A stretch of 61,727 bases of DNA, counting the filler, from Actinomycetota bacterium (GTDB lineage: Bacteria > Actinomycetota > CADDZG01 > JAHWKV01 > JAOPZY01), in NCBI GenBank assembly GCA_025963875.1. It is 6 parts of 6 records of this genome, joined end to end, with 100 filler letters (N's around TTAATTAATTAA, not from the genome) between each part and the next. Parts side by side here need not be neighbours in the genome. Positions count along the whole stretch, not along the records: positions 43,165 to 54,911 come from JAOPZY010000078.1; 5 more parts are not named here. One strand, given 5' to 3'. Below the pieces are notes generated by a model. That model did no database searches. It saw only the letters and a program-made list of their open reading frames with translations, and was not told where the DNA came from. Below are positions 1 through 61,727 of the stretch, piece after piece. Made by a program: the position numbers and the translations under genes. Each line of letters opens with the position of its first letter. The stretch's first letter is position 1.

Positions 1-2
1 CC

Positions 3-353
3 TGCGCTCCGAGCGGCCCGACGATCCGCCTTGCGGACGGGCAGCGGGCGTCCACCCGTGGGGAGGCAGACGTCGCCGGCGTCTCCACCACCGTCATCGA
101 GATGGGCGATTTCTTCTTCAAGCCCACGATGCTGCGCGGCAGGCCCGGACAGCGCCTCACCGTCACCCTCAGCAACCAGGGCAACAGCCTCCACGATTTC
201 TCGATCCCGGCCCAGCACATCGACGCCAACGTCGAGGCCGGGACGCCCGTCACCGTCACGGTGACCTTCCCGCAGAAGGGGGCAGTCACCTTCGAGTGCC
301 GCTACCACCTTCTGCAGAACATGCGCGGCGAGCTTGCGACAGGAGGCGGCTAG
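3..353 (+). CDS. Cupredoxin-domain exported protein (5'-partial)
   Basis: Frame is open from the window edge (CAPSGPT...). F-x-P strand, HDF, and C-terminal C-x-x-H-x4-M (FECRYHLLQNM) type-1 copper ligand pattern. Confidence 0.8.
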   Translation, partial: CAPSGPTIRLADGQRASTRGEADVAGVSTTVIEMGDFFFKPTMLRGRPGQRLTVTLSNQGNSLHDFSIPAQHIDANVEAGTPVTVTVTFPQKGAVTFECRYHLLQNMRGELATGGG

Positions 354-358
354 GGCCC

Positions 359-640
359 CTACAGGTCGAGGGCCGGCTGGTTCTCCGGAGGGTGGCGCCG
401 GAGCGGCCTGGGCTCCGGTCCGTCCTCGTCCAGGGCCGGGTGCTCGACGACGGCCACGACCCGGGTGGCCATGAACCGGGCGCTGCGCACGGGCTGGCCG
501 GTGCGGGTGACCTCGGTCACCTCGACGGTACCCCGGCCGATGGTGATCTCCACCCGGCGGCCGGCCTTGGTGGCGACGATGTCGAAGGCGCGGGTGGCGT
601 TGCCCACGTCCACGAGGATCTCGACCCTGTCCCCCCTCAT
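359..640 (-). CDS. Small hypothetical protein
   Basis: Protein-like 93-aa ORF with GC3-rich codons, between two real genes. -10-like TAGGGT lies 8 nt before the ATG. Confidence 0.7.
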   Translation of the reverse strand: MRGDRVEILVDVGNATRAFDIVATKAGRRVEITIGRGTVEVTEVTRTGQPVRSARFMATRVVAVVEHPALDEDGPEPRPLRRHPPENQPALDL

Positions 641-670
641 GGACGCGAACCCTACCGGAGTCCGGGTCGG

Positions 671-2593
671 TCACGCACCGGCCTGGTGGGCCTTCACGAT
701 GGCGAGGACCGCCTCGCCGTAGTTGGCCACCTTGGCCGGGCCCACCCCCGAGACGTGGAGCAGCTCGGGGATAGTGGTGGGCCGCCGTCCGGCGATGTCG
801 ACAAGGGTCCGGTCGTGGAAGATCACGTAGGCGGGCAGGGACCGCTCCTTCGCCTCGTCGCGGCGCCACTCCTTCAGCGCCACCAGCAGGGGGGAACTCG
901 CGCCGGCCCCGCCCGGCCGGACGGGCGTCGCAGCCCGGGGAACCGTGCTGGCGGGTGGCTTGATCTCGTTGAGGAAGGGCGACGGGGCGAGGCGTCGGCG
1001 CGGGCCGTCGTCGCGCGTGGCGGCCCAGGAGAGGAACAGGTGCCGGCGGGCCCGCGTGATCCCGACGTAGAGCAGGCGGCGCTCCTCGGCCTGCTCCTCC
1101 GGGGACTTCGCGAGGGCGAAGGGCAGCTCGCGCTCCTCCAGGCGGGGCAGGAAGACGGCGTCGAACTCCTTGCCCTTGGAACGGTGGTAGGTGAGGATCT
1201 GCACGCCCCGGCCCTCCTCCTCCGGAGCGAAGCGGCGCACCAGATCCGCGACGAAGCCTGCGATCCCGCCGTTGCCCGGGTACTCGTGCGCCAGGTCGAG
1301 GAGGCGGCCGAGATCCGCCTGGCGGGTGGCCTCGTCCCCGGAGGCCTCGGCACCGGGTCGGTAGCCCATCCGCCCGACCACCGCCTCCACCGCCTCCGCC
1401 ACCTCTCCGGTGGCCCGGCGAAGCGCCGACAGGACCGCCCGGGCCGCCGGCCGGCGGAGGAAGGCGGCCCCGGCCACCTGGTAGGGGATGCGGTGCCGGG
1501 CAAGCTCCTGCTCCAGCGGCTCGGAGCGCCCGTTGATCCGGTACAGCACCGCGATCTCCTCCCAGGGACTGCCGCCGTCGTGCAGGCGCCTGGTCTCCCC
1601 GGCGATCCAGTCGACCTCGTCGGCCCCCGTGGCGAAGCTCCGGAGCGTCGGGGCCGGTCCTTCGTTCGCTGCGGCGGCGACGAGCTGGCGCGGCGGATCG
1701 CCGGCGGGAGCAAGGCGCACCGCCAGCCGGTTGGCGATGGCCAGCACCTCCGGTGTCGAGCGGTAGTTCACGCGCAGGTTCACCACCCTGCACCCCGGGT
1801 ACCGCGTGGCGAACTCGACGAGGTAGCGCGGCGTGGCTCCCGTGAAGCCGAAGATGGACTGGTAGTCGTCGCCGACGACGCACAGGTCGCGCCGGCCGCC
1901 GATCCAGGCGTCGAGCAGTCCCTGCTGCAGCAGGTTCACGTCCTGGTACTCGTCGACGGAGAAGGCTTCGTAGCGGTCGCGGATGCTCGCGGCAGCGGCG
2001 TCGCTGCCCTCGATCAGGTCCAGGGTCCGATCGAGCAGGTCCTCGAAGTCCATGAGGCCGCGCTCGCGCTTGCGTCGCTCGTAGGAGCCGTACACCCCGG
2101 CCATGAGATCAACGGGGATCGGCGGCACCCGGTCCCCGATCGCCTCCCGGTAGGCCTCCGGGGCGATGCGGCGGTTGCGTGCCCATTCGATCTCGGCGGC
2201 GATATCGCGCACCGACACGAAGCGGTGGGGCATGGGCAGCCGCTGGGTCAGCGGCATGAGGATGGGCGTCTTGGAGGGCAGGATCTCATCGCTGCGCCCG
2301 GAGAGGGCGCGGTACTGGGCGAGCGCCTCGGCGTGGAAGGTCTTGACCCGGACGCCGGGGAAGCCGAGCACCGCCAGCCGGGACCCCATCTCCTTGGCTG
2401 CCTTGTCCGTGAAGGTGACGGCGAGGATCCGTTCGGGGCGGTGGGTCCCTCCGGCCACCTGGTGGGCGATGCGCCGGGTGACCGTCGTCGTCTTGCCGGA
2501 CCCCGCTCCCGCCAGGATGACCACCGGCCCGCTGACACAGGCGACCGCCTGCACCTGCTCGTCGTTGAGGCCCTCGAAGATCCCGTCCGGCAT
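671..2593 (-). CDS. uvrD2: ATP-dependent DNA helicase UvrD2 (SF1 + HRDC domain)
   Basis: LNDEQ Q-motif, AGAGSGKT Walker A, VDEYQD, VGDDYQSIFGF, NYRS, TYHRSKGKEF, EERRLLYVGITRAR and a C-terminal HRDC (LKEWRRDEAKERSLPAYVIFHD). Start placed at the ATG 7 nt after -10 TATGGT. Confidence 0.93.
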   Translation of the reverse strand: MPDGIFEGLNDEQVQAVACVSGPVVILAGAGSGKTTTVTRRIAHQVAGGTHRPERILAVTFTDKAAKEMGSRLAVLGFPGVRVKTFHAEALAQYRALSGRSDEILPSKTPILMPLTQRLPMPHRFVSVRDIAAEIEWARNRRIAPEAYREAIGDRVPPIPVDLMAGVYGSYERRKRERGLMDFEDLLDRTLDLIEGSDAAAASIRDRYEAFSVDEYQDVNLLQQGLLDAWIGGRRDLCVVGDDYQSIFGFTGATPRYLVEFATRYPGCRVVNLRVNYRSTPEVLAIANRLAVRLAPAGDPPRQLVAAAANEGPAPTLRSFATGADEVDWIAGETRRLHDGGSPWEEIAVLYRINGRSEPLEQELARHRIPYQVAGAAFLRRPAARAVLSALRRATGEVAEAVEAVVGRMGYRPGAEASGDEATRQADLGRLLDLAHEYPGNGGIAGFVADLVRRFAPEEEGRGVQILTYHRSKGKEFDAVFLPRLEERELPFALAKSPEEQAEERRLLYVGITRARRHLFLSWAATRDDGPRRRLAPSPFLNEIKPPASTVPRAATPVRPGGAGASSPLLVALKEWRRDEAKERSLPAYVIFHDRTLVDIAGRRPTTIPELLHVSGVGPAKVANYGEAVLAIVKAHQAGA

Positions 2594-2680
2594 GGGTATC
2601 ACCATACCGATGAAACCGCTCGGGGACCCAGCTTTTGTCCCTACCCCTGGAGGGACCCCGGCCTTTACAATCGAGACACA

Positions 2681-3901
2681 ATGACCTGGGCATACGTGCT
2701 TCGGCCCCGGGAGATGGCAACCTTCCGGCGCTGCCGGAGGGCGTGGGATCTCGGCGCCCGGATCCGCCAGAATTACGTTCCTGCCCTGCCGCAGCACGTC
2801 TTCGACTTCGACAAGGCCATCCACGACGCCCTGGCCGTCTACTACTTCCCCGCCATGGACGACTGGGACCGGGCGATCGTCCGGCCCCTGGCGCTGAAGG
2901 GCTTCCTGCGCTCGCTCGAGGAGGACCGAGCCCGGCACGAGAAGAGTGCGCCGCTCACCCCCGAACAGGAGGAGGAATGGGACGAGGCGCTGCAGCGCGG
3001 CGAGGCGATGCTGACCGGCTACTTCGCCTGGGCCGCCCCCCAGGACAGCTTCGCCTCGATCTTCTCCGACCAGGAGTACTGGGCGCCGATCCCGGATCCC
3101 GCCGACCCCGGCTCCGACCTCGTCAACGCCGCCGGACGGGAGATCCGCTACCTGGGCCGGGTCGACCAGCTCTTTTCCGATCTCAACGACGAGTATTGGA
3201 TCGCGGACCACCGCATCGTCGGCAACGAGTGGGAGGACGACGACCAGCTCCTGCTGGACCTGGAGGGCATGGCCGCCCTCTGGGCAACCGAGCAGACCTA
3301 CCCGCAGCTGCGGATCGCCGGTATCGTTTACAACGAGCTGCGCATGGACGCGGAGCCGGGGTCGCTTCTTGGGCTGAACTTCGAGGAGGCCGACGGGTTC
3401 GACGCCCGTGCGGCGGGGCGGACGATGCGGAGGCCCCGTCACGTGCACACCCGCCGAAGCCCGCTCTCGCCCGAGCCGCCGGATCCGCTGGAGGCCATCC
3501 TCTCGCCCCAGTTGAGCGCCGAGGGGCAGGCCGTCGACTACATCGACTCCCGGGAGACCGGGGAGTGGTTCCGGCGGACCTACGTTCGGCGGGGCCGAAC
3601 CTCCGTGCGGAACATCGGTCTGCTGGTGGCGGCCGAGGCGATGCTGGTGGCGACGCCCGAGCTCCCCGTCTACCCCACGCCGTCAGAGGAGAACTGCGGC
3701 ACCTGCATCTTCCAGGCCCCCTGCCTGGCAATGACCGCCGGGGCGGACCCCGGCCCGATCCTCGAGGAGTCCTTCCGGCTCCGGACCGAGGAGGAGGGCG
3801 AAGAGGAGCGCCTGCGGTGGTCGGTCGGCCGGGCCCAGACCCGGACGTCGATGAGCGGCAAGGATTCCAAGCCCGACACCGTCAACTTCCACTGGGGCTG
3901 A
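2681..3901 (+). CDS. PD-(D/E)XK (Cas4/AddB-like) nuclease-family protein with a four-Cys Fe-S motif
   Basis: N-terminal TFRRCRRAW, IHDALAVYY, GRVD, WIADHR, and C-terminal CGTCIFQAPC. TACAAT lies upstream of ATG 2681. The longer 296..3901 ORF is an antisense shadow extension. Confidence 0.75.
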   Translation: MTWAYVLRPREMATFRRCRRAWDLGARIRQNYVPALPQHVFDFDKAIHDALAVYYFPAMDDWDRAIVRPLALKGFLRSLEEDRARHEKSAPLTPEQEEEWDEALQRGEAMLTGYFAWAAPQDSFASIFSDQEYWAPIPDPADPGSDLVNAAGREIRYLGRVDQLFSDLNDEYWIADHRIVGNEWEDDDQLLLDLEGMAALWATEQTYPQLRIAGIVYNELRMDAEPGSLLGLNFEEADGFDARAAGRTMRRPRHVHTRRSPLSPEPPDPLEAILSPQLSAEGQAVDYIDSRETGEWFRRTYVRRGRTSVRNIGLLVAAEAMLVATPELPVYPTPSEENCGTCIFQAPCLAMTAGADPGPILEESFRLRTEEEGEEERLRWSVGRAQTRTSMSGKDSKPDTVNFHWG

Positions 3902-3923
3902 GGGGCGCGGTGATCTTTGCCGC

Positions 3924-3958
3924 GTCGAATTCTCCACATTATTTGTGGAAAATTCGAC
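3924..3958. repeat. AT-rich 15-bp inverted repeat between convergent genes (terminator or REP-like)
   Basis: GTCGAATTCTCCACA-ttatt-TGTGGAAAATTCGAC, one mismatch. Confidence 0.6.
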
Positions 3959-3991
3959 ACACCTCGGACTCGGAGTCTCGGAGCCAGACTC

Positions 3992-5809
3992 CTACTTGGC
4001 GTACAGGCGCTCGATGGCGTCCGCGTACTTCTCGATGATGATCTTGCGGCGGACCTTGAGCGTGGGGGTGATCTCTTCGGCGTCGAGGCTGAAGTCCCGC
4101 GGCAGGACGCTCCACTTCTTGATGCCCTCGGCGTGCGACATCTCGCCGTTGACCCGCTCGACCGCCGCCCCGACCGCCTCCAGCACCCTCGGGTTGGCCG
4201 AGAGGTCGGTCATGTCGGTGTAGGTGATGCCCTGGTCCGCCGCCCACTTCGGGCAGGTCTCGGCGTCGAGGGTGATGAGCGCCACGAGGTACGGCCGCCG
4301 GTCCCCGATGACGAGGGCCTGGGAGATGATCGGCTCGGACTTGAGGCGCTCCTCCAGGATCTGCGGCGGGACGTTCTTGCCGCTGGCGGTGACGATGATG
4401 TCCTTCTTGCGGTCGGTGATCTTGATGTAGCCGGCCTCGTCGAACTGGCCGACGTCGCCCGTGCGGAAGAAGCCGTCGGAGGTCATGGCGGCCGCCGTCG
4501 CCTCGTCGTTCTTGTAGTAGCCGCTGAAGACGTTGTAGCCCTTGACCAGCAGCTCGCCGTCGCTGTCGAACCGGACCTGCACCCCGGGCAGGGGCGGCCC
4601 AACCGTGCCGATGCGGATCTTGCCGGCGGGGTTCACCGAGACGGGCGCTGTCGTCTCCGTCAGGCCGTAGCCTTCGACGAGACGGACGCCGAGGGCATGC
4701 ACGAAGCCCAGCACCTCGGTCGAGATCGGGGCCGCCCCGGTGACCGCCAGCGCGCAGGCATCCATGCCGAGCTCGTGGCGCAGCTTGGAGAGCACCAGGT
4801 GGTCGAGCAGGGCGTGGCGCTTCGCCAGGGCGAACGGGACCGGCTTGCCCGACTGCTCCAGGGCCACCTTCTCCTTGCCGGCCGCAATTGCCTTCGTGAT
4901 GAGCGCCCGCTTGACGGTCGGCTGCTTGGCGACATTGGCCTGGACCCCGGCGTAGAACTTCTCGTACACCCTCGGGACGCCGATGAAGAGGGTCGGGCGG
5001 CAGTCCTTGAGGTTGGCCACCAGCTTCTCGAGAGACTCCGCGAACCAGACCTCGGCCCCCAGGTAGATGGCCGCCCACTCCCCGATCAGGCGCTCGAAGA
5101 TGTGCGAAAGCGGAAGGTAGGAGATCATCCGGTGCCCGTCGCCGGTGAGGCCCATGACCCCGACCCCGGCGGCGACGGTGTCGGTGAAGTTCGTGTGGGT
5201 CAGCATCGCTCCCTTGGGCTCCCCGGTGGTCCCGGAGGTGTAGACGATGGTGGCGATGTCGTGGGGCTCGATGGCGGCGATCCGGTCGTCGAGGGCAGGC
5301 GGGTACGCAGCGGCATACTTGGACCCTGCCTTGCGCAGGTCGTCGTAGGAGATGACGCCGGGCTCGTCGCCGGCGCCTTCCCCGGTCATGACCACGACGG
5401 TCTTCAGCAGCGGGAGCTCGTCACGGACCTTGAGCACCTTGTCCAGCTGGTCGCGGTCCTCCACGATCACGACGGTCGACTCGGAGTGTCCGATGACGTG
5501 GCCCACCTGGCGGGGGGAGTTCGTCACGTAGATGGGGGCGCTGCGGGCGCCGGCCGACAGGATGGCAAGGTCGGACAGGATCCACTCCGCGCGGTTCTTC
5601 GACAGGAGGGACACGCAGGAACCCGGCTCCACGCCGAGGCTGATCAGCCCGTTGGCGACCTCCCTGGTGCGGCCAGCCAGCTCGCCGTAGGTGATGGTCG
5701 TCCAGGCATCTCCCGATTTGGTCCGGAAGGCGACGGCGTCCGGGGTCGCCTTGACCCGGCCGGCGAACAACTCTACGAGCGTGCTGCCTGTCACCCCTGC
5801 CATGACCAT
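3992..5809 (-). CDS. Long-chain fatty acid--CoA ligase (AMP-dependent synthetase)
   Basis: YTSGTTGEPKG, YLPLSHIFE, EGYGLTET, GFFRTGD, DRKKDIIVTASGKNV, TPTLKVRR. Confidence 0.93.
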   Translation of the reverse strand: MVMAGVTGSTLVELFAGRVKATPDAVAFRTKSGDAWTTITYGELAGRTREVANGLISLGVEPGSCVSLLSKNRAEWILSDLAILSAGARSAPIYVTNSPRQVGHVIGHSESTVVIVEDRDQLDKVLKVRDELPLLKTVVVMTGEGAGDEPGVISYDDLRKAGSKYAAAYPPALDDRIAAIEPHDIATIVYTSGTTGEPKGAMLTHTNFTDTVAAGVGVMGLTGDGHRMISYLPLSHIFERLIGEWAAIYLGAEVWFAESLEKLVANLKDCRPTLFIGVPRVYEKFYAGVQANVAKQPTVKRALITKAIAAGKEKVALEQSGKPVPFALAKRHALLDHLVLSKLRHELGMDACALAVTGAAPISTEVLGFVHALGVRLVEGYGLTETTAPVSVNPAGKIRIGTVGPPLPGVQVRFDSDGELLVKGYNVFSGYYKNDEATAAAMTSDGFFRTGDVGQFDEAGYIKITDRKKDIIVTASGKNVPPQILEERLKSEPIISQALVIGDRRPYLVALITLDAETCPKWAADQGITYTDMTDLSANPRVLEAVGAAVERVNGEMSHAEGIKKWSVLPRDFSLDAEEITPTLKVRRKIIIEKYADAIERLYAK

Positions 5810-5923
5810 GCCTCCTCAGCTCACAGGCGGGTGGCCGGCACCGCCGTCGAACGTCCTATGGAGATGTCCTCTGCAGCTGTCCAATGTAGATTATGGCCCC
5901 ATCGGCGCCGACATGGAGGCCGC

Positions 5924-6022
5924 CCCCGAGGCGCCCCTCAAGGCGCCGTGTCAAGACCCCGAGGCGCCCCTCAAGGCGCCGTGTAAAGACCCCGAGGCGC
6001 CCCTCAAGGCGCCGTGTAAAGA
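5924..6022. repeat. Tandem repeat, 3 x 33 bp
   Basis: Unit CCCCGAGGCGCCCCTCAAGGCGCCGTGT(C/A)AAGA at 5924, 5957 and 5990. Overlaps the 3' end of the M48 gene. Confidence 0.95.
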
Positions 6023-7183
6023 CAAGGCCATCCGCTCGGCGGCTGGTGGGTGGCTCGCCAGCAGGTACGCCCAGCGGGAGGGCGCAAGGTCGCTGAGGTT
6101 CTTCACGGCCAGGTCCCGCTGCATACCCCTGAAGGCGTCGAACCCACCATCGCCGTCCGACCATCGCAGCGCATCCATGTCCGCCTGGCGCTCCCAGGCC
6201 CGGGAGAGCCACAGGGTCACGGGCATCCACACTGCCTGCATCACCGAGACCGCGAGGAGGGCGACCGGCACCGCCGCCGGGTCGGCCGCACCTCGGATCC
6301 CCGCCCATGACTGTACGGCCGGCGAGGCCAGGAGCAGGTGGAGCGCGTAGAGGCCGGGCAGCATCACGGCGGCGCTGATCGCCAGCATCCGCTGGAGATG
6401 GCGGCGGCGCCAGTGGCCGAGCTCGTGGGCGAGGACCGCCAGCGTCGCGGACGGCTCGTAGTCCGCCAGCAGCGTGTCCCAGAGGACGACGCGCTTGGTG
6501 CGGCCGAGGCCAGTGAAGTAGGCGTTGTGCTTGGCGGTCCTCCGGCTGGCGTCCATCACGAGGACCTGGCGGATCCGCACGCCGACCCGGCGGCCGAGCT
6601 CGACGGCCCGCTCGGACAGCCAGGGGTCGTCCAGCGGACGGAACTTGTTGAACAGCGGCGCCAGGACCGCGGGGGCCACGGCGACGAGCACGACCGACAG
6701 CACGACAGCCCCTGCCCAGGCGAACAGCCACCATGCAGGGGTCGCCCGGACGAGCGCGAAGAAGCCGAGCGCGGCAGCGTTCGACAGGACCAGGGACACC
6801 AGCAACTCCTTCAGCCGGTCCGCCGCCCATCCTCCGGCCGTCTGGTGGGAGAAGCCCCACCGCCGCTCGTAGCCAAGGCGCCAGGCGCCGAACGGCAGGC
6901 CGAGGAGCGTGCCCGCCACCACGAGGGCCGAGACGACTTCGAGCACCTGCACCCACCACGGCGCTGCACCAGGGCCGCCCAGGAGCCTGGCCGCCGCATG
7001 GGTGGCAACGGCGGCCACGAGCAGCGCCAGACCGAGCAGCGACTCGGCGAGGCCCACCCGGCGCAGGGGGCGGCGGTAGGAGGCGGCACGGGCGATCTCG
7101 CCGTCCGTGAACCAGGCGCGGGGGTCCGCCGGGAGGCGCCGGTAGAGGTTCAGCTCCCCCGCGCCTGCTCCCGGGCGGGCCAC
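5951..7183 (-). CDS. M48 family (Ste24-like) membrane zinc metalloprotease
   Basis: Several TM helices, PLFNKFRPL, NAYFTGLGRTKRVVLWDTLL, AHELGH, ERQAD, SHPPAAER. Start is approximate (GTG just after the upstream stop). Confidence 0.9.
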   Translation of the reverse strand: MARPGAGAGELNLYRRLPADPRAWFTDGEIARAASYRRPLRRVGLAESLLGLALLVAAVATHAAARLLGGPGAAPWWVQVLEVVSALVVAGTLLGLPFGAWRLGYERRWGFSHQTAGGWAADRLKELLVSLVLSNAAALGFFALVRATPAWWLFAWAGAVVLSVVLVAVAPAVLAPLFNKFRPLDDPWLSERAVELGRRVGVRIRQVLVMDASRRTAKHNAYFTGLGRTKRVVLWDTLLADYEPSATLAVLAHELGHWRRRHLQRMLAISAAVMLPGLYALHLLLASPAVQSWAGIRGAADPAAVPVALLAVSVMQAVWMPVTLWLSRAWERQADMDALRWSDGDGGFDAFRGMQRDLAVKNLSDLAPSRWAYLLASHPPAAERMALSLHGALRGASGSLHGALRGASGS

Positions 7184-7185
7184 GG

Positions 7186-8040
7186 TCAGATCACTGCGGA
7201 GAGACGGTTCGACGAGATGAAATCCTCGGTCATGTAGAACGCCTCGCGGGTGAGGGCACGCGTCTTGCGGCTGAAGATCACCGCGAGCTCGCGGCGGCCG
7301 TCGGGATAGTGGAGGAACACCTTGATCGTCGAGGCGTCGATCTCCACCTCGTTCCAGGACGATGGCGTCAGGCCGCGCAGGCGCTTCGTCGAGCACGTCC
7401 CGGAGTTGGCGATGAGGATGCCGTTGATGCCCCAGAAGAACGGCACGTGCTTGTGGCCCGAGACGATGAGGTCGATGTCCAGGCTCGTGAGTTGGGCCAG
7501 GAGGTCGCCGGCGTCCGTGACGATGTTGCGCTCCCGGCCCGTGCCGGGCACCGAGACGAGGTGGTGATGGATGGCGAAGATCTTGATGTCGCCCGGTTCG
7601 TTGAACTGGGTGCGGATCCACTGGTAGCGGTCCCGCCCCACCCGGCCCTCGTCCAGGTCGGGCTCCGAGGAGTCGACGCCGACGACGGTGAACCCCGTCG
7701 CCCGCAACCGCTCCGCACGGACCGGGTCGAACGCCCGGCGGAGGCGGGAGAACCGGTTGCCGAAGTAGCGCTCGAAGTGCACCCAGCCGACGTTGCGGGC
7801 GTCGTGGTTGCCCGGGATGATCACCTTCGGGGGCTCGATCTGGGCCACGATCCCCGCTGCCTCGATGTACTCGTCCTCGTAGCCGGCGGTGGTCAAGTCA
7901 CCCGCCACCACCACGACGTCGGGGTGCATGCGGTTGATGGTCTCGATCGCCCTTGCCATGACGTCGTGCTGAAAGGTGACCTCTCCGGCGTGGACGTCAG
8001 AAATCTGGGCGATCCGCAGCGGCACCTGGTAGTAGGACAC
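7186..8040 (-). CDS. Calcineurin-like metallophosphoesterase
   Basis: SDVH, AGDLT, PGNHD, HHH, SGHKH motifs. AAGGAG RBS before the GTG. Confidence 0.92.
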   Translation of the reverse strand: MSYYQVPLRIAQISDVHAGEVTFQHDVMARAIETINRMHPDVVVVAGDLTTAGYEDEYIEAAGIVAQIEPPKVIIPGNHDARNVGWVHFERYFGNRFSRLRRAFDPVRAERLRATGFTVVGVDSSEPDLDEGRVGRDRYQWIRTQFNEPGDIKIFAIHHHLVSVPGTGRERNIVTDAGDLLAQLTSLDIDLIVSGHKHVPFFWGINGILIANSGTCSTKRLRGLTPSSWNEVEIDASTIKVFLHYPDGRRELAVIFSRKTRALTREAFYMTEDFISSNRLSAVI

Positions 8041-8052
8041 TGCGTGCTCCTT

Positions 8053-8152
8053 NNNNNNNNNNNNNNNNNNNNNNNNNNNNNNNNNNNNNNNNNNNNTTAA
8101 TTAATTAANNNNNNNNNNNNNNNNNNNNNNNNNNNNNNNNNNNNNNNNNNNN
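8053..8152. other. Artificial contig linker
   Basis: N44-TTAATTAATTAA-N44 (stops in all six frames). Confidence 0.99.
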
Positions 8153-8307
8153 CTGGCGGTCAGCTCATCCGTTCACGGGTACAGCACAGCGTTCCTCGTC
8201 GGATCGTGCATCGCCTTCGCTGCCTTCCTCATTGCCCTGGCGGGATTCCGCCCGCGCCCGCCCGGCCGCCCAGTCGGCGGCACCGACAACGAACCGCACA
8301 GCAGGGC

Positions 8308-8420
8308 CTAGAACCCGAGCGACTCGCGCACCAGCAGCGCCGTGATCCGGCCGGGGGTGATCACTCGGTTGATGACGAGGATGTTCTTGACGCCGCTGGG
8401 TACGCTGTACGCCTCGCGAC
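8308..8420 (-). pseudogene. 3' remnant of a LUD-domain-like gene
   Basis: Reads ...EAYSVPSGVKNILVINRVITPGRITALLVRESLGF*, which resembles LUD-domain C-termini as recalled. No 5' part present. Confidence 0.45.
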
Positions 8421-8681
8421 GACCTCGCTCGACGTCCTTCCGTCGAGGTCCCGGGGGTCGAAGTCGTTCGTGGCGTCGATGACGATCTGACCGCTCCATC
8501 GGAGGCCCTCGAGGGCCTCCGGGACCCTGTCCCCGGGCACGGCAATGACGACGATTCCGGCTGCCGCGGCGTCGGCCACGGTCCCCGCAGACGCTCCGTC
8601 GCCCAGCGCCGAGACCAGCGACGCCAGCGATTCGGGGCCGCGGCTGTTGGCGATGACGACGGGGCGGTCCGCTCGCTTCAT
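8361..8681 (-). pseudogene. Truncated NADP oxidoreductase (F420-dependent family) fragment
   Basis: ANSRGPESL, VIAVP, IVIDATN and TSSEVVA are present, but the N-terminal GxGxxG and the C-terminal half are missing. Confidence 0.7.
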
Positions 8682-9328
8682 CAGCTCCCTCCGTCGTATT
8701 CGGACGCGAACAGGTAGCCCACGGCCAGGCTTCGGTACGGCCGCCAACGCTCCGCCAACTCGAGCATCTCGTCTTCGGTGGGAGCGTGGTCGAGTCCGTA
8801 GGCGCGTTGGATGGCACGCCGGAGGGCAACGTCGCCGGACAGGAACACGTCGGGCCGGTCGAGGGCCACGAGCAGGAAGCCGTGCGCCGTCCACGGCCCA
8901 ATGCCCGGGACTTCTGTCAGGACAGCCTCGACATCTTCGTCGGTCATCTTCGACAAGGCCTCGTCGGTGACACGACCATCAACGAATCGTTCCGCCAGCG
9001 CCCGCAGCGTCTCGCCCTTGCGGGCGGAGAGGCCATTGGCGCGCAGCACGTCGGGATCCGCAGCGAGTAGTTCGGCCGGTGACGGCAGGCGCCCTCCGAA
9101 GTGCTCCTCGATGCGGGACACGATCGCCCGCGTCGCACGAACCGAGAGCTGTTGGCCGGCGACCTGGAAGATCAGCGTTCCAAAGGCGTCAAGGGGAGGC
9201 AGCTCGTCGAGCCAGGCGCGCGGGCGGAAGTCCGGGCGCGCATCGATTATCCGACCGAGCACCGGGTCGGCCTTGCGCAGAAACGCCCGCGCCTTTCGGT
9301 CGGCCAAGGCTGCTCCGGTCACGGTCAT
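8681..9328 (-). CDS. DNA-3-methyladenine glycosylase II family (HhH-GPD, AlkA-like)
   Basis: GQQLSVRA, GLSARKG, LTEVPGIGPWTA, GDVALRRA, WRPYRS. ATGA overlap with the upstream stop. Confidence 0.9.
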   Translation of the reverse strand: MTVTGAALADRKARAFLRKADPVLGRIIDARPDFRPRAWLDELPPLDAFGTLIFQVAGQQLSVRATRAIVSRIEEHFGGRLPSPAELLAADPDVLRANGLSARKGETLRALAERFVDGRVTDEALSKMTDEDVEAVLTEVPGIGPWTAHGFLLVALDRPDVFLSGDVALRRAIQRAYGLDHAPTEDEMLELAERWRPYRSLAVGYLFASEYDGGS

Positions 9329-9932
9329 TCCTTGAGCAGGCGTTCGGTCAGCACGATCTGAACGACGGCCTCCACCGTCTCCAGGCGGGCCCAGTCGCGC
9401 TGCAGCTCGCACGCGAGAGGCACCAAGCTGACGGGCTGGCCTCTGGCCAGCGTCACGCGCTCAAGACCGGCGCGATGCGCCTCAACAGACGTCCCGCCGA
9501 TGGCGTCCACCACGGGGTACACGTCGTAGCCCTCCCTTCAGGGCGTCGAGCGCCGGGAACGCCATGCAGATCGCGGTCCAGAGCGCACACAAGATTAGCT
9601 TGCGTCGTCCGGTCGCACTCACGGCGGACAGGAAGTCGGCGTCTTCCTACGCGTTGAGGGTGGTCCGATCGATCGGCGGGTTGTCCTCGAGCACCTCGGT
9701 GACTTGGGGACGGTCGGCTTGCCGCGGCCGGATGCGACGTTGACAATGGAATGCACAATCGGCATTCCAAATGCCTTCGCCGTCTTCAACGTCGACACGA
9801 TATTCTTGAGCACCAGGTCGGCTCCATGGAGCGGACTGCGGCGATCTGCGAGGGCTGGTAGTCGATGACGATCAGCGCCGCGTTCTGCTGGGTGAGCAGA
9901 TGGTCAGCGAGAGGATCGCGGACCGCGCTCAC
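9325..9932 (-). pseudogene. Isochorismatase/YcaC-like cysteine hydrolase pseudogene
   Basis: Colinear with the intact paralog at 11936-12565, but split over about 3 frameshifts and an in-frame TAG at 9647-9649 (NA*ED versus NAWEN). Confidence 0.88.
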
Positions 9933-10903
9933 GGGTGAACCTGGGAGCCGTAGCCGAGGTCGAGACGGATCGACTCCATGACCCAGAACGCCGTGCTGGC
10001 GGTGAAGACGTCGGCCGCCGCAAGCACACCGGTGTACTTCTCGACGACGGGCGCCGCGGCGGCGTCGCTGACGGCGTCGAGATACCCCTTCACCCCGGCC
10101 CACGCGTTCTCGCCGTACTTCACGAAATAGGGCGTGGGGTCGACAGTGTCGATCGCCTGTCTGACGCTCGCCGCGATGTCGGCCATGTACTGCCGGTGCA
10201 GGGTCACGTCGTCCCGGGTGCCGAGCCGGCCGAGGTGGCCGCCGATGAAGTGCTTCCACGGGTAGACGAGGGCCTTGCTCGGCGCCTCGATGTAGCCGGG
10301 GATGTCCTCGGTGAGGTTGGAGATGTAGACGGGCGCCCACCCGGCGTTGACGATGTCGACGAGCATGAGCGTGTCGTGGTCCGGCAGGTGGATGTAGATG
10401 TTGTCGGGCGAGTGGTTCGAGCCATACCAGGCCAGGTCGATGCGCTCGCCGCCGATCTCCAGGCTGCGCCGGTCCTGGAACGTCTCTTCGGGCGCAGGCC
10501 TCGCCGGATCGTCGTCGCGCAGCAGGAGCCGGCGAGTCTCCACGTGCCCGATGCGACTGACGTCCTTGTCGAATAGGAAGGACGCGCCGCCGTGGTCGGC
10601 GTGGTGGTGCGAGTAGATGAGGTGAGTGACCTTGTTGCTCACGCCGTTGGCGGCGGCGATCTCGTCGACAGCCCGCCGGATGTTGTGGCCGATGGTGGGC
10701 GGGGCATCGAGCAGGACCACGCCGTCGGAGGTGGTCAGGAACGCCGACTGGTAGGTGCCGTCGGTCACCCAGTAGAGGTTTCGCTCCACCCGCCCGACGT
10801 AGTACCCCTGTTCGTTGAGGGCGGGGCCGAGCGCGGACTGGGGGACGGGCGCGTAGTCGGGCAGGACGGGCGCGCTGCTCGCACTCGAAGTGGTTGAGGT
10901 CAT
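9929..10903 (-). CDS. MBL-fold metallo-hydrolase
   Basis: YSHHHADH, HSPDN, GGHLG. GGGGAG RBS before ATG 10903. Confidence 0.9.
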   Translation of the reverse strand: MTSTTSSASSAPVLPDYAPVPQSALGPALNEQGYYVGRVERNLYWVTDGTYQSAFLTTSDGVVLLDAPPTIGHNIRRAVDEIAAANGVSNKVTHLIYSHHHADHGGASFLFDKDVSRIGHVETRRLLLRDDDPARPAPEETFQDRRSLEIGGERIDLAWYGSNHSPDNIYIHLPDHDTLMLVDIVNAGWAPVYISNLTEDIPGYIEAPSKALVYPWKHFIGGHLGRLGTRDDVTLHRQYMADIAASVRQAIDTVDPTPYFVKYGENAWAGVKGYLDAVSDAAAAPVVEKYTGVLAAADVFTASTAFWVMESIRLDLGYGSQVHP

Positions 10904-10991
10904 GTTGCTCCCCTGACGGCTGGCACGTCCCTTCCGGTCCGTGCGATCGGGCATCGATAGGACGAGCATGAGGCCACCCGGGCGCGCCTGG

Positions 10992-11012
10992 CCCCAGGGA
11001 AACTCCCTGGTA
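10992..11012. promoter_or_regulatory. Palindromic operator candidate, copy 1
   Basis: CCAGGGA-AAC-TCCCTGG, a perfect 7-3-7 palindrome. 20/21 identical to 12599-12619. Confidence 0.65.
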
Positions 11013-11016
11013 TTGC

Positions 11017-11901
11017 TCAGTACTCCCACATGAGCGAGAGCTGGTGGACAGCCTCGGCATCGAGGCGCACGTCGGCCGCCGAAAGGTTCTCCCGCAGGTG
11101 GGGCCGAGACGACGTGCCGGGGATGACCAGGAGGTTCGGGGACGAGTCCAGAGCCCATGCCAATGCGACCTGCGCTGGCGTGCAGCCCAGGCGGGCCGCG
11201 ACACCGCGTACCTCGGGTGCATCGAGGATGGAGTTCGGACCCACGGCGCCGAAGCCCAGTGATGCGAAGGGCACGAACGCGATCTTTCGCCGGGCACACT
11301 CGTCGAGCACGGGCCGCGCTCGTCGGTCCGCGGGATGGAACTCGTTCTGCACGCACGCTACGTCCGTGAAGCGACAGGCGTAGAGCAGGTGCTCGAGGGT
11401 GATGTTGCTCAGGCCAATCGACGCGACCAACCCGTCGTCGCGGGCCGAGGTCATCGCGGCCAACTGGTCATCGAAGAACCCGTCGGGCCCGGACGAGCGC
11501 ATCAGCCGCAGGTTGATGACTGGCAGCGTGTCGAGATCGAGAGTCCGCAGGTTGTCCTCTATGCCGCGTTGCAACTGGTCCGGGGCATCGGCGGCGAAGA
11601 TGCCGCCCTTCGCGTCGCGACTCGCGCCGACCTTGCTGACGATGACCAACTGCGGCGGGTACGGGTAAAGCGCATCGCGGATGAGCTCATTCACAACCTC
11701 GGGCCCATAGAACTGCGCGGTGTCGATGTGATCGACACCGTTGTCAACCGCCTCGCGCAAGATAGCGATCGCTTCACGACGATCATTCGGTGGCCCGAAC
11801 ACGTTGGGTCCGGCGAGCCGCATCGCGCCGTACCCGATGGGCCTCACCAAGAACGGGCCAAGCGGACGTGGTCGCCGCCGATTATCCACTGTGTCGTTCA
11901 C
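11017..11901 (-). CDS. Aldo/keto reductase
   Basis: IGYGAMRL, HIDTAQFYG, IVSKVG, IGLSN, VQN, PAQVALAW, IPGTSS...ENL. Confidence 0.92.
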   Translation of the reverse strand: MNDTVDNRRRPRPLGPFLVRPIGYGAMRLAGPNVFGPPNDRREAIAILREAVDNGVDHIDTAQFYGPEVVNELIRDALYPYPPQLVIVSKVGASRDAKGGIFAADAPDQLQRGIEDNLRTLDLDTLPVINLRLMRSSGPDGFFDDQLAAMTSARDDGLVASIGLSNITLEHLLYACRFTDVACVQNEFHPADRRARPVLDECARRKIAFVPFASLGFGAVGPNSILDAPEVRGVAARLGCTPAQVALAWALDSSPNLLVIPGTSSRPHLRENLSAADVRLDAEAVHQLSLMWEY

Positions 11902-11935
11902 TGCCGCATCGTCCCGCGCATCGTCCCCGCCTCAA

Positions 11936-12565
11936 TCAGGCCGTCGCGAGCAGCCGGGTAGTGAGCACGATATCGACGACGTCCGAAACGGTGTCGAACC
12001 GGGCCCAATCGCGCTGGAGCTCACACGCCAGCGACACCCAGCCGATGGGTTGCCCGCCCGCTCGCACGATTCGCTCCAGGCCGGCGCGGTGCGCCTCGAG
12101 CGACGTGCCTCCCACCGCGTCCACCACCGGGTAGATCTCATAGCCGTCCGGCATGGCGTCGAGCGCTGGGAACGCGAGAGACGCCTCCGTCCACAGCGCC
12201 GCCAAGACCAGTTTCTTGCGGCCCGTCCGTTCGACGGCGTGTCGGAACCCACCGTTCTCCCAGGCGTTGATCTCCGACCGGTCGATCTCAAGGCTGGTCG
12301 AGAGAACACTCTTCAGTTCTGGGAGGGTCGGCTTCATACCGCTGGCGACGTTGATGGTGGACAGTACGATCGGGAGTTCAAACGTTTTCGCCAGCCGAGC
12401 CACGGACACGATGTTGTCGACCAGCAGGTCGTGGTCGATCGAGGTGACCGGCCGGAGCTGGCTCGGCTGGAAGTCGATCAGGACAAGGGCTGCATTCTGC
12501 GGGGTGAGCAGGTGGTCCGTTACCGGGTTCCGTCGATAGGCCCGGGCTTCGAGGCCGCTGTTCAT
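11936..12565 (-). CDS. Isochorismatase/YcaC-like hydrolase (Ser at the catalytic Cys position)
   Basis: LIDFQP, INAWE, TGRKKL, LWTEAS, VVDAVGG, ELQRDWAR. GGAGG RBS. Confidence 0.9.
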   Translation of the reverse strand: MNSGLEARAYRRNPVTDHLLTPQNAALVLIDFQPSQLRPVTSIDHDLLVDNIVSVARLAKTFELPIVLSTINVASGMKPTLPELKSVLSTSLEIDRSEINAWENGGFRHAVERTGRKKLVLAALWTEASLAFPALDAMPDGYEIYPVVDAVGGTSLEAHRAGLERIVRAGGQPIGWVSLACELQRDWARFDTVSDVVDIVLTTRLLATA

Positions 12566-12598
12566 CCTCCCAGCATGAACGTCCGAGCCTGCCGGTAA

Positions 12599-12619
12599 CC
12601 CCAGGGAAACTCACTGGTA
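12599..12619. promoter_or_regulatory. Palindromic operator candidate, copy 2
   Basis: CCCCAGGGAAACTCACTGGTA, about 35 bp upstream of the hydrolase start. Confidence 0.65.
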
Positions 12620-12959
12620 GATGGGCGTTTGTCGCGACGTGGCAGGTGCGGCCCTCTCGAGCTTGCGGTGTCGCGGTCGGTCCGAAGGACGCAGCGAAAG
12701 AGTGCTAACTCGCGGGACGGCGGGGTGGCCGCGACCCTTCCGCGATGGCGAGAACCTCCTGCTCACTGGGATCGTGATCGACTCCGTAGGCCGTCGACGG
12801 CTTTGCGAGCGCATGGTCGCGAGGGGAGCAGGACGTCTGCCGTTCGAGGCGACGAGCCGAACACCTTGATTGGTCCACCGGCCCTTACTACCGGTCGCCC
12901 AGCGATCCTCCCTGGCAACCGCGAATGCGGCAGCTAGGCGCCCGTGCGCTCTCGGAGGG

Positions 12960-14384
12960 CTATTCGATGATGTGGGCGCCCAGGTCGGCATCGCGAAGCT
13001 GCCGGCGTGACGAGACGCCGACCTTGCCGAAGACGTTGCGGAGGTGCCACTCGACGGTGCGCGCACTGAGAAACAGGCGGGTGCCGATTTCGGGGTTCGT
13101 CAGGCCCTTTTTCACCAGCCGGGCGATCTGAGCCTCCTGAGCGGTCAGCGATCCGGCGTCTGGTGCCGTCCGTCTGCGGATCTTTTCGCCGGTCGCAAGC
13201 AGCTCTCGACGAGCTCGTTCGGCGAACGCGGATGCCTCCATTTGCACAAACATGGACCGCGCCCGGCGAAGCGCGTCACGGGCGTCGCCCCGGCGTCCCG
13301 CGCGACGCAGCCACTCGCCGTAAAGCAGGTGTCCGCGCGCTAGCTCGACCCGTAAACGTGTTGTGCTCAGCAGCGCAATCGACTCGCGGTAAAGCTCCTC
13401 AGCGATCGGTCCGTCACTGGCTAGGGCCTCGACGCGGGCCTCGATGCCGCGCGCCCACGCCGTTGGGGTGGTGCTGGCCCGTGCTGAAATCCATGCGCGG
13501 GCTTCCTCGAGGGCCGCGCGGCTACCTGTTCTCGATGCCGCCTCGGCCAGCTCCGGCAACGCGAGTGTCTGATAGCCGAGCACGTCCCCCTCGAAGACGC
13601 GGCGCGCGCAATCGAAGGCGCGCTCGTGGCGACCAAGGCCGTTGTGCAAGACGGCGGCGGCGTGATTTGCGAAGACGACGATCCTTCCGCCGCCCGCCGC
13701 GGCCACGTCAGCGGCTGTCGCGATGAGGGTTGACGTTCGTTCCTCGTTGCCCCGGAGCGCCTCGAGCAGCATGCTGGCACAGGGGATCGGTGGGACGCCG
13801 GTCATGTTGGAGACCAGCCGATCCTCTTCCAGCAGGGCAGCGGCCTCGGGGAGGTCGCCGGCCAGCACCAAGTTGTTGGCCAAGAAGTTCAGCGCGACCT
13901 GAAGTTGGACAAGCGCCCCTGCGTCTCGCGCAACTCGCACCTGTCGCTCGGCCAACGCTCGGCCCGCCTCGTAGTCCCACAGCTCACTAGCAATGATCCC
14001 GGCGGCCCGGCTGCCGGCGAGCCAGAGAACGCGATCGACGTCCGTTGGCCCAACCTCGAGCGTCGCGACGGCCGCCAGCCCCCTGGTGAGGATCGGGGCG
14101 GCCGCTAAGTATCCCTCGGTGAGGCGCGCTGCCAGCGCATCGAGGAGGAGGTCGATGGCCCGGGGGACATCCCCCGCTGGCGGCGCGGCGCTGGCCGCCT
14201 TCGCCGCCGCCGCCACGCTGGCGTGGGCGTCGGGGCCGCTCTCCCAGATCGCGGCGGCCAACGCCTCGAGATACGTCTCGCGGGAAAGGCTGGGGTTCAG
14301 CGACTCGAGTTGGGTGGCGGCGCTGAGCAGCAAGCGTGCAGCCTCCGCCCCGCGCCGTTGGTCGAATGCGATCTGCCCCCGGAG
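12960..14384 (-). CDS. LAL-type LuxR-family transcriptional regulator (5'-partial)
   Basis: TPR-like region (HLLYGEWLRR, AERARRELLATGE) and LuxR HTH LTAQEAQIARL..GLTNPEIGTRLFLSARTVEWHLRNVFGK. Frame is open to the contig end. Confidence 0.92.
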   Translation of the reverse strand, partial: LRGQIAFDQRRGAEAARLLLSAATQLESLNPSLSRETYLEALAAAIWESGPDAHASVAAAAKAASAAPPAGDVPRAIDLLLDALAARLTEGYLAAAPILTRGLAAVATLEVGPTDVDRVLWLAGSRAAGIIASELWDYEAGRALAERQVRVARDAGALVQLQVALNFLANNLVLAGDLPEAAALLEEDRLVSNMTGVPPIPCASMLLEALRGNEERTSTLIATAADVAAAGGGRIVVFANHAAAVLHNGLGRHERAFDCARRVFEGDVLGYQTLALPELAEAASRTGSRAALEEARAWISARASTTPTAWARGIEARVEALASDGPIAEELYRESIALLSTTRLRVELARGHLLYGEWLRRAGRRGDARDALRRARSMFVQMEASAFAERARRELLATGEKIRRRTAPDAGSLTAQEAQIARLVKKGLTNPEIGTRLFLSARTVEWHLRNVFGKVGVSSRRQLRDADLGAHIIE

Positions 14385-14484
14385 NNNNNNNNNNNNNNNN
14401 NNNNNNNNNNNNNNNNNNNNNNNNNNNNTTAATTAATTAANNNNNNNNNNNNNNNNNNNNNNNNNNNNNNNNNNNNNNNNNNNN
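14385..14484. other. Artificial contig linker
   Basis: N-TTAATTAATTAA-N. Confidence 0.99.
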
Positions 14485-14943
14485 ATCCCCACGGGAAAGT
14501 TCCGCCAACGCCTCTCGCAGATGGCCGCCAACCAGGGCCTGTCCGTCATCGCCGTCGATGCGGCCTACACCTCCCGGTGGGGTCTGCGGCACTGGTTTGC
14601 AGCACTGAAACAAGCTTCCTCCGAGGCCAGCACCCACCATGCGGCGGCGCTGGTCATCGCCAGACGTGGACTCGCTCAGCGAGCACGGCGACGGGCTAGG
14701 TGTGACTCGACCCCACCAGAGGATGGGCGCGAGAGAGCTGCCAGCTCCACCGTGTGGCTCCAGCCGGACCTTGCAGCCGGCCTGACCGGTCCATCACAGG
14801 AACCCCGGAACGCCGGAGGCCTGAGGGCAGTCCCGCCAGGGACGCAAGACCTGAAGGGGCGAAGGTATAGACCGGGCAACCAGGGGGCCGAAGACCGTTC
14901 GCGGCTCCCCGAGGAAAGCGCGGTCCCAAGCGCTACCTCGTGA
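14485..14943 (+). CDS. C-terminal part of a TnpB-related (IS607/IS605-associated) protein (5'-partial)
   Basis: IPTGKFRQRLSQMAANQGLSVIAVDAAYTSRWG...HHAAALVIARRGL matches the V-D/N-P-A-Y-T-S ... H-x-AAA-x-x-I-A-R-R-G TnpB subclade. Confidence 0.75.
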   Translation: MPTGKFRQRLSQMAANQGLSVIAVDAAYTSRWGLRHWFAALKQASSEASTHHAAALVIARRGLAQRARRRARCDSTPPEDGRERAASSTVWLQPDLAAGLTGPSQEPRNAGGLRAVPPGTQDLKGRRYRPGNQGAEDRSRLPEESAVPSATS

Positions 14944-14951
14944 AGGAACGG
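14485..14951 (+). mobile_element. Right part of an IS607-like element (putative right end ...AGGAACGG at 14951)
   Basis: TnpB-like tail followed by a low-complexity extension ending in GAAGGAACGG. The contig breaks inside the element. The end position is inferred. Confidence 0.45.
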
Positions 14952-14974
14952 TCGGTTCCCGGCCGTCGCAGGAC

Positions 14975-15181
14975 TCACCGAACTGCCGGCGGACACCCCG
15001 GGCGCTGGAGGACTTGAGGGCGATCACCTGGCGATGCGCCTTGCAGAGCATGGCTTGCAATGTGACCGGTTGTCCCGTCCTCCGCCGTGGCGTCCCAGCA
15101 GATCGCGAGAAAATGCGGCTGCGCCTTCATCGAGTTCGACCCGGCGGGCCATCGCGCCAGCCGGCCTCGGCTTGCTTTCAA
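14975..15181 (-). CDS. Small hypothetical protein divergent from GntR
   Basis: GGGAGG RBS before a TTG start. No recognisable motif. Confidence 0.3.
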   Translation of the reverse strand: MKASRGRLARWPAGSNSMKAQPHFLAICWDATAEDGTTGHIASHALQGASPGDRPQVLQRPGCPPAVR

Positions 15182-15314
15182 CAGAATTCCTCCCTCTGCT
15201 GTTGGGGGAGCCCGCTTTTGAGTATACGCAGAGTCTCGTCTGCGGACCGTGGGGATGTCAAGGGGGTGGACAAATGAGTCGGATCACTCGGTGGCCGGCG
15301 AGGGGGGGCATCCA

Positions 15315-16103
15315 ATGACCGAGCGCCCCGCCTATTTGAGGGTGGCCGACGAGCTGCGGGCCGGCATCCGTGACGGCACGTACCCACCGGGGTCCCGCCT
15401 TCCCTCCCTTCGGGCTCTTGCCGCCCAGCACGGCTTGTCCGATATCGTCATCCGGGCCGCCTTCACCGTCCTCCGCAACGAAGGCCTCGTGACCACCCAC
15501 GCCCGCTCCCGCACCGTTGTCCGGGACCACCCGCCGGTGCGACGCATTGCATCCGAGCGCTACCAACGGGAGTTCCGCCACGACCCCGCCGGCCAGCCGG
15601 AGACGAGCTTCACGGCCGACCAGGGAATCCCCTGGGGGCAGTACCGCCTCGACCGGACCTTTCGAGAGGTCGGGGCCACGCCCGAGCTGGCCGCGCTCTT
15701 CGAGATCGAACCGGCCACCATGCTCCTGGAGCGCCGCTTCGTCTTCTATGCGGGAGACGAGCCCCAGCAGATGAGCCGTACCTACCTCCCGCTTGAGCTT
15801 GTCTCAGGCACGCCGGTGGCCGACCCGCAGAACGAGCCCTGGCCGGGCGGCACACCCGCCCAGCTCGCAAGCCTCGGGCATCCCCTCAGCCGCGTCGAGG
15901 AATCGATCAAGGCCCGGATGCCGACGCCGGAGGAGATGGAGACGCTGCACATTGCTCCCGGCGTTCCGGTCTTCTCGATCACCCGCCGGATGATCTCCGA
16001 GGGGCGCGTCCTCGAGGTTGCGGCGGACATCGTTATTCCAGCGGACCAGGCCATCCTCGACTACGCGATCGACCTGCAGGCCCCGCCTGCCCCTCCCGGG
16101 TGA
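15315..16103 (+). CDS. GntR/HutC-family regulator with UTRA domain (KorSA-like)
   Basis: PAYLRVADELRAGI..G.YPPGSRLPS wHTH followed by UTRA (VEESIKARMPTPEE..L...PGVPV). Confidence 0.9.
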   Translation: MTERPAYLRVADELRAGIRDGTYPPGSRLPSLRALAAQHGLSDIVIRAAFTVLRNEGLVTTHARSRTVVRDHPPVRRIASERYQREFRHDPAGQPETSFTADQGIPWGQYRLDRTFREVGATPELAALFEIEPATMLLERRFVFYAGDEPQQMSRTYLPLELVSGTPVADPQNEPWPGGTPAQLASLGHPLSRVEESIKARMPTPEEMETLHIAPGVPVFSITRRMISEGRVLEVAADIVIPADQAILDYAIDLQAPPAPPG

Positions 16104-16157
16104 AGAACTCGTCGGTATGCGGGGACAAGTTCACCCAACCCACCCGAAGGCAGCGCC

Positions 16158-16787
16158 TCAGTTCAGCGTGGCTCCCGGGGCGGGGTCGTGCACCAGTTTC
16201 GAGCCGTCCCAGCGGAAGGTGACCGTGGCGTTGCCGCCGCTTGGGCAGCAGTGTGCATCTCCGGGCTTGTAGACGCCGTAGGTGACGGCGAACGAGGTGG
16301 CGTCGGGGGCCCGCTCGCCCACGGCGCCGGTGAAGTGGAAATCACCCACCGGGTTGCCGTTGACGAAGAAGAAGAAGTAGTCCCCGCCGTTGCCGGCGGC
16401 GGCTGCGGGCATGGCATGGAGGACGTGGAGGGTCGCCGAACTCCGCCAGGTCGAGTCGGCGCCGATGAAATCGAAGGTTCCCCCCGCCTGATCGGACTTG
16501 CTCTGCGCGTAGGTCTCCGCCGACTGGATGGTCGCGTAGGCGCCCACCGTTGCCTTGGTGGGGATCGCTGAGGGGGACCGGGAAACCGTGGGGGACGGCG
16601 TTGCCGGGGGCGGCGTGGTCACGGCCGGGGCCGGCGTCGCGGTGACGGTCGCTGCACCCGATGCCGAGGCGGTCGGCGTCGGGGAGCCCTGGATCGTGGG
16701 ATTGTCGCTGCCGGAGCTGCACCCGGCCAGCACGCCGGCACCAAGGGCTGCCGCCAGCAGCAGGACCGCGGGCCTCAGCGTCCGCAT
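16158..16787 (-). CDS. LppP/LprE-like lipoprotein
   Basis: Lipobox LAGC, Thr/Pro linker, YFFFFVNG, DAHCCPSGG, FRWDG. Confidence 0.8.
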   Translation of the reverse strand: MRTLRPAVLLLAAALGAGVLAGCSSGSDNPTIQGSPTPTASASGAATVTATPAPAVTTPPPATPSPTVSRSPSAIPTKATVGAYATIQSAETYAQSKSDQAGGTFDFIGADSTWRSSATLHVLHAMPAAAAGNGGDYFFFFVNGNPVGDFHFTGAVGERAPDATSFAVTYGVYKPGDAHCCPSGGNATVTFRWDGSKLVHDPAPGATLN

Positions 16788-17227
16788 TCCTCCTGCTCGA
16801 TGTCGGAGATCTGGTGGAGGCGCCGGACATGGCGTCCACCTTCGAACGGGGTGTCGAGGAAGACCGCCAGGATCTCGTAGGCGAGCTCGGGGGCGACGAT
16901 CCGGCCCCCCATCGCCAGCACGTTGGCGTCGTTGTGCAGGCGCCCCAGGCGAGCGGTGTACAGGTCGTTGCAGAGCGCGGCGCGGGCCCCGTGCACCTTG
17001 TTGGCGGCGATCTGCTCGCCCTGGCCGCTGCCGCCGAGGACGATCCCGCGGTCGACCTCCCCCCGCACAACCGCCCGGGCGGCTGCGGCACAGAACGGCG
17101 GGTAGTCGACCGACTCCATGGAGTGGGTACCCAGGTCAAGGACCTCGTGGCCGTCTTCCTTCAGGTGCTGGATCAGCAGGGACTTGAGGGCGAAGCCCGC
17201 GTGGTCCGAGGCGATAGCGATTTTCAC
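16775..17227 (-). CDS. rpiB: Ribose-5-phosphate isomerase B
   Basis: IASDHAG, VDYP, GGSGQGEQIAANKV, HNDANVL, FEGGRH. Confidence 0.96.
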   Translation of the reverse strand: MKIAIASDHAGFALKSLLIQHLKEDGHEVLDLGTHSMESVDYPPFCAAAARAVVRGEVDRGIVLGGSGQGEQIAANKVHGARAALCNDLYTARLGRLHNDANVLAMGGRIVAPELAYEILAVFLDTPFEGGRHVRRLHQISDIEQEECGR

Positions 17228-17239
17228 TGAGTGGGGAGT

Positions 17240-18097
17240 CTACCGAACCGGGTCACTCGGCCGCTTTTGGCCCTCGGCAATCCGCAGCGAGCCGGTCAGA
17301 TCCGGGTGGACGGCCGCCTCGGCATAGCGGGCCGAGAGCAGGGCCAGCAGGTCGTCCGCCTGGCCCGGCCACGTCTCCATGACGAGCCAGCCGCCAGGGC
17401 GGATCCAGGCCAGCGCCTCCTCGACGACGCGGGCCGGCACCTCCAGGCCGCTCGGCCCCGAGACCGTGGCCACCAGGGGTTCATGGTCCCGGACGTCTGC
17501 CGCCATGCCGGCGAGCTGTGCCGCTGCGAGGTACGGCGGGTTCGCCACCACGAGGTCCACGGCCCCCCGGAGGTTCGCCGGCAGAGGCGAGAACAGGTCG
17601 CCTTCGGCGATTGTCACGTTGCCCGCTCCCAACCGGTCCAGGTTGCGCCGGGCCCACGCCGCAGCCTCGGGGCTCACCTCCGTTGCCCACACGGTCGCGT
17701 CGGGGCGCTCGACGCCGACGGACAGGGCTATGGCCCCCGAGCCCGTCCCGACGTCGACCACCACCGGCGACGCCACCCCGGCGATCCGCCCCAGGGCGTG
17801 CTCCACCACCATCTCGGTCTCGGGACGGGGCACGAGGACGCCCGGGCCGACGGCCAGGTCCAGCCGGCGGAACACCTGATGGCCGGTCAGGTACTGGAGC
17901 GGCTCGCCGCCGGCACGCCGTGCCACCAGTTCGCCGAGCCGTTCCGCGGCCTCCGCAGACAGCCGGTCGTCAGCCCCGGCGTAGAGCTGCGCCCGGGAAC
18001 GGCCCAGCACGTGGGTGAGGAGGATCTCGGCCTCGACCTCCGGGCTCTCGACGGCGCCAACGAGGCAACGGCGCGCCCACCGCAGGGCCTCACGCAC
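17240..18097 (-). CDS. prmC: Release factor glutamine methyltransferase
   Basis: GEPLQY, VPRPETE, DVGTGSG, ANPPY. Lies downstream of prfA. Start approximate. Confidence 0.95.
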   Translation of the reverse strand: MREALRWARRCLVGAVESPEVEAEILLTHVLGRSRAQLYAGADDRLSAEAAERLGELVARRAGGEPLQYLTGHQVFRRLDLAVGPGVLVPRPETEMVVEHALGRIAGVASPVVVDVGTGSGAIALSVGVERPDATVWATEVSPEAAAWARRNLDRLGAGNVTIAEGDLFSPLPANLRGAVDLVVANPPYLAAAQLAGMAADVRDHEPLVATVSGPSGLEVPARVVEEALAWIRPGGWLVMETWPGQADDLLALLSARYAEAAVHPDLTGSLRIAEGQKRPSDPVR

Positions 18098-18098
18098 G

Positions 18099-19163
18099 TC
18101 ACTCGGCGGCGAGTTGCTCCGCACGCTCCTTCTCGATCAGGGCGTCGATGAAGCGGTCGAGGTCGCCGGCCAGGATGGTCGGGAGCTGGTTGAGCGACAT
18201 CTGGATCCGGTGGTCGGTGACGCGGTCCTGCTGGAAGTTGTAGGTGCGGATCTTCTGGGAGCGGTCCACGTCCGCAACCTGGCTGCGCCGGGTGGCGAGG
18301 AGATCGGCCTGGCGGCGCTCCTGCTCCTGCTGGAACAGCCGGGACCGGAGCAGCCGCATGGCCTTCTCCCGGTTCTGGAGCTGCGAGCGCTCCTCCTGGC
18401 AGGCGACGACGAGGCCGGAGGGCTTGTGGGTGATCCGAACGGCGGAGTCGGTGGTGTTCACCGACTGGCCGCCCGGCCCGCTCGAGTGGTACACGTCGAT
18501 CTTCAGGTCCCGGGGGTCGATCTGGACGTCGAACTCCTCGGCCTCGGGCAGGACCAGGACGCCGGCGGCGGAGGTGTGGACGCGGCCCTGCGACTCGGTG
18601 TCGGGGACCCGCTGCACCCGGTGGACCCCCGCCTCGTGCTTGAGGCGGGAATAGGCCCCCTTGCCTTTGATCTCGAAGGTGATGTCCTTGAATCCCCCCA
18701 TGTCCGAGGGCTCCGACGAGAGGATCTCGCTCTTCCAGCCACGGCGCTCGGCGTAGCGCTGGTACATCCGGAAGAGGTCGCCGGCGAAGAGCGCCGATTC
18801 CTCGCCGCCCTCCCCCGCCTTGACCTCGACGACCACGCTCTTGTCGTCGTTGGGATCCTTCGGCAGCAGCAGCACCCGGAGCTCGGCCTCGAGCCGCGCG
18901 GCGGTGGCGAGCTGGAGGTCGTGCTCCGACTCCGCCATGGCCTTCATTTCCTTGTCCGACTCCTCCTGGGCCATCTGGCGGGCCGACGCCGCCTCGGCAA
19001 GAGCCTGCTTGTAGCGGCGGTAGGTGAGGACGATGTTCTCGATCTCGGCGTTGGCCTTCCCGAGCTCGCGGAGCGCGTCGGGGCTGGACGTCACCTCGGG
19101 ATCGCTGAGGCGCGCCTGCAACTCCTCGTACTTGGCTTCGATCTGATCCAGTCGTTCCAGCAT
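18099..19163 (-). CDS. prfA: Peptide chain release factor 1
   Basis: [12 protein letters not shown] (PxT), [14 protein letters not shown]. Confidence 0.97.
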
Positions 19164-19182
19164 TGATGCTCCGTATTCCCTT

Positions 19183-20250
19183 CTAGGGCGCCGGCTCGAC
19201 GGTGCCGGCCGCCAGCGCCTCGGCGGCGATCACCGCCTCCATGGCCTTGATCGCCACCTCGATCTGGTCCCGGTCGGGTGCCCGGGTGGTGATCTTCTGC
19301 AGGGCAAGTCCCGGCAGGCTGGCGACGCGGAAGGCCAGGGAATGCTCGTCGCGGGAGGCGGCCCTGATGATCTCATAGCCGAAGGCGGCCAGCAGCGGGA
19401 TGACGAGGATCCTCGCCGCCACCCGGAGCAGCACGACATGCGGCAGGAGAAAGTCGAGCGCCAAGCCGACGAGGATCGTGAGGAACAGGACAATGAACAG
19501 GAAGTTCGTCCCGCACCGCACGTGCAGCGTCGAGTACCGGTCGACCACCTCCGGCTGCAGGGGGTCACCGTTCTCGTAGGCGGCAATCGTCTTGTGCTCG
19601 GCCCCGTGGTACTGGTACACGCGCCGGATGTCGGGGATCAGCGAGATCAGCGTGATGTAGCCCAAGAACAACCCGAGCCGGATGCCGCCCTCGATCAGGT
19701 TCTGACCGAGGGAGGAATTGACCCCGATGACGTGGCCCCCCAGCTTGGTGACGAGGGCCGGAGCGGCGATGAACACCGCAGCGAAGACGGCGATGGCAAT
19801 CCCCATCGTCCAGCCGAGCTGGCGCTCCGAGACCTGGGCTTTCCAGATGTCGTCCGCTCCTGCGGAGCGTTCGACATCCCAGGGGGGATTCGCAGCCGGA
19901 TCCTCTCCGCTCCACTCCGGGGGGCTGCTACTCCCCCCTGGACCCCCCTCCACCTCTCCGCCGGTCAGCGAGTAGCCAGCCGAGATCCTGAGCGCCCGCA
20001 TGCCGATGGCAAGCGACTCGACCACGACGTTGACGCCGCGGATGAAGGGCTTGCGGATCCACGGATGGTCGGCCGGGCTCCACGGCAACGCGTGCGCCTC
20101 GGTCGAGATGCCGCCGTCAGGCCGTCGCACTGCGAGGGCCCAGCGCTGCGGCCCCCGCATCATCACCCCCTCGACGAGGGCCTGACCCCCGATCGAGGGC
20201 TGCCCCCCGCCCGTTCCCTGCCCAGTTCCCGAGAGGGGCTGGCCGCTCAC
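19183..20250 (-). CDS. DUF1385 membrane protein (predicted metal-dependent)
   Basis: [35 protein letters not shown]. Usual position between rpmE and prfA. Confidence 0.9.
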
Positions 20251-20257
20251 CTCAGGC

Positions 20258-20470
20258 TCAGACGCGGGGCGCGCGGCGCCCGTACTTCTTCTCGAAGCGC
20301 TCCACCCGGCCTCCGGTGTCCACGAGCTTCTGCTTGCCCGTGTAGAAGGGGTGGCACTGCGAGCAGATCTCGACCTTCAACTCCGACTTGGTCGACCTGG
20401 TCTGAAACGTGTTCCCGCACGAGCACCGGACGTTCGCCAGCACGTAGTCGGGATGGATCCCTGTCTTCAT
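20258..20470 (-). CDS. rpmE: 50S ribosomal protein L31 (Zn-binding type)
   Basis: [32 protein letters not shown]. Confidence 0.98.
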
Positions 20471-20535
20471 CGTTGTTTCCTCACGTAGACGTCGGTTTAG
20501 GCCCTCATGGTAGCTCGGGCCCGCCGCTCACCCGG

Positions 20536-22572
20536 CTAGTCGCCGATCTGGACCTTCTGGATCTCCTTCAGGAACTGCATGTTGCCCTTGGTCTGGCGCA
20601 TCTTGTCGACCAGCAGCTCCAGGGCGGCCGTCCCGTCGAGGGCGTGCAGCACCCGGCGCAGCTTCCACACCAGGGCCAGCTCCTCCTGGGAGAGCAGGAG
20701 CTCCTCCTTGCGGGTACCCGAGGCCTGGATGTCGATGGCGGGGAAGATGCGCTTCTCCGAGGCACGCCGGTCGAGCTTGAGCTCCCAGTTGCCGGTGCCC
20801 TTGAACTCCTCGAAGATCACCTCGTCCATCCTCGAGCCCGTCTCGACCAGGGCGGTGGCGATGATCGTGAGGCTCCCTCCCTGCTCGATGTTGCGGGCAG
20901 CGCCGAAGAAACGCTTCGGCGGGTAGAGGGCCGTCGAGTCGACACCACCGGACAGGATGCGCCCGGAGGCCGGCGTCGCCAGGTTGTAGGCCCGGGAGAG
21001 CCGGGTGATGCCGTCGAGCAGGATGACGACGTCATTGCCCAGCTCGACGAGGCGCTTGGCCCGGTCGAGGGTGAGCTCGGTGACCTGGATGTGGTCCTCG
21101 GAGGGGCGGTCGAAGGTCGAGAAGACGATCTCGCCCTCCACCGAGCGCTGCATGTCCGTGACCTCTTCGGGCCGCTCGTCGACGAGCAGGACGATGAGGT
21201 GGCACTCCGGGTTGTTGGAGGTGATCGAGTTGGCGATCTGCTTCATGATCGTGGTCTTGCCCGCCTTCGGCGGTGACACGATCATGCCGCGCTGACCTTT
21301 GCCGATCGGCGCCACCAGGTCGATGATCCGCTGCGAGATCTGGCCAGGGTTCTCCGCCAGCTCCATGTGGAGCCGCTCCTCGGGATACAGGGGGGTCAGC
21401 TTCTCGAACCACTTGCGCCCGACGATCTCGTCCGGCAACAGGTCGTCGACCTTGTCGATCCGTACGAGGGCCTGATACTTCTCGCCCTCCTTCGGACGGC
21501 GCACCGCACCCGTGATGTGGTCGCCTCGCCGCAGCTGCGCCCGGCGAACCTGCGACAGCGACACGTAGACGTCCTCCTGGCCGGGCAGGTAGCCGCTCGT
21601 CCGGAGGAAGCCGTAGCCCTCGGGGAGGACGTCGAGGACCCCCGTGCGGACCTCGAGGTCGCCGGTGTCCTCGAACTCCGGCTCCCGCCGTGGGCGGTCC
21701 ATGCGATCGCCCATCCGCTCGGGCGCCCCGCCTCCTTGGGACCCTTGGCGGTCATTGCCCCGGTCCGGGCGCTGCTCCGGGCGCTCCGGGCGGTCGCCTG
21801 GGCGCTGCTCCGGGCGGTCGCCACCGCGCTCACGGCGACGGCGGCGGCGTCCCCGGTCCCGCTCGCGGACGCCCTCGCCGTCACGCCGGTACTCCGGCCG
21901 CGTGTCGGGAGAGCCCTGCGGCGGCGCCTGGGTGGACGCCTCCGGTGAGGCTCCGCTCGATCCATCGGCCCCGTCCTGCGTGGTCGCGGCGGGAGCCGGG
22001 CCGTCCCCGTTGGCCTGGACCGTGCCAGGGCTGGGCGCCTCGTACTCGCGGCTGGTGGTGTGCACAGCGGAGCCCCCGTTTGCGCCGGCAGGCGCCGGCG
22101 CAGCAGTCTCAGCCGGCGCTCCGGTGGGAGCGCCGGGCGTGACGGCAGCGGAGGTCGACGCCTCGGCAACGGATGGCGCCTCCGATGGAGCCTCCTGGGG
22201 TCCAGCGGGCACCGGCACCTCCGTCGGGGGGGTGTCAGGGCTGCGCTGAGGTTCGGGGGCGCGTCCCGTCCAGGGGCCGGCCGCCGGTGCCTGTGAGCCG
22301 CCGTTGGCGGTAGGAGCGCCGTTGGCAGGACCATCGTGGATCGCCTCGTCGTGGCGGACGCCGTTGGCGGTGCCCGCCGTGGCGCCATTGCCAATTGGTG
22401 AGGGAGCAGGCGAGCTCGAAGGCTGCGGAGCGATGCCAAGAATGGCGTCGATCAACTCCGCCTTCTTCCGCTTCTTGGGGTCCTTGACCCCCACCTGCTC
22501 CGCAATGGCCTGGAGCTCGGAAACGAGCTTACCGGCCAGTAGGGACCGGTTCTGCGTCTGGGACTCATCCAT
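20536..22572 (-). CDS. rho: Transcription termination factor Rho with a long N-terminal insertion
   Basis: [57 protein letters not shown] before ATG 22572. Confidence 0.97.
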
Positions 22573-22952
22573 TCGTTCCCGTCTCCTTTCTTGTTGTCGG
22601 TCGTCCCTGCCTGGGACGAATTGGTTTTGATTGGGCACGCCGGTTCGGGCCGGCCCTGCCTCGTATGTTCAGCATTTTCTCTTTCATTTCTTCAGCAGCG
22701 GCTTCATCTGCCGCTTCGACTGGTAGTTGAGCGGGCGCCGGGTGAGGGGGCTCGGGGGTTCTCCCCCAGGAGGCACATGGGGCATCGGCTACCGGGATGG
22801 TGGTCGCGAGCGGCCCGGGGCTGCAGGAATCGAGGATGCAGGCTTGACGTCCCCTCCGGCGGCCCCGAGTTGGACCCGAATCGGATCCAGGGGCGTTCCT
22901 CACTATTCCATATCTTGCGAACACGGGTCCGACCTTGAAGGTCTTGAAGGTT

Positions 22953-24026
22953 TTACCCCTTTCTTCTTGCTCCGAGCAGTTCCCAGCTCTTGAGACGAGG
23001 CACCCTTCCTGGAATCTGTGACCCCACGAGCCCCCCGTCCTCCCCCGATTCCGCCGCCGAACCCGCATCCGCACGCTCGGGTTGGGGCTCAACCTCGCTC
23101 CGTGCCTGGGCCTTTGCCAGCGCCTTGGCGACCACGATGGCGGCGATCTGCTGGAGGGTGGAGTCGAGGTCGAACATCTCGACCACAGGCGCCCCCGCCC
23201 GTTCGGCCAGACCGACGATGTAGCTCTGTAACGCTCGAATCTTCTCGAAGTTGTCCAGATATCGGTCCCGTGGCCGCGATCGGGTCTCGAGCGCCCGCAT
23301 GGCGAAATGGGATCGGTGCATCTCGACATCGGAGACGGCGATGACGACCGGCACCAGCACCGCCTGGTCGAATTCTTCCTCCCAGCCTTCCAGAAAACCT
23401 GGAACGACGTGGGCTCCCTCCACAATGATATCCGTTCCTTCCTCGAGTGCACGGGCGATCAGCGCCTTGATGCCCACGGACACCGCGGTGACCTGTTCCT
23501 GAAACCCGACGATGAGCTGTTCTGACCGGGAGGAGATCGGCACCCGCAGCGCCTCGTCGGCGTTGAAGGAGGAGACGTAGAGGGTGGGGATGAGCTTCTG
23601 CGAGAACGCCGCCCGCAGGACCTCCCGGATGGCATCGGTCGAAATCACCCTGGTAATACCCAGCCGGGCCGCGAGCTGCGTGGCGATGGTCGACTTGCCG
23701 ACGCCGGTGGCGCCCCCGAGCAGGATGATCAGGGGTTCGTCCAGTTCCTCGACCGCCTGCCACTGGAGATACGTGCTGGCGTGGCGCTCGTCGATCTCTG
23801 CCAGCAGCAACGCTGCCAGGTTCCGCAGCTCCGCGCTGGTGATCTGGCGAACCCCCCGCTCGTTCAGGTCCTGCTCCACTTTCTCGGCAACCCGGTACGC
23901 CTGGGCAGGCGGGACCCCGGCCATCATGACCGACGAGGCCATCAGGCCCTTGGAGTACGGCAGCCCGTGGGTCGTGTCGGAAATGACGATGTGGGCGGCC
24001 TGCCCCGCCGGGCGGCGCAACCTCAT
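22953..24026 (-). CDS. pgk2: 2-phosphoglycerate kinase (ATP-cone-like + P-loop)
   Basis: PYSKGLMA, GGATGVGKSTIA, ISTDAIRE, IIVEGAHVVPG, RYLDNFEKIR. ATGA-coupled to cpgS. Confidence 0.85.
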   Translation of the reverse strand: MRLRRPAGQAAHIVISDTTHGLPYSKGLMASSVMMAGVPPAQAYRVAEKVEQDLNERGVRQITSAELRNLAALLLAEIDERHASTYLQWQAVEELDEPLIILLGGATGVGKSTIATQLAARLGITRVISTDAIREVLRAAFSQKLIPTLYVSSFNADEALRVPISSRSEQLIVGFQEQVTAVSVGIKALIARALEEGTDIIVEGAHVVPGFLEGWEEEFDQAVLVPVVIAVSDVEMHRSHFAMRALETRSRPRDRYLDNFEKIRALQSYIVGLAERAGAPVVEMFDLDSTLQQIAAIVVAKALAKAQARSEVEPQPERADAGSAAESGEDGGLVGSQIPGRVPRLKSWELLGARRKG

Positions 24027-25396
24027 AGGCCGAACCGCTCCTTCGCCGAGCGGGCGACCTCGAGCAGCAGTTCCTCCAGCGGCCCATCTCCGCCCACCGT
24101 CTCCGGGCGGTTGTCCACGTAGATCACCTCGATACCACGCTCCATCCCCCATCGGGTCACGACGTCGACCGCCGCGGCCTTCAGCTCCACCACCAGTGCA
24201 TCGACACCGCCGGGCGACGCCTGGGCCTCGAGATCCCCCCGCAGGGCATCCCGGCGCGCCAAGTCGTGGCTGACCGCGACAACGTCGCAACCATAGGTGC
24301 TTTCCAAATGTTGTTTGAGCGACGGTCCTGCCCGTTCAATCGCCGTAGTACCGAACCAGATCCTCTTTCCTGAGACGTCGGCTAGGGGATGGGGACGAAA
24401 GACCGTGCAAACAACCTTTGGATGGCTGAGGGGTCTCCTGCGAGCACAACGCTCAACCGCCGCCAACTGGCTCCGGTCAAGGGTCTCTTCACACATTGTA
24501 AGCACCACAAGGTCCGCAAGCAACAATCTGTACAAGCCGAAATACCCGCAGAGGTGCTCGGGATCGATGCCGGCGTCCGCGACGAGCACGCCGGCATCGA
24601 AGGCGGAGGGGGGAATCGCCGCCCCGCTGCCCTCCAGGACGAGGAGGCCGGGCTTCAGATCTTCGGCCACGGCGAGGGCTCTCGGGAAGTTGGAGTAGGC
24701 CATCGCGCCCGCCAGGCCCCCTCCCGCCCGCCAGGCCCCGACCGTTGCCACTCGCGCGGTCAGGGCGTCCTCGATGTAGTCACTGGCAGCATGGCGCCCA
24801 GCCTCCAGGAACCCGAGGAGGGTGGCGGCGTCGAGCTGCGTCCCGGCGTCGATGACCTCCGGCTCGGGCGGGCCGCCCCTGCCCATGGCGACGACCACGG
24901 GGTTCAGCCCCGCGTCCCGCCACGTCCGGGCGGCCGTCCCGGCGATCGCGGTCTTGCCCGTGCGTTTCCCCGTCCCGATGACCGCCACCGACGGAGCTGC
25001 CGGCCGCAGGGAGCGGTCCGGCGGCGTGAACGAGAAGTCGGCTCCGATGTAGGCGGCCCCCGACCACAGGGCCACCGATGCCATCCGGCACCGCTCGGTG
25101 TAGCCGAGCACCGGCTCGTCCGACAGATCCAGCACCCGCCGGGCGCCGGTGGCGTGGATGAGCTCCACGAGTCCGGCAAGGGCGGATTCGGGGTCGGCGA
25201 AGGCGGTGACCGGCACGCCGACCTCGAGCGGCACCTGGCCCAGCTTCTCGCCACCGCCAACGAGCAGGGCGGCCACGGGATCCTCCCCCTCGGCCCGCAG
25301 GGCGGCGATGGCTCTGGCGGTGACCGGTGGGTAGTGCTCCCCGTCGATCAGGACGACGGAGCGCGGCAGTGGTGGCCCTGCCTGGCTACGGCTCAT
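24023..25396 (-). CDS. cpgS: Cyclic 2,3-diphosphoglycerate synthetase
   Basis: LIDGEHYPP, GGGEK, DLSDEPV, GTGKRTGKTA, AMGRGGP, HAASDYIEDA, GGGLAG, LEGSGAA, ELKAAAVD. Confidence 0.9.
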   Translation of the reverse strand: MSRSQAGPPLPRSVVLIDGEHYPPVTARAIAALRAEGEDPVAALLVGGGEKLGQVPLEVGVPVTAFADPESALAGLVELIHATGARRVLDLSDEPVLGYTERCRMASVALWSGAAYIGADFSFTPPDRSLRPAAPSVAVIGTGKRTGKTAIAGTAARTWRDAGLNPVVVAMGRGGPPEPEVIDAGTQLDAATLLGFLEAGRHAASDYIEDALTARVATVGAWRAGGGLAGAMAYSNFPRALAVAEDLKPGLLVLEGSGAAIPPSAFDAGVLVADAGIDPEHLCGYFGLYRLLLADLVVLTMCEETLDRSQLAAVERCARRRPLSHPKVVCTVFRPHPLADVSGKRIWFGTTAIERAGPSLKQHLESTYGCDVVAVSHDLARRDALRGDLEAQASPGGVDALVVELKAAAVDVVTRWGMERGIEVIYVDNRPETVGGDGPLEELLLEVARSAKERFGL

Positions 25397-25404
25397 CCGA
25401 CTCC

Positions 25405-27636
25405 CTATCCCTCCATCAGGACGCGGATATCGCCCTCGCGCTCGGTCATCGAGAAGGTCGTCATCTCCCCCTGCCGGGTGAACACCAGCGACAGCCGGGA
25501 ATCGCCGACTCGGAGATTGCGCCATTCCAAGCTGTTCAGCCACTCGGGGAGCGCCGGCTTGTTCACCGTGACGAGGCCCCGGTCCGCTCGGGCCGAGATG
25601 CCGAGCATCGACTGGAGCAGCAGGAACGGGCTCGCCGCCGCCCATGCCTGCGGGGAGCAGGCCACCGGGTACCGCACCGGCGTGGCGGGCGCCCGGCGCG
25701 TGAACCCGCAGAACAACTCGGGGAGCCGGAAATATTCCATGTGCAGGGCGGTGTCGAAGAGCCCGGTGGCCACCCGCAGCGTGGAACGGTCGTAGCCGTA
25801 GCGCTTGAGGCCGGCCGCGACGAGGGCATTGTCGTGCGGCCACACCGAGCCGTTGTGGTAGCTCATCGGGTTGTAGGCGACTTCCTTTTTCGACATGGTC
25901 CGGATCCCCCAGCCGCTGAACATGTCCGGCGCCATCAGCCGCTCCGCCAAGGGGCCGGCCTTGGACTTGTCGATGAAGTCGCAGTAGAGGCCGTGCCCCG
26001 GGTTCGTCGTCACCGTGGTGACCTGCCGCTTCTCCCCGTCGAGCGCCAGGGCGAAATACTGCTCGTCGTCGACCCAGAAATCCCGGTTGAAGCGCGTCTT
26101 CAACGCCGCGGCATCCCGCTCGAGGCGGGCGGCGGTGGCGTGTTCCCCGAGCAGGGCGTAGATCTCTGCCATCCGCTGCTTCGCCATGTACACGTAGCCC
26201 TGGACCTCGGCCAGGGCGATGGGGGGTGGGGCGAGGGTGCCGTCCGCATGGACGATGGCGTTGCCGGAGTCCTTCCAGCCCTGGTTGCGCAGGCCCCGCG
26301 GCGAGCGGCGGATGTACTCGACGTAGCCGTCGCCGTCGAAGTCTCCGTAGCGGTCGATCCACGCCAGCGCGCGGTCGAAGACATCCTTGAGCTGCATGAT
26401 CGTGGAGAGATCGTTGGTCCAGCGGAAGTAGGCGGCCGCCAGCATCAGGTACAGGGGCGTGGCGTCAACCGTGCCGTAGTAGGGGGTGTGGGGGATGTAG
26501 TCGGCGCGGGCGAGCTCCCCCTGGCGGATCTCGTGGAGCACCTTGCCCGGCTCCTCGTCGCGCCACGGGTCGTTCTGGGTGCCCAGCAGGCGGCCAAGGA
26601 GGTGCAGTGTCCAGCGGGCGGGCTCGGGGTTGACCGCGAGGATCTGGTAGGAGGCCAGGATGGCGTCGCGCCCGAACGGCGCCACGTACCAGGGGATCCC
26701 CGCCGCCAGAAACTCGCCGAACTGCGTCCTCGTCAGCAGTGCCCGCAGGTCGCGGATGCCCCGCAGCACCAGGGAGTCGAACAACTTGTTGTCGGTGCGG
26801 ATCTGGGAACAGTCCTGCTCCCACTCCTCGTAGGACCGCCGGGTCCGGGCGACGGCGGTGGAGAATTCGTCGAGGCGCCGCCGTTCGCCGTCGATGATCG
26901 GTTCGAAGGCCACCGACATGGTACGGGTCGACTGGGCCTCGAGGGCCAGGTCGAAGCGAACCCGGACGGTGTCGCCCTCCACGTCGACCACCGTCGGCTT
27001 GTCGCCGAAGGTGATCCACGTCTCCCGGAAGGACTCGTCGAGACCGAGGTAGGCGAGCTTCACGACCGCCCCGTCCACGAGCGGGACGAAGCACGTCCCG
27101 CGCCGCTCCCGCATCAGGCCCCGCACCTCGAAGAGGTCGAGGAAGTCGGCAGCCAGCGTGAACTCGAGCGCCACGTTGACGGGGAAGGCGTTGAAGTTCT
27201 TGATCCGCATCCGCTCCAGGACGCGGTCGGCCACGGCCCGGATGCGGCGGATGTTGACGGTCTGGGCGGGGACCGCGAGCACATCGCCTTCCCAGAGATC
27301 GGGGTTGGTGAGGTCGACGTAGCTGAGGTGCGCCCGCTCGGCGGAGGACGAGAGCAGGACCGGATCGGCGCCGCTGATCCGGAACTCGAAGCGGGACAGG
27401 AACCTGGTGTCCCGGTAGTAGACCCCCATCCCCACGGTGTTGGGGACCGAGAGGTCGCCCTGCTGATCCGAGCAGACGAAGGTCTCGCCCTCCTTCACCG
27501 AGAGCAGCTGCTGGTGGGTCTCGACCCGGACCTCCCCACCGGACGGGCTCCCGGCGGCGTCGCCCGGCAACGGGTCGTACGCGTCGCCCAGCGTGCTCGT
27601 GTACCGACCCGATCCCGGGCGCTCGGCGACCTGCAC
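25405..27636 (-). CDS. Amylo-alpha-1,6-glucosidase / glycogen-debranching-like glycosidase
   Basis: YYRDTRFLS, ADFLDLFEVRG, AGIPWY..PFGRD, EEPGKVLHE, YYGTVDAT, NQGWKDS, YHNGSVWPHDN, PELFCG, CSPQAWA. Start approximate. Confidence 0.9.
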   Translation of the reverse strand: MQVAERPGSGRYTSTLGDAYDPLPGDAAGSPSGGEVRVETHQQLLSVKEGETFVCSDQQGDLSVPNTVGMGVYYRDTRFLSRFEFRISGADPVLLSSSAERAHLSYVDLTNPDLWEGDVLAVPAQTVNIRRIRAVADRVLERMRIKNFNAFPVNVALEFTLAADFLDLFEVRGLMRERRGTCFVPLVDGAVVKLAYLGLDESFRETWITFGDKPTVVDVEGDTVRVRFDLALEAQSTRTMSVAFEPIIDGERRRLDEFSTAVARTRRSYEEWEQDCSQIRTDNKLFDSLVLRGIRDLRALLTRTQFGEFLAAGIPWYVAPFGRDAILASYQILAVNPEPARWTLHLLGRLLGTQNDPWRDEEPGKVLHEIRQGELARADYIPHTPYYGTVDATPLYLMLAAAYFRWTNDLSTIMQLKDVFDRALAWIDRYGDFDGDGYVEYIRRSPRGLRNQGWKDSGNAIVHADGTLAPPPIALAEVQGYVYMAKQRMAEIYALLGEHATAARLERDAAALKTRFNRDFWVDDEQYFALALDGEKRQVTTVTTNPGHGLYCDFIDKSKAGPLAERLMAPDMFSGWGIRTMSKKEVAYNPMSYHNGSVWPHDNALVAAGLKRYGYDRSTLRVATGLFDTALHMEYFRLPELFCGFTRRAPATPVRYPVACSPQAWAAASPFLLLQSMLGISARADRGLVTVNKPALPEWLNSLEWRNLRVGDSRLSLVFTRQGEMTTFSMTEREGDIRVLMEG

Positions 27637-27662
27637 GCCCTGCGCCGAGTCTGGAGCGGACC

Positions 27663-28526
27663 TCACCGTACCTGTGCCCCCTGCACATCCCACCCCGGCA
27701 CGATGACCTCCCAGCCCGCGGGCAGCAACGTCCGGGCGAATGCCACCGCGTCCTCGATTGCATCCGACGGCGAGAGGCAGACCACCGAGGGACCGGCGCC
27801 GGACAGCGCCGCAGCGACGCCCTTGGCACGGAGCCCCTGGTGCAGGTCGAGGGTCTCGGGCAGCAGGGGAAGCCGGTACGGCTCGTGAATACGGTCGGCG
27901 GTGGCCATCATGAGGGCCGCAGGGTCTTCGACCCCATTCAGCACCGCCACGAGGGTTGCGGTGGCCGCGGCATTGGCGACGGCGTCGGCACGGGGCACCT
28001 CCCCCGGCAACGTCCGGCGGGATTCGGCGGTGACGGAGCGGTCGGGCGCCACGAGGACGAACGGCAGCACCCCAGGGGCCGGCGTGAACCGGATCCACCC
28101 GTCGGCAGAGGCAAGCACGAGGCCCCCGAACATTGCCGGCAGCACGTTGTCGGCGTGGCCCTCGATGCGGATGGCCAGACGGGCCAGGTCGGAGTCGGCC
28201 ACGTCGAGGTCGCCCGCGGCGCGCGCCGCCACAAGCCCGCCGACGATCGCCGCGGCGCTCGCCCCGAGGCCCCGGCCCTGCGGGTAGGCACCGAGCACCT
28301 CGATGCGCACCGGCGGCGCCTCCTGCCCCACCGCGGCGTACACGGAGACGAAGGCCCGGAGCGTCAGGTCGTCCTCGACCGGGATCGACGGGTCGCCGCC
28401 CACGATCTCAACCTTGTCCGCGAGCGAGATGCTCAGCTCGAGGTGAACCCCGACCGCGACCCCCAGGCAGTCAAAGCCCGGCCCGAGGTTGGCTACGGTG
28501 GCAGGCACCCGGACGTCGACACCCAT
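27663..28526 (-). CDS. thrB: Homoserine kinase
   Basis: VPATVANLGPGFDCLG, PQGRGLGASAAA, EGHADN, SGAGPS. Confidence 0.95.
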   Translation of the reverse strand: MGVDVRVPATVANLGPGFDCLGVAVGVHLELSISLADKVEIVGGDPSIPVEDDLTLRAFVSVYAAVGQEAPPVRIEVLGAYPQGRGLGASAAAIVGGLVAARAAGDLDVADSDLARLAIRIEGHADNVLPAMFGGLVLASADGWIRFTPAPGVLPFVLVAPDRSVTAESRRTLPGEVPRADAVANAAATATLVAVLNGVEDPAALMMATADRIHEPYRLPLLPETLDLHQGLRAKGVAAALSGAGPSVVCLSPSDAIEDAVAFARTLLPAGWEVIVPGWDVQGAQVR

Positions 28527-28539
28527 CAGAGGTCCCCGC

Positions 28540-29592
28540 TCAAAACCCGATGGCCTGGGCGACCTCGTCGACGTGGGGTCCGACCTGCCGTGGCGGTGGC
28601 GCCCCGGCGATAGCCCAGTCGGGGTCCTTCAGCCCGTTGCCGGTGAGGACGCACACGGCGACACCGCTCCGCGGCAGGTTCCCCGCCGCGTGGAGCTGCA
28701 GCAGACCCGCCACCGAGGCAGCCGAGGCGAGCTCGCAGAAGAGGCCCTCCTCGCGGGCGATGAGGCGGTAGGCATCGAGGATGTCCTTGTCCCGAACCGC
28801 CGCGATCGCACCCCCAGAGTCGGCGGCGGCGCTGGTGGCCCCGTCCCACGATGCCGGGTTTCCGATGCGGATGGCGGTCGCGATGGTCCTCGGGTCCTCG
28901 ACGGGGTGCCCCTTGACCAGGGGCGAGGCGCCCGCCGCCTGGAAGCCGAGCATCCTGGGCAGCGAGGAGATGATGCCGTCCTGGCGGTACTCGCGGTAGC
29001 CCTTCCAGTAGGAGGTGATGTTGCCGGCGTTGCCGACGGGGATGAGGTGCAGGTCGGGCGCCCTCCCGAGCGCGTCGCAGACTTCGAACGCCCCGGTCTT
29101 CTGCCCCTCGATGCGATACGGGTTGATCGAGTTCACCAGCGTGACCGGATAGTTGGCCTCCAGCTTGCGGGTCAGGTCGAGGGCCTGGTCGAAGTTGCCG
29201 TCGAGCTCGATGACCCTGGCGCCGTGGACCAGTGCCTGGGCAAGCTTGCCGGGCGCCACCTTTCCCTTCGGGATGAGCACGGCGCAGACGATCCCTGCCC
29301 GGGCCGCGTACGCAGCCGCCGAGGCCGACGTGTTGCCCGTGGAGGCGCAGGCAATGGCCTTTGCCCCGCCCTCCACTGCCTTCGAGACCGCGACGGTCAT
29401 GCCGCGGTCTTTGAACGACCCGGTGGGGTTGGCGCCCTCGAACTTGAGGTAGACGTCGAGCCCGGTGACCTGCGAGAGGTGGTGGGCCCTGAGCAACGGC
29501 GTGTCGCCCTCCTGGAGCGTCACCACCGGCGTGGCTTCGGAGACGGGAAGACGGGCCCGGAACTCCTCGATGATCCCCCGCCACAGGCCCAC
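28540..29592 (-). CDS. thrC: Threonine synthase
   Basis: [37 protein letters not shown]. Confidence 0.96.
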
Positions 29593-29599
29593 GGACGCC

Positions 29600-30892
29600 C
29601 TACTCCTCGTCGGTGATGACCCGCATCGAGGAGGCGACCTCCTCGACGACGTCCAGTCCCCGGAGAGCCCCGAGGAGGGCCTGGAAGTTCCGCTCGAGCG
29701 CCCGGTGGGTGACCATCACCAGGCGGGCCTCGTCGGCGAAGCCCTCCTGCCACATGCTCCGGATGCTGACGCCGTGGTCGGCGAACGTCTGGGCAACCCT
29801 CGCCAGGACGCCGGGGCGGTCGTCGACCTCCAGCAGGATGTAGTACTGGGACGAGGTCTCGTCCATGTGCCGGATCCGGGCGTTGGCGTGGTAGCAGGTG
29901 CACCCGACGCCCCGGCTCCCGGTGGTCAGGTTGCGGACAATGTCGACGACGTCGCCGACGACAGCCGTCGCGGTGGGGGGGCCTCCGGCACCCTGGCCGT
30001 AGAACATGAGCTCGCCGACGTTCACGCCCTCGACGAACACGGCGTTCAGGTTGTCCCGGACCGACGCCAGCGGGTGCGCCAGCGGGATCATCGCCGGGTG
30101 GACCCGGACGGCGGCCTGGCCGTCCACCATCTCGGCGATGCCGAGCAGCTTGACCTCGTAGCCGAGGCGGTGGGCGAAGGCGATGTCCCGGGCGCTGACA
30201 TGCGTGATGCCCTCCCGGTAGACGTCGCCCGCCACGACCCTCGCGTTGAAGCAGATGCTGGCCAGGATCGACATCTTGGCCGCCGGGTCGAACCCCTCGA
30301 TGTCGGCGGTCGGGTCGAGCTCGGTGTAGCCGAGGCGCTTGGCCTCGGCCAGGGCCTGGTCGAACTCGATGCCCTCGGTGCTCATGCGGGTGAGGATGAA
30401 GTTCGTCGTGCCGTTGATGATGCCCATGACCCGCCGGATGCGCTCGCCGGCGAGGGACTCCTTCAGCGGCTTGATGATGGGGATGCCGCCTGCCACCGCG
30501 GCTTCGAATGCAAGGTCGACTCCGGCGCGCTCCGCTTCGTCGAAGAGCTCCTTGCCGAGGGTGGCGAGCAGTTCCTTGTTGGCGGTCACGACCGAGCGGC
30601 CAGAGGTGAGCGCCTTGAGGATGAGACTCCGGGCGGGCTCGATGCCGCCCATCACCTCGATCACGATCCTGACGTCGGGGTCGTCGACGACCTCGTTGGG
30701 GTCATTGGTGAAGAGGTCCCGCGGGACGGGGACGTCTCGCTCCTTGGCCAGGCTCCGCACCGCCACCCGCTTGATGGTGAGATGCGCGCCGGAGCGCTCC
30801 GTGATCTCGTCGGCATTGGCAGCGAGGATGCGGGTGACGGCGGAGCCGACGATGCCGCAGCCGAGCAGGCCGATCCCGATTTCTTCTCCCAA
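29600..30892 (-). CDS. hom: Homoserine dehydrogenase (C-terminal ACT)
   Basis: [48 protein letters not shown] start with RBS. Confidence 0.96.
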
Positions 30893-30999
30893 TTCGCTGC
30901 CCTTTCTACTTCGCCCTCTTATGGGGCTACCCGGCGCGATGCGCGAGACCGACATCGGGCAGACTATCGTGACAGAGACTTCCAACTCAGGGGTGGATC

Positions 31000-32013
31000 A
31001 TGGCCGGGGACACGATGCGGGCGTGGGTCATCGCCGCGCCGGGCCCGATCGACGGCCATCCGTTGCGGCTCGTCGAGCGGCCGGTCCCGGTGCCCGGGCC
31101 TGGCGAGGTCCGTGTAAAAGTCTCCCACTGCGGGGTGTGCCGCACCGACCTCCACCTCGCCGAGGGCGATCTCCCACCGCACCGCCCCGAGGTGATCCCC
31201 GGCCACCAGGTCGTCGGGACGGTCGAGTCGCTGGGCACCGGCGCCTCCCGGTTCGGGGTGGGCGACCGTATCGGCATCGCGTGGCTCCGCTGGACCGATG
31301 GCACGTGCAGGTTCTGTACCAGCGGCCGGGAGAACCTCTGCGTGGCCCCGGCCTTCACCGGCTGGGACGCCGACGGCGGCTACGCGGAGTACGCGACCGT
31401 GCCCGAGGCCTACGCCTATCCCCTGCCGGCATCGGTCCCGGGCGAACAGCTTGCCCCCTTCCTCTGCGCCGGCATCATCGGCTACCGGGCGCTGCGGCGG
31501 GCGGACCTGCCGCCGGGGGGCCGGCTCGGCATCTACGGGTTCGGCGCCTCCGCGCACCTCATCGCGCAGGTGGCCCTGGCGGAGGGCGCCCGGCTCCACG
31601 TGATGACCCGGGGAACCGACGCCCAGGAGTTCGCACGCTCGCTGGGGGCCACCTCGGCCGTCGGGGCCACCGATGCGCCGCCGGAGCCCCTCGACGCTGC
31701 CATCCTCTTCGCCCCGGTGGGCGTCCTGGTGCCGGTGGCCCTGGCGGCGCTCGACCGGGGCGGCACCCTGGCCGTGGCGGGAATCCACCTGAGCGACATC
31801 CCGAGCCTCAACTACGAGGCGCACCTCTTCCAGGAGCGGACGCTTCGCAGCGTCACCGCCAACACCCGCCAGGATGGGCGGGACTTCCTGGCGGCGGCCA
31901 TCCGCATCCCCATCCGGGCCACAACCCGCCTCTACCCCTTCGAGGAGGCGCCCCAGGCCCTGCGCGACCTCGCCCACGGCGCGTTCAGAGGAGCCGCCGT
32001 CCTCGTCATGTAA
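31000..32013 (+). CDS. Zinc-dependent alcohol dehydrogenase
   Basis: [20 protein letters not shown]...ENLC, GIYGFG. Confidence 0.93.
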
Positions 32014-32015
32014 CG

Positions 32016-32080
32016 CCGAGAATCTTCTTTGTATGATTAAGCAGCATTTTCATGTTTTTTCATACAAAGAAGATTCTTGG
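32016..32080. repeat. AT-rich long inverted repeat (53-bp core element, copy 1)
   Basis: CCGAGAATCTTCTTTGTATGA ... TCATACAAAGAAGATTCTTGG. The core 32022-32074 matches 50016-50068. Confidence 0.85.
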
Positions 32081-32083
32081 GGC

Positions 32084-32437
32084 CTAAGAGGCGGGCTCCT
32101 TGCGGCGCCAGGAGACCTTCGACTCCGGATGCACGACGATCTGGGCCTGCTCCCGGCTGCCGGGGGGTCCGCCGGGCTTCAGCACCTCGGCCGTGCCGCG
32201 GACAACCACGCCCCATTTTGGTGCGCCGAATACCGTGACGGCCACCCGGGGGTTGCGGAGCAGGTTCTTGAACTTGCGAGATTCGGGCTCGGTTTCGAAG
32301 CGCAGGGTGTCGCCCTCGAACCAGACCATCACGGGAGCTGCAGACGGGCCACCGTCGGGGCCGACCGTGGAGACCACGCCCGTGGCGCGGTCCAGCCGCT
32401 CCCGTTCCCAGTCTTCGAACTTCGGCGGCTCCTTGAC
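32084..32437 (-). CDS. Pyridoxamine 5'-phosphate oxidase-like (PPOX/F420-binding) protein
   Basis: VVSTVGPDGGP...PV..W, SRKFKNLLRNPRVAVTV, VVVRGTAEV. No canonical start codon at the expected position. Confidence 0.75.
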   Translation of the reverse strand, partial: VKEPPKFEDWERERLDRATGVVSTVGPDGGPSAAPVMVWFEGDTLRFETEPESRKFKNLLRNPRVAVTVFGAPKWGVVVRGTAEVLKPGGPPGSREQAQIVVHPESKVSWRRKEPAS

Positions 32438-32439
32438 GG

Positions 32440-32622
32440 CTACTCGCCCTCGGAACCGGTCTTCTCGCCGTCCCGCTTCTCGATGAGCTCCTTCAGGCTG
32501 GCGCCCTCCGTGTACTTGCCCTGCTTCTGGAGCTCTGCCAGCCACTGCTCCCGGCGCTCGGGGGTCGCCTCGTCGAGCGGGGTCCCTCGCTTGAATCCTT
32601 CGGCTCCTTGCGGTCCAGCCAC
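32440..32622 (-). CDS. Small hypothetical protein
   Basis: GGAGG RBS before GTG; 60 aa, hydrophilic, in the same orientation as its neighbours. Confidence 0.6.
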   Translation of the reverse strand: MAGPQGAEGFKRGTPLDEATPERREQWLAELQKQGKYTEGASLKELIEKRDGEKTGSEGE

Positions 32623-32678
32623 TTTGCCTCCTCCATCTAGCGGCAATCAACCTCAATGTACCCCAGCCACGCTGCTAC

Positions 32679-33404
32679 TCACGAGCGGCGCCACCGGGGC
32701 CGGGACGCCGCGGCCCCCAGGCGCTCCGCGCGGAGCCGGTCCGCCATGTCGTCGTCGAGCGGCGGCAGCGGCCCCGTCACCCAGGAGAGGAGGAGGTCGG
32801 CGAGGGCCGGATTGCGGGCGAGCACCGGCCCGTGCAGGTACGTGGCCACCAGCCGCCGGTCCTGGTAGGCGCCGTCCCGGCCGTCCCCGTTGCCGCTGCC
32901 GGTGCGCACGGCCCCCAGCGGCTCGGTGCCGGGAGCGAGGGTCGTGATGCCTGCGTGGTTCTCGAAGCCGCTCAACAACCCCACGCCGACCCGGCCCGTG
33001 TCCACCACGACCTCGCCGATGCGGCGATGGGGGCCGGCCACCGTGGCGGCCTCGACCAGACCGAGGCCCGGGACCGCTTTGCCGTCGGTCCGGACATACG
33101 TGGTCCCGAGGAGCTGGAACCCCGCGCACACGGCGAGCATCACCGAGCCACCGTCGAGCGCCTGCTCGATGGCGGGCCCCGAGGCACCCAGGCCCTCGGC
33201 CGCCAGCGTCTGGGGGACGTCCTCGGCCCCCCCGATCACGTAGACGTCGAGCGTGGAGGGGATGGGCTCCCCCGCAGCGATCTCGACCACCTCCCCGGGC
33301 AGGTCGCGCCAGGCGAGACGCCGCTCGAGGACCCGGGCATTGCCGCGGTCACCGTAGGTGCCCATGAGCTCGGGATAGATGAGCCCTATGCCGACCGTAG
33401 AGAT
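32679..33404 (-). CDS. gatD: Type 1 glutamine amidotransferase GatD (CobQ-like)
   Basis: YPELMGTYGDRGN, AVCAGFQLLG, GFENH, TYLHGPVLARNP. Follows murT. Start uncertain (ATC after GAGGAGG). Confidence 0.88.
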   Translation of the reverse strand: MSTVGIGLIYPELMGTYGDRGNARVLERRLAWRDLPGEVVEIAAGEPIPSTLDVYVIGGAEDVPQTLAAEGLGASGPAIEQALDGGSVMLAVCAGFQLLGTTYVRTDGKAVPGLGLVEAATVAGPHRRIGEVVVDTGRVGVGLLSGFENHAGITTLAPGTEPLGAVRTGSGNGDGRDGAYQDRRLVATYLHGPVLARNPALADLLLSWVTGPLPPLDDDMADRLRAERLGAAASRPRWRRS

Positions 33405-34642
33405 CTGATCCTCCTCACCAGGTCGACGAACGCGCTGTAGGTGGCCACGATCTCCACGTCGTCGCCGCCCACCTTCCCGGCGGCGAGCAGTGGATCCCGG
33501 TCGTCGACGAAGTCGACGCCTGCGTAGCGGAGACGCACGGCAAGGTCGAGATGCCGCTCCCCCGACGCCCCCACCGGGCGTCCCGCCAGCAGCTCGAACG
33601 GGACATCCCAGAGCCACGACGGGTCCTTGCCGTCGGCCACCCGGCAGTTGAGGACCACCACGACGCCGGAGTCCGCGCCGGCGAGGAACCTGAGCACCTC
33701 TGTCCATCCCGCCGGGTTCTTGGCGAGCAGCAGCCGGGCGCGCCGGCCGTCGGGCAGGCGCCAGGTGGCCTGACGGCCCCCGACCTCCCGGACGTCCGAC
33801 ATGGCCGCAGCCGCCTCCTTCAGGTCGATGCCGGCCTCCCGGGCGGCTGCAAGCGCCATGGCGGCGTTGGCCAGGTTCCAGCGCCCCGGCAGCGAGAGCG
33901 ACAGCGCAACGTGCTCGCCGGGGGCCTCGACCACGTCACCCGTGAGGCGGATCGCAGCCTCGGGTTTGGCGAAGCCGCAGGCAGATCGATACCAACCGTC
34001 TCCCCACTCGAGCAGCGCACCGCAGGCCGGGCAGGCCGTGGCGTCCTCCCGCCAGAGCAGCCCGGTGTCCACCCACACCGTGTCCGACTCCTGGGCCGCC
34101 CAGACCACCAGCGGATCGGCGGCGTTGGCGACGACGCGCTGGGCAGGGCGCGACGCCAGCATCTCCCGCCAGCGGTTGGCGACGGTGCCCACCTCGCCGT
34201 AGCGGTCGAGCTGGTCCCGGCTCAGGTTCGTGAGCACCACCAGGCGGGGGTCGAGGGCGGCGATGACCCGAGGGAGCGCCGCTTCATCCACCTCGAGGAC
34301 CGGCCTTGCCCCCGAAGCCCCCGACGCCAGGGCCGACGCGACCCCTGACGCCAGGTTCGCCCCGGTGTCGTTGGACACGACTGACACCCCGGAGGCCTGC
34401 AGGGCCGCAACCAGCAGGCGTGTGGTAGTGGTCTTGCCGTTGGTTCCCGAGACGACGACCGCCTCCCGGCCTGCGGCGAGCTCGCCGATGACCCCCGGCG
34501 CCACGGCGAGGGCCACCCGTCCGCCGATCGTCACCCCGGCCCCCATTCCGGCCCGGCGCGAGACGCGCCCGGCGAGCCGGCCGGCTTGGACGGCCAGGGC
34601 GGTGCGTGCGGAGCGCTGCGTCGGCGAACTCGGTTGACTCAT
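33386..34642 (-). CDS. murT: Lipid II isoglutaminyl synthase subunit MurT (Mur ligase + DUF1727)
   Basis: SGTNGKTTTT, LEVDE, NLSRDQLDRYGE, CPAC, LAKNPAG, DGKDPSWLWD. Confidence 0.9.
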   Translation of the reverse strand: MSQPSSPTQRSARTALAVQAGRLAGRVSRRAGMGAGVTIGGRVALAVAPGVIGELAAGREAVVVSGTNGKTTTTRLLVAALQASGVSVVSNDTGANLASGVASALASGASGARPVLEVDEAALPRVIAALDPRLVVLTNLSRDQLDRYGEVGTVANRWREMLASRPAQRVVANAADPLVVWAAQESDTVWVDTGLLWREDATACPACGALLEWGDGWYRSACGFAKPEAAIRLTGDVVEAPGEHVALSLSLPGRWNLANAAMALAAAREAGIDLKEAAAAMSDVREVGGRQATWRLPDGRRARLLLAKNPAGWTEVLRFLAGADSGVVVVLNCRVADGKDPSWLWDVPFELLAGRPVGASGERHLDLAVRLRYAGVDFVDDRDPLLAAGKVGGDDVEIVATYSAFVDLVRRIRSLRSA

Positions 34643-34677
34643 TCGGGCTCAAGCCTATGCGGCCATCCGTCGACAAT

Positions 34678-34777
34678 NNNNNNNNNNNNNNNNNNNNNNN
34701 NNNNNNNNNNNNNNNNNNNNNTTAATTAATTAANNNNNNNNNNNNNNNNNNNNNNNNNNNNNNNNNNNNNNNNNNNN
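34678..34777. other. Artificial contig linker
   Basis: N-TTAATTAATTAA-N. Confidence 0.99.
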
Positions 34778-34779
34778 TG

Positions 34780-35061
34780 GGCCACACCTGGGGCCGGTTG
34801 CCGGAGCGGCTGAGCCGGGTCTCCTCGTCGGGCCCGAAGACGGTCTCCTTCGCACCCTCGGCCAATGGCAATTCGGCGAATGGCCACAAGGCCAATGGGC
34901 ACAAAGCCAAGGACCACAAGGCCAAGGACCGCCAAGGATCCAACGGGAAGGCCTCGACCTACTCCTGGGCCGGCGCCGGGAACAAGGGATCGACGAGCCG
35001 CCCGGGTGGATGGGCGCCCAGCTCGCTCAACGCGGCCGGCTCCCGCCTCGTCAAGAAGTAG
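34780..35061 (+). CDS. C-terminal fragment of a hypothetical protein with pentapeptide repeats (5'-partial)
   Basis: Frame open from the contig start. ANGNS-ANGHK-ANGHK-AKDHK-AKDRQ degenerate 15-bp repeats. Confidence 0.5.
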   Translation, partial: GHTWGRLPERLSRVSSSGPKTVSFAPSANGNSANGHKANGHKAKDHKAKDRQGSNGKASTYSWAGAGNKGSTSRPGGWAPSSLNAAGSRLVKK

Positions 35062-35424
35062 GTAGGTAGAACTGGGGAGGGAATCGCGCCCAGACAGGCT
35101 GTCACATGGAAGGGCGACCCGAGTTAGCGCTTGTCCGGAACTCCGCGCCACCCAGGGGCCGGAGGAGGAGGTTGGGAGCCTAGCGCGCGCATACGCGCGG
35201 TTCGCTCCCAACTTCGGACCAGGGCTGGTCGGAAACGGAGCAATTCGGTCGGAAAACGGGCCGCGGACAACCTCGGAGGCCCCCCTCAGTGGAATCTCGC
35301 GACGGCCTGCATAGACGCGTGGCGGGATTCCGCACCTCTGCCGGACACAAGGGCCAGGCTCCGGTCAGGTGAAGGTCCGGTCAGGTAATGCCTTTCACTC
35401 GCGCAGCTTGTTTGGCGGTGGGCG

Positions 35425-37149
35425 CTAAGCCCCGAAGCCTTCGGCCTCCAGCGCCTCCCCAACCGCCTGCCAGATCCGCCGGTGCAGCGCCACGTTGGCG
35501 GTGCGCTCGGTCGGGACCTCCACGAGGTGCACTCCGCCAGCCGACCACGCCTCGCCGACGGCAGCCGTGAGGCCGGCGGCCCGCTCGACCCGCTGGTAGC
35601 CGCACCGGTAGAGGCCGGCGATTGCTTCGAACGACATGCCGTGGGGTGTGCCGAACAGGCGCTCGAAATCGCCGGGAAAGTCGGCTTGCGGCAGGAAGGA
35701 GAAGATCCCGCCGCCGTCGTTGTTGACGACGACGAAGACCGCGTCCACGTTGCCACTCCTGGCCAGGAGCAGCCCGTTCTGGTCGTGGAGCATGGAGAGG
35801 TCCCCGGCCAGGGCCACGGTCGGCCCCGGCCCTGCCAGGGCAACCCCCAAGGTGGTGGAGACGAAGCCGTCGATACCGCTGGCGCCGCGGTTGGCGAGCA
35901 CCCGCAGGCCGCTTCTCGGGCGCATGAAGGACTCAAGGTCCCGGATCGGCATGCTCGACGCGGCGACAAGCGTTGCGCCGTCGGGGCACCAGGCGGCGAG
36001 GTCCCGGGCGGTCCGGGGCTCCGTTGGGGACTCTTCGGCGTCGAGGACGGCGTCGATCGCGCTGCGGGCGGCACCCTCCGCCTCGAGCCACCGCTGTGTC
36101 CAGGGGCGGGTTCGGGTGGACGCCACCAGCGACGGCAGCACGCTCGGGTCGGCCCGGATGATCCACTCGGCCCGGCGCTCGGGGTCGGTCCAGTCCCCGT
36201 CGGGATCGACCACGACCTGCCGCACGTCGTCCGCAAGGTAGCCGGCCAGTGGCTTCGAGCTCCCCATCCTTCCCACCCGTACCACCAGGTCCGGCCGCAT
36301 GGCGGCAACGAAGCCGGGGTGACGAAGGATGGCTTCGTAGGCCGAGATCGCCGTGCCGCCGGCGCGTGCCCCGGAGGGGGGGTCGGCGAGCAGAGGCCAC
36401 CCTCCCGATTCTGCGAGGGCTCGGGCACCCACGCCGCCGCCTGGGGCCTCACCGGCCAGGACCAGGCAGCGCTCGGATGAGCCGATGGTCGCCCGTAGGC
36501 GGCGGGCATCCTCGGCCGCCATCCCGGCCGGCGACGGGCCGGTCCGCGTCCAGGGCTCCTCGCCCGGGCGGCCGTCGAGCGGATACGGGAAGCCGGCGTC
36601 GTCGGCAACGGGTACCAGTGGGTCCCGGAACGCCAGGTTGAGGTGGACCGGTCCCGGCGGGGACCCGGCCGCCTCGGCCCAGGCCCGGCAGGCGGCCGAG
36701 CGCCAGTACGCTACCGACCCCGGCAGGGCCTCCGGCACGCCGACCTCGGCGAACCAGCGGACGGCGTCGCCGTAGAGCTTGATCTGGTCGATGGTCTGGT
36801 TGGCCCCCGTCCCGCGCAGTTCGGGAGGGCGGTCGGCGGTCAGAACCAGGAGGGAAGTGCGGCCCCGGTCGGCCTCGATCACCGCCGGGTGGAAGTTGGC
36901 CGCCGCCGTCCCCGACGTGCAGAGGACCGCCGAAGGAATTCCCGACGCCTTGGCGATCCCCAGGGCGCAGAACGCCGCCGACCGCTCGTCGATGAGGACG
37001 TGGACCCTGACGCCGGGATGGGCGGCGAACGCCACGGCCATCGGCGTCGAGCGCGACCCCGGGGCGATGCAGGCGTGGGCGAGGCCGTTGCGGACCAGCT
37101 CATCCACGAGCACGGTCGCCAGTGCCTGCCCGGCGTTGACAGCCTTCAT
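35425..37149 (-). CDS. menD: SEPHCHC synthase
   Basis: APGSRSTP, DERSAAF, TSGTAAAN, TADRPPEL, ANRGASGIDG, GDLSMLHD, NNDGGGIF. Confidence 0.96.
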   Translation of the reverse strand: MKAVNAGQALATVLVDELVRNGLAHACIAPGSRSTPMAVAFAAHPGVRVHVLIDERSAAFCALGIAKASGIPSAVLCTSGTAAANFHPAVIEADRGRTSLLVLTADRPPELRGTGANQTIDQIKLYGDAVRWFAEVGVPEALPGSVAYWRSAACRAWAEAAGSPPGPVHLNLAFRDPLVPVADDAGFPYPLDGRPGEEPWTRTGPSPAGMAAEDARRLRATIGSSERCLVLAGEAPGGGVGARALAESGGWPLLADPPSGARAGGTAISAYEAILRHPGFVAAMRPDLVVRVGRMGSSKPLAGYLADDVRQVVVDPDGDWTDPERRAEWIIRADPSVLPSLVASTRTRPWTQRWLEAEGAARSAIDAVLDAEESPTEPRTARDLAAWCPDGATLVAASSMPIRDLESFMRPRSGLRVLANRGASGIDGFVSTTLGVALAGPGPTVALAGDLSMLHDQNGLLLARSGNVDAVFVVVNNDGGGIFSFLPQADFPGDFERLFGTPHGMSFEAIAGLYRCGYQRVERAAGLTAAVGEAWSAGGVHLVEVPTERTANVALHRRIWQAVGEALEAEGFGA

Positions 37150-38063
37150 GCCGCGGCCGCGGCCTCCCAGCGCAGAAGCAGGCGCCGCCGCTCCTCGTCG
37201 CCGGCAACCCACGTGAGGAGCGCCGCGCCGTCGGGCGCGGGGCGTCGCAGCTCGATGTGGCCGCGCACCGGCACCAGGGGCTCGGCCACGACGTCGCCCT
37301 CGAGCAGCAGGACGGTCGCCAGGCCGCAGGCGTAGCGCAGCTCCGGCAGGGCCGCGGCCAGGGCGAGCCCCGCCGCAATCCCCACCGACGTCTCCACCGC
37401 CGACGACACCACCGCGGGCAGGCCGATGGCCTCGGCAATCTCCAGCGCCCGCCACACGCCGCCGAGGGGCTGGACCTTGAGGACGATCAGGTCCGCAACG
37501 TCGTGGAGCCGCAGGTGGTGAGGGTCGTCGGAGAGCCGGACCAGCTCGTCCGCGGCCAGGGGGACGTCGACGAGACGGCGGAGGCGGCCCATGTCCTCGG
37601 CGCTGGGGACGGGCTGCTCGACGTACTCGAGGTCAAAGGGAATGAACCGGCGGATCTGGCGGGCCGCCTCGTCAAGGTCCCACGCGCCGTTGACGTCCAG
37701 CCGGATCTTGCCCGAAGGACCGAGGGCGTCCCGGACCGCTTCGATCCTGGCCAGGTCGTCGCCCTCGCCGACCTTCACCTTGGCGGTCGTGCACCCGGAC
37801 CCGGCGACGATGTCATGGGCACGCTGGGGCGAGGTGGCCGGCACGGTCACGTTGACCGGGATTGACGACCGCACCGCCGTGGGCCAGGACCTCGTGGCTG
37901 CCTCCGTCGCCGCTGCCCGCCAGTGGCGGGTGAGCTCCGGGCCGTACTCCGGGAAGGGCGAGAACTCGCCCCAGCCGGCGGGGCCGGGCACGAGGATCCC
38001 GTGCCGCCGGGTCACCCCGCGGAACGGCAGGCACAGGGGGATGTCGAACGTGCTCAGGTCCAC
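37146..38063 (-). CDS. menC: o-Succinylbenzoate synthase
   Basis: GWGEFSPF, PVNVTVP, KVKV, RLDVNGAW, YVEQP, AADE, LKVQPLGG, VVSSAVET. Confidence 0.93.
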   Translation of the reverse strand: MDLSTFDIPLCLPFRGVTRRHGILVPGPAGWGEFSPFPEYGPELTRHWRAAATEAATRSWPTAVRSSIPVNVTVPATSPQRAHDIVAGSGCTTAKVKVGEGDDLARIEAVRDALGPSGKIRLDVNGAWDLDEAARQIRRFIPFDLEYVEQPVPSAEDMGRLRRLVDVPLAADELVRLSDDPHHLRLHDVADLIVLKVQPLGGVWRALEIAEAIGLPAVVSSAVETSVGIAAGLALAAALPELRYACGLATVLLLEGDVVAEPLVPVRGHIELRRPAPDGAALLTWVAGDEERRRLLLRWEAAAAA

Positions 38064-38938
38064 GACAACCACAGGCCCAGGGCCAGCAGGACCCCGAAGA
38101 CCAGCTGCAGCCGTGCCGTGCCGACCAGGGCCTCGATGAGACCCGCACCGTCCGACCGGGTTCTGAGCAGGCGCAGCGGTACCCACGCCAGCGGGAGGGC
38201 CAGAAGAGCCACGAGCAGGCCGGCCCGGTGGAACCCGAGCGCGATGGCCGCCGTCCCGGCGAAGGCGACGGCGAAGAGGCCGGCGAACACGGCGTTGGCG
38301 GGCCCCCGCCCGATGCGCACCGCCATGGTGCGTTTGCCGGCTGCGGCGTCGGTGTCGATGTCACGGATGTTGTTCGCCAGCAGGATGGCCGAGGCGAGCG
38401 CGCCCACGGGCACCGCCACGGCGAAGGCGAGCGCCGTCAGGTGCTCCGTCTGCACGTAGGCGGCCCCCACCGTGCCGACGATGCCGAAGAACGCGAAGAC
38501 GAAGACCTCCCCGAGGCCGAGCGAGGCGAAGGGCCTCGGCCCCCCGCTGTAGCCGAGCGCTGCGGTGAAGCAGAGGAGTCCGACGACGATCACCTGCGGT
38601 CCGATGGCCGCGGCCAGCGCGAGACCCGGCACCGAGGCCACGGCGAGGGCCAGCGCGGTGGCGAGGCGCATCTGCTGCGGCGTGACGAGGCCGGCCGCGG
38701 TGACCCGGCGCGGCCCCATGCGGTGGATGGTGTCCACGCCTTTGACGGCGTCGAAGTAGTCATTGGCGTAGTTGACGGCGACCTGCACCGCCACAGACGC
38801 CACCATCGCCGCCACGAAGCGCCATGCAATGAAGCTGCCGGCGGCGGCGGTCCCGACGAGCACGCAGACGACGCCGGCGCCCAGTGTCTTGGGCCGGGCG
38901 GCCTCCCAGAAGAGCCCTGCCATGCCCGGCTTCCCCAT
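38054..38938 (-). CDS. menA: 1,4-dihydroxy-2-naphthoate prenyltransferase
   Basis: ARPKTL, NYANDYFD..KGVD, NNIRDIDTD..AGKRT; multiple TM helices. Confidence 0.95.
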   Translation of the reverse strand: MGKPGMAGLFWEAARPKTLGAGVVCVLVGTAAAGSFIAWRFVAAMVASVAVQVAVNYANDYFDAVKGVDTIHRMGPRRVTAAGLVTPQQMRLATALALAVASVPGLALAAAIGPQVIVVGLLCFTAALGYSGGPRPFASLGLGEVFVFAFFGIVGTVGAAYVQTEHLTALAFAVAVPVGALASAILLANNIRDIDTDAAAGKRTMAVRIGRGPANAVFAGLFAVAFAGTAAIALGFHRAGLLVALLALPLAWVPLRLLRTRSDGAGLIEALVGTARLQLVFGVLLALGLWLSWT

Positions 38939-38944
38939 GCCGGA

Positions 38945-39763
38945 CTAGGGTCGCCGTGGGAAGGTGTCGAAGCGCGGCTTGCGCTTCTCGAGGTAGGCGT
39001 TGCGGCCCTCCTGCGCCTCCTCGTTCATGTAGAAGAGGAGGGTGGCGTCGCCGGCGAGTTGCTGGATGCCGGCCAGCCCGTCGGTGTCAGCGTTGAAAGC
39101 GGCCTTCAGCAGCCGGATGGCGAGCGGGCTCATCTCGAGGATGCGCCGGCACCAGGCGACGGTCTCCTCCTCGAGGCGGTCGAGGGGCACCACCTTGTTG
39201 ACAAGACCCATCTGCAGGGCCTCCTCGGCGTCGTACTGCTCGCAGAGGAACCAGATCTCCCGGGCCTTTTTCTGGCCGACCTGGCGGGCGAGCAGGCAGG
39301 CCCCGTAGCCCCCGTCGAACGAGCCGACCTTCGGCCCCACCTGCCCGAAGCGGGCATTGTCGGCGGCGACCGTCAGGTCGCAGACGATGTGCAGGACGTG
39401 GCCGCCACCGATCGCATAGCCCGCCACCATGGCGATGACCGGCTTGGGCAGCCGCCGGATCTGGACCTGCAGGTCGAGAACGTTGAGCCGGCCGATCCCT
39501 GCCTCGTCCACGTACCCGTCGTCACCGCGAACCCGCTGGTCGCCACCGGAGCAGAAGGCCAGCGTCCCCGCGCCGGTGAGGATGATCGCGCCGATCGAGG
39601 GGTCGTCCCGGGCTCGGTCGAAGGCGCGCGACATCTCGACCACGGTCTTCGGCCGGAAGGCGTTGCGGACCTCGGGCCGGTTGATGGTGATCTTGGCGAT
39701 GCCGCCGGGGGCCGACGTCTCGTAGAGGATGTCGGTGTAGTCTCCCGAACGTTCCCAATTCAT
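38945..39763 (-). CDS. menB: 1,4-dihydroxy-2-naphthoyl-CoA synthase
   Basis: [32 protein letters not shown]. Confidence 0.97.
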
Positions 39764-39819
39764 TGAGCGGTCACTCCTAAAGTAAATGCTCGGACGATCC
39801 CGGGAAGGCTAACAAACCG

Positions 39820-40995
39820 ATGGGCGAAGCGCTCGTAGCGGTCCGGCTGCCATTCGACGCTGCCTTCACGACCACCATCGACGCCGCGTGGGAGGCGGGC
39901 GACGCGGTCCTGCCGATCCATCCAGACCTTCCCGATCCCGAGGTGGAGGCACTGCTCGCCGCCCTGCGTCCCGGCTTCCTCGTCGACGCATCCGGGATCC
40001 ACCGGCTCCCCGGCGCCGAGGCCGTGGAGCCCGGCACCGCCCTCGTCGTGCCGACGTCGGGGAGCACCGGCAGGCCCAAGGGGGTCGTGCTCACCCACGA
40101 CAACCTCTCGGCCTCGGCCCTCGCCACCGCCACGCGGCTGGAGCTCGGGGAGGGGGACAGGTGGCTGTGCTGCGTTCCCCCGAGCCACATCGCGGGCCTC
40201 ATGGTCCTGGTCCGGGCACGCCTCACCGGCGCCGACGCCGTCCTGCATCCCCGCTTCGACCCGGCGGCGATCGCCGGCGAGGAGTCCACCAACGTCGTCT
40301 CCCTCGTCCCGACGATGCTGCGCCGTCTGCTGGAGGCGGGGGTCGACGTCGCCAGGTTCCGGTGGATCCTGCTCGGTGGCGGTCCCGTGCCGGCGGCCCT
40401 CGTGGTTGCCGCCACCGAGGCCGGGGCTCGGGTGGTCGCCACCTACGGGATGACCGAGACCTGCGGCGGGGTCGTGTACGACGGGGTCCCCCTGCCGGGT
40501 GTGCGGGTCGCCGTCGGGGAGGACGGGTCGATCGCCCTGTCGGGGCCGATGGTGATGAGTGGCTACCGGCTTCGTCCCGACGAGACCGCGGCGGTGCTCC
40601 GTGACGGCTGGTTCCACACATCCGACGCCGGCGAGGTCGATCCCTCGGGGCGGCTGCGCGTCCTGGGGCGCCGCGACGACCTCATCATCACCGGCGGCCA
40701 GAAGGTCCTCCCCGCCGAGGTGGCCAGCCTGCTGATGGAGCATCCGGATGTTGCGGATGCGGCGGTCGCGGGGCGCCCCGACGACCAGTGGGGGCAGGCG
40801 GTTGCGGCGGTCGTCGTGCCGGCCCCAGGTTCCGTGCCCACGCCGGCGGCGTTGCGGGCCTTCGTCGCCGAGCGGCTGGCCCCGTACAAGGCCCCCCGCT
40901 ATCTCGTGATCGTTGAGGAGCTGCCGAGGGGGCCGACCGGCAAACCGGTGGGTCTCGATGCGCTGGTGGCAGGGCCCTCCGCCGTCAGCTCGTAG
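39820..40995 (+). CDS. menE: o-Succinylbenzoate--CoA ligase
   Basis: TSGSTGRPKG, SLVPTML, TYGMTET, GRRDDLIITGG. Divergent from menB. Confidence 0.88.
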   Translation: MGEALVAVRLPFDAAFTTTIDAAWEAGDAVLPIHPDLPDPEVEALLAALRPGFLVDASGIHRLPGAEAVEPGTALVVPTSGSTGRPKGVVLTHDNLSASALATATRLELGEGDRWLCCVPPSHIAGLMVLVRARLTGADAVLHPRFDPAAIAGEESTNVVSLVPTMLRRLLEAGVDVARFRWILLGGGPVPAALVVAATEAGARVVATYGMTETCGGVVYDGVPLPGVRVAVGEDGSIALSGPMVMSGYRLRPDETAAVLRDGWFHTSDAGEVDPSGRLRVLGRRDDLIITGGQKVLPAEVASLLMEHPDVADAAVAGRPDDQWGQAVAAVVVPAPGSVPTPAALRAFVAERLAPYKAPRYLVIVEELPRGPTGKPVGLDALVAGPSAVSS

Positions 40996-41704
40996 GAGCC
41001 GGGGGTACCAGCTGGGTGGGGTCCGCAGCGTTGTACCTGGTCCGGAAGAAGCCCCGGACCGGGTCCGAGATGCCGACGTTGTGCGTGATCGAAGTCCTCT
41101 GGGGGGGATGGCTGATGTCGAGGGAGAGGCTGCAGTTGTCGGCGGCGGAGGGATCGGTGTTGGGGTCGTACAGCCGGATCGTGAGCGTGGGCCACTCGAC
41201 GTCGTAGGCGTAGGCGAGGACCTGGTGGCACCTGCCGAGGTCCTTCGGGTTGATGGATTGCACGGTCACGAGGCCCAGGGGGCTCGGGTGGCCGGCGTCG
41301 ATGTCGTCCCGGATCTGCGGCCACTCCTCGTTGATCGTGTGCCAGGCGATGCCATGGCGGGTGAGAGCGAGGAGTGACTGGTCGGCGTCCGGCATGTTCA
41401 TCCAGTTGTAGTACTTCACCACCCCGCCCGGGAGGTCGAAGCTGTCGAAGAGCCGGCGGACGATGTAGGCGTAGAGCGGGGTCCCCGCCGCCGGTTGGGG
41501 GGTTGCCGGCATCGGGATCTTCGCCTCGTAGAAGTCCCGGACCGTGTAGACCATGCCGCCGCAGAGGCCGTTGCTGGCGTCGCCGATCTTCACCTTCCCT
41601 GCTACGGGGAGGTTGATGACCACGTCGGGTTGCGCCGGCCAGTTGTTGACGAACCCAAGCGCGTCCCGGCTGGCGACGAAGTTCGGAACTGCGTTCCCGG
41701 CCAA
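40985..41704 (-). CDS. Hypothetical protein with a papain-like Cys/His/Asp-Asn arrangement
   Basis: GGAGG RBS before TTG. Motifs GLCGGM, HQVLAY, LYDPN. Confidence 0.7.
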   Translation of the reverse strand: MAGNAVPNFVASRDALGFVNNWPAQPDVVINLPVAGKVKIGDASNGLCGGMVYTVRDFYEAKIPMPATPQPAAGTPLYAYIVRRLFDSFDLPGGVVKYYNWMNMPDADQSLLALTRHGIAWHTINEEWPQIRDDIDAGHPSPLGLVTVQSINPKDLGRCHQVLAYAYDVEWPTLTIRLYDPNTDPSAADNCSLSLDISHPPQRTSITHNVGISDPVRGFFRTRYNAADPTQLVPPAPTS

Positions 41705-41764
41705 GGTTGCTCCTCCAGACTCGGATCCAGACTCGCCGACATGATCATGAGATGCTACGGCGCT

Positions 41765-42256
41765 ATGACCCCACCAAAAAGAGCGGCAAGCTCGTTCGGC
41801 GGACGTAAGGCCTCCCCCGGAAAGAACCCACCCAAGCGTGCGAACGACCATGCCAAGCCGGCGGCCTCCTCGTTCATCGACGCCCTTGCCGATCTGCTGC
41901 GCTCCCGCAACATCGAGATCCCGGCGGGCCTGCTGGAGGCGCCGCCCGAGGCGTACGCCGGCCAGAGCGAAGCCGTCGTCCAGGCCATGGCCCGGCTCAA
42001 GGACGAGGATCTGGTGGAACGTGCAGGCAAGGTGGCCGGCTGGGGGAAGCGCCAGGCCGAGCGGGCCGAACAGGCCTGGGAGTCCTCACCGCTGATCGTA
42101 GAGCTCCGGCGCCGCGGACTGGCCGAGCCGGCCCGGCCAACCCGGGTGGTAGGGGCCTCGTTCTCGCTCAAGATACCCCTGGCCGACTGGACCGACGAGG
42201 AGCTCAAGGAGGCCGTCGCCACGTGGGCCCGCCTGGGTTCAGGGGGGCGCATTTAG
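41765..42256 (+). CDS. Hypothetical protein
   Basis: 163-aa ORF with GC3-biased codons, a basic N-terminus and a helical body. Confidence 0.65.
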   Translation: MTPPKRAASSFGGRKASPGKNPPKRANDHAKPAASSFIDALADLLRSRNIEIPAGLLEAPPEAYAGQSEAVVQAMARLKDEDLVERAGKVAGWGKRQAERAEQAWESSPLIVELRRRGLAEPARPTRVVGASFSLKIPLADWTDEELKEAVATWARLGSGGRI

Positions 42257-42651
42257 GGCGCAGGCTGCTTATCGTCCCGGCTGGGGCCTGGCTGCTCTCG
42301 CATGACCACGCACCCGAGGTACTCGAGGGGCCGGTATCGAAAAAAGGCTATGTACATGGCGCCATCGAAGTCGGTGGTGATCATGGTCACGGGTTCGGGG
42401 CCGAGCTCCGACAACCGCAGGAACACCTCGCTGTCTCCGGTGAAGCTCAACCCGTTGCCCCGGGCGATGCTGTACTTCAACTCCAGGGTCCCCCGCAACC
42501 GCCCAGCCGGTTCGGCGGGCATCGGGTAGCTCGATGCGGAGTCCTGTTCGAAGGCCTCAATGCATCGCGACGAGTCGGCGTCCGTCGAGGCCCGGATGGC
42601 AGCCAAGGCCTCGGACCGCGGCAACTGGGGGAGCGTCAACGGGGTGACCAC
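42253..42651 (-). CDS. Candidate immunity protein
   Basis: Small ORF overlapping the stop codon of the toxin-like gene (GTG 42651, or TTGA at 42639). Confidence 0.55.
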   Translation of the reverse strand: MVTPLTLPQLPRSEALAAIRASTDADSSRCIEAFEQDSASSYPMPAEPAGRLRGTLELKYSIARGNGLSFTGDSEVFLRLSELGPEPVTMITTDFDGAMYIAFFRYRPLEYLGCVVMREQPGPSRDDKQPAP

Positions 42652-43064
42652 GGCCAGGGGGCACGCAGGACCGTAAGCCCCTCGACCCGTCCCTGGACAA
42701 GGATCTCGCTTTCGTGAAATCTGTCCGGCGAAGACAGGACGTTGACGCCCCGAGCTTGGAGATCCTCCACGGTTGTGTGCAGGATCACCCCGTTCTTGCC
42801 CGCGAACTGCTGGGCGATGGATGAATCCGTCGACCACGACGTCAAGGCGGTGTCGCTGGTGGCGCCCAAATTGTGAGCGACGACGTTGATGTGGCCGAAC
42901 TCGCTCCCCGGAAGCGCGATGCCCTGTGCCGCAGCGTCGTAGGCATGGTGTCCCTGCGCCACTCCCCGCCAGATCGGTGTTGCCGTCGAGGGCTCCGGCA
43001 CCCCGGTGGGCGCGGGCCGCGGCGCCCCTCCGGTGTTCACCTCGCGTGCGCCGGCAAGCTTCGC
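42636..43064 (-). CDS. C-terminal ADP-ribosyltransferase-like polymorphic toxin domain (5'-partial)
   Basis: R-S-E signature: IWRG, TSWSTD, HESEILV. Frame open to the contig end. Confidence 0.7.
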   Translation of the reverse strand, partial: AKLAGAREVNTGGAPRPAPTGVPEPSTATPIWRGVAQGHHAYDAAAQGIALPGSEFGHINVVAHNLGATSDTALTSWSTDSSIAQQFAGKNGVILHTTVEDLQARGVNVLSSPDRFHESEILVQGRVEGLTVLRAPWPWSPR

Positions 43065-43164
43065 NNNNNNNNNNNNNNNNNNNNNNNNNNNNNNNNNNNN
43101 NNNNNNNNTTAATTAATTAANNNNNNNNNNNNNNNNNNNNNNNNNNNNNNNNNNNNNNNNNNNN
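43065..43164. other. Artificial contig linker
   Basis: N-TTAATTAATTAA-N. Confidence 0.99.
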
Positions 43165-43180
43165 CGCCGAACGGTTCGGG

Positions 43181-43203
43181 GGCGGAAGGGTCACCCTTCC
43201 GCC
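43181..43203. repeat. Perfect 10-bp hairpin
   Basis: GGCGGAAGGG-TCA-CCCTTCCGCC, followed by ...CACCCCT. Confidence 0.85.
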
Positions 43204-43295
43204 ATCCGCACCCCTGCCGGGTCACCGGCGATCGGCGAGGAACCGCTTATCGGCGTCCTCTCCAGGAGGGCAAAGGTAAGTGGTCAGGGCATTAG

Positions 43296-43321
43296 CGTGG
43301 GGAGGGCAAGCCCTCCCCACG
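43296..43321. repeat. Perfect 12-bp hairpin (candidate element end/origin)
   Basis: CGTGGGGAGGGC-AA-GCCCTCCCCACG, preceded by TTAG and followed by GACCCCT. Confidence 0.85.
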
Positions 43322-43447
43322 GACCCCTCCCAGTCCCGTTGCGGGATCGTCTGTCGGGCCGGACAAGCCGGCCCTCGCGGGGACTCGGGGTAATCCCGCG
43401 GTCATAGGATCCTGCCTCCAGCCGGTCGCGAGGAGGGGAGGACCACT

Positions 43448-45067
43448 GTGGGTGCGATCTCGATCAACGATGTCCTTGAGGGCCACGTGGCCATGGAGCT
43501 GTCCTGCGTCGACCCCCTGTACCTGAACGCCTACGTCCCCAACCTGCAGGTGGGCGGCCAGGTCGTGCAGTTCCTGGTGAGCCACCGGGGCAATCCCGTC
43601 CCCTCCCCGGCGCTGTTCGAGCAGAACGGCAACCGCTTCCGCAAGGCGGTCAAGGACTTCGCGGCGCAGTGGGAGATCCCGGTTCTCAGGTTGAAGAAGC
43701 CGGACCGGTCCCGCTTCGACGACCGCAAGCTGGACCACGTGATGCCCTACTTGGAGGCGGCGCAGCGCAAGAGCCGCTTCGGGGTGGTGGCGATCGTGGC
43801 GGCCCAGGAGATGCAATGGGTCTTCGGGGCCAAGAACCGCCCCGACAAGGCGGGAACGGGGGCGGTGTGGTTCGAGTTCGTGAAGGAGGAGCGCAGGATC
43901 GGCGTGTGGTACTTCTACCTGCTGGACGCCGAGTTCGGGCCCGCCTTCATCAAGATCTGCTCCTACTTCCCCTACCCGGCCAAGGTTTGGTGCAACGGCC
44001 ATGAGTGGGCCAAGCGCCAGGCCGCCAAGGCGGGGATCGTATTCACCGCCCTGGCCAACGGATTTGCCTCCTGCGACGATCCCGCGGGCCTGCAGGCGAT
44101 CTGCGACTCCTTCGGCCCCGGCGACATCCAGGCGTTCTTCGACCACTGGTCGGGTGTCATCCCCACGCCTTTCACGCCGGCGGACCGGGCGGCCGGCTAC
44201 TGGTGGGAGCTGTCCATGCGTCAGGTGGAGGTCTCTCAGACCCTCGTTTTTGACGACCCCCGCCGCGCCCGGTCGTTCTTCGAGGCCCTGGTGGCCGACA
44301 ACGTGGGCATCGGCCGCCCCGAGTCCGTGTCGATGATCTTCGGCCGGCAGGTGCGCAAGACGACCACCGAGCCCTTCGTGGGGCGGATCTTCTGCCCGGG
44401 CACCGAGGTGCACATGGACTTCTCTTACAAGCACAGCCGGGTCAAGCAGTACTTGAAGGAAGGGAGGGCGCTGCGTACCGAGACCGTGATCAACAAGCCC
44501 TGGGACCTCAACATCCTGGCCCGCATCGAGCACCTGCCCGAGCTGGTTGACAAGGCCCGCCAGGTCAACGCCCGTCTGCTTATGATCGAACGTGCCGGCC
44601 AGGGCTGTGCCATCGGCTCTGCACTCTTTGAGCGCATCCACCAGCCCTACGTACGGGAGGGCCAACGAACCGGGGCCTTTCGCTTCGGGGACCCACGCGC
44701 CATGGCCCTGGCCGGCGCCCTGTGCCTGATGGTCCACGCCGTCACTGGCTTCACCAACAAGAGCCTTCGCGGGCGGGTTGCCGGACTCCTCGGTGCGGAC
44801 TACAGCGCCAACCAGATGAGCTACGACCTCCGCCGCCTGAAGCTCCACGGTCTCATTGAGCGACTTCCCGGAACCAACACCTACACGACTACCGCCGACG
44901 GGATCCGGGTGGCCGTCTTCTTCACCAAGCTCCAGCATCGGCTCCTGGCCCCATTGCTGGCAGCCGACCGCCCACCCGCATCTCCCGAGCTTCGCTGCGC
45001 TTTGGCCACCATCGACAAGCAGGTCAAGGAGTACGTCGCCAACGCGCGTCTGGGCAAGGCAGCTTGA
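43448..45067 (+). CDS. Uncharacterised protein with Rep_trans/CRI-like motifs and a C-terminal winged HTH (putative transposase/replicase)
   Basis: GGAGGGGAGG RBS before GTG. CVDPLYLN, LSMRQVEVS, YKHSRVKQYLKEGRALRTETVIN, and wHTH QMSYDLRRLKLHGLIERLPGTNTY. Confidence 0.8.
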   Translation: MGAISINDVLEGHVAMELSCVDPLYLNAYVPNLQVGGQVVQFLVSHRGNPVPSPALFEQNGNRFRKAVKDFAAQWEIPVLRLKKPDRSRFDDRKLDHVMPYLEAAQRKSRFGVVAIVAAQEMQWVFGAKNRPDKAGTGAVWFEFVKEERRIGVWYFYLLDAEFGPAFIKICSYFPYPAKVWCNGHEWAKRQAAKAGIVFTALANGFASCDDPAGLQAICDSFGPGDIQAFFDHWSGVIPTPFTPADRAAGYWWELSMRQVEVSQTLVFDDPRRARSFFEALVADNVGIGRPESVSMIFGRQVRKTTTEPFVGRIFCPGTEVHMDFSYKHSRVKQYLKEGRALRTETVINKPWDLNILARIEHLPELVDKARQVNARLLMIERAGQGCAIGSALFERIHQPYVREGQRTGAFRFGDPRAMALAGALCLMVHAVTGFTNKSLRGRVAGLLGADYSANQMSYDLRRLKLHGLIERLPGTNTYTTTADGIRVAVFFTKLQHRLLAPLLAADRPPASPELRCALATIDKQVKEYVANARLGKAA

Positions 45068-45116
45068 CGAACTTGTCACAACGTCAAGAGTCTTCAACAC
45101 CAAGTGGGTCTAGGTT

Positions 45117-46166
45117 TCACGCCTGGGCAAGGACGGCGGTGAGGTCCACCGACGGCGGGCGCTCGAGCTGGGCGAAGGTGCAGGAGGCCGGGTCGCGGTC
45201 GGGCCTCCAGCGCCGGAAGTGCGTGACGTGGCGGAAGCGCTGGCCCTCCATGTAATCGTAGGCCACCTCGACGACCAGCTCCGGGCGGAGTGGCTCCCAG
45301 GACTGATCCTTGCCGTGGCTCCAGCGTGACGGCTCGCCGGGCAGCCGCTCGAACTCACCCTCCGGCGCCCACGGGTGGGAATCGCCCGGGTGCAGGCGGT
45401 ACGGGGCGAGCTCGTCGGTCAGGCGCTTGCGCTCGGCGGCCGCGAACGACGCCGCGACGCCCACCGGCCACAGCCCTCCGCCCTCGTCGTAGAGGCCGAG
45501 CATGAGCGAGCCCACGCCGTCGCCCGCCTTGTGCCAGCGGAACCCGGCGACCACGCAGTCGGCCGTGCGCTCGTGCTTGATCTTGAACATCACCCGGCGA
45601 TCCTCGACGTAGCGGATCTCGGGCGGCTTGGCGATCACCCCGTCGAGGCCCGCCCCTTCGAAGAGGTGGAACCACTCCCGGGCCGTGTCGATCGAGTCGG
45701 TGACCGGTGCCAGGTAGACGGGCGGCTTGACCCCCCTCAAAGCGTCCTGGAGCACCGCTCGCCGCTCGGAGAAGGGCTCGTCCATGAGGGAGCGGTCGCC
45801 GAGGGCGAGCAGGTCGAAGGCGACGAAAGCGGCAGGGGTCTCGGCGGCGAGCAGCTTGATCCTGGAGGCGGCGGGATGGATCCGTTGCTGGAGGGCGTCG
45901 AACTCCAGCCGGCCCTCCAGCACGAGGATGATCTCGCCGTCGACGACGCAGCGCTCCGGGAGCTCCCGCTTCACCGCCTCGACGATGTCGGGGAAGTAGC
46001 GGGTGAGCGGGCGCTCGTTGCGGCTTCCCAGCTCGACCTCGTCGCCGTCGCGGAACACCAGGGCGCGGAAGCCGTCGAACTTCGGTTCGTAGAAGGCGCC
46101 GGGAGGGATGTCGGCCACGAGCTTGGCGAGCATCGGCTTGACGGGGGGCCTGACGGGCAGGTTCAC
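45117..46166 (-). CDS. ligC: ATP-dependent DNA ligase LigC
   Basis: PMLAK, YEPKFDGFR, DGEI, AFDLL, DGVIAK, KIKHERTADCVV, RWRPDR. Confidence 0.93.
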   Translation of the reverse strand: MNLPVRPPVKPMLAKLVADIPPGAFYEPKFDGFRALVFRDGDEVELGSRNERPLTRYFPDIVEAVKRELPERCVVDGEIILVLEGRLEFDALQQRIHPAASRIKLLAAETPAAFVAFDLLALGDRSLMDEPFSERRAVLQDALRGVKPPVYLAPVTDSIDTAREWFHLFEGAGLDGVIAKPPEIRYVEDRRVMFKIKHERTADCVVAGFRWHKAGDGVGSLMLGLYDEGGGLWPVGVAASFAAAERKRLTDELAPYRLHPGDSHPWAPEGEFERLPGEPSRWSHGKDQSWEPLRPELVVEVAYDYMEGQRFRHVTHFRRWRPDRDPASCTFAQLERPPSVDLTAVLAQA

Positions 46167-46187
46167 CTGCCGAGTATGGCCTGCCGG

Positions 46188-46853
46188 TCAGGCTCCCGTG
46201 ACGGGACTGGAAGGGCCGGCAGGGCCGGGCTGGCCTCTCCCGCCGATGACGATCCTCGTCGCGGTGTAGGTGCCGTCGGCGTTCTGCGGCCCGGTGACCG
46301 TCACCGCCTCGCTCGGGACCAGATCGCTCAAGGCGCCCGCCACGGTCTTCGTCACGACGGTGGAGGCCGAGGTGACGATGGTGACGGCGGAGCCCTGCGC
46401 CGTCGTCACGACCACGCCGGCGCCGTTGACCGCTTTCACCGTCCCTGCGGTACCCGCGCGGCCGCCGCCGAAGCCGCCGCGGTTTCCAGTGGCGCCGATG
46501 ACGACGGTGGAAGCCGCGTAGCTCCCGTCAGGGTTGACGGGGCCGCTCACGACGACGGTGACATCCGGGACGATGTCGCTCACGGTGCCCGTGACCGTCT
46601 TGGTGACCGCCGTGGACCCCGACGTCTGGACCTTGACCGGGCCGCCCTGCCGGGTGGCGAGGACGAGGGTCGCGCCGTCGAAGCTCGTCACGGTCCCGGC
46701 AAGGCCTCCCCTGCGGAATCCGCCGGGGGAAGCGGCGGCGCTGGGCTGTGCCGTGGGGGAGGAGGTCGAGGTCGTCGTCGAGACCTTCGGGGCACCGGAG
46801 CAGGCCACGGCGAGGACCAGCACAAGCAGGGGGGTCAACCGGTTGACAGACAC
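46188..46853 (-). CDS. Lipoprotein with repeated OB-like (DUF5666-like) domains
   Basis: Lipobox AVAC. Two repeats of GTV...TAVTKTV.G..SD..P...V.V.G..N.DG.Y.A. Confidence 0.7.
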   Translation of the reverse strand: MSVNRLTPLLVLVLAVACSGAPKVSTTTSTSSPTAQPSAAASPGGFRRGGLAGTVTSFDGATLVLATRQGGPVKVQTSGSTAVTKTVTGTVSDIVPDVTVVVSGPVNPDGSYAASTVVIGATGNRGGFGGGRAGTAGTVKAVNGAGVVVTTAQGSAVTIVTSASTVVTKTVAGALSDLVPSEAVTVTGPQNADGTYTATRIVIGGRGQPGPAGPSSPVTGA

Positions 46854-46946
46854 CGGCCGAGTATCCGCCGCCTTCCTGGCAGCAGGCTGGCCGTCACTTG
46901 GGAGAGCCGTAAAGGACCGGAAATCTGGGGACGGTAGATTGAGCCT

Positions 46947-47804
46947 GTGGACGAACTCCCGCTCAACGGCATCCTGGTGGCCGTGCCCGCCACCCGGCGT
47001 GCCGCCGAGACCGAGGCCCTCATCCGGCGATGGGGCGGCGCCTCCCTCGTCGGACCCCTGCTCGAAGAGGTCCCCGTCGAGGACGAGGCGCCGCTGCGGT
47101 CGGCCACCGAGGAGGTTCTCAGCGCCCCGGCGACGTGGTCGGTCCATCTCACCGGTGTCGGTACCCGGCGGTGGTTCGCCAAGGCTGCCGAGTGGGGCAT
47201 GCGGGAGCGATTGCTCGGCGTGCTGAGCGCCGGCCACGTCATCGCCCGAGGACCGAAGTCGACGGCGGCGCTGGCCGAGAACGGCCTCAAACCCGAATGG
47301 ACACCTCCGGGCGAAACCTCAGCCGAGATGGCGGCGTGGCTGGCCCCGCAGCTCGGGCCAGCGGACACGGTGTCACTCCAGCTCTACGGGGAGCCGCTCC
47401 CCAGCCTGACCCTGACGCTGTCGGCCACGGGGGCCAGGGTGCTGGAGGTCGCCCCCTACCGCTGGGCCCTGCCGCTGGAGGCGGGACCGCGGGAGGCGGC
47501 CGAGGGTGTGGTGCGCTCCATCGCCGCCGCCGAGGTCCAGGCCATCGTCGTGACGAGCGCCGTGCAGGCAACGAACCTGTTCTCGGTGGCCAGGGACCTC
47601 GGCGTCGAGGACGACCTGCGCCGCTCCCTGACCGAGCGCATCTTCACGGCCACGGTGGGCGAGGTGTCGAAAGGGGGCCTGGAGCGGGAAGGCGTCCCGG
47701 TCGACTTCGTCTCGTCCCCCGCCCGCCTCGGCGCCCTGATCCGGGGCCTGGCAGCCTCATCGGAGGCGATCCGGGCGAAGTCGGGCCTTCCGAAGGGAGC
47801 TTAG
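46947..47804 (+). CDS. hemD: Uroporphyrinogen-III synthase-like protein
   Basis: VPATRRA, LTGVG, ARGPKST, LQLYG, APYRW, TSAVQA. Confidence 0.8.
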   Translation: MDELPLNGILVAVPATRRAAETEALIRRWGGASLVGPLLEEVPVEDEAPLRSATEEVLSAPATWSVHLTGVGTRRWFAKAAEWGMRERLLGVLSAGHVIARGPKSTAALAENGLKPEWTPPGETSAEMAAWLAPQLGPADTVSLQLYGEPLPSLTLTLSATGARVLEVAPYRWALPLEAGPREAAEGVVRSIAAAEVQAIVVTSAVQATNLFSVARDLGVEDDLRRSLTERIFTATVGEVSKGGLEREGVPVDFVSSPARLGALIRGLAASSEAIRAKSGLPKGA

Positions 47805-47858
47805 GAGCCGATCGCGCGTCTGCGCGCGAACAGCGACCAACCTCGGCCGTACGAAGGG

Positions 47859-48884
47859 CTACGGGCTGTCTTTCTTCGCCCGGGAGGGCGACACCCGTCG
47901 GGGCTCACCCTTGGCCTTCGGGAAGTGCGGCGGCCACGGGGCGTCGCCCAGGCCGCCCGCCTCGTCGCGGCGGGCGAGGTCCAACAGCGAGTCCAGCCGG
48001 CCCGGATGCTCGTCGATCGTGGCCCCGGGGTCGCCGATCTCGGCGAAACGCTTGGGGACCGTGTCGAGGCGCAGGGTGGAGGGGTCGACGCCGGCCACCT
48101 CGTCCCACGAGAGGGGGCACGAGACCCTGGCGTCGGGCACCGGTCGCACCGAGTACGCCGACGCCACCGTGCGGTCCCTGGCGTTCTGGTTGTAGTCGAT
48201 GAACACCCCGTGGCGCTGCTCCTTCCACCATGCGGTGGTGGCGATGTCCGGTGCGCGGCGCTCCACCTCCCGGGCGAGCGCGAGGGCCGCCCGGCGGACC
48301 TCGGTGAAGTCCCACCGGGGCTCGACCCGCACGTTCACATGGATGCCCCGCTTCCCCGACGTCTTCGGGAACCCGGTGAGGCCATGCTCCTCCAGGACCT
48401 CGTTGACGACGAGCGCCACCTGCCGGGCGTCGTCGAAGGGGGCCTCGGGCGTGGGGTCGATGTCGACCCGAAGCTCGTCGGGATGGTCGACGTCGCCGCA
48501 GCGCACCGGCCACGGGTTGAGGTCGAGGCATCCGAGGTTGACGGCCCAGGCCAGGTGGGCGGCATCCTGGATCGCCAGGAACTCGGCCGAGCGCCCGCTC
48601 GGGAACCGCACTGTCGTCGTCTGGATCCACGGCGGCCGGTGCGGGGGGACCCGCTTCTGGTAGATCTCCTCGCCGTCGACCCCGTCGGGATACCGGTGCA
48701 GCATGTTGGGCCGGTCCCGGCACCCCACGAGCGCGCCCGGTGCCACGGCGAGGTAGTACTGCACCAGGTCGAGCTTCGTGAGCGGGCCTGCGGGCGACTG
48801 GGGGAAGAAGACCTTGGCCGGGTTGGTGATGCGGACGTCCCGCCCGTCCAGCTCGATCTCTATGGCGTCGCCGGCCGCGGGCAT
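47859..48884 (-). CDS. LigD-type primase-polymerase (Prim-PolC-like)
   Basis: ITNPAKVFF, HRYPDG, YQKRVP, DELRVDIDP, KTSGKRGIH, FIDYNQNARDRT..SAYS. Confidence 0.92.
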   Translation of the reverse strand: MPAAGDAIEIELDGRDVRITNPAKVFFPQSPAGPLTKLDLVQYYLAVAPGALVGCRDRPNMLHRYPDGVDGEEIYQKRVPPHRPPWIQTTTVRFPSGRSAEFLAIQDAAHLAWAVNLGCLDLNPWPVRCGDVDHPDELRVDIDPTPEAPFDDARQVALVVNEVLEEHGLTGFPKTSGKRGIHVNVRVEPRWDFTEVRRAALALAREVERRAPDIATTAWWKEQRHGVFIDYNQNARDRTVASAYSVRPVPDARVSCPLSWDEVAGVDPSTLRLDTVPKRFAEIGDPGATIDEHPGRLDSLLDLARRDEAGGLGDAPWPPHFPKAKGEPRRVSPSRAKKDSP

Positions 48885-48901
48885 GGCCTCAGCCTACGAC
48901 C

Positions 48902-49903
48902 TCAAGGCCCGGGTAGCCGCCGGCTCCTCATGCAGAGCACCCCCGTCCCGATCAGTACAAGGCCCAGGACCCCCAAGGGCGCGACCGGCACGCTCGGCCC
49001 CGTCACGGGGATCGCTCCCTTCAACTGCCCAGCACCCGTCTGCACAGTCGTCGCGGGGAGGCCCTTGGCAGCCTGGACGGTGATCGAGACCTGCGCCGCC
49101 TCGGGGGGTGCGGCCCGGTTGTCGTCGAGGTTCATCCCCGCCGCCGCGACGTGGCTCACAAAGGTCCCGGGCTCGGTGATCGGCCGGCTGCACCCGAAGA
49201 CCCATGCCTCCCCGGGGTCGAGGATCTTGTTGCCGTTGGCATCGCCACTGGCGTAGATCACCGGCGAGCAGCCGTCATCGGTCACCGTGACGCTCACCAT
49301 GGGGGCGGGAGTCGAGGAGTCGTTCTTCTCCACGTAGGTGGTGAGGGCGGTCAGCGGCGGGACCGTGCCGACCAGGGTCTCGAAGGTGAACAGGGTCGTG
49401 TGGGGCTGTGTGACGGCGGAGCCCAGGGTCTTGACCACGTTCGCCTGGTCGTTGATCGGGGCGTCGTGGAGGGTGCCGACCGCGGTGGCCTTCGCCACGG
49501 TGTTGGTGACACCGGGATTGACGGCAACGGAGTAGGAGACCGTGCCGAGGACGGTCCTCGCGGTTCCCGCCGGGAAGTCGACATTGGACCGGATGACGCT
49601 CGCCTGCCCGGTTGGCGTGCCGTCGGCCGCGGGGGCGTAGAACATGAAGGTGGTCGCCGAGAAGTTGCAGGCCCTGCCCTGCGGCGAGTCGACGTTCGCC
49701 GCGGAGATCGTGTAGACGATGGTGTCGCCGTTGCGGACGATGGTCCTGTCCCGACCGATGTCCAGGGCGAGGTTGTTCTGGGTGCAGCCCGCCGGGTTCT
49801 GATCCGCGGCCACCCGTGTGGCGGGAAGCACGAGCACGCCGAGGGCGGCCATCGAGACGAGCAGCCAGACGCGGTGCTGCGCGGTTCGACCACGCAATGC
49901 CAT
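48902..49903 (-). CDS. Exported Ig-like protein with a sortase-type C-terminal anchor
   Basis: Signal peptide, GDTIVYTI and GDANGNKILDPGEAW repeats, then IPVTG, a hydrophobic helix and a basic tail (RSRR). Confidence 0.75.
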   Translation of the reverse strand: MALRGRTAQHRVWLLVSMAALGVLVLPATRVAADQNPAGCTQNNLALDIGRDRTIVRNGDTIVYTISAANVDSPQGRACNFSATTFMFYAPAADGTPTGQASVIRSNVDFPAGTARTVLGTVSYSVAVNPGVTNTVAKATAVGTLHDAPINDQANVVKTLGSAVTQPHTTLFTFETLVGTVPPLTALTTYVEKNDSSTPAPMVSVTVTDDGCSPVIYASGDANGNKILDPGEAWVFGCSRPITEPGTFVSHVAAAGMNLDDNRAAPPEAAQVSITVQAAKGLPATTVQTGAGQLKGAIPVTGPSVPVAPLGVLGLVLIGTGVLCMRSRRLPGP

Positions 49904-50015
49904 ACCAAGCCTCCTCTTTGGACGAACGCGCGCAGCCTAAGCCCGGAACCCCCGGATTTGACGCATTTCCAGGCATGCCGACGCTGAAAACGTGGGCACT
50001 GAGAAGGCTGGTCAG

Positions 50016-50068
50016 ATCTTCTTTGTGTCGTTACCTGCGATTATCACTGGTATTCACACAAAGAAGAT
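50016..50068. repeat. AT-rich 53-bp inverted-repeat element, copy 2
   Basis: ATCTTCTTTGTGT-N27-ACACAAAGAAGAT. Confidence 0.85.
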
Positions 50069-50164
50069 GAGGAAGATGGTCAGAGCGTGTCTCTTGGGGC
50101 TGCGCCCGAGTTCCGCCCAGTCCTGGAATGGGTAGAACCGAGGGGAAGGAGAAAGGAGACATCG

Positions 50165-50362
50165 ATGGCGATGGACGACGAGATCGAAGGCAAGATGGAC
50201 CAGGTCAAGGGCAAGGTGAAGGAAGAGGTCGGCAAGGCGACGGGCGACCGGTCGACCGAGGCCGAAGGCCACGGCGATCAGTTCAAGGGCAAGGCCAAAG
50301 AAGCGCTCGGCGACGCCAAGGACGCTCTCGAGAAGGGCAAGGAAGCGATCACCAAGAGCTAG
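50165..50362 (+). CDS. CsbD-family general stress protein
   Basis: DEIEGKMDQVKGKVKEEVGKATGD..TEAEG..DQ.KG. AAGGAG RBS. Confidence 0.92.
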   Translation: MAMDDEIEGKMDQVKGKVKEEVGKATGDRSTEAEGHGDQFKGKAKEALGDAKDALEKGKEAITKS

Positions 50363-50374
50363 ATCCGTCCGAAC

Positions 50375-50404
50375 CCGCCGGGCCCCCACGCGGGGGCCCG
50401 GCGG
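50375..50404 (+). terminator. GC-rich 13-bp hairpin after the CsbD gene
   Basis: CCGCCGGGCCCCC-ACGC-GGGGGCCCGGCGG, no U tail. Confidence 0.6.
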
Positions 50405-50448
50405 CGCGTCCAGGGTTGGTCAGGGGAGCTGGACCGTAGGATGGCGCC

Positions 50449-52539
50449 GTGTACGAGTCTCGCTTCGTTGTGGTGCGGGCCCGCGGCATCCCCATCGGCG
50501 TCAGCTGGTCCTGGCTTCTCATCGCCGGCTTCCTCACGTGGTGGCTCACCAACCAGCTCTTCCCCCAGCGCTACCCCGGGCTGAGCACGGGGACCTACCT
50601 GGCGATGGCGGCCGCCTCGGCCCTGCTGTTCTTCGTCTCGATCGTCCTGCACGAGTTGGGTCACGCCTTCCGGGCGCTCAACGAAGGCATGAAGATCGAG
50701 GGCATCACCCTCTGGCTCTTCGGCGGCGTCGCGAGGTTCCTCGGCATGTTCCCCTCGGCGGGGGCGGAGCTGCGGATCGCCGTGGCGGGCCCGCTCGTCT
50801 CCGCGGCCCTGGCGGTGCTGTTCGGGCTCCTCGTCACCGCGGGTCAGCCTCTGGGGCTGCCGGTGCCGGTGCGGGGCGTGCTCGAATACCTGGCGGCGAT
50901 CAACGTCCTCGTGGTGATCTTCAACCTCGTGCCGGCGCTGCCGCTCGACGGAGGGCGGATCCTGCGGTCCCTCCTGTGGAAACGGCGGGGCGACTTCCCC
51001 TCGGCCACCCGGACCGCCGCCACCCTCGGGCAGGCGTTCGGCTTCCTCCTGGGGGCGTACGGCGTCTACGCCATCTCCCAGCGCCAGATGGCGACCGGCG
51101 TCTGGGTGGCCCTCGTGGGCGTCTTCATCGTCAATGCAGCCCGGGCGGAGGCCTCCTACGGCGCGGTCGACGGGACGCTCCAGCGCGCACGGGTGGGCGA
51201 CCTGATGACGCCCAACCCCGTGGTCGTCGCGCCCGGCACGACCATCGACGACCTGCTCCTGCGAGTGGCCGGCCAGGGCAGCCCCCTTCCTGCCTACCCG
51301 GTCGCAGACCAGGGCGAGCTCGTCGGGCTGATCTCGCTGCAGCGGGCCGGCTCGATCCGCCCGGAGGACCGGGCGAGCAGGACCGTCGCCGAGGCGATGA
51401 CCCCCCGGGAAAGGGTGGCGGTCCTCTCGCCGGACACCCCGATGCGGCAGGCACTCGGTGCCATCCAGGCGAGCGACGAGCCCGCAGTCGTCACGGAGGG
51501 GGGACGGATCGCGGGCCTGGTGTCGATCCTCGACGTGGCAAGGGTCCTGCAGGCACACCTCGGGCCCAACCACGCCCGGCCTCGGCGCAGGCACCGCACG
51601 GTGGTGGGGGGTGTGGGCGCCCTCGCGGCGCTGGTGGTGCTCGGCGTCGTCTGGCACCCACCGGTGTACGTCCTGTCGCCGGGACCGGCATCGGACGTGT
51701 CGCACGACATGACGATCACCGGGGTGCCGGCGCGGATCCCCTCCGCCCCCTACCTGCTCACGACCGTGCGTGCCGACCAGCACGCCGCCCTTGTCGACAT
51801 CGTCGAGATGTTCCGGCCGCACCGGGCGATGGTCACGACCGCCGACGTCGGCTCGATCGCCTTCCAGGACCTGATGTTCGAGGAGAGCCGGGTCCTGGCC
51901 GCCGCCGCGGCTGCCCAGGCCAGGGGCATCTCGGTGACGCTGACGGGCGCGGGGGTCCAGGTCATCGGCACCACGGCAGGGTCGCCGGCGGGGGGCAACC
52001 TGAGGACCGGTGACCTGATCACGGCCATCGACGGCGCGCCGGTCCACACGGAGTTTGACCTCCAGGATGCCGTCCGCTCCAAGCCGGCCGGCACCCGCTT
52101 CGGCCTCGCCGTCGAGCGGGACGGCAAGGGCCTCACCGTGACGACCACCAGCGGGAAGGGCAAGGATGGACCCGTCCTCGGCATCGTCCCCGTGACGAGG
52201 AAGATCGACGTGGCAGGCCCGTTCAAGATCACCTTCGTCCACCGGGACATCGGTGGTCCGTCGGCCGGTCTGGCGTATGCCCTGGCCATCGCGGACGCGC
52301 TCTCGACGGCCGGTCAAAGCCGGTCGGACGTCGTCGCCGCAACGGGCACGATCGACCGCACAGGGACCGTGGGCGACGTCGGCGGCGTGGACCTGAAGGG
52401 GGTCGGGGCCCGCCGGCAGGGGGCGAATCTGTTCATCGTCCCAGCCGACGAGCTGGCCGCCGCCAGGGGAACCGTCTCGAACGTGAAGGGCGTTGCGTCC
52501 CTCTCGGACGCTCTGGCGCTCCTCTCCCGTGCGCCCTGA
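50449..52539 (+). CDS. Fusion protease: M50 site-2 protease + CBS pair + TM + PDZ + Lon-type (S16) protease
   Basis: HELGH, IAVAGP, FNLVPALPLDGG; two CBS domains; TM; PDZ (GSPA...LRTGDLITAIDG); IGGPSAGL...GGVDLK. Confidence 0.88.
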   Translation: MYESRFVVVRARGIPIGVSWSWLLIAGFLTWWLTNQLFPQRYPGLSTGTYLAMAAASALLFFVSIVLHELGHAFRALNEGMKIEGITLWLFGGVARFLGMFPSAGAELRIAVAGPLVSAALAVLFGLLVTAGQPLGLPVPVRGVLEYLAAINVLVVIFNLVPALPLDGGRILRSLLWKRRGDFPSATRTAATLGQAFGFLLGAYGVYAISQRQMATGVWVALVGVFIVNAARAEASYGAVDGTLQRARVGDLMTPNPVVVAPGTTIDDLLLRVAGQGSPLPAYPVADQGELVGLISLQRAGSIRPEDRASRTVAEAMTPRERVAVLSPDTPMRQALGAIQASDEPAVVTEGGRIAGLVSILDVARVLQAHLGPNHARPRRRHRTVVGGVGALAALVVLGVVWHPPVYVLSPGPASDVSHDMTITGVPARIPSAPYLLTTVRADQHAALVDIVEMFRPHRAMVTTADVGSIAFQDLMFEESRVLAAAAAAQARGISVTLTGAGVQVIGTTAGSPAGGNLRTGDLITAIDGAPVHTEFDLQDAVRSKPAGTRFGLAVERDGKGLTVTTTSGKGKDGPVLGIVPVTRKIDVAGPFKITFVHRDIGGPSAGLAYALAIADALSTAGQSRSDVVAATGTIDRTGTVGDVGGVDLKGVGARRQGANLFIVPADELAAARGTVSNVKGVASLSDALALLSRAP

Positions 52540-52574
52540 TCGCGAGTTCGACTCGGAGGAGAGAACCGCCTAGA

Positions 52575-53630
52575 GTGGGTTTCGAGAGGGGGTGCCCCGA
52601 CGTGCCCAGAGCACTTGCCCAATCAATCGCGCTTCGGATCCCGACGCTGCTGGGACCCAACGGCGTCGGTGAATCGGTACTTCGCTGGAGCCTTTCGCAC
52701 GGCGTTCGGATCGTCATCATCGTCGCAACCGCATACGTGCTGTCGCGGGCGGCGCGCAAGCTGCTCACGCGCCTCGAACAGCGGTTGCGGACCGAGGACG
52801 CCGAGGCCGGACGCAGCCCGCAGCGATCCAAGACCCTTGCCGAGGTCAGCCGCAGCGTCGTCACGATGGTGGCGTGGGTCATCGCCACCCTGCTGGTACT
52901 GGGTGAGCTGGGCCTCAACCTGACGCCGCTCGTCGCCAGCGCCAGCATCGTCGGCGTGGCGCTGGGCTTCGGGGCGCAGAGCCTCGTACGGGACTTCCTC
53001 ACCGGCTTCTTCGTCCTGCTCGAAGACCAGTACGCCATCGGCGACGTCGTCGAGATCGGCCAGGTCGCCGGCACGGTCGAGCGCTTCACGCTGCGGATGA
53101 CGTCCCTGCGCTCCGAGGACGGGACGCTGCACAACATCGCCAACGGAACCATCCAGCGGGTGTCGAACTCCTCGGCGGGATGGGCGAGGGCCCTGGTGGA
53201 CATCGGCGTGGCCCTCGAGGCCGACCTCCAGCAGGTACAGGAAGCCTTCACCACGGCGGGCGACGCACTGCTGGCCGATCAAGAAGTCTCCGGCATGATG
53301 CTCGAGCCTCCGGACATCCTGGGCCCCCAGTCGATGAGCGAGTCGCAGGTCACCATCCGGGTGGCGATCAAGACCGTGCCGGGCCGGCGCGCAATCGTGG
53401 CCCGGGCCTACCGCCACGAGGTCAAGGGCGCCCTGGAGCGCTCCCAGATCCCGATCTCGAGCCCGTCGTCGATGATGATCGTCGAGTCCGACGGCAAGGT
53501 GCTCAGCATGACCCCGGCAGGCGGCAATGGGTCCGGCTTCGGTAGCAACGCGGCCCCCAACGACGGCGCCGGATCGGGAGACGGGTCGGATACGGGTGCC
53601 GACGACGGGCCGCACTTCCTCACGGGCTGA
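52575..53630 (+). CDS. Small-conductance mechanosensitive channel (MscS family)
   Basis: GVALGFGAQSLVRDFLTG, EDQYAIGD, GTVE..TLR.T. Start uncertain. Confidence 0.9.
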   Translation: MGFERGCPDVPRALAQSIALRIPTLLGPNGVGESVLRWSLSHGVRIVIIVATAYVLSRAARKLLTRLEQRLRTEDAEAGRSPQRSKTLAEVSRSVVTMVAWVIATLLVLGELGLNLTPLVASASIVGVALGFGAQSLVRDFLTGFFVLLEDQYAIGDVVEIGQVAGTVERFTLRMTSLRSEDGTLHNIANGTIQRVSNSSAGWARALVDIGVALEADLQQVQEAFTTAGDALLADQEVSGMMLEPPDILGPQSMSESQVTIRVAIKTVPGRRAIVARAYRHEVKGALERSQIPISSPSSMMIVESDGKVLSMTPAGGNGSGFGSNAAPNDGAGSGDGSDTGADDGPHFLTG

Positions 53631-53788
53631 TCGGGGGCTGATCGGGTCCGACCGTCATGAGGGGTGGAACTTTTGGGACGGAGAGCGACACATTCTTTCC
53701 ACACCTCTGGCTGAGCCGTTCGGAACTCCCATTTCTCGCGGGCGAATCCAAAACGGGGTGATTTCTGTCGGTACTCCCCGACCCCCGC

Positions 53789-53810
53789 TATCCTTACGAA
53801 CATGTGTTCC
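53789..53810 (+). promoter_or_regulatory. -10 element (TATCCT) plus LexA/SOS box (CGAACATGTGTTCC)
   Basis: GAAC-N4-GTTC at 53798-53809. ATG at 53802 lies 7 nt after the -10. Confidence 0.65.
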
Positions 53811-53860
53811 CTTCGCCAGAATCCTCCGCTTAGGGGCCCGCGAGGAAATAACCTGCGCGA

Positions 53861-54910
53861 TCATGCCGCGCCGGCCTCCGCTTCGCGCTTTTGACGGCGC
53901 AGGCTCAGCCCGAGCCAGAGAATGTTGCGGGCGGCGTTGACGTCCGCATGGTCCTTGAACCCGCACGCACGGCAGCAGAACACCGCCTGCGAGGGGCGGT
54001 TCGCCGCCTCGGTGTGCCCGCAGGACGAGCAGCGCCGGCTGGTGCCCCTGGGGTTCACCACGATCAGCTCGCGACCAGCATCCTCCGCTTTGTACGCGAC
54101 CATCGAGATGAGGCCTCCCCATGAGGCGGCAAGGATCTCCCGGTTGAGCCCGGCCTTCTGCGCCACCCGGGAGCCGGGTTCCTCCAGGGTGCCCCTTGCG
54201 GAGCGGACCATGTTGGCGATCTTGAGATCCTCGAACACCAGCAAACCGTACGAGTTCACCAGCCTGCGGGAGAGCTGGTGGAGGCCGTCGCGGCGGCGGT
54301 GGGCGACCCGGCGGTGCTGGTTGGCCACCCGGGCAACGGCCTTCCTCCGCCGGTTGGAGCCACGCTGCTTGAGGGCGAGGCACCGCTGGGCGTCCGTGAG
54401 GGCTTGCCTCCCCGCGGCCAGGTGGCGGGGGTTCTCGAAGAACTCCCCGTCGGAGCTTGCCGCCAGGTTCGCAACGCCGAGGTCGAGGCCCGCCTGGGTA
54501 TCGGTGGGAGGTAGGGGCTGCGCAGGCACCTCGGCGCACTGGATGGTGGCCGTCCAGCGCCTTCCCTGCCTGCGGACGTGCAGCGTCTTGGGAATGCCCC
54601 TGAGGCTGCGGTGCAGTTTGATCCTCACGTGGCCGATGCCTTGGAGGTAGAGCCGGTGGTCGGGCTCCTTCAGCTTCCAGCCGGTCACGTCCTCGTAGGA
54701 GACGCAGTCGAAGCGGGAGCTGGCCCGGAAGCGCGGGAAGCCGGGCTTCTGGCCGGCGGCGACCCGGCGGAAGAAAGCCGAGAGCGCCCGGTCGAGGCGG
54801 GTGAGCGTGCCCCGGGCCACGGTGACCCCGTACTGCAGGAAGTCGGGGCGGACCTCGTGCAGGTCCTTCAGCTGGGCGAACTGGTCGTAGCGGGTGATGC
54901 GGATGCCCCG
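53861..54910 (-). CDS. tnpB: RNA-guided endonuclease TnpB (IS200/IS605 family) (5'-partial)
   Basis: PGFPRF, RuvC-I GLDLG, RuvC-II VFEDL, TSRRCSSCG/CRACG zinc finger, RuvC-III HADVNAARNI. Confidence 0.95.
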   Translation of the reverse strand, partial: RGIRITRYDQFAQLKDLHEVRPDFLQYGVTVARGTLTRLDRALSAFFRRVAAGQKPGFPRFRASSRFDCVSYEDVTGWKLKEPDHRLYLQGIGHVRIKLHRSLRGIPKTLHVRRQGRRWTATIQCAEVPAQPLPPTDTQAGLDLGVANLAASSDGEFFENPRHLAAGRQALTDAQRCLALKQRGSNRRRKAVARVANQHRRVAHRRRDGLHQLSRRLVNSYGLLVFEDLKIANMVRSARGTLEEPGSRVAQKAGLNREILAASWGGLISMVAYKAEDAGRELIVVNPRGTSRRCSSCGHTEAANRPSQAVFCCRACGFKDHADVNAARNILWLGLSLRRQKREAEAGAA

Positions 54911-54911
54911 C

Positions 54912-55011
54912 NNNNNNNNNNNNNNNNNNNNNNNNNNNNNNNNNNNNNNNNNNNNTTAATTAATTAANNNNNNNNNNNNNNNNNNNNNNNNNNNNNNNNN
55001 NNNNNNNNNNN
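54912..55011. other. Artificial contig linker
   Basis: N-TTAATTAATTAA-N. Confidence 0.99.
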
Positions 55012-55012
55012 C

Positions 55013-58000
55013 GAGGCGCTCCTCACCGAAGGTGCCCGATGGGCCGCGCACGTCCGTGAGTCCGTCGGTGAAGAACAGGGCGACGTCGCCCACCTTCAGC
55101 TCGTTGACCTTCTCCGGCAGGTCCGGCCCCGGCAGGAAACCGATGAGCGTCCCCGGCCGGCCCGCCCGCTCGACGGTCCCGGCGGCTCGCAGCAGCAGCG
55201 GCGGAGGGTGGCCCCCGCAGGCCACCGTGAGCCGCAACCCGCTCGCACGCCAGCGGAGCCTGCCGAAGGCGATGGTGAGGAAGCGGCTGGACGGGCGCTC
55301 GTCCATCACGGCCTCGTTGAGCTGCAGCAGGATCTCCCGTGGCTGGCGGTGTTCCCGGGCCGCCGCCCGGACGGTGTACCGGGCGAGGGCCGTCAGCGAT
55401 GCCGCCTCCACGCCCTTGCCCGAGATGTCGCCGATGGCGAGCGCCCACGCCCCCTCCCCGACGCCGAAGACGTCGTAGAAGTCACCACCGACCTCGGAGG
55501 TCGCGCTGGCGGGCCGGTAGCGCGCCGCGATCTCGACGCCAGGGATCTCCGGAAGGCCCGGCGGCAGCAGACTCGCCTGGAGGGTCATGGCGATGTGGCG
55601 CTGGGCTTCGAACAACCGGGCACGGTCGAGAGCCAGGGCGACCCGCTGGGCGAGGTCCTGCGCCAGGGCGAGATCGTCCGGGCCGTAGCGCGGACCGCCG
55701 GGGGATGCAAGGGCCAGGCTGAGGCACCCCAGCACCCGTGAGTGGGCCACGAGCGGGGTGGCGACGTAGGAGCCGACCGGAGATCCCGTGAAGGCCTGAA
55801 GGAGCGCAGGAGGTGCCTGTCCGACGTCGGGGATCAGCAGGGGGCGGCGGGAGCGGATGACGCCGGCCGCCAGGCCGTCACCGCCCATCTCCAGGTCCTG
55901 GTTCGAGGCGACCGCCACCCTCACGATGCTCCCGTCCTCGAGCGTGAGGTCGATCGCGCAGCAGTCGGCAAGTGACTCCACCACCAGCTCCGCGAGCGCC
56001 TTCAGCGTGGCCTCGATGTCCAGTGCCCCCGTCAGCAGCGTGCTGGCCTCCAGGAGAAACGCCAGGCGTGCCCGTCCCCGATCCGCTTCGAGGCGCGCCA
56101 CCAGCTCGGACTCGTACAGGCGGCTGCGGTCCTCCTGGGCACGCTTCAGGTCGCTCACGTCGCGGAAGTACCAGGCACGGCCGCGGTAGACGCCGTCCTC
56201 GCCCGCCAGGGGGGTACTCCAGCGGTCGAAGACCCTGCCGTCCACCAGCCGGATCTCCTCTCGGCTCCGGTCCGCCCGATGCGCCCGCAGGTAGTGCACC
56301 CGGGCGGCGAAGCCATCGGGATCGTCGACCAGCCTGGTGACCCAGGCGAGGAGCGCGTCGGCGTCGCGGGACTCGAGGATGTCCTCCGGGACGGACCACA
56401 TCTCGGCGAGCTGCCGGTTGAAGGAGAGGATCGCTCCGTCGGACGACACGACGAGGACCCCCTCGATCGCCGCCTCGGCCTGCGACGTGAGGAGCACCTT
56501 CTGCAGCTCGGTCTGCTGGTAGAGGCGGGCGTTGTCGAGCGCCAGGGCCGCCCGCCGGGCAAGGTCATGCGCGAGGGCCATGTCGTCAGGGCCGTAGCGC
56601 CGGCCCGAGTCCGTGGTGGTGATCAGCGTCAGGGCCCCCAGGGTCCGCCCCCGGGCAGCCAGCGGCACGCTGATGTACGAACGGAAGCCCAGGGCCTCCG
56701 TGAGCCGGCGGTGCTCGGCATCTCGCGTGGTGGCCGACATGAAGCCCTCTCCCATATCCGACGCCCATTGCGGCTTCCCCGTCTGCATCACCCGGACGGC
56801 CGGATGCTCCCCAGCAGGGTCGGGAGCGTACTTCAGGCGGAGCAGGTCGGCGAGTGGTTGGCGCTCGGCTTTGGCTGCCTCGGCCGCCACCCGGTGGATC
56901 GAGCCGTCCTCGGGGTCGAGCAGATCGATGAGGCAGAGGTCGCAGAGTGTGGAGGCGGCGACGCGGGCGAGGCGGGCCAGCCCTTCCTCGTAGTCGAGCG
57001 ACGAGGACAGGATCTGGCTCACATCCAGCAGGAGCGCCATCTCGGAACGGGTCTGCTCGGCAAGCGACCTGGCCTGGCGCTCCTCCTCGAAGAGCCTGGC
57101 ATTGTCGATGGCAAGGCCGGCTCGCTGCGCGACGTCCTCCACGAGCAGCACGTCGTCGGGGCCGTAACGGCGACCGGACTCGGCGCTGGCCAGGAGGATG
57201 AGACCGACCGTGCGCTCCCGCGCCTGCACCGGCACCATCATCACGGAACGGATGTCCATTTTCTCCATGAGCGCGTAGTGCTCCTCGTCCACGGCGGCAG
57301 CGTGGAGATGCTCCTCCGTGACGTCTTGGACCACCACGGAGCGGCCCTCCTGCAGGCCGCGCGGCAACAGCTCGTGCCCACGGAGCGGATAGGACTCGAC
57401 CCTGGCCACCAGCTCGGCCTTCGCCGGGTCGGCGTGTCGGACCACGAGGCGGCGCACCGTGCCGTCCCCTGCTACTTCCCGGATGGCGCAGTAGTCGGCC
57501 AGCCGGGGCACCAGGAACTCCGCCACCCGCTCCAGCACCCCGCGGTAGTCGAGGGAGGCAGCCAGCAGTTGCGGCCCGAGCGAGGAGAGAAAACCAAGCC
57601 GCTCCTCGCTCTCCTGCCGGGCGAGGAGCGCCCGCTGCCGTACCGTGACGTCCCGGAACACCGTGACCGAGCCCAGCGGTTCCCCCCGCCCGTCCAGCAG
57701 TTCCTGCGCACGCACGACCACCCAGTACTCCGCACCGGTGATCCGGTGGCGGTACCGAAAGGTGCTCTCGACCGGAGCGTCGCTGGTGAGTGCCCGCCGC
57801 CCGGGGAAGCCCTCCCGGGTGACGGGACGGCCGGCGGTGTCGAAGACCTCGAAGGGGGCCGCGAGCTGGTCGACCGGCGTGGCGAGCAGCTCCTCCACCG
57901 AGGATTTGCCCAGCACGCGCGCGGCTTCCCCGTTCGCCCACAGCAGCCTGCCGTCGCTGCCCCGAGCGATGATGCCCTCCCCCGTTGCGTCGAGGACCCC

Positions 58001-58501
58001 ACGGAGCTGGGCATGGCTGAGGCCCTCGGCAACCCCACTGCGCTGCCGGTGGACGGCTGCGGCCACTCGGGCGGCGAGGATCTCGGCCGTTCGCCGGGTG
58101 TCTTCGTCGCAGATGTCCGGGACGTCGTAGCCGGCGATCAGGAGGCCGACAAAGCTCTCATCCGCCAGCAGCGGCCACGCGGCCACGTCCTCGACGCCGT
58201 CCGGCGAGAGAGCCGCGCGCAGAGGCCCAAGGTCGGGCGCGGACGCCGGAAGGGCCTCGATGGCGGCAAGCGACTGCGGCGAAAGTCCGTACGACCCGGC
58301 GACGGTCATTGTTCCGTTGGGTGCGACAAGGGCGACGGCTCCGTGTTGCGCGCCGAGCACGTCCGCGAGGCCCTCGAGGGCCTGGCCGAGGAGCTCTGTC
58401 GCCTGCGCGTCATCCGCCGCGCCCGCGTGGCAGAGGACCACCTGCAGCCCCTCCAGGCTGGTGCGCGCCGGCGCCGCGAGCGCTGGTCGTTCCGTCCGCA
58501 T
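55013..58501 (-). CDS. Multi-GAF/PAS SpoIIE (PP2C, RsbU-like) phosphatase (3'-partial)
   Basis: Several GAF and PAS domains, then LQASLLP, VGGDFYD, GDISGKG, GGHPPP, FTDGL, FGEERL. GGAGG RBS. Confidence 0.92.
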
Positions 58502-58639
58502 CGATCCTCCGAACCCCTGCTCGTTGCGGTCCAACCGGCCTCCTCACCACCTGATCCGGGGCTACAGACCAACAGAAATTGTAAAGCTTGCAGGGCGAGG
58601 ACTGCCCCGTTGCGCCCGAGGGTCCAGCTGGCTGTGCGC

Positions 58640-58660
58640 TATGCTCGAACAGATGTTCGA
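58640..58660 (+). promoter_or_regulatory. -10 (TATGCT) plus perfect LexA box TCGAACAGATGTTCGA over the helicase start
   Basis: Matches the actinobacterial consensus TCGAAC-N4-GTTCGA. ATG 58653 lies inside the box. Confidence 0.85.
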
Positions 58661-60713
58661 GTCTGTGCAACTCACCGAGGAGCAGCGACGGGCCGCCACC
58701 TACCAGGGCGGCAACCTCCTCATCGTCGCCGGGGCCGGCACGGGCAAGACCACGACCCTGACCGCCCGCCTCGGCCATCTCGTGTCGTCCGGCGTCCCGC
58801 CGGAACGCATCCTGCTGCTCACGTTCAGCCGGCGGGCGGCCGCCGAGCTCCTTCGGCGCGCCGACCAGGTCACCGGCCAGGAGGTAGCCGCGGCGGCCTG
58901 GGGAGGCACGTTCCACGCCATCGCCAACCGCCTCCTGCGCCGCCACGGGCGGGCAATCGGGGTCCAACCGAGCTTCACCGTCCTCGACCGGGCCGACACC
59001 GCCGACCTGCTCGCCCTCGTGCGCGACGAGCTCACGGGACCGCGGGACCGTGGCGGGCACCCCGATGGCCCCCGCGCCCAGCGGCGGGCACGCAAGGAGA
59101 CGCTCGCCGACATCCTGAGCCGCTGCACCAACGCCCGGACCCCCCTGTCGGCGATGCTCCGCGCCCACTACCCCTGGTGCGCAGAGGAGCGGGCCGAGAT
59201 GCGCGACAGCTTCGACGCGTACACCGCCCGCAAGCGTGCCCGCGGCGTGCTCGACTACGACGACCTGCTGCTGTGCTGGGGCGCGCTGCTGGAGGCACCC
59301 GATGTCGCCATGCTGCTGCGGGCGCAGTTCGACCACATCCTCGTCGACGAGTACCAGGACACGAACCCGTTGCAGGCCGACCTGCTCGAGGCGATGTGCG
59401 GTGGCGGCGCCCTCATCACGGCCGTGGGAGACGACGCCCAGGCCATCTACTCGTTCCGGGCGGCGGCCCATCGCAACATCATGGACTTCCCGGTCCGGTT
59501 CTCGGCCGAGATGGTGACCCTGGAACAGAACCATCGATCCACACCCGCGATCCTGGCCGCCACCAACGCCGTGATCGCCGAGGCTGCCGAGCGCCACCCC
59601 AAGCAGCTCTGGTCCCGGCGGGAGGTCAGGGGGCGCCCGGCGCTCGTGCGCTGCGACGACGAATCGGACCAGTCACGACAGGTCTGCGCCCGTATCCTCG
59701 AGCACCACGAGCAGGGGACGCTGCTGATGGCCCAGGCCGTGCTCGTGCGCTCCGCCCACCACAGCGACCTGCTCGAGCTGGAGCTCACGGCCCGCAACAT
59801 CCCCTTCGTCAAGTACGGCGGTCTCCGCTTCCTGGAGGCAGCCCACGTGAAGGACCTGCTGTGCCTGCTGCGGCTGGCGGAGAACCCCCACGACGAGCTG
59901 GCCTGGTTCCGCCTCCTGCAGTTCCTCGACGGCGTCGGGCCTGCGACGGCCCGGCGGATCACGGGGGACGTGGTCACGGCGATGCTGCCGCTGGCCGCAC
60001 TGGAGGAGGCCGCCGGTGGCCGGTCGGTCTCGCACGAGGCCCGGACCGGCGCCCTCGACCTCGTGGCCGCCATCCGCCAGGCGGCCACCCTCGGGGTCCA
60101 ACGGGCGGGGCCAGCGGTGGAGCGGGTCCGGCTGTGGCTCGACCCCCGTCTCGAGCACCGCTACAACGACGTGGAGGCCCGCCGGGCAGACCTCGAGCAG
60201 CTGACCCTGGCGGCGGCGGGGGCCTCGACGCTGCGGCAGTTCCTCGCCGACCTCACACTGGATCCACCAGCGGCCACGAGCGACCTGGCGGGGCCGCCGC
60301 ACCTTGACGAGGACTTCATCACCATCAGCACCATCCACTCGGCGAAGGGCTGCGAGTGGGACGTCGTGCACATCCTCCACGTCGCCGACGGCAACATCCC
60401 GTCTGACATGGCCACCGGCGACCCGGAGGCGGTCGAGGAGGAGCGGCGCCTCCTGTACGTGGCGATGACGAGGGCACGCAACCACCTGTACGCCTACCTG
60501 CCGCTGCGCTACCACCACCGGCGGTTCGGGCAGGAGGACCCGCACGGCTACGCGCAGCTGTCCCGGTTCTTCACGCCGGGGGTGCTTGCCTGCCTCGACG
60601 ATCCCGGCAAGCCGGCGGCGGCAGGCCCGGGCGACGGGCCGTCCCTCAACCACATGCCGGATCACCCGGCCATGCAGCGCCTTGACCGGGCCATCGCCAG
60701 CCTCTGGGACTGA
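58653..60713 (+). CDS. UvrD/PcrA-like ATP-dependent helicase
   Basis: LTEEQ, AGAGTGKT, TFHA, VDEYQD, VGDDAQAIYSFR, NHRS, STIHSAKGCEW, EERRLLYVAMTRA. Confidence 0.93.
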   Translation: MFESVQLTEEQRRAATYQGGNLLIVAGAGTGKTTTLTARLGHLVSSGVPPERILLLTFSRRAAAELLRRADQVTGQEVAAAAWGGTFHAIANRLLRRHGRAIGVQPSFTVLDRADTADLLALVRDELTGPRDRGGHPDGPRAQRRARKETLADILSRCTNARTPLSAMLRAHYPWCAEERAEMRDSFDAYTARKRARGVLDYDDLLLCWGALLEAPDVAMLLRAQFDHILVDEYQDTNPLQADLLEAMCGGGALITAVGDDAQAIYSFRAAAHRNIMDFPVRFSAEMVTLEQNHRSTPAILAATNAVIAEAAERHPKQLWSRREVRGRPALVRCDDESDQSRQVCARILEHHEQGTLLMAQAVLVRSAHHSDLLELELTARNIPFVKYGGLRFLEAAHVKDLLCLLRLAENPHDELAWFRLLQFLDGVGPATARRITGDVVTAMLPLAALEEAAGGRSVSHEARTGALDLVAAIRQAATLGVQRAGPAVERVRLWLDPRLEHRYNDVEARRADLEQLTLAAAGASTLRQFLADLTLDPPAATSDLAGPPHLDEDFITISTIHSAKGCEWDVVHILHVADGNIPSDMATGDPEAVEEERRLLYVAMTRARNHLYAYLPLRYHHRRFGQEDPHGYAQLSRFFTPGVLACLDDPGKPAAAGPGDGPSLNHMPDHPAMQRLDRAIASLWD

Positions 60714-60743
60714 GCCCATTGCCCGGGCTGCTTGGAGTCGAGA

Positions 60744-61436
60744 TCATGTCGACAGGCTGAGTCCGGCCAGCGCCGGTTGGGACGGGGCGCCGCTGCCGCC
60801 CGGAGGGCTCAGCTCCGTGATCTTGAGCTCCACGCGGGTGATTCCGGCCACATTGACCTTGAAGTCAACCGCCTCCCCGAAGCGGAGGGTCTTCGGGGGC
60901 GTCAGGTAAACCTTGCCGTCCCCGACGATCTCGAGCTTGACCGTCTGAACCGTTGCCTGGCTGGTATCGGCGAACCCGGCGGTCAAGGAGAGCTGGCTGT
61001 AGGCCTTGCTCAGCACGAAATCGAGGGAGCCGACGCCCCCCGCAAAAAGATCGCAGTAGTACGCGGTCGGAAATGGATGTCCGGCGACCTTCACTTCGCC
61101 GAACTGCCACGCGGCTCCCTGCGCAAGGTCAGGGCTGCGACACTGCGCCTGATCGATCGGCTGGAGGTCTCGCCCGAGGACGACGGCGCCCGGCGGAGCA
61201 CTCGATGCTGGTTCCGAACTTCCGCCGGGACCTGAACCGAGGACAGTACTGGTGGGCACCGCGGCGCCCGGCGTCGTGGACGACTGCGTGGATGATGGCG
61301 CGCGGGGAGTGGGATTCGCAGACCCGCCTCCGAGTTGCAGCACGAGGATGACGACAGTGGCAATTCCGATTCCTGCCGGCAGCACGTACTGGAGACGCCA
61401 CGCGAAGGGTTGCCTCCCTTGGGTGTCACGGCTCAC
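60744..61436 (-). CDS. Membrane-anchored protein with an NPCBM/NEW2-like beta-sandwich
   Basis: N-terminal TM, Ser/Thr/Pro linker, LDFVLSKAYSQL...AGFAD...EIVGDGK...VNVAG. Confidence 0.65.
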   Translation of the reverse strand: MSRDTQGRQPFAWRLQYVLPAGIGIATVVILVLQLGGGSANPTPRAPSSTQSSTTPGAAVPTSTVLGSGPGGSSEPASSAPPGAVVLGRDLQPIDQAQCRSPDLAQGAAWQFGEVKVAGHPFPTAYYCDLFAGGVGSLDFVLSKAYSQLSLTAGFADTSQATVQTVKLEIVGDGKVYLTPPKTLRFGEAVDFKVNVAGITRVELKITELSPPGGSGAPSQPALAGLSLST

Positions 61437-61439
61437 GGC

Positions 61440-61727
61440 TTATGAACCGAGCTTGGGATTGCCGATGGCGACCTCGCCGGACTGGCCCGCCTTCCAGAGC
61501 ACCGTGATCTTGATGCGGAGGGCCTTGGTGACGTCGAGGTCGATGTTCTTGGTCTCTCCGAAGTTGACGACGGTCGAGTAGACGGGGGCTGCGTTGTCCA
61601 GGCTGATGTCCACCTGGTAGGACGCGCCGGAGGATTGGTTGTCGGGGATGCCAAGGGACCCCACGAAGCGGTGCTTGGATCTGCCGGCGTCGATCTGGAC
61701 GTTCGCGGAAGCGTTTCGTGGAGAGAT
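61440..61727 (-). CDS. C-terminal NPCBM/NEW2-like domain (5'-partial)
   Basis: Frame open to the window end. RFVGSLGIPD...LDN...IDLDVTKALRIKI...IGNPKL. Confidence 0.6.
   Translation of the reverse strand: MSPRNASANVQIDAGRSKHRFVGSLGIPDNQSSGASYQVDISLDNAAPVYSTVVNFGETKNIDLDVTKALRIKITVLWKAGQSGEVAIGNPKLGS

Follow-up and report, generated by a model that had tools for sequence, protein, structure and literature searches.

Conserved hairpins at the left end of an apparently unannotated family of bacterial insertion sequences

The region 43292/43296-43447 is the non-coding left end of an insertion sequence of ~1.82 kb, and the multi-branched leader that an earlier note on this DNA had proposed is not supported. 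Selection has acted on two hairpins of this left end (H1 and H2), on a C-rich motif, and on the boundary tetranucleotides. The stem proposed to close over the Shine-Dalgarno (SD) sequence and two inner stems are a coincidence of GC-rich sequence. H1 is read here, with modest confidence, as a DNA-level signal for end recognition and cleavage. The coordinates of the features are shown in Table 1. Positions refer to the window, which is the whole stretch of DNA that was analysed (61,727 nucleotides), made up of contigs with N/TTAATTAATTAA linkers between them. The structured region begins 131 bases into its contig.

Table 1. Features of the insertion sequence and of its left flank in the window.
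Feature	Position	Strand	Remarks
Left flank, outside the element	43166..43294	+	Separate multi-copy repeat ending ..GGTCAGGGCA
TTAG, left boundary tetranucleotide	43292..43295	+	Identity between same-genome copies starts here
Insertion sequence, 1818 bp	43296..45113	+	Left end, one gene, and right end
H1 tip hairpin	43296..43321	+	Adjoins the TTAG boundary; 11-bp stem, loop CAAG
C-rich motif GGACCCCTCCC (family GGCCYCCYCCC)	43321..43331	+	Contains CCCCTCC
CTGTC (family TTGTC)	43351..43355	+	Just 5' of H2; from alignments
H2 hairpin GGGCCGG/CCGGCCC	43356..43374	+	Loop ACAAG; conserved family-wide
Lineage-specific leader	43376..43447	+	CGCGGG/CCCGCG stem, pyrimidine tract 43410-43419, SD GAGGAGGGGAGGA 43430-43442
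Gene for 539-aa putative transposase	43448..45067	+	Predicted TBP-like saddle ~15-385, winged helix ~390-510
Right-end motif AACTTGTCACAA	45070..45081	+	Directly after stop codon; columns at least 90% conserved in 77 unique right ends
Right-end tip CCAAGTGGGTCTAG	45100..45113	+	Terminus CTAG

Limits, copies and target of the element

Several long-read genomes carry multiple near-identical copies of the element. In two complete genomes, six and four copies are 99.8-100% identical over 1746-1784 bp. Within a genome, the identity between copies extends from TTAG+CG to CTAG and the flanks are unrelated. The ends of the window copy match the family consensus. A 98%-identical copy in a metagenome (L086) has a different flank, and a contig of run X2 diverges from the window right after 45114. 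No terminal inverted repeats were found, and left-right pairing is absent among the 25 longest of the 47 inverted pairs. A search for non-autonomous derivatives in the genome of L026 found no solo ends; its 111-nt left end occurs there six times, and these represent the six full copies.

The element lies directly 3' of YTAG (TTAG in the window) and its right terminus is CTAG. The left tetranucleotide is TTAG at 109 of 121 unique sites, CTAG at five, and another sequence at seven. The right tetranucleotide is CTAG at 88 of 92 unique right ends and CTAC at four. A 4-bp target duplication is excluded by the difference between the left tetranucleotide, mostly TTAG, and the CTAG of the right end. 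The TTAG at the left end is either a target sequence or a duplication of TAG, and the left and right trinucleotides are unequal in four of the 76 elements with both ends. The left flank exhibits a 17-nt motif with A at -1 (75%), C at -2 (73%), and C at -7 (75%), and no sequence preference was found in the right flank. Such one-sided targeting is typical of single-strand transposons and counts for the cleavage reading proposed below.

No consensus structure was found in the 77 unique right ends. Short tandem duplications are present at the right-end tip of some copies (L008, L012, L022, and L069) and could reflect sloppy termination. None of the Logan contigs joins both flanks, so no empty site was seen among them, and neither a right-to-left circle junction nor an excised form was seen there. 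Guide-like pairing between flank and end was rejected as it exhibits no excess over controls: the longest complementarity of the left flank to its own left or right end equals that of the flanks of other copies (5.48 vs 5.47 and 4.52 vs 4.57). One internal joint, from 44020 to 44810, was observed in a single run, with a side of 20 that is too short to trust.

The putative transposase and its relatives

Judged from sequence, the insertion-sequence family is very large and unannotated. At E<=0.001, 7886 of the 8000 scored candidates are homologues of the 539-aa protein, and the family comprises 9421 cluster representatives (50% identity). Relatives were also found in 26 plasmid records. In the 25 plasmid records listed, the matched features are named 'hypothetical' or 'uncharacterized protein', are unannotated, or, in one case, are named as an ArsR family regulator (23.6% identity).

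The 539-aa protein matched nothing in Pfam at E<=1 except a weak HTH, and it matched nothing in NCBIfam. PHROGs returned weak HTH rows only. The single protein has no match by sequence in PDB, and the family profile retrieved 11 PDB chains at E 0.087 or weaker, none of which is a Rep protein. No usable match was found for residues 1-390 among the named clusters of the ESM Atlas. Neither Rep_trans nor DUF7845 was found with Pfam in 28 family members, and PF02486 was not found across the window's genome, with the B. subtilis control being positive.

The AlphaFold model of the 539-aa protein has a pLDDT of 84.9 and a pTM of 0.81. Residues 3-385 of the model match an entire archaeal TBP (Z 9.1, rmsd 4.0, 177/189 residues), and further TBPs match with Z 7.3-8.8. 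The BFVD matches are TBPs (E 3e-4 to 5e-4) and inovirus Reps, with a best E of 2e-6. Among the ten best Foldseek PDB rows by E-value, the Rep_trans initiators 4cij and 4cwe have the highest probability, and both matches are weak (probability 0.66-0.85, E 0.017-0.026, TM 0.16-0.35). The 50 best VIA rows, with Z of 7.0 or higher throughout, contain no solved Rep_trans chain. The C-terminal winged helix reaches Z 10.2 to an HxlR-type regulator. The N-terminal domain modelled alone from 33 sequences (64-89% identity) is poor, with a pLDDT of 62 and values below 50 for residues 253-385.

According to the available portions of two papers, Rep_trans enzymes have the TBP fold (PMC13107129), and their catalytic Tyr sits on a beta-strand between R189 and K193, with three carboxylates on separate strands (PMC4797284). 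In the model of the 539-aa protein, the invariant K333 and Y335 and the nearly invariant K337 are placed in the predicted strand 330-337. The invariant D22, E121, and E261 and the nearly invariant E345 are placed in four other predicted strands. The distance to the last acidic residue differs between RepD and the 539-aa protein. The earlier description of the gene as Rep-like appears to be borne out at the level of the predicted fold.

Conserved hairpins of the left end and their interpretation

The complementary segments named in the earlier note all exist in the window, and two of its five proposed stems, H1 and H2, are conserved and covarying. H1 had been described as a 12-bp hairpin. Its arms (CGTGGGGAGGG/CCCTCCCCACG) do have 12 complementary bases, with two between them, and in practice form an 11-bp stem with a 4-nt loop. 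Among 93 distinct left ends, H1 is paired in 96.8% of cells, and in all aligned left ends its first base follows directly on the boundary tetranucleotide. Five of its 11 pairs are changed on both sides, with double changes in 28 and 30 sequences at two pairs and in nine at each of two others. The sequence of the half-site varies with pairing kept (GGGAGGGGGG, GGGGGGAGGG, GTGGGGAGGG, and others), and the C and last G of the loop (CAGG in the family) are at least 90% conserved. H2 is paired in 92.5% of cells in the same left ends; double changes occur at three of its seven pairs, at one of them in 15 sequences, and the A of its loop is conserved. As single-stranded DNA, H1 has z -3.0 on the top strand (1/200 shuffles) and z -3.3 on the bottom strand (0/200). 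H2 alone in this sequence is unexceptional (z -1.1, 26/200, and z -1.8, 8/200).

The three other stems are paired in 51-62% of cells and did not stand. The closing stem CCCCTCC 43324-43330/GGAGGGG 43432-43438 is paired in 61.5% of cells in the 13 left ends with an SD, and the segment is missing in the remaining 80 of 93. The values are 50.8% for TCCCG/CGGGA (43334-43346) and 56.3% for CGCGGG/CCCGCG (43376-43400). RNAalifold on the 93 left ends predicts H1 and H2 only. The covariation score of the originally proposed structure is 0.119 vs 0.055 when shuffled (0/500 as high), and H1 and H2 carry this score. A start-codon hairpin in the common left ends of ~130 nt is 63.4% paired; 23 and 27 of 500 shuffles reached the same level, and it was rejected.

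A single-stranded DNA structure resembling the origin of a Rep-like element had been listed among the readings in the earlier note. It is the alternative that we now favour, for H1 only and with somewhat more confidence than doubt. The 539-aa protein would be a tyrosine nuclease with the TBP fold common to Rep_trans rolling-circle initiators and with a winged-helix DNA-binding domain. Y335 in the strand motif K333-Q-Y335-x-K337 is the proposed nucleophile. H1 would form in single-stranded DNA or by extrusion from the duplex, and its 5' foot would present the junction between YTAG and CG for nicking, in a manner comparable to Rep origin hairpins and the end hairpins of IS200/IS605. A second cut after the right-end CTAG would let the element leave as one strand and re-insert 3' of YTAG. 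The pentamer 5' of H2 recurs in the right end in the same orientation, and the winged-helix domain probably binds H2 and the TTGTC motifs of both ends.

Several findings count against the cleavage reading. The Rep_trans sequence signal is absent from the protein, the 28 relatives, and the PF02486 search of the genome, and the structural match to solved Rep_trans chains is weak. The boundary lies at the foot of the hairpin and not in its loop, where known Rep_trans origins are nicked, the conserved hairpin is present at the left end only, and no circular or excised form was seen in the Logan contigs. An RNA-library contig of 151 nt spans 43356-43506. H2 may be transcribed, as judged from this contig, with DNA carry-over being possible; the RNA-library contigs are three records of depth 3-7 that do not show transcription.

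A more specific proposal is put forward tentatively, as possible rather than probable. H1 would be an origin-like terminus, and the element would belong to a new class of bacterial transposons with a TBP-fold, Rep_trans-like tyrosine nuclease (and no DDE, DEDD, HUH, serine or tyrosine-recombinase enzyme) that cuts YTAG at the foot of the top-strand hairpin. An alternative helix, in which the C-rich motif pairs with the H1 5' arm, would act as a two-state switch that exposes or hides the junction. The C-rich motif is present in left ends with or without an SD. The alternative helix is paired in 85.8% of cells, and its pair 13/40 is GC in 31 sequences, GU in 31, AU in 30, and another combination in one. 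G-U cells are frequent in this helix (31 and 35 at two pairs), which makes it specific to the top strand.

These G-U cells are also consistent with a role of the hairpins at the RNA level, which we consider unlikely. H1 would then be an insulator or terminator-like hairpin against read-through from the flank, and H2 a stabiliser in the 5'-UTR or a regulator of the transposase mRNA. In other insertion sequences, transposase genes can be protected from outside transcription. Each of the two hairpins precedes the gene on its coding strand and folds strongly as RNA, and H2 lies within the RNA-library contig, which is weak evidence given the possible carry-over. However, H1 has no U-tract, and the scan of 43166-45300 for intrinsic terminators found a single site, inside the gene and within shuffle expectation, and none at H1. 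The sigma-70 promoter scan of the same region placed none. In H1 and H2, G-U mismatch cells are as frequent as A-C cells (13 vs 13), which gives no indication that the plus-strand RNA by itself is under selection. Moreover, all copies have H1 right at the element boundary, a position that a purely transcriptional element would not require. The Rfam search suggested earlier gave 12 matches at E<=10 for 43166-43700, all far below threshold, and no family came near its gathering score (the best match has 21 bits vs 97).

In a perfect palindrome, an RNA hairpin or a duplex site bound by a dimer would be expected to give compensatory changes just as well. As double-stranded operators, H1 and H2 would never fold and would be palindromic sites for winged-helix dimers, serving in end synapsis or autorepression. 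We regard this as quite improbable, and the corollary that mirrored changes of the half-sites mimic covariation as equally so. The predicted winged helix at the C-terminus of the protein is consistent with operators, as are the perfect palindromes of both H1 and H2 and the strand-symmetric mismatch types. Behind H1 there is a third copy of the C-rich arm, comparable to iterons beside Rep origins. However, the H1 loop and the A of the H2 loop are conserved, whereas the spacers of dimer sites usually are not, and the half-site sequence changes freely while pairing stays. The two ends would also have to be bound differently because the right end has no such palindrome.

The SD and its surroundings belong to a lineage-specific leader insertion, this part being missing from 80 of the 93 left ends, and we see no sign of a specially selected translational switch. 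Conservation and folding energy, the checks named beforehand for the multi-branched leader, both speak against it. The region 43290-43455 does fold better than dinucleotide shuffles (-90.6 kcal/mol vs -78.3 +/- 4.2 for 200 shuffles; z -2.94, 2/200 as good), but the region without H1, 43322-43455, does not (-66.0 vs -63.4 +/- 4.3; z -0.60, 50/200 as good). The folding excess of the whole leader is therefore due to H1. The closing stem is present in neither the minimum-energy nor the centroid structure, and the predicted partner of the SD is the nearby pyrimidine tract 43410-43419, not the distal CCCCTCC. The pairing of the SD in the window is 0.70 vs 0.68 +/- 0.12 with a shuffled upstream leader (47% of 100 shuffles reach this value).

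It is very improbable that a multi-branched RNA, closed by a stem over the SD, silences read-through translation. In its favour, the 7-nt complementarity exists, the distal C-rich motif of L033 pairs with a G-run before the start (predicted probability 0.94), and the SD is more paired than shuffles in L118 and L116 (5% and 3% of 100 as high). Against it, the pairing probability of the distal motif is 0.00 in the window and 0.00-0.04 when the five closest relatives are included, the SD of the window, L087, and L088 is paired to the same degree as in shuffled controls, and the C-rich motif is kept in left ends without an SD.

Comparison with known systems and the left flank

The Rep_trans initiators and relaxases include pT181 RepC/RepD, RepSTK1, inovirus Reps, and MOB_T, as given in the available portions of PMC4797284 and PMC5714925. 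The model of the 539-aa protein resembles them in its predicted TBP-like pseudo-symmetric beta-sheet, and it may share with them a strand whose conserved Tyr has basic residues at -2 and +2, and conserved carboxylates on separate strands. A helix-turn-helix DNA-binding domain after the catalytic domain and a GC-rich hairpin as cis site would also be common to both. However, there is no match to PF02486 at the sequence level. Rep_trans genes lie on a plasmid, phage or conjugative element, whereas the gene here lies on a multi-copy chromosomal element of ~1.8 kb. Known Rep_trans origins are nicked in the hairpin loop, whereas the cut proposed here lies at the foot. None of the Rep_trans proteins is described as a transposase in the available portions of PMC5714925 and PMC13107129.

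Rep-Arvir proteins (DUF7845) of archaeal viruses and plasmids, as described in the available portion of PMC13107129, also combine a TBP-like catalytic domain at the N-terminus with a MarR-like winged helix behind it. They have a nearby DNA hairpin as an essential cis site, and their kinship with Rep_trans is by structure only. The BFVD entries A0A2N9QVX7 and A0A345MNV4 are matched both by them and by the 539-aa protein. Unlike Rep-Arvir, the family here is bacterial (Actinomycetota and others), chromosomal, and transposon-like, without a Pfam DUF7845 match, and its hairpin lies upstream of the gene at the element tip.

IS200/IS605 elements are similar in that they have no terminal inverted repeats, a conserved hairpin near the end, insertion 3' of a short specific sequence, a preference on one flank, and a constant right tetranucleotide. 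Their enzyme is a Y1 HUH TnpA of ~150 aa, whereas the protein here has no Pfam or NCBIfam match and a predicted TBP-like fold. IS200/IS605 have subterminal hairpins at both ends, whereas the hairpin here is at the left end only and the proposed cleavage junction abuts its foot. The left-flank motif is ~17 nt here and 4-5 nt in IS200/IS605. IS200/IS605 insert without target duplication, and a 3-bp duplication of TAG may occur in the family here. IS91/ISCR and Helitrons are similar in their unlike ends, the fixed tetranucleotide adjoining, the one hairpin-bearing end, and the tandem duplications at the right tip. However, they use HUH Y2 enzymes, which were not found here, and their hairpin is at the terminating end instead of the gene-proximal left end. 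IS110/IS1111 use a DEDD recombinase and a bridge RNA with loops that match target and donor flanks, neither of which was found here. Transposase leaders that sequester the ribosome-binding site also have a G-rich SD able to pair with upstream pyrimidine tracts; the pairing here is not conserved and is no more than composition gives.

No description of this insertion-sequence family or of a Rep_trans-type transposase was found by full-text search of the literature outside subscription journals. If the favoured reading is true, thousands of sequence clusters named 'hypothetical protein' would be one insertion-sequence family that breaks assemblies and escapes current annotation pipelines. The Rep_trans/TBP fold would also be added to the few protein folds that mobilise transposons. 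The element ends provide a testable substrate, namely a YTAG beside an 11-bp hairpin with natural compensatory variants.

The left-flank repeat carries its own hairpin at 43181-43203. Its 129 bases also open contig C179 (99%), and a partial copy is present at 84% on contig C30. The end of the flank at 43294 fits the target motif preferred by the insertion-sequence family, and a second copy of the repeat in the Logan contigs continues into TTAG without the element (loose end after 43297). The depth of the flank repeat in run X1 is 213 vs about 25-40 for the element.

Left end of a multi-copy insertion sequence

The stretch 43296-43450, which the earlier note described as a multi-branched structured leader of a Rep-like gene, forms the left end of an insertion sequence because copies of the element are nearly identical, share their ends, and lie in unrelated flanks. 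Long-read genomes carry multiple copies of the gene (six loci on one chromosome, eight in another genome, and four in a third). Copies within the same genome are 99.8-100% identical across 1746-1784 bp and are unrelated outside (5/5, 3/3, and 1/1 twice). The identity between copies starts at TTAG, with CG and then a G-rich hairpin 3' of it, and stops at CTAG about 46 bases 3' of the stop codon. The window copy has the same ends and no terminal inverted repeats. A fifth genome has one copy that is about 20% divergent from the other six, and the third copy of one further genome is 78% identical, thus more than one lineage of the element can occur in a genome. A 98%-identical copy from a metagenome (L086) has flanks that differ from those of the window. 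The genome of the window has one full copy and a weak 36% match elsewhere (residues 347-443).

The single gene encodes a protein of 539 amino acids for which Pfam, NCBIfam, PHROG, and PDB give no sequence match except for a weak C-terminal HTH. Of 8000 scored candidates, 7886 are homologues at E<=0.001. The best 120 of them have no domain and are named only 'hypothetical protein'. The family is very large, with 9421 cluster representatives (50% identity) at the same threshold, and homologues are often found on contigs of 1.8-2.2 kb. Relatives with 35-58% identity, mostly annotated as hypothetical, occur on large plasmids of Rhodococcus, Mycobacterium, Burkholderia, Paraburkholderia, and Caballeronia, and therefore the family extends beyond Actinomycetota. 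One Mycobacterium plasmid has five places that match the family. No published description of the family was found among freely accessible full texts. An antisense frame of 603 codons also spans the whole element; its sole support is being open, and a GC-rich shadow frame is the probable explanation.

Linkers of 44 N, TTAATTAATTAA, and 44 N connect the contigs that make up the window. The left end (43296-43447) is located near the start of contig C147 in a genome of 273 contigs that is 94.6% complete. The first 129 bases of this contig are a repeat that is separate from the element. A second copy of the repeat begins contig C179 (C179:2-130, 99% identity) and a partial copy is located on contig C30 (C30:6742-6815, 84%). 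The summed depth of the repeat in read run X1 is 213 compared to about 25-40 for the following DNA, which is about 6-8 times that of the insertion sequence. The assembly is broken here by this repeat, which has no Rfam match; it may be the terminus of a different mobile element or a miniature derivative.

Features of the insertion sequence and its left flank, with pairing counted on the left-end alignment of 93 rows (A2)
Feature	Position	Cells paired	Remarks
Multi-copy flank repeat	43166-43294		tail ..GGTCAGGGCA; 9-bp hairpin 43181-43203
Left boundary TTAG	43292-43295		hairpin from 43296; as in multi-copy genomes
H1 (tip hairpin)	43296-43321	96.8%	two-sided changes at 5/11 pairs (two of them in 28 and 30 sequences; two more in 9 each)
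H2 (GGGCCGG/CCGGCCC)	43356-43374	92.5%	two-sided changes at 3/7 pairs (one of them in 15 sequences)
Closing stem (CCCCTCC/GGAGGGG)	43324-43330/43432-43438	61.5%	80/93 rows without letters there
TCCCG/CGGGA	43334-43346	50.8%	
CGCGGG/CCCGCG	43376-43400	56.3%	
Shine-Dalgarno (SD) run	43430-43442		
Gene	43448-45067		539 aa
Antisense frame (minus strand)	43292-45103		603 codons
Right tip	45100-45113		CCAAGTGGGTCTAG; as in multi-copy genomes

Conserved stems and the Shine-Dalgarno run

All five complementarities that had been noted in the leader are present at the positions given for them. H1 is a perfect inverted repeat with 12 bases per arm and 2 bases between, which in practice forms an 11-bp stem with the loop CAAG. 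The full leader stretch folds better than its shuffles (z -2.94; 2/200 as good). This excess comes from H1 alone since the stretch without it (43322-43455) folds at -66.0 kcal/mol compared to -63.4 +/- 4.3 kcal/mol in shuffles (z -0.60; 50/200).

The left ends of 125 loci with a recognisable left end gave 91 distinct sequences. The alignment A2 was constructed from these by removing a false start (L085) and adding the window, L086, and L087. Loci whose contig starts inside the gene and loci without a recognisable tip (L031, L062, L078, and L083) were left out. Of the five stems noted, H1 and H2 are conserved, but the closing stem and the other two internal stems are only 50.8-61.5% paired. Most rows are blank at the closing stem because those left ends do not have the segment that bears the SD run. 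RNAalifold predicts H1 and H2 as the sole stems of A2. H1 exhibits at least four versions of its stem with pairing kept in each. H2 exhibits the same C-T mismatch mid-stem (A2 columns 82/94) in 34 of the 93 left ends, which appears in these sequences to be a recurrent imperfection and not random decay. Upstream of the gene, L031 and L062 have neither H1 nor the C-rich motif and resemble other left ends from H2 on; judged from the sequence, both look like 5'-truncated copies cut upstream of H2.

The closing stem that would cover the SD run is absent from both the minimum-energy and the centroid structures. The SD run is located inside a segment of about 45 nt that is found only in the window, L086, L087, L088, L116, and L118; a second group with long leaders has a different insert. 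The SD bases of these six sequences are predicted to be paired at 0.70-0.90, with the 45 nt immediately upstream as partner (0.63-0.88) and with the distal CCCCTCC at 0.00-0.04. The sole exception is L033, where the distal C-rich motif is predicted to pair with a G-run (probability 0.94). Compared to 100 shuffles of the upstream leader, the pairing of the SD run is 0.70 vs 0.68 in the window, 0.70 vs 0.70 in L087, and 0.78 vs 0.74 in L088. It lies above the shuffles only in L118 (5% as high) and L116 (3% as high). The pairing of a G-rich SD run within a C-rich leader is explained by composition.

The distal CCCCTCC is part of a motif, GGCCYCCYCCC, that is kept in all left ends including those without the SD run. 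An alternative pairing partner of this motif, in place of the SD run, is the 5' arm of H1 (85.8% of cells paired). Pair 13/40 is GC in 31, GU in 31, AU in 30, and other in 1, and 42 cells are changed on both sides compared to 0-4 in slid registers. Descent alone may account for this pattern because G-runs and C-runs pair in any register (slid registers are still 70-86% paired) and the H1 stem types correspond to clades.

Predicted fold of the protein

The AlphaFold model, built with 28 diverse members, has a pLDDT of 84.9 and a pTM of 0.81. Residues 3-385 of this model align with complete TBP chains (Z 9.1, rmsd 4.0, 177/189 residues; other TBPs Z 7.3-8.8), and C-terminal residues 390-510 form a predicted winged helix (Z 10.2). 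Foldseek gave no PDB match at E<=0.001; among the ten best by E-value, the highest probability (0.85) belongs to the Rep_trans initiators 4cij and 4cwe. Six BFVD matches were identified at E<=0.001, namely an unnamed protein (2e-6), TBPs, and members of one accession series that includes an inovirus Rep_trans protein. The BFVD entry 'GST REP [Inoviridae]' scored 2.9e-3.

According to PMC13107129, Rep_trans enzymes have the TBP fold, and two of the BFVD entries matched here are also hits of the archaeal Rep-Arvir family. That family is described there with a hairpin origin and a TBP-like plus winged-helix architecture, which the 539-aa protein shares in its model. The Rep_trans active site, as described in PMC4797284 and PMC5714925, has a strand-borne Tyr flanked by R at position -2 and K at position +2 (motif YxKxxE) and three carboxylates on separate strands. 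In the present family, predicted strand 330-337 bears invariant K333 and Y335 together with a nearly invariant K337. Four other predicted strands contain D22, E121, and E261, which do not vary, and E345, which is almost invariant. By predicted fold and motif the protein is called Rep_trans-like and, as PF02486 has no match at sequence level, not a member of that family.

Target sites and movement

The left tetranucleotide at 121 unique sites is TTAG in 109, CTAG in 5, and other in 7, some of which are possible pattern errors. The right tetranucleotide at 92 unique sites is CTAG in 88 and CTAC in 4. These counts exclude a 4-bp target duplication; a 3-bp TAG duplication, or none, is possible on insertion. 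The left flanks (L006-L165) exhibit the motif A.TTC.G.G.C....CA preceding TTAG (-17 to -1; A at -1 75%, C at -2 73%, C at -7 75%, and T at -14 64%). This motif is one-sided, and the right flank has no motif. No copy-specific complementarity was found between the flank and the element ends.

The best-supported reading is that H1 would be a DNA signal by which the enzyme of the element recognises and cuts the left end, and that the element would move via a single-stranded or rolling-circle route. We infer this from the lack of inverted repeats, the one-sided target specificity, the constant right-end tetranucleotide, the covarying hairpin that adjoins the left boundary, and the putative Rep-like nuclease. 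Two rival readings, RNA hairpins and double-stranded dimer sites at H1 and H2, would likewise give palindrome covariation. G-U and A-C cells are equal in H1 and H2 (13 each, counted on A2), which gives no sign of selection on plus-strand RNA alone.

Many left flanks resemble the terminus of another transposon or of a miniature derivative, and the element seems to settle next to the ends of other mobile DNA. Outside such ends, YTAG may be uncommon in these GC-rich genomes. Upstream of L064 there is a unit of about 95 bp with imperfect inverted ends and CTAG/TTAG flanks. For L012, L048, and L074, the left flank is the 3' terminus of a homologous gene.

Motifs are conserved in the right end, which has no consensus structure. 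L008, L012, L022, and L069 have a tandem duplication of the final 10-25 bases preceding CTAG, and its first unit is without the last TAG; slippage or imprecise termination could produce these duplications. About 40 nt past the stop codon of L014, a right end meets a left end directly, with only one TTAG in between. This junction is either a tandem pair, a circle junction caught by assembly, or an artefact of repeat assembly.
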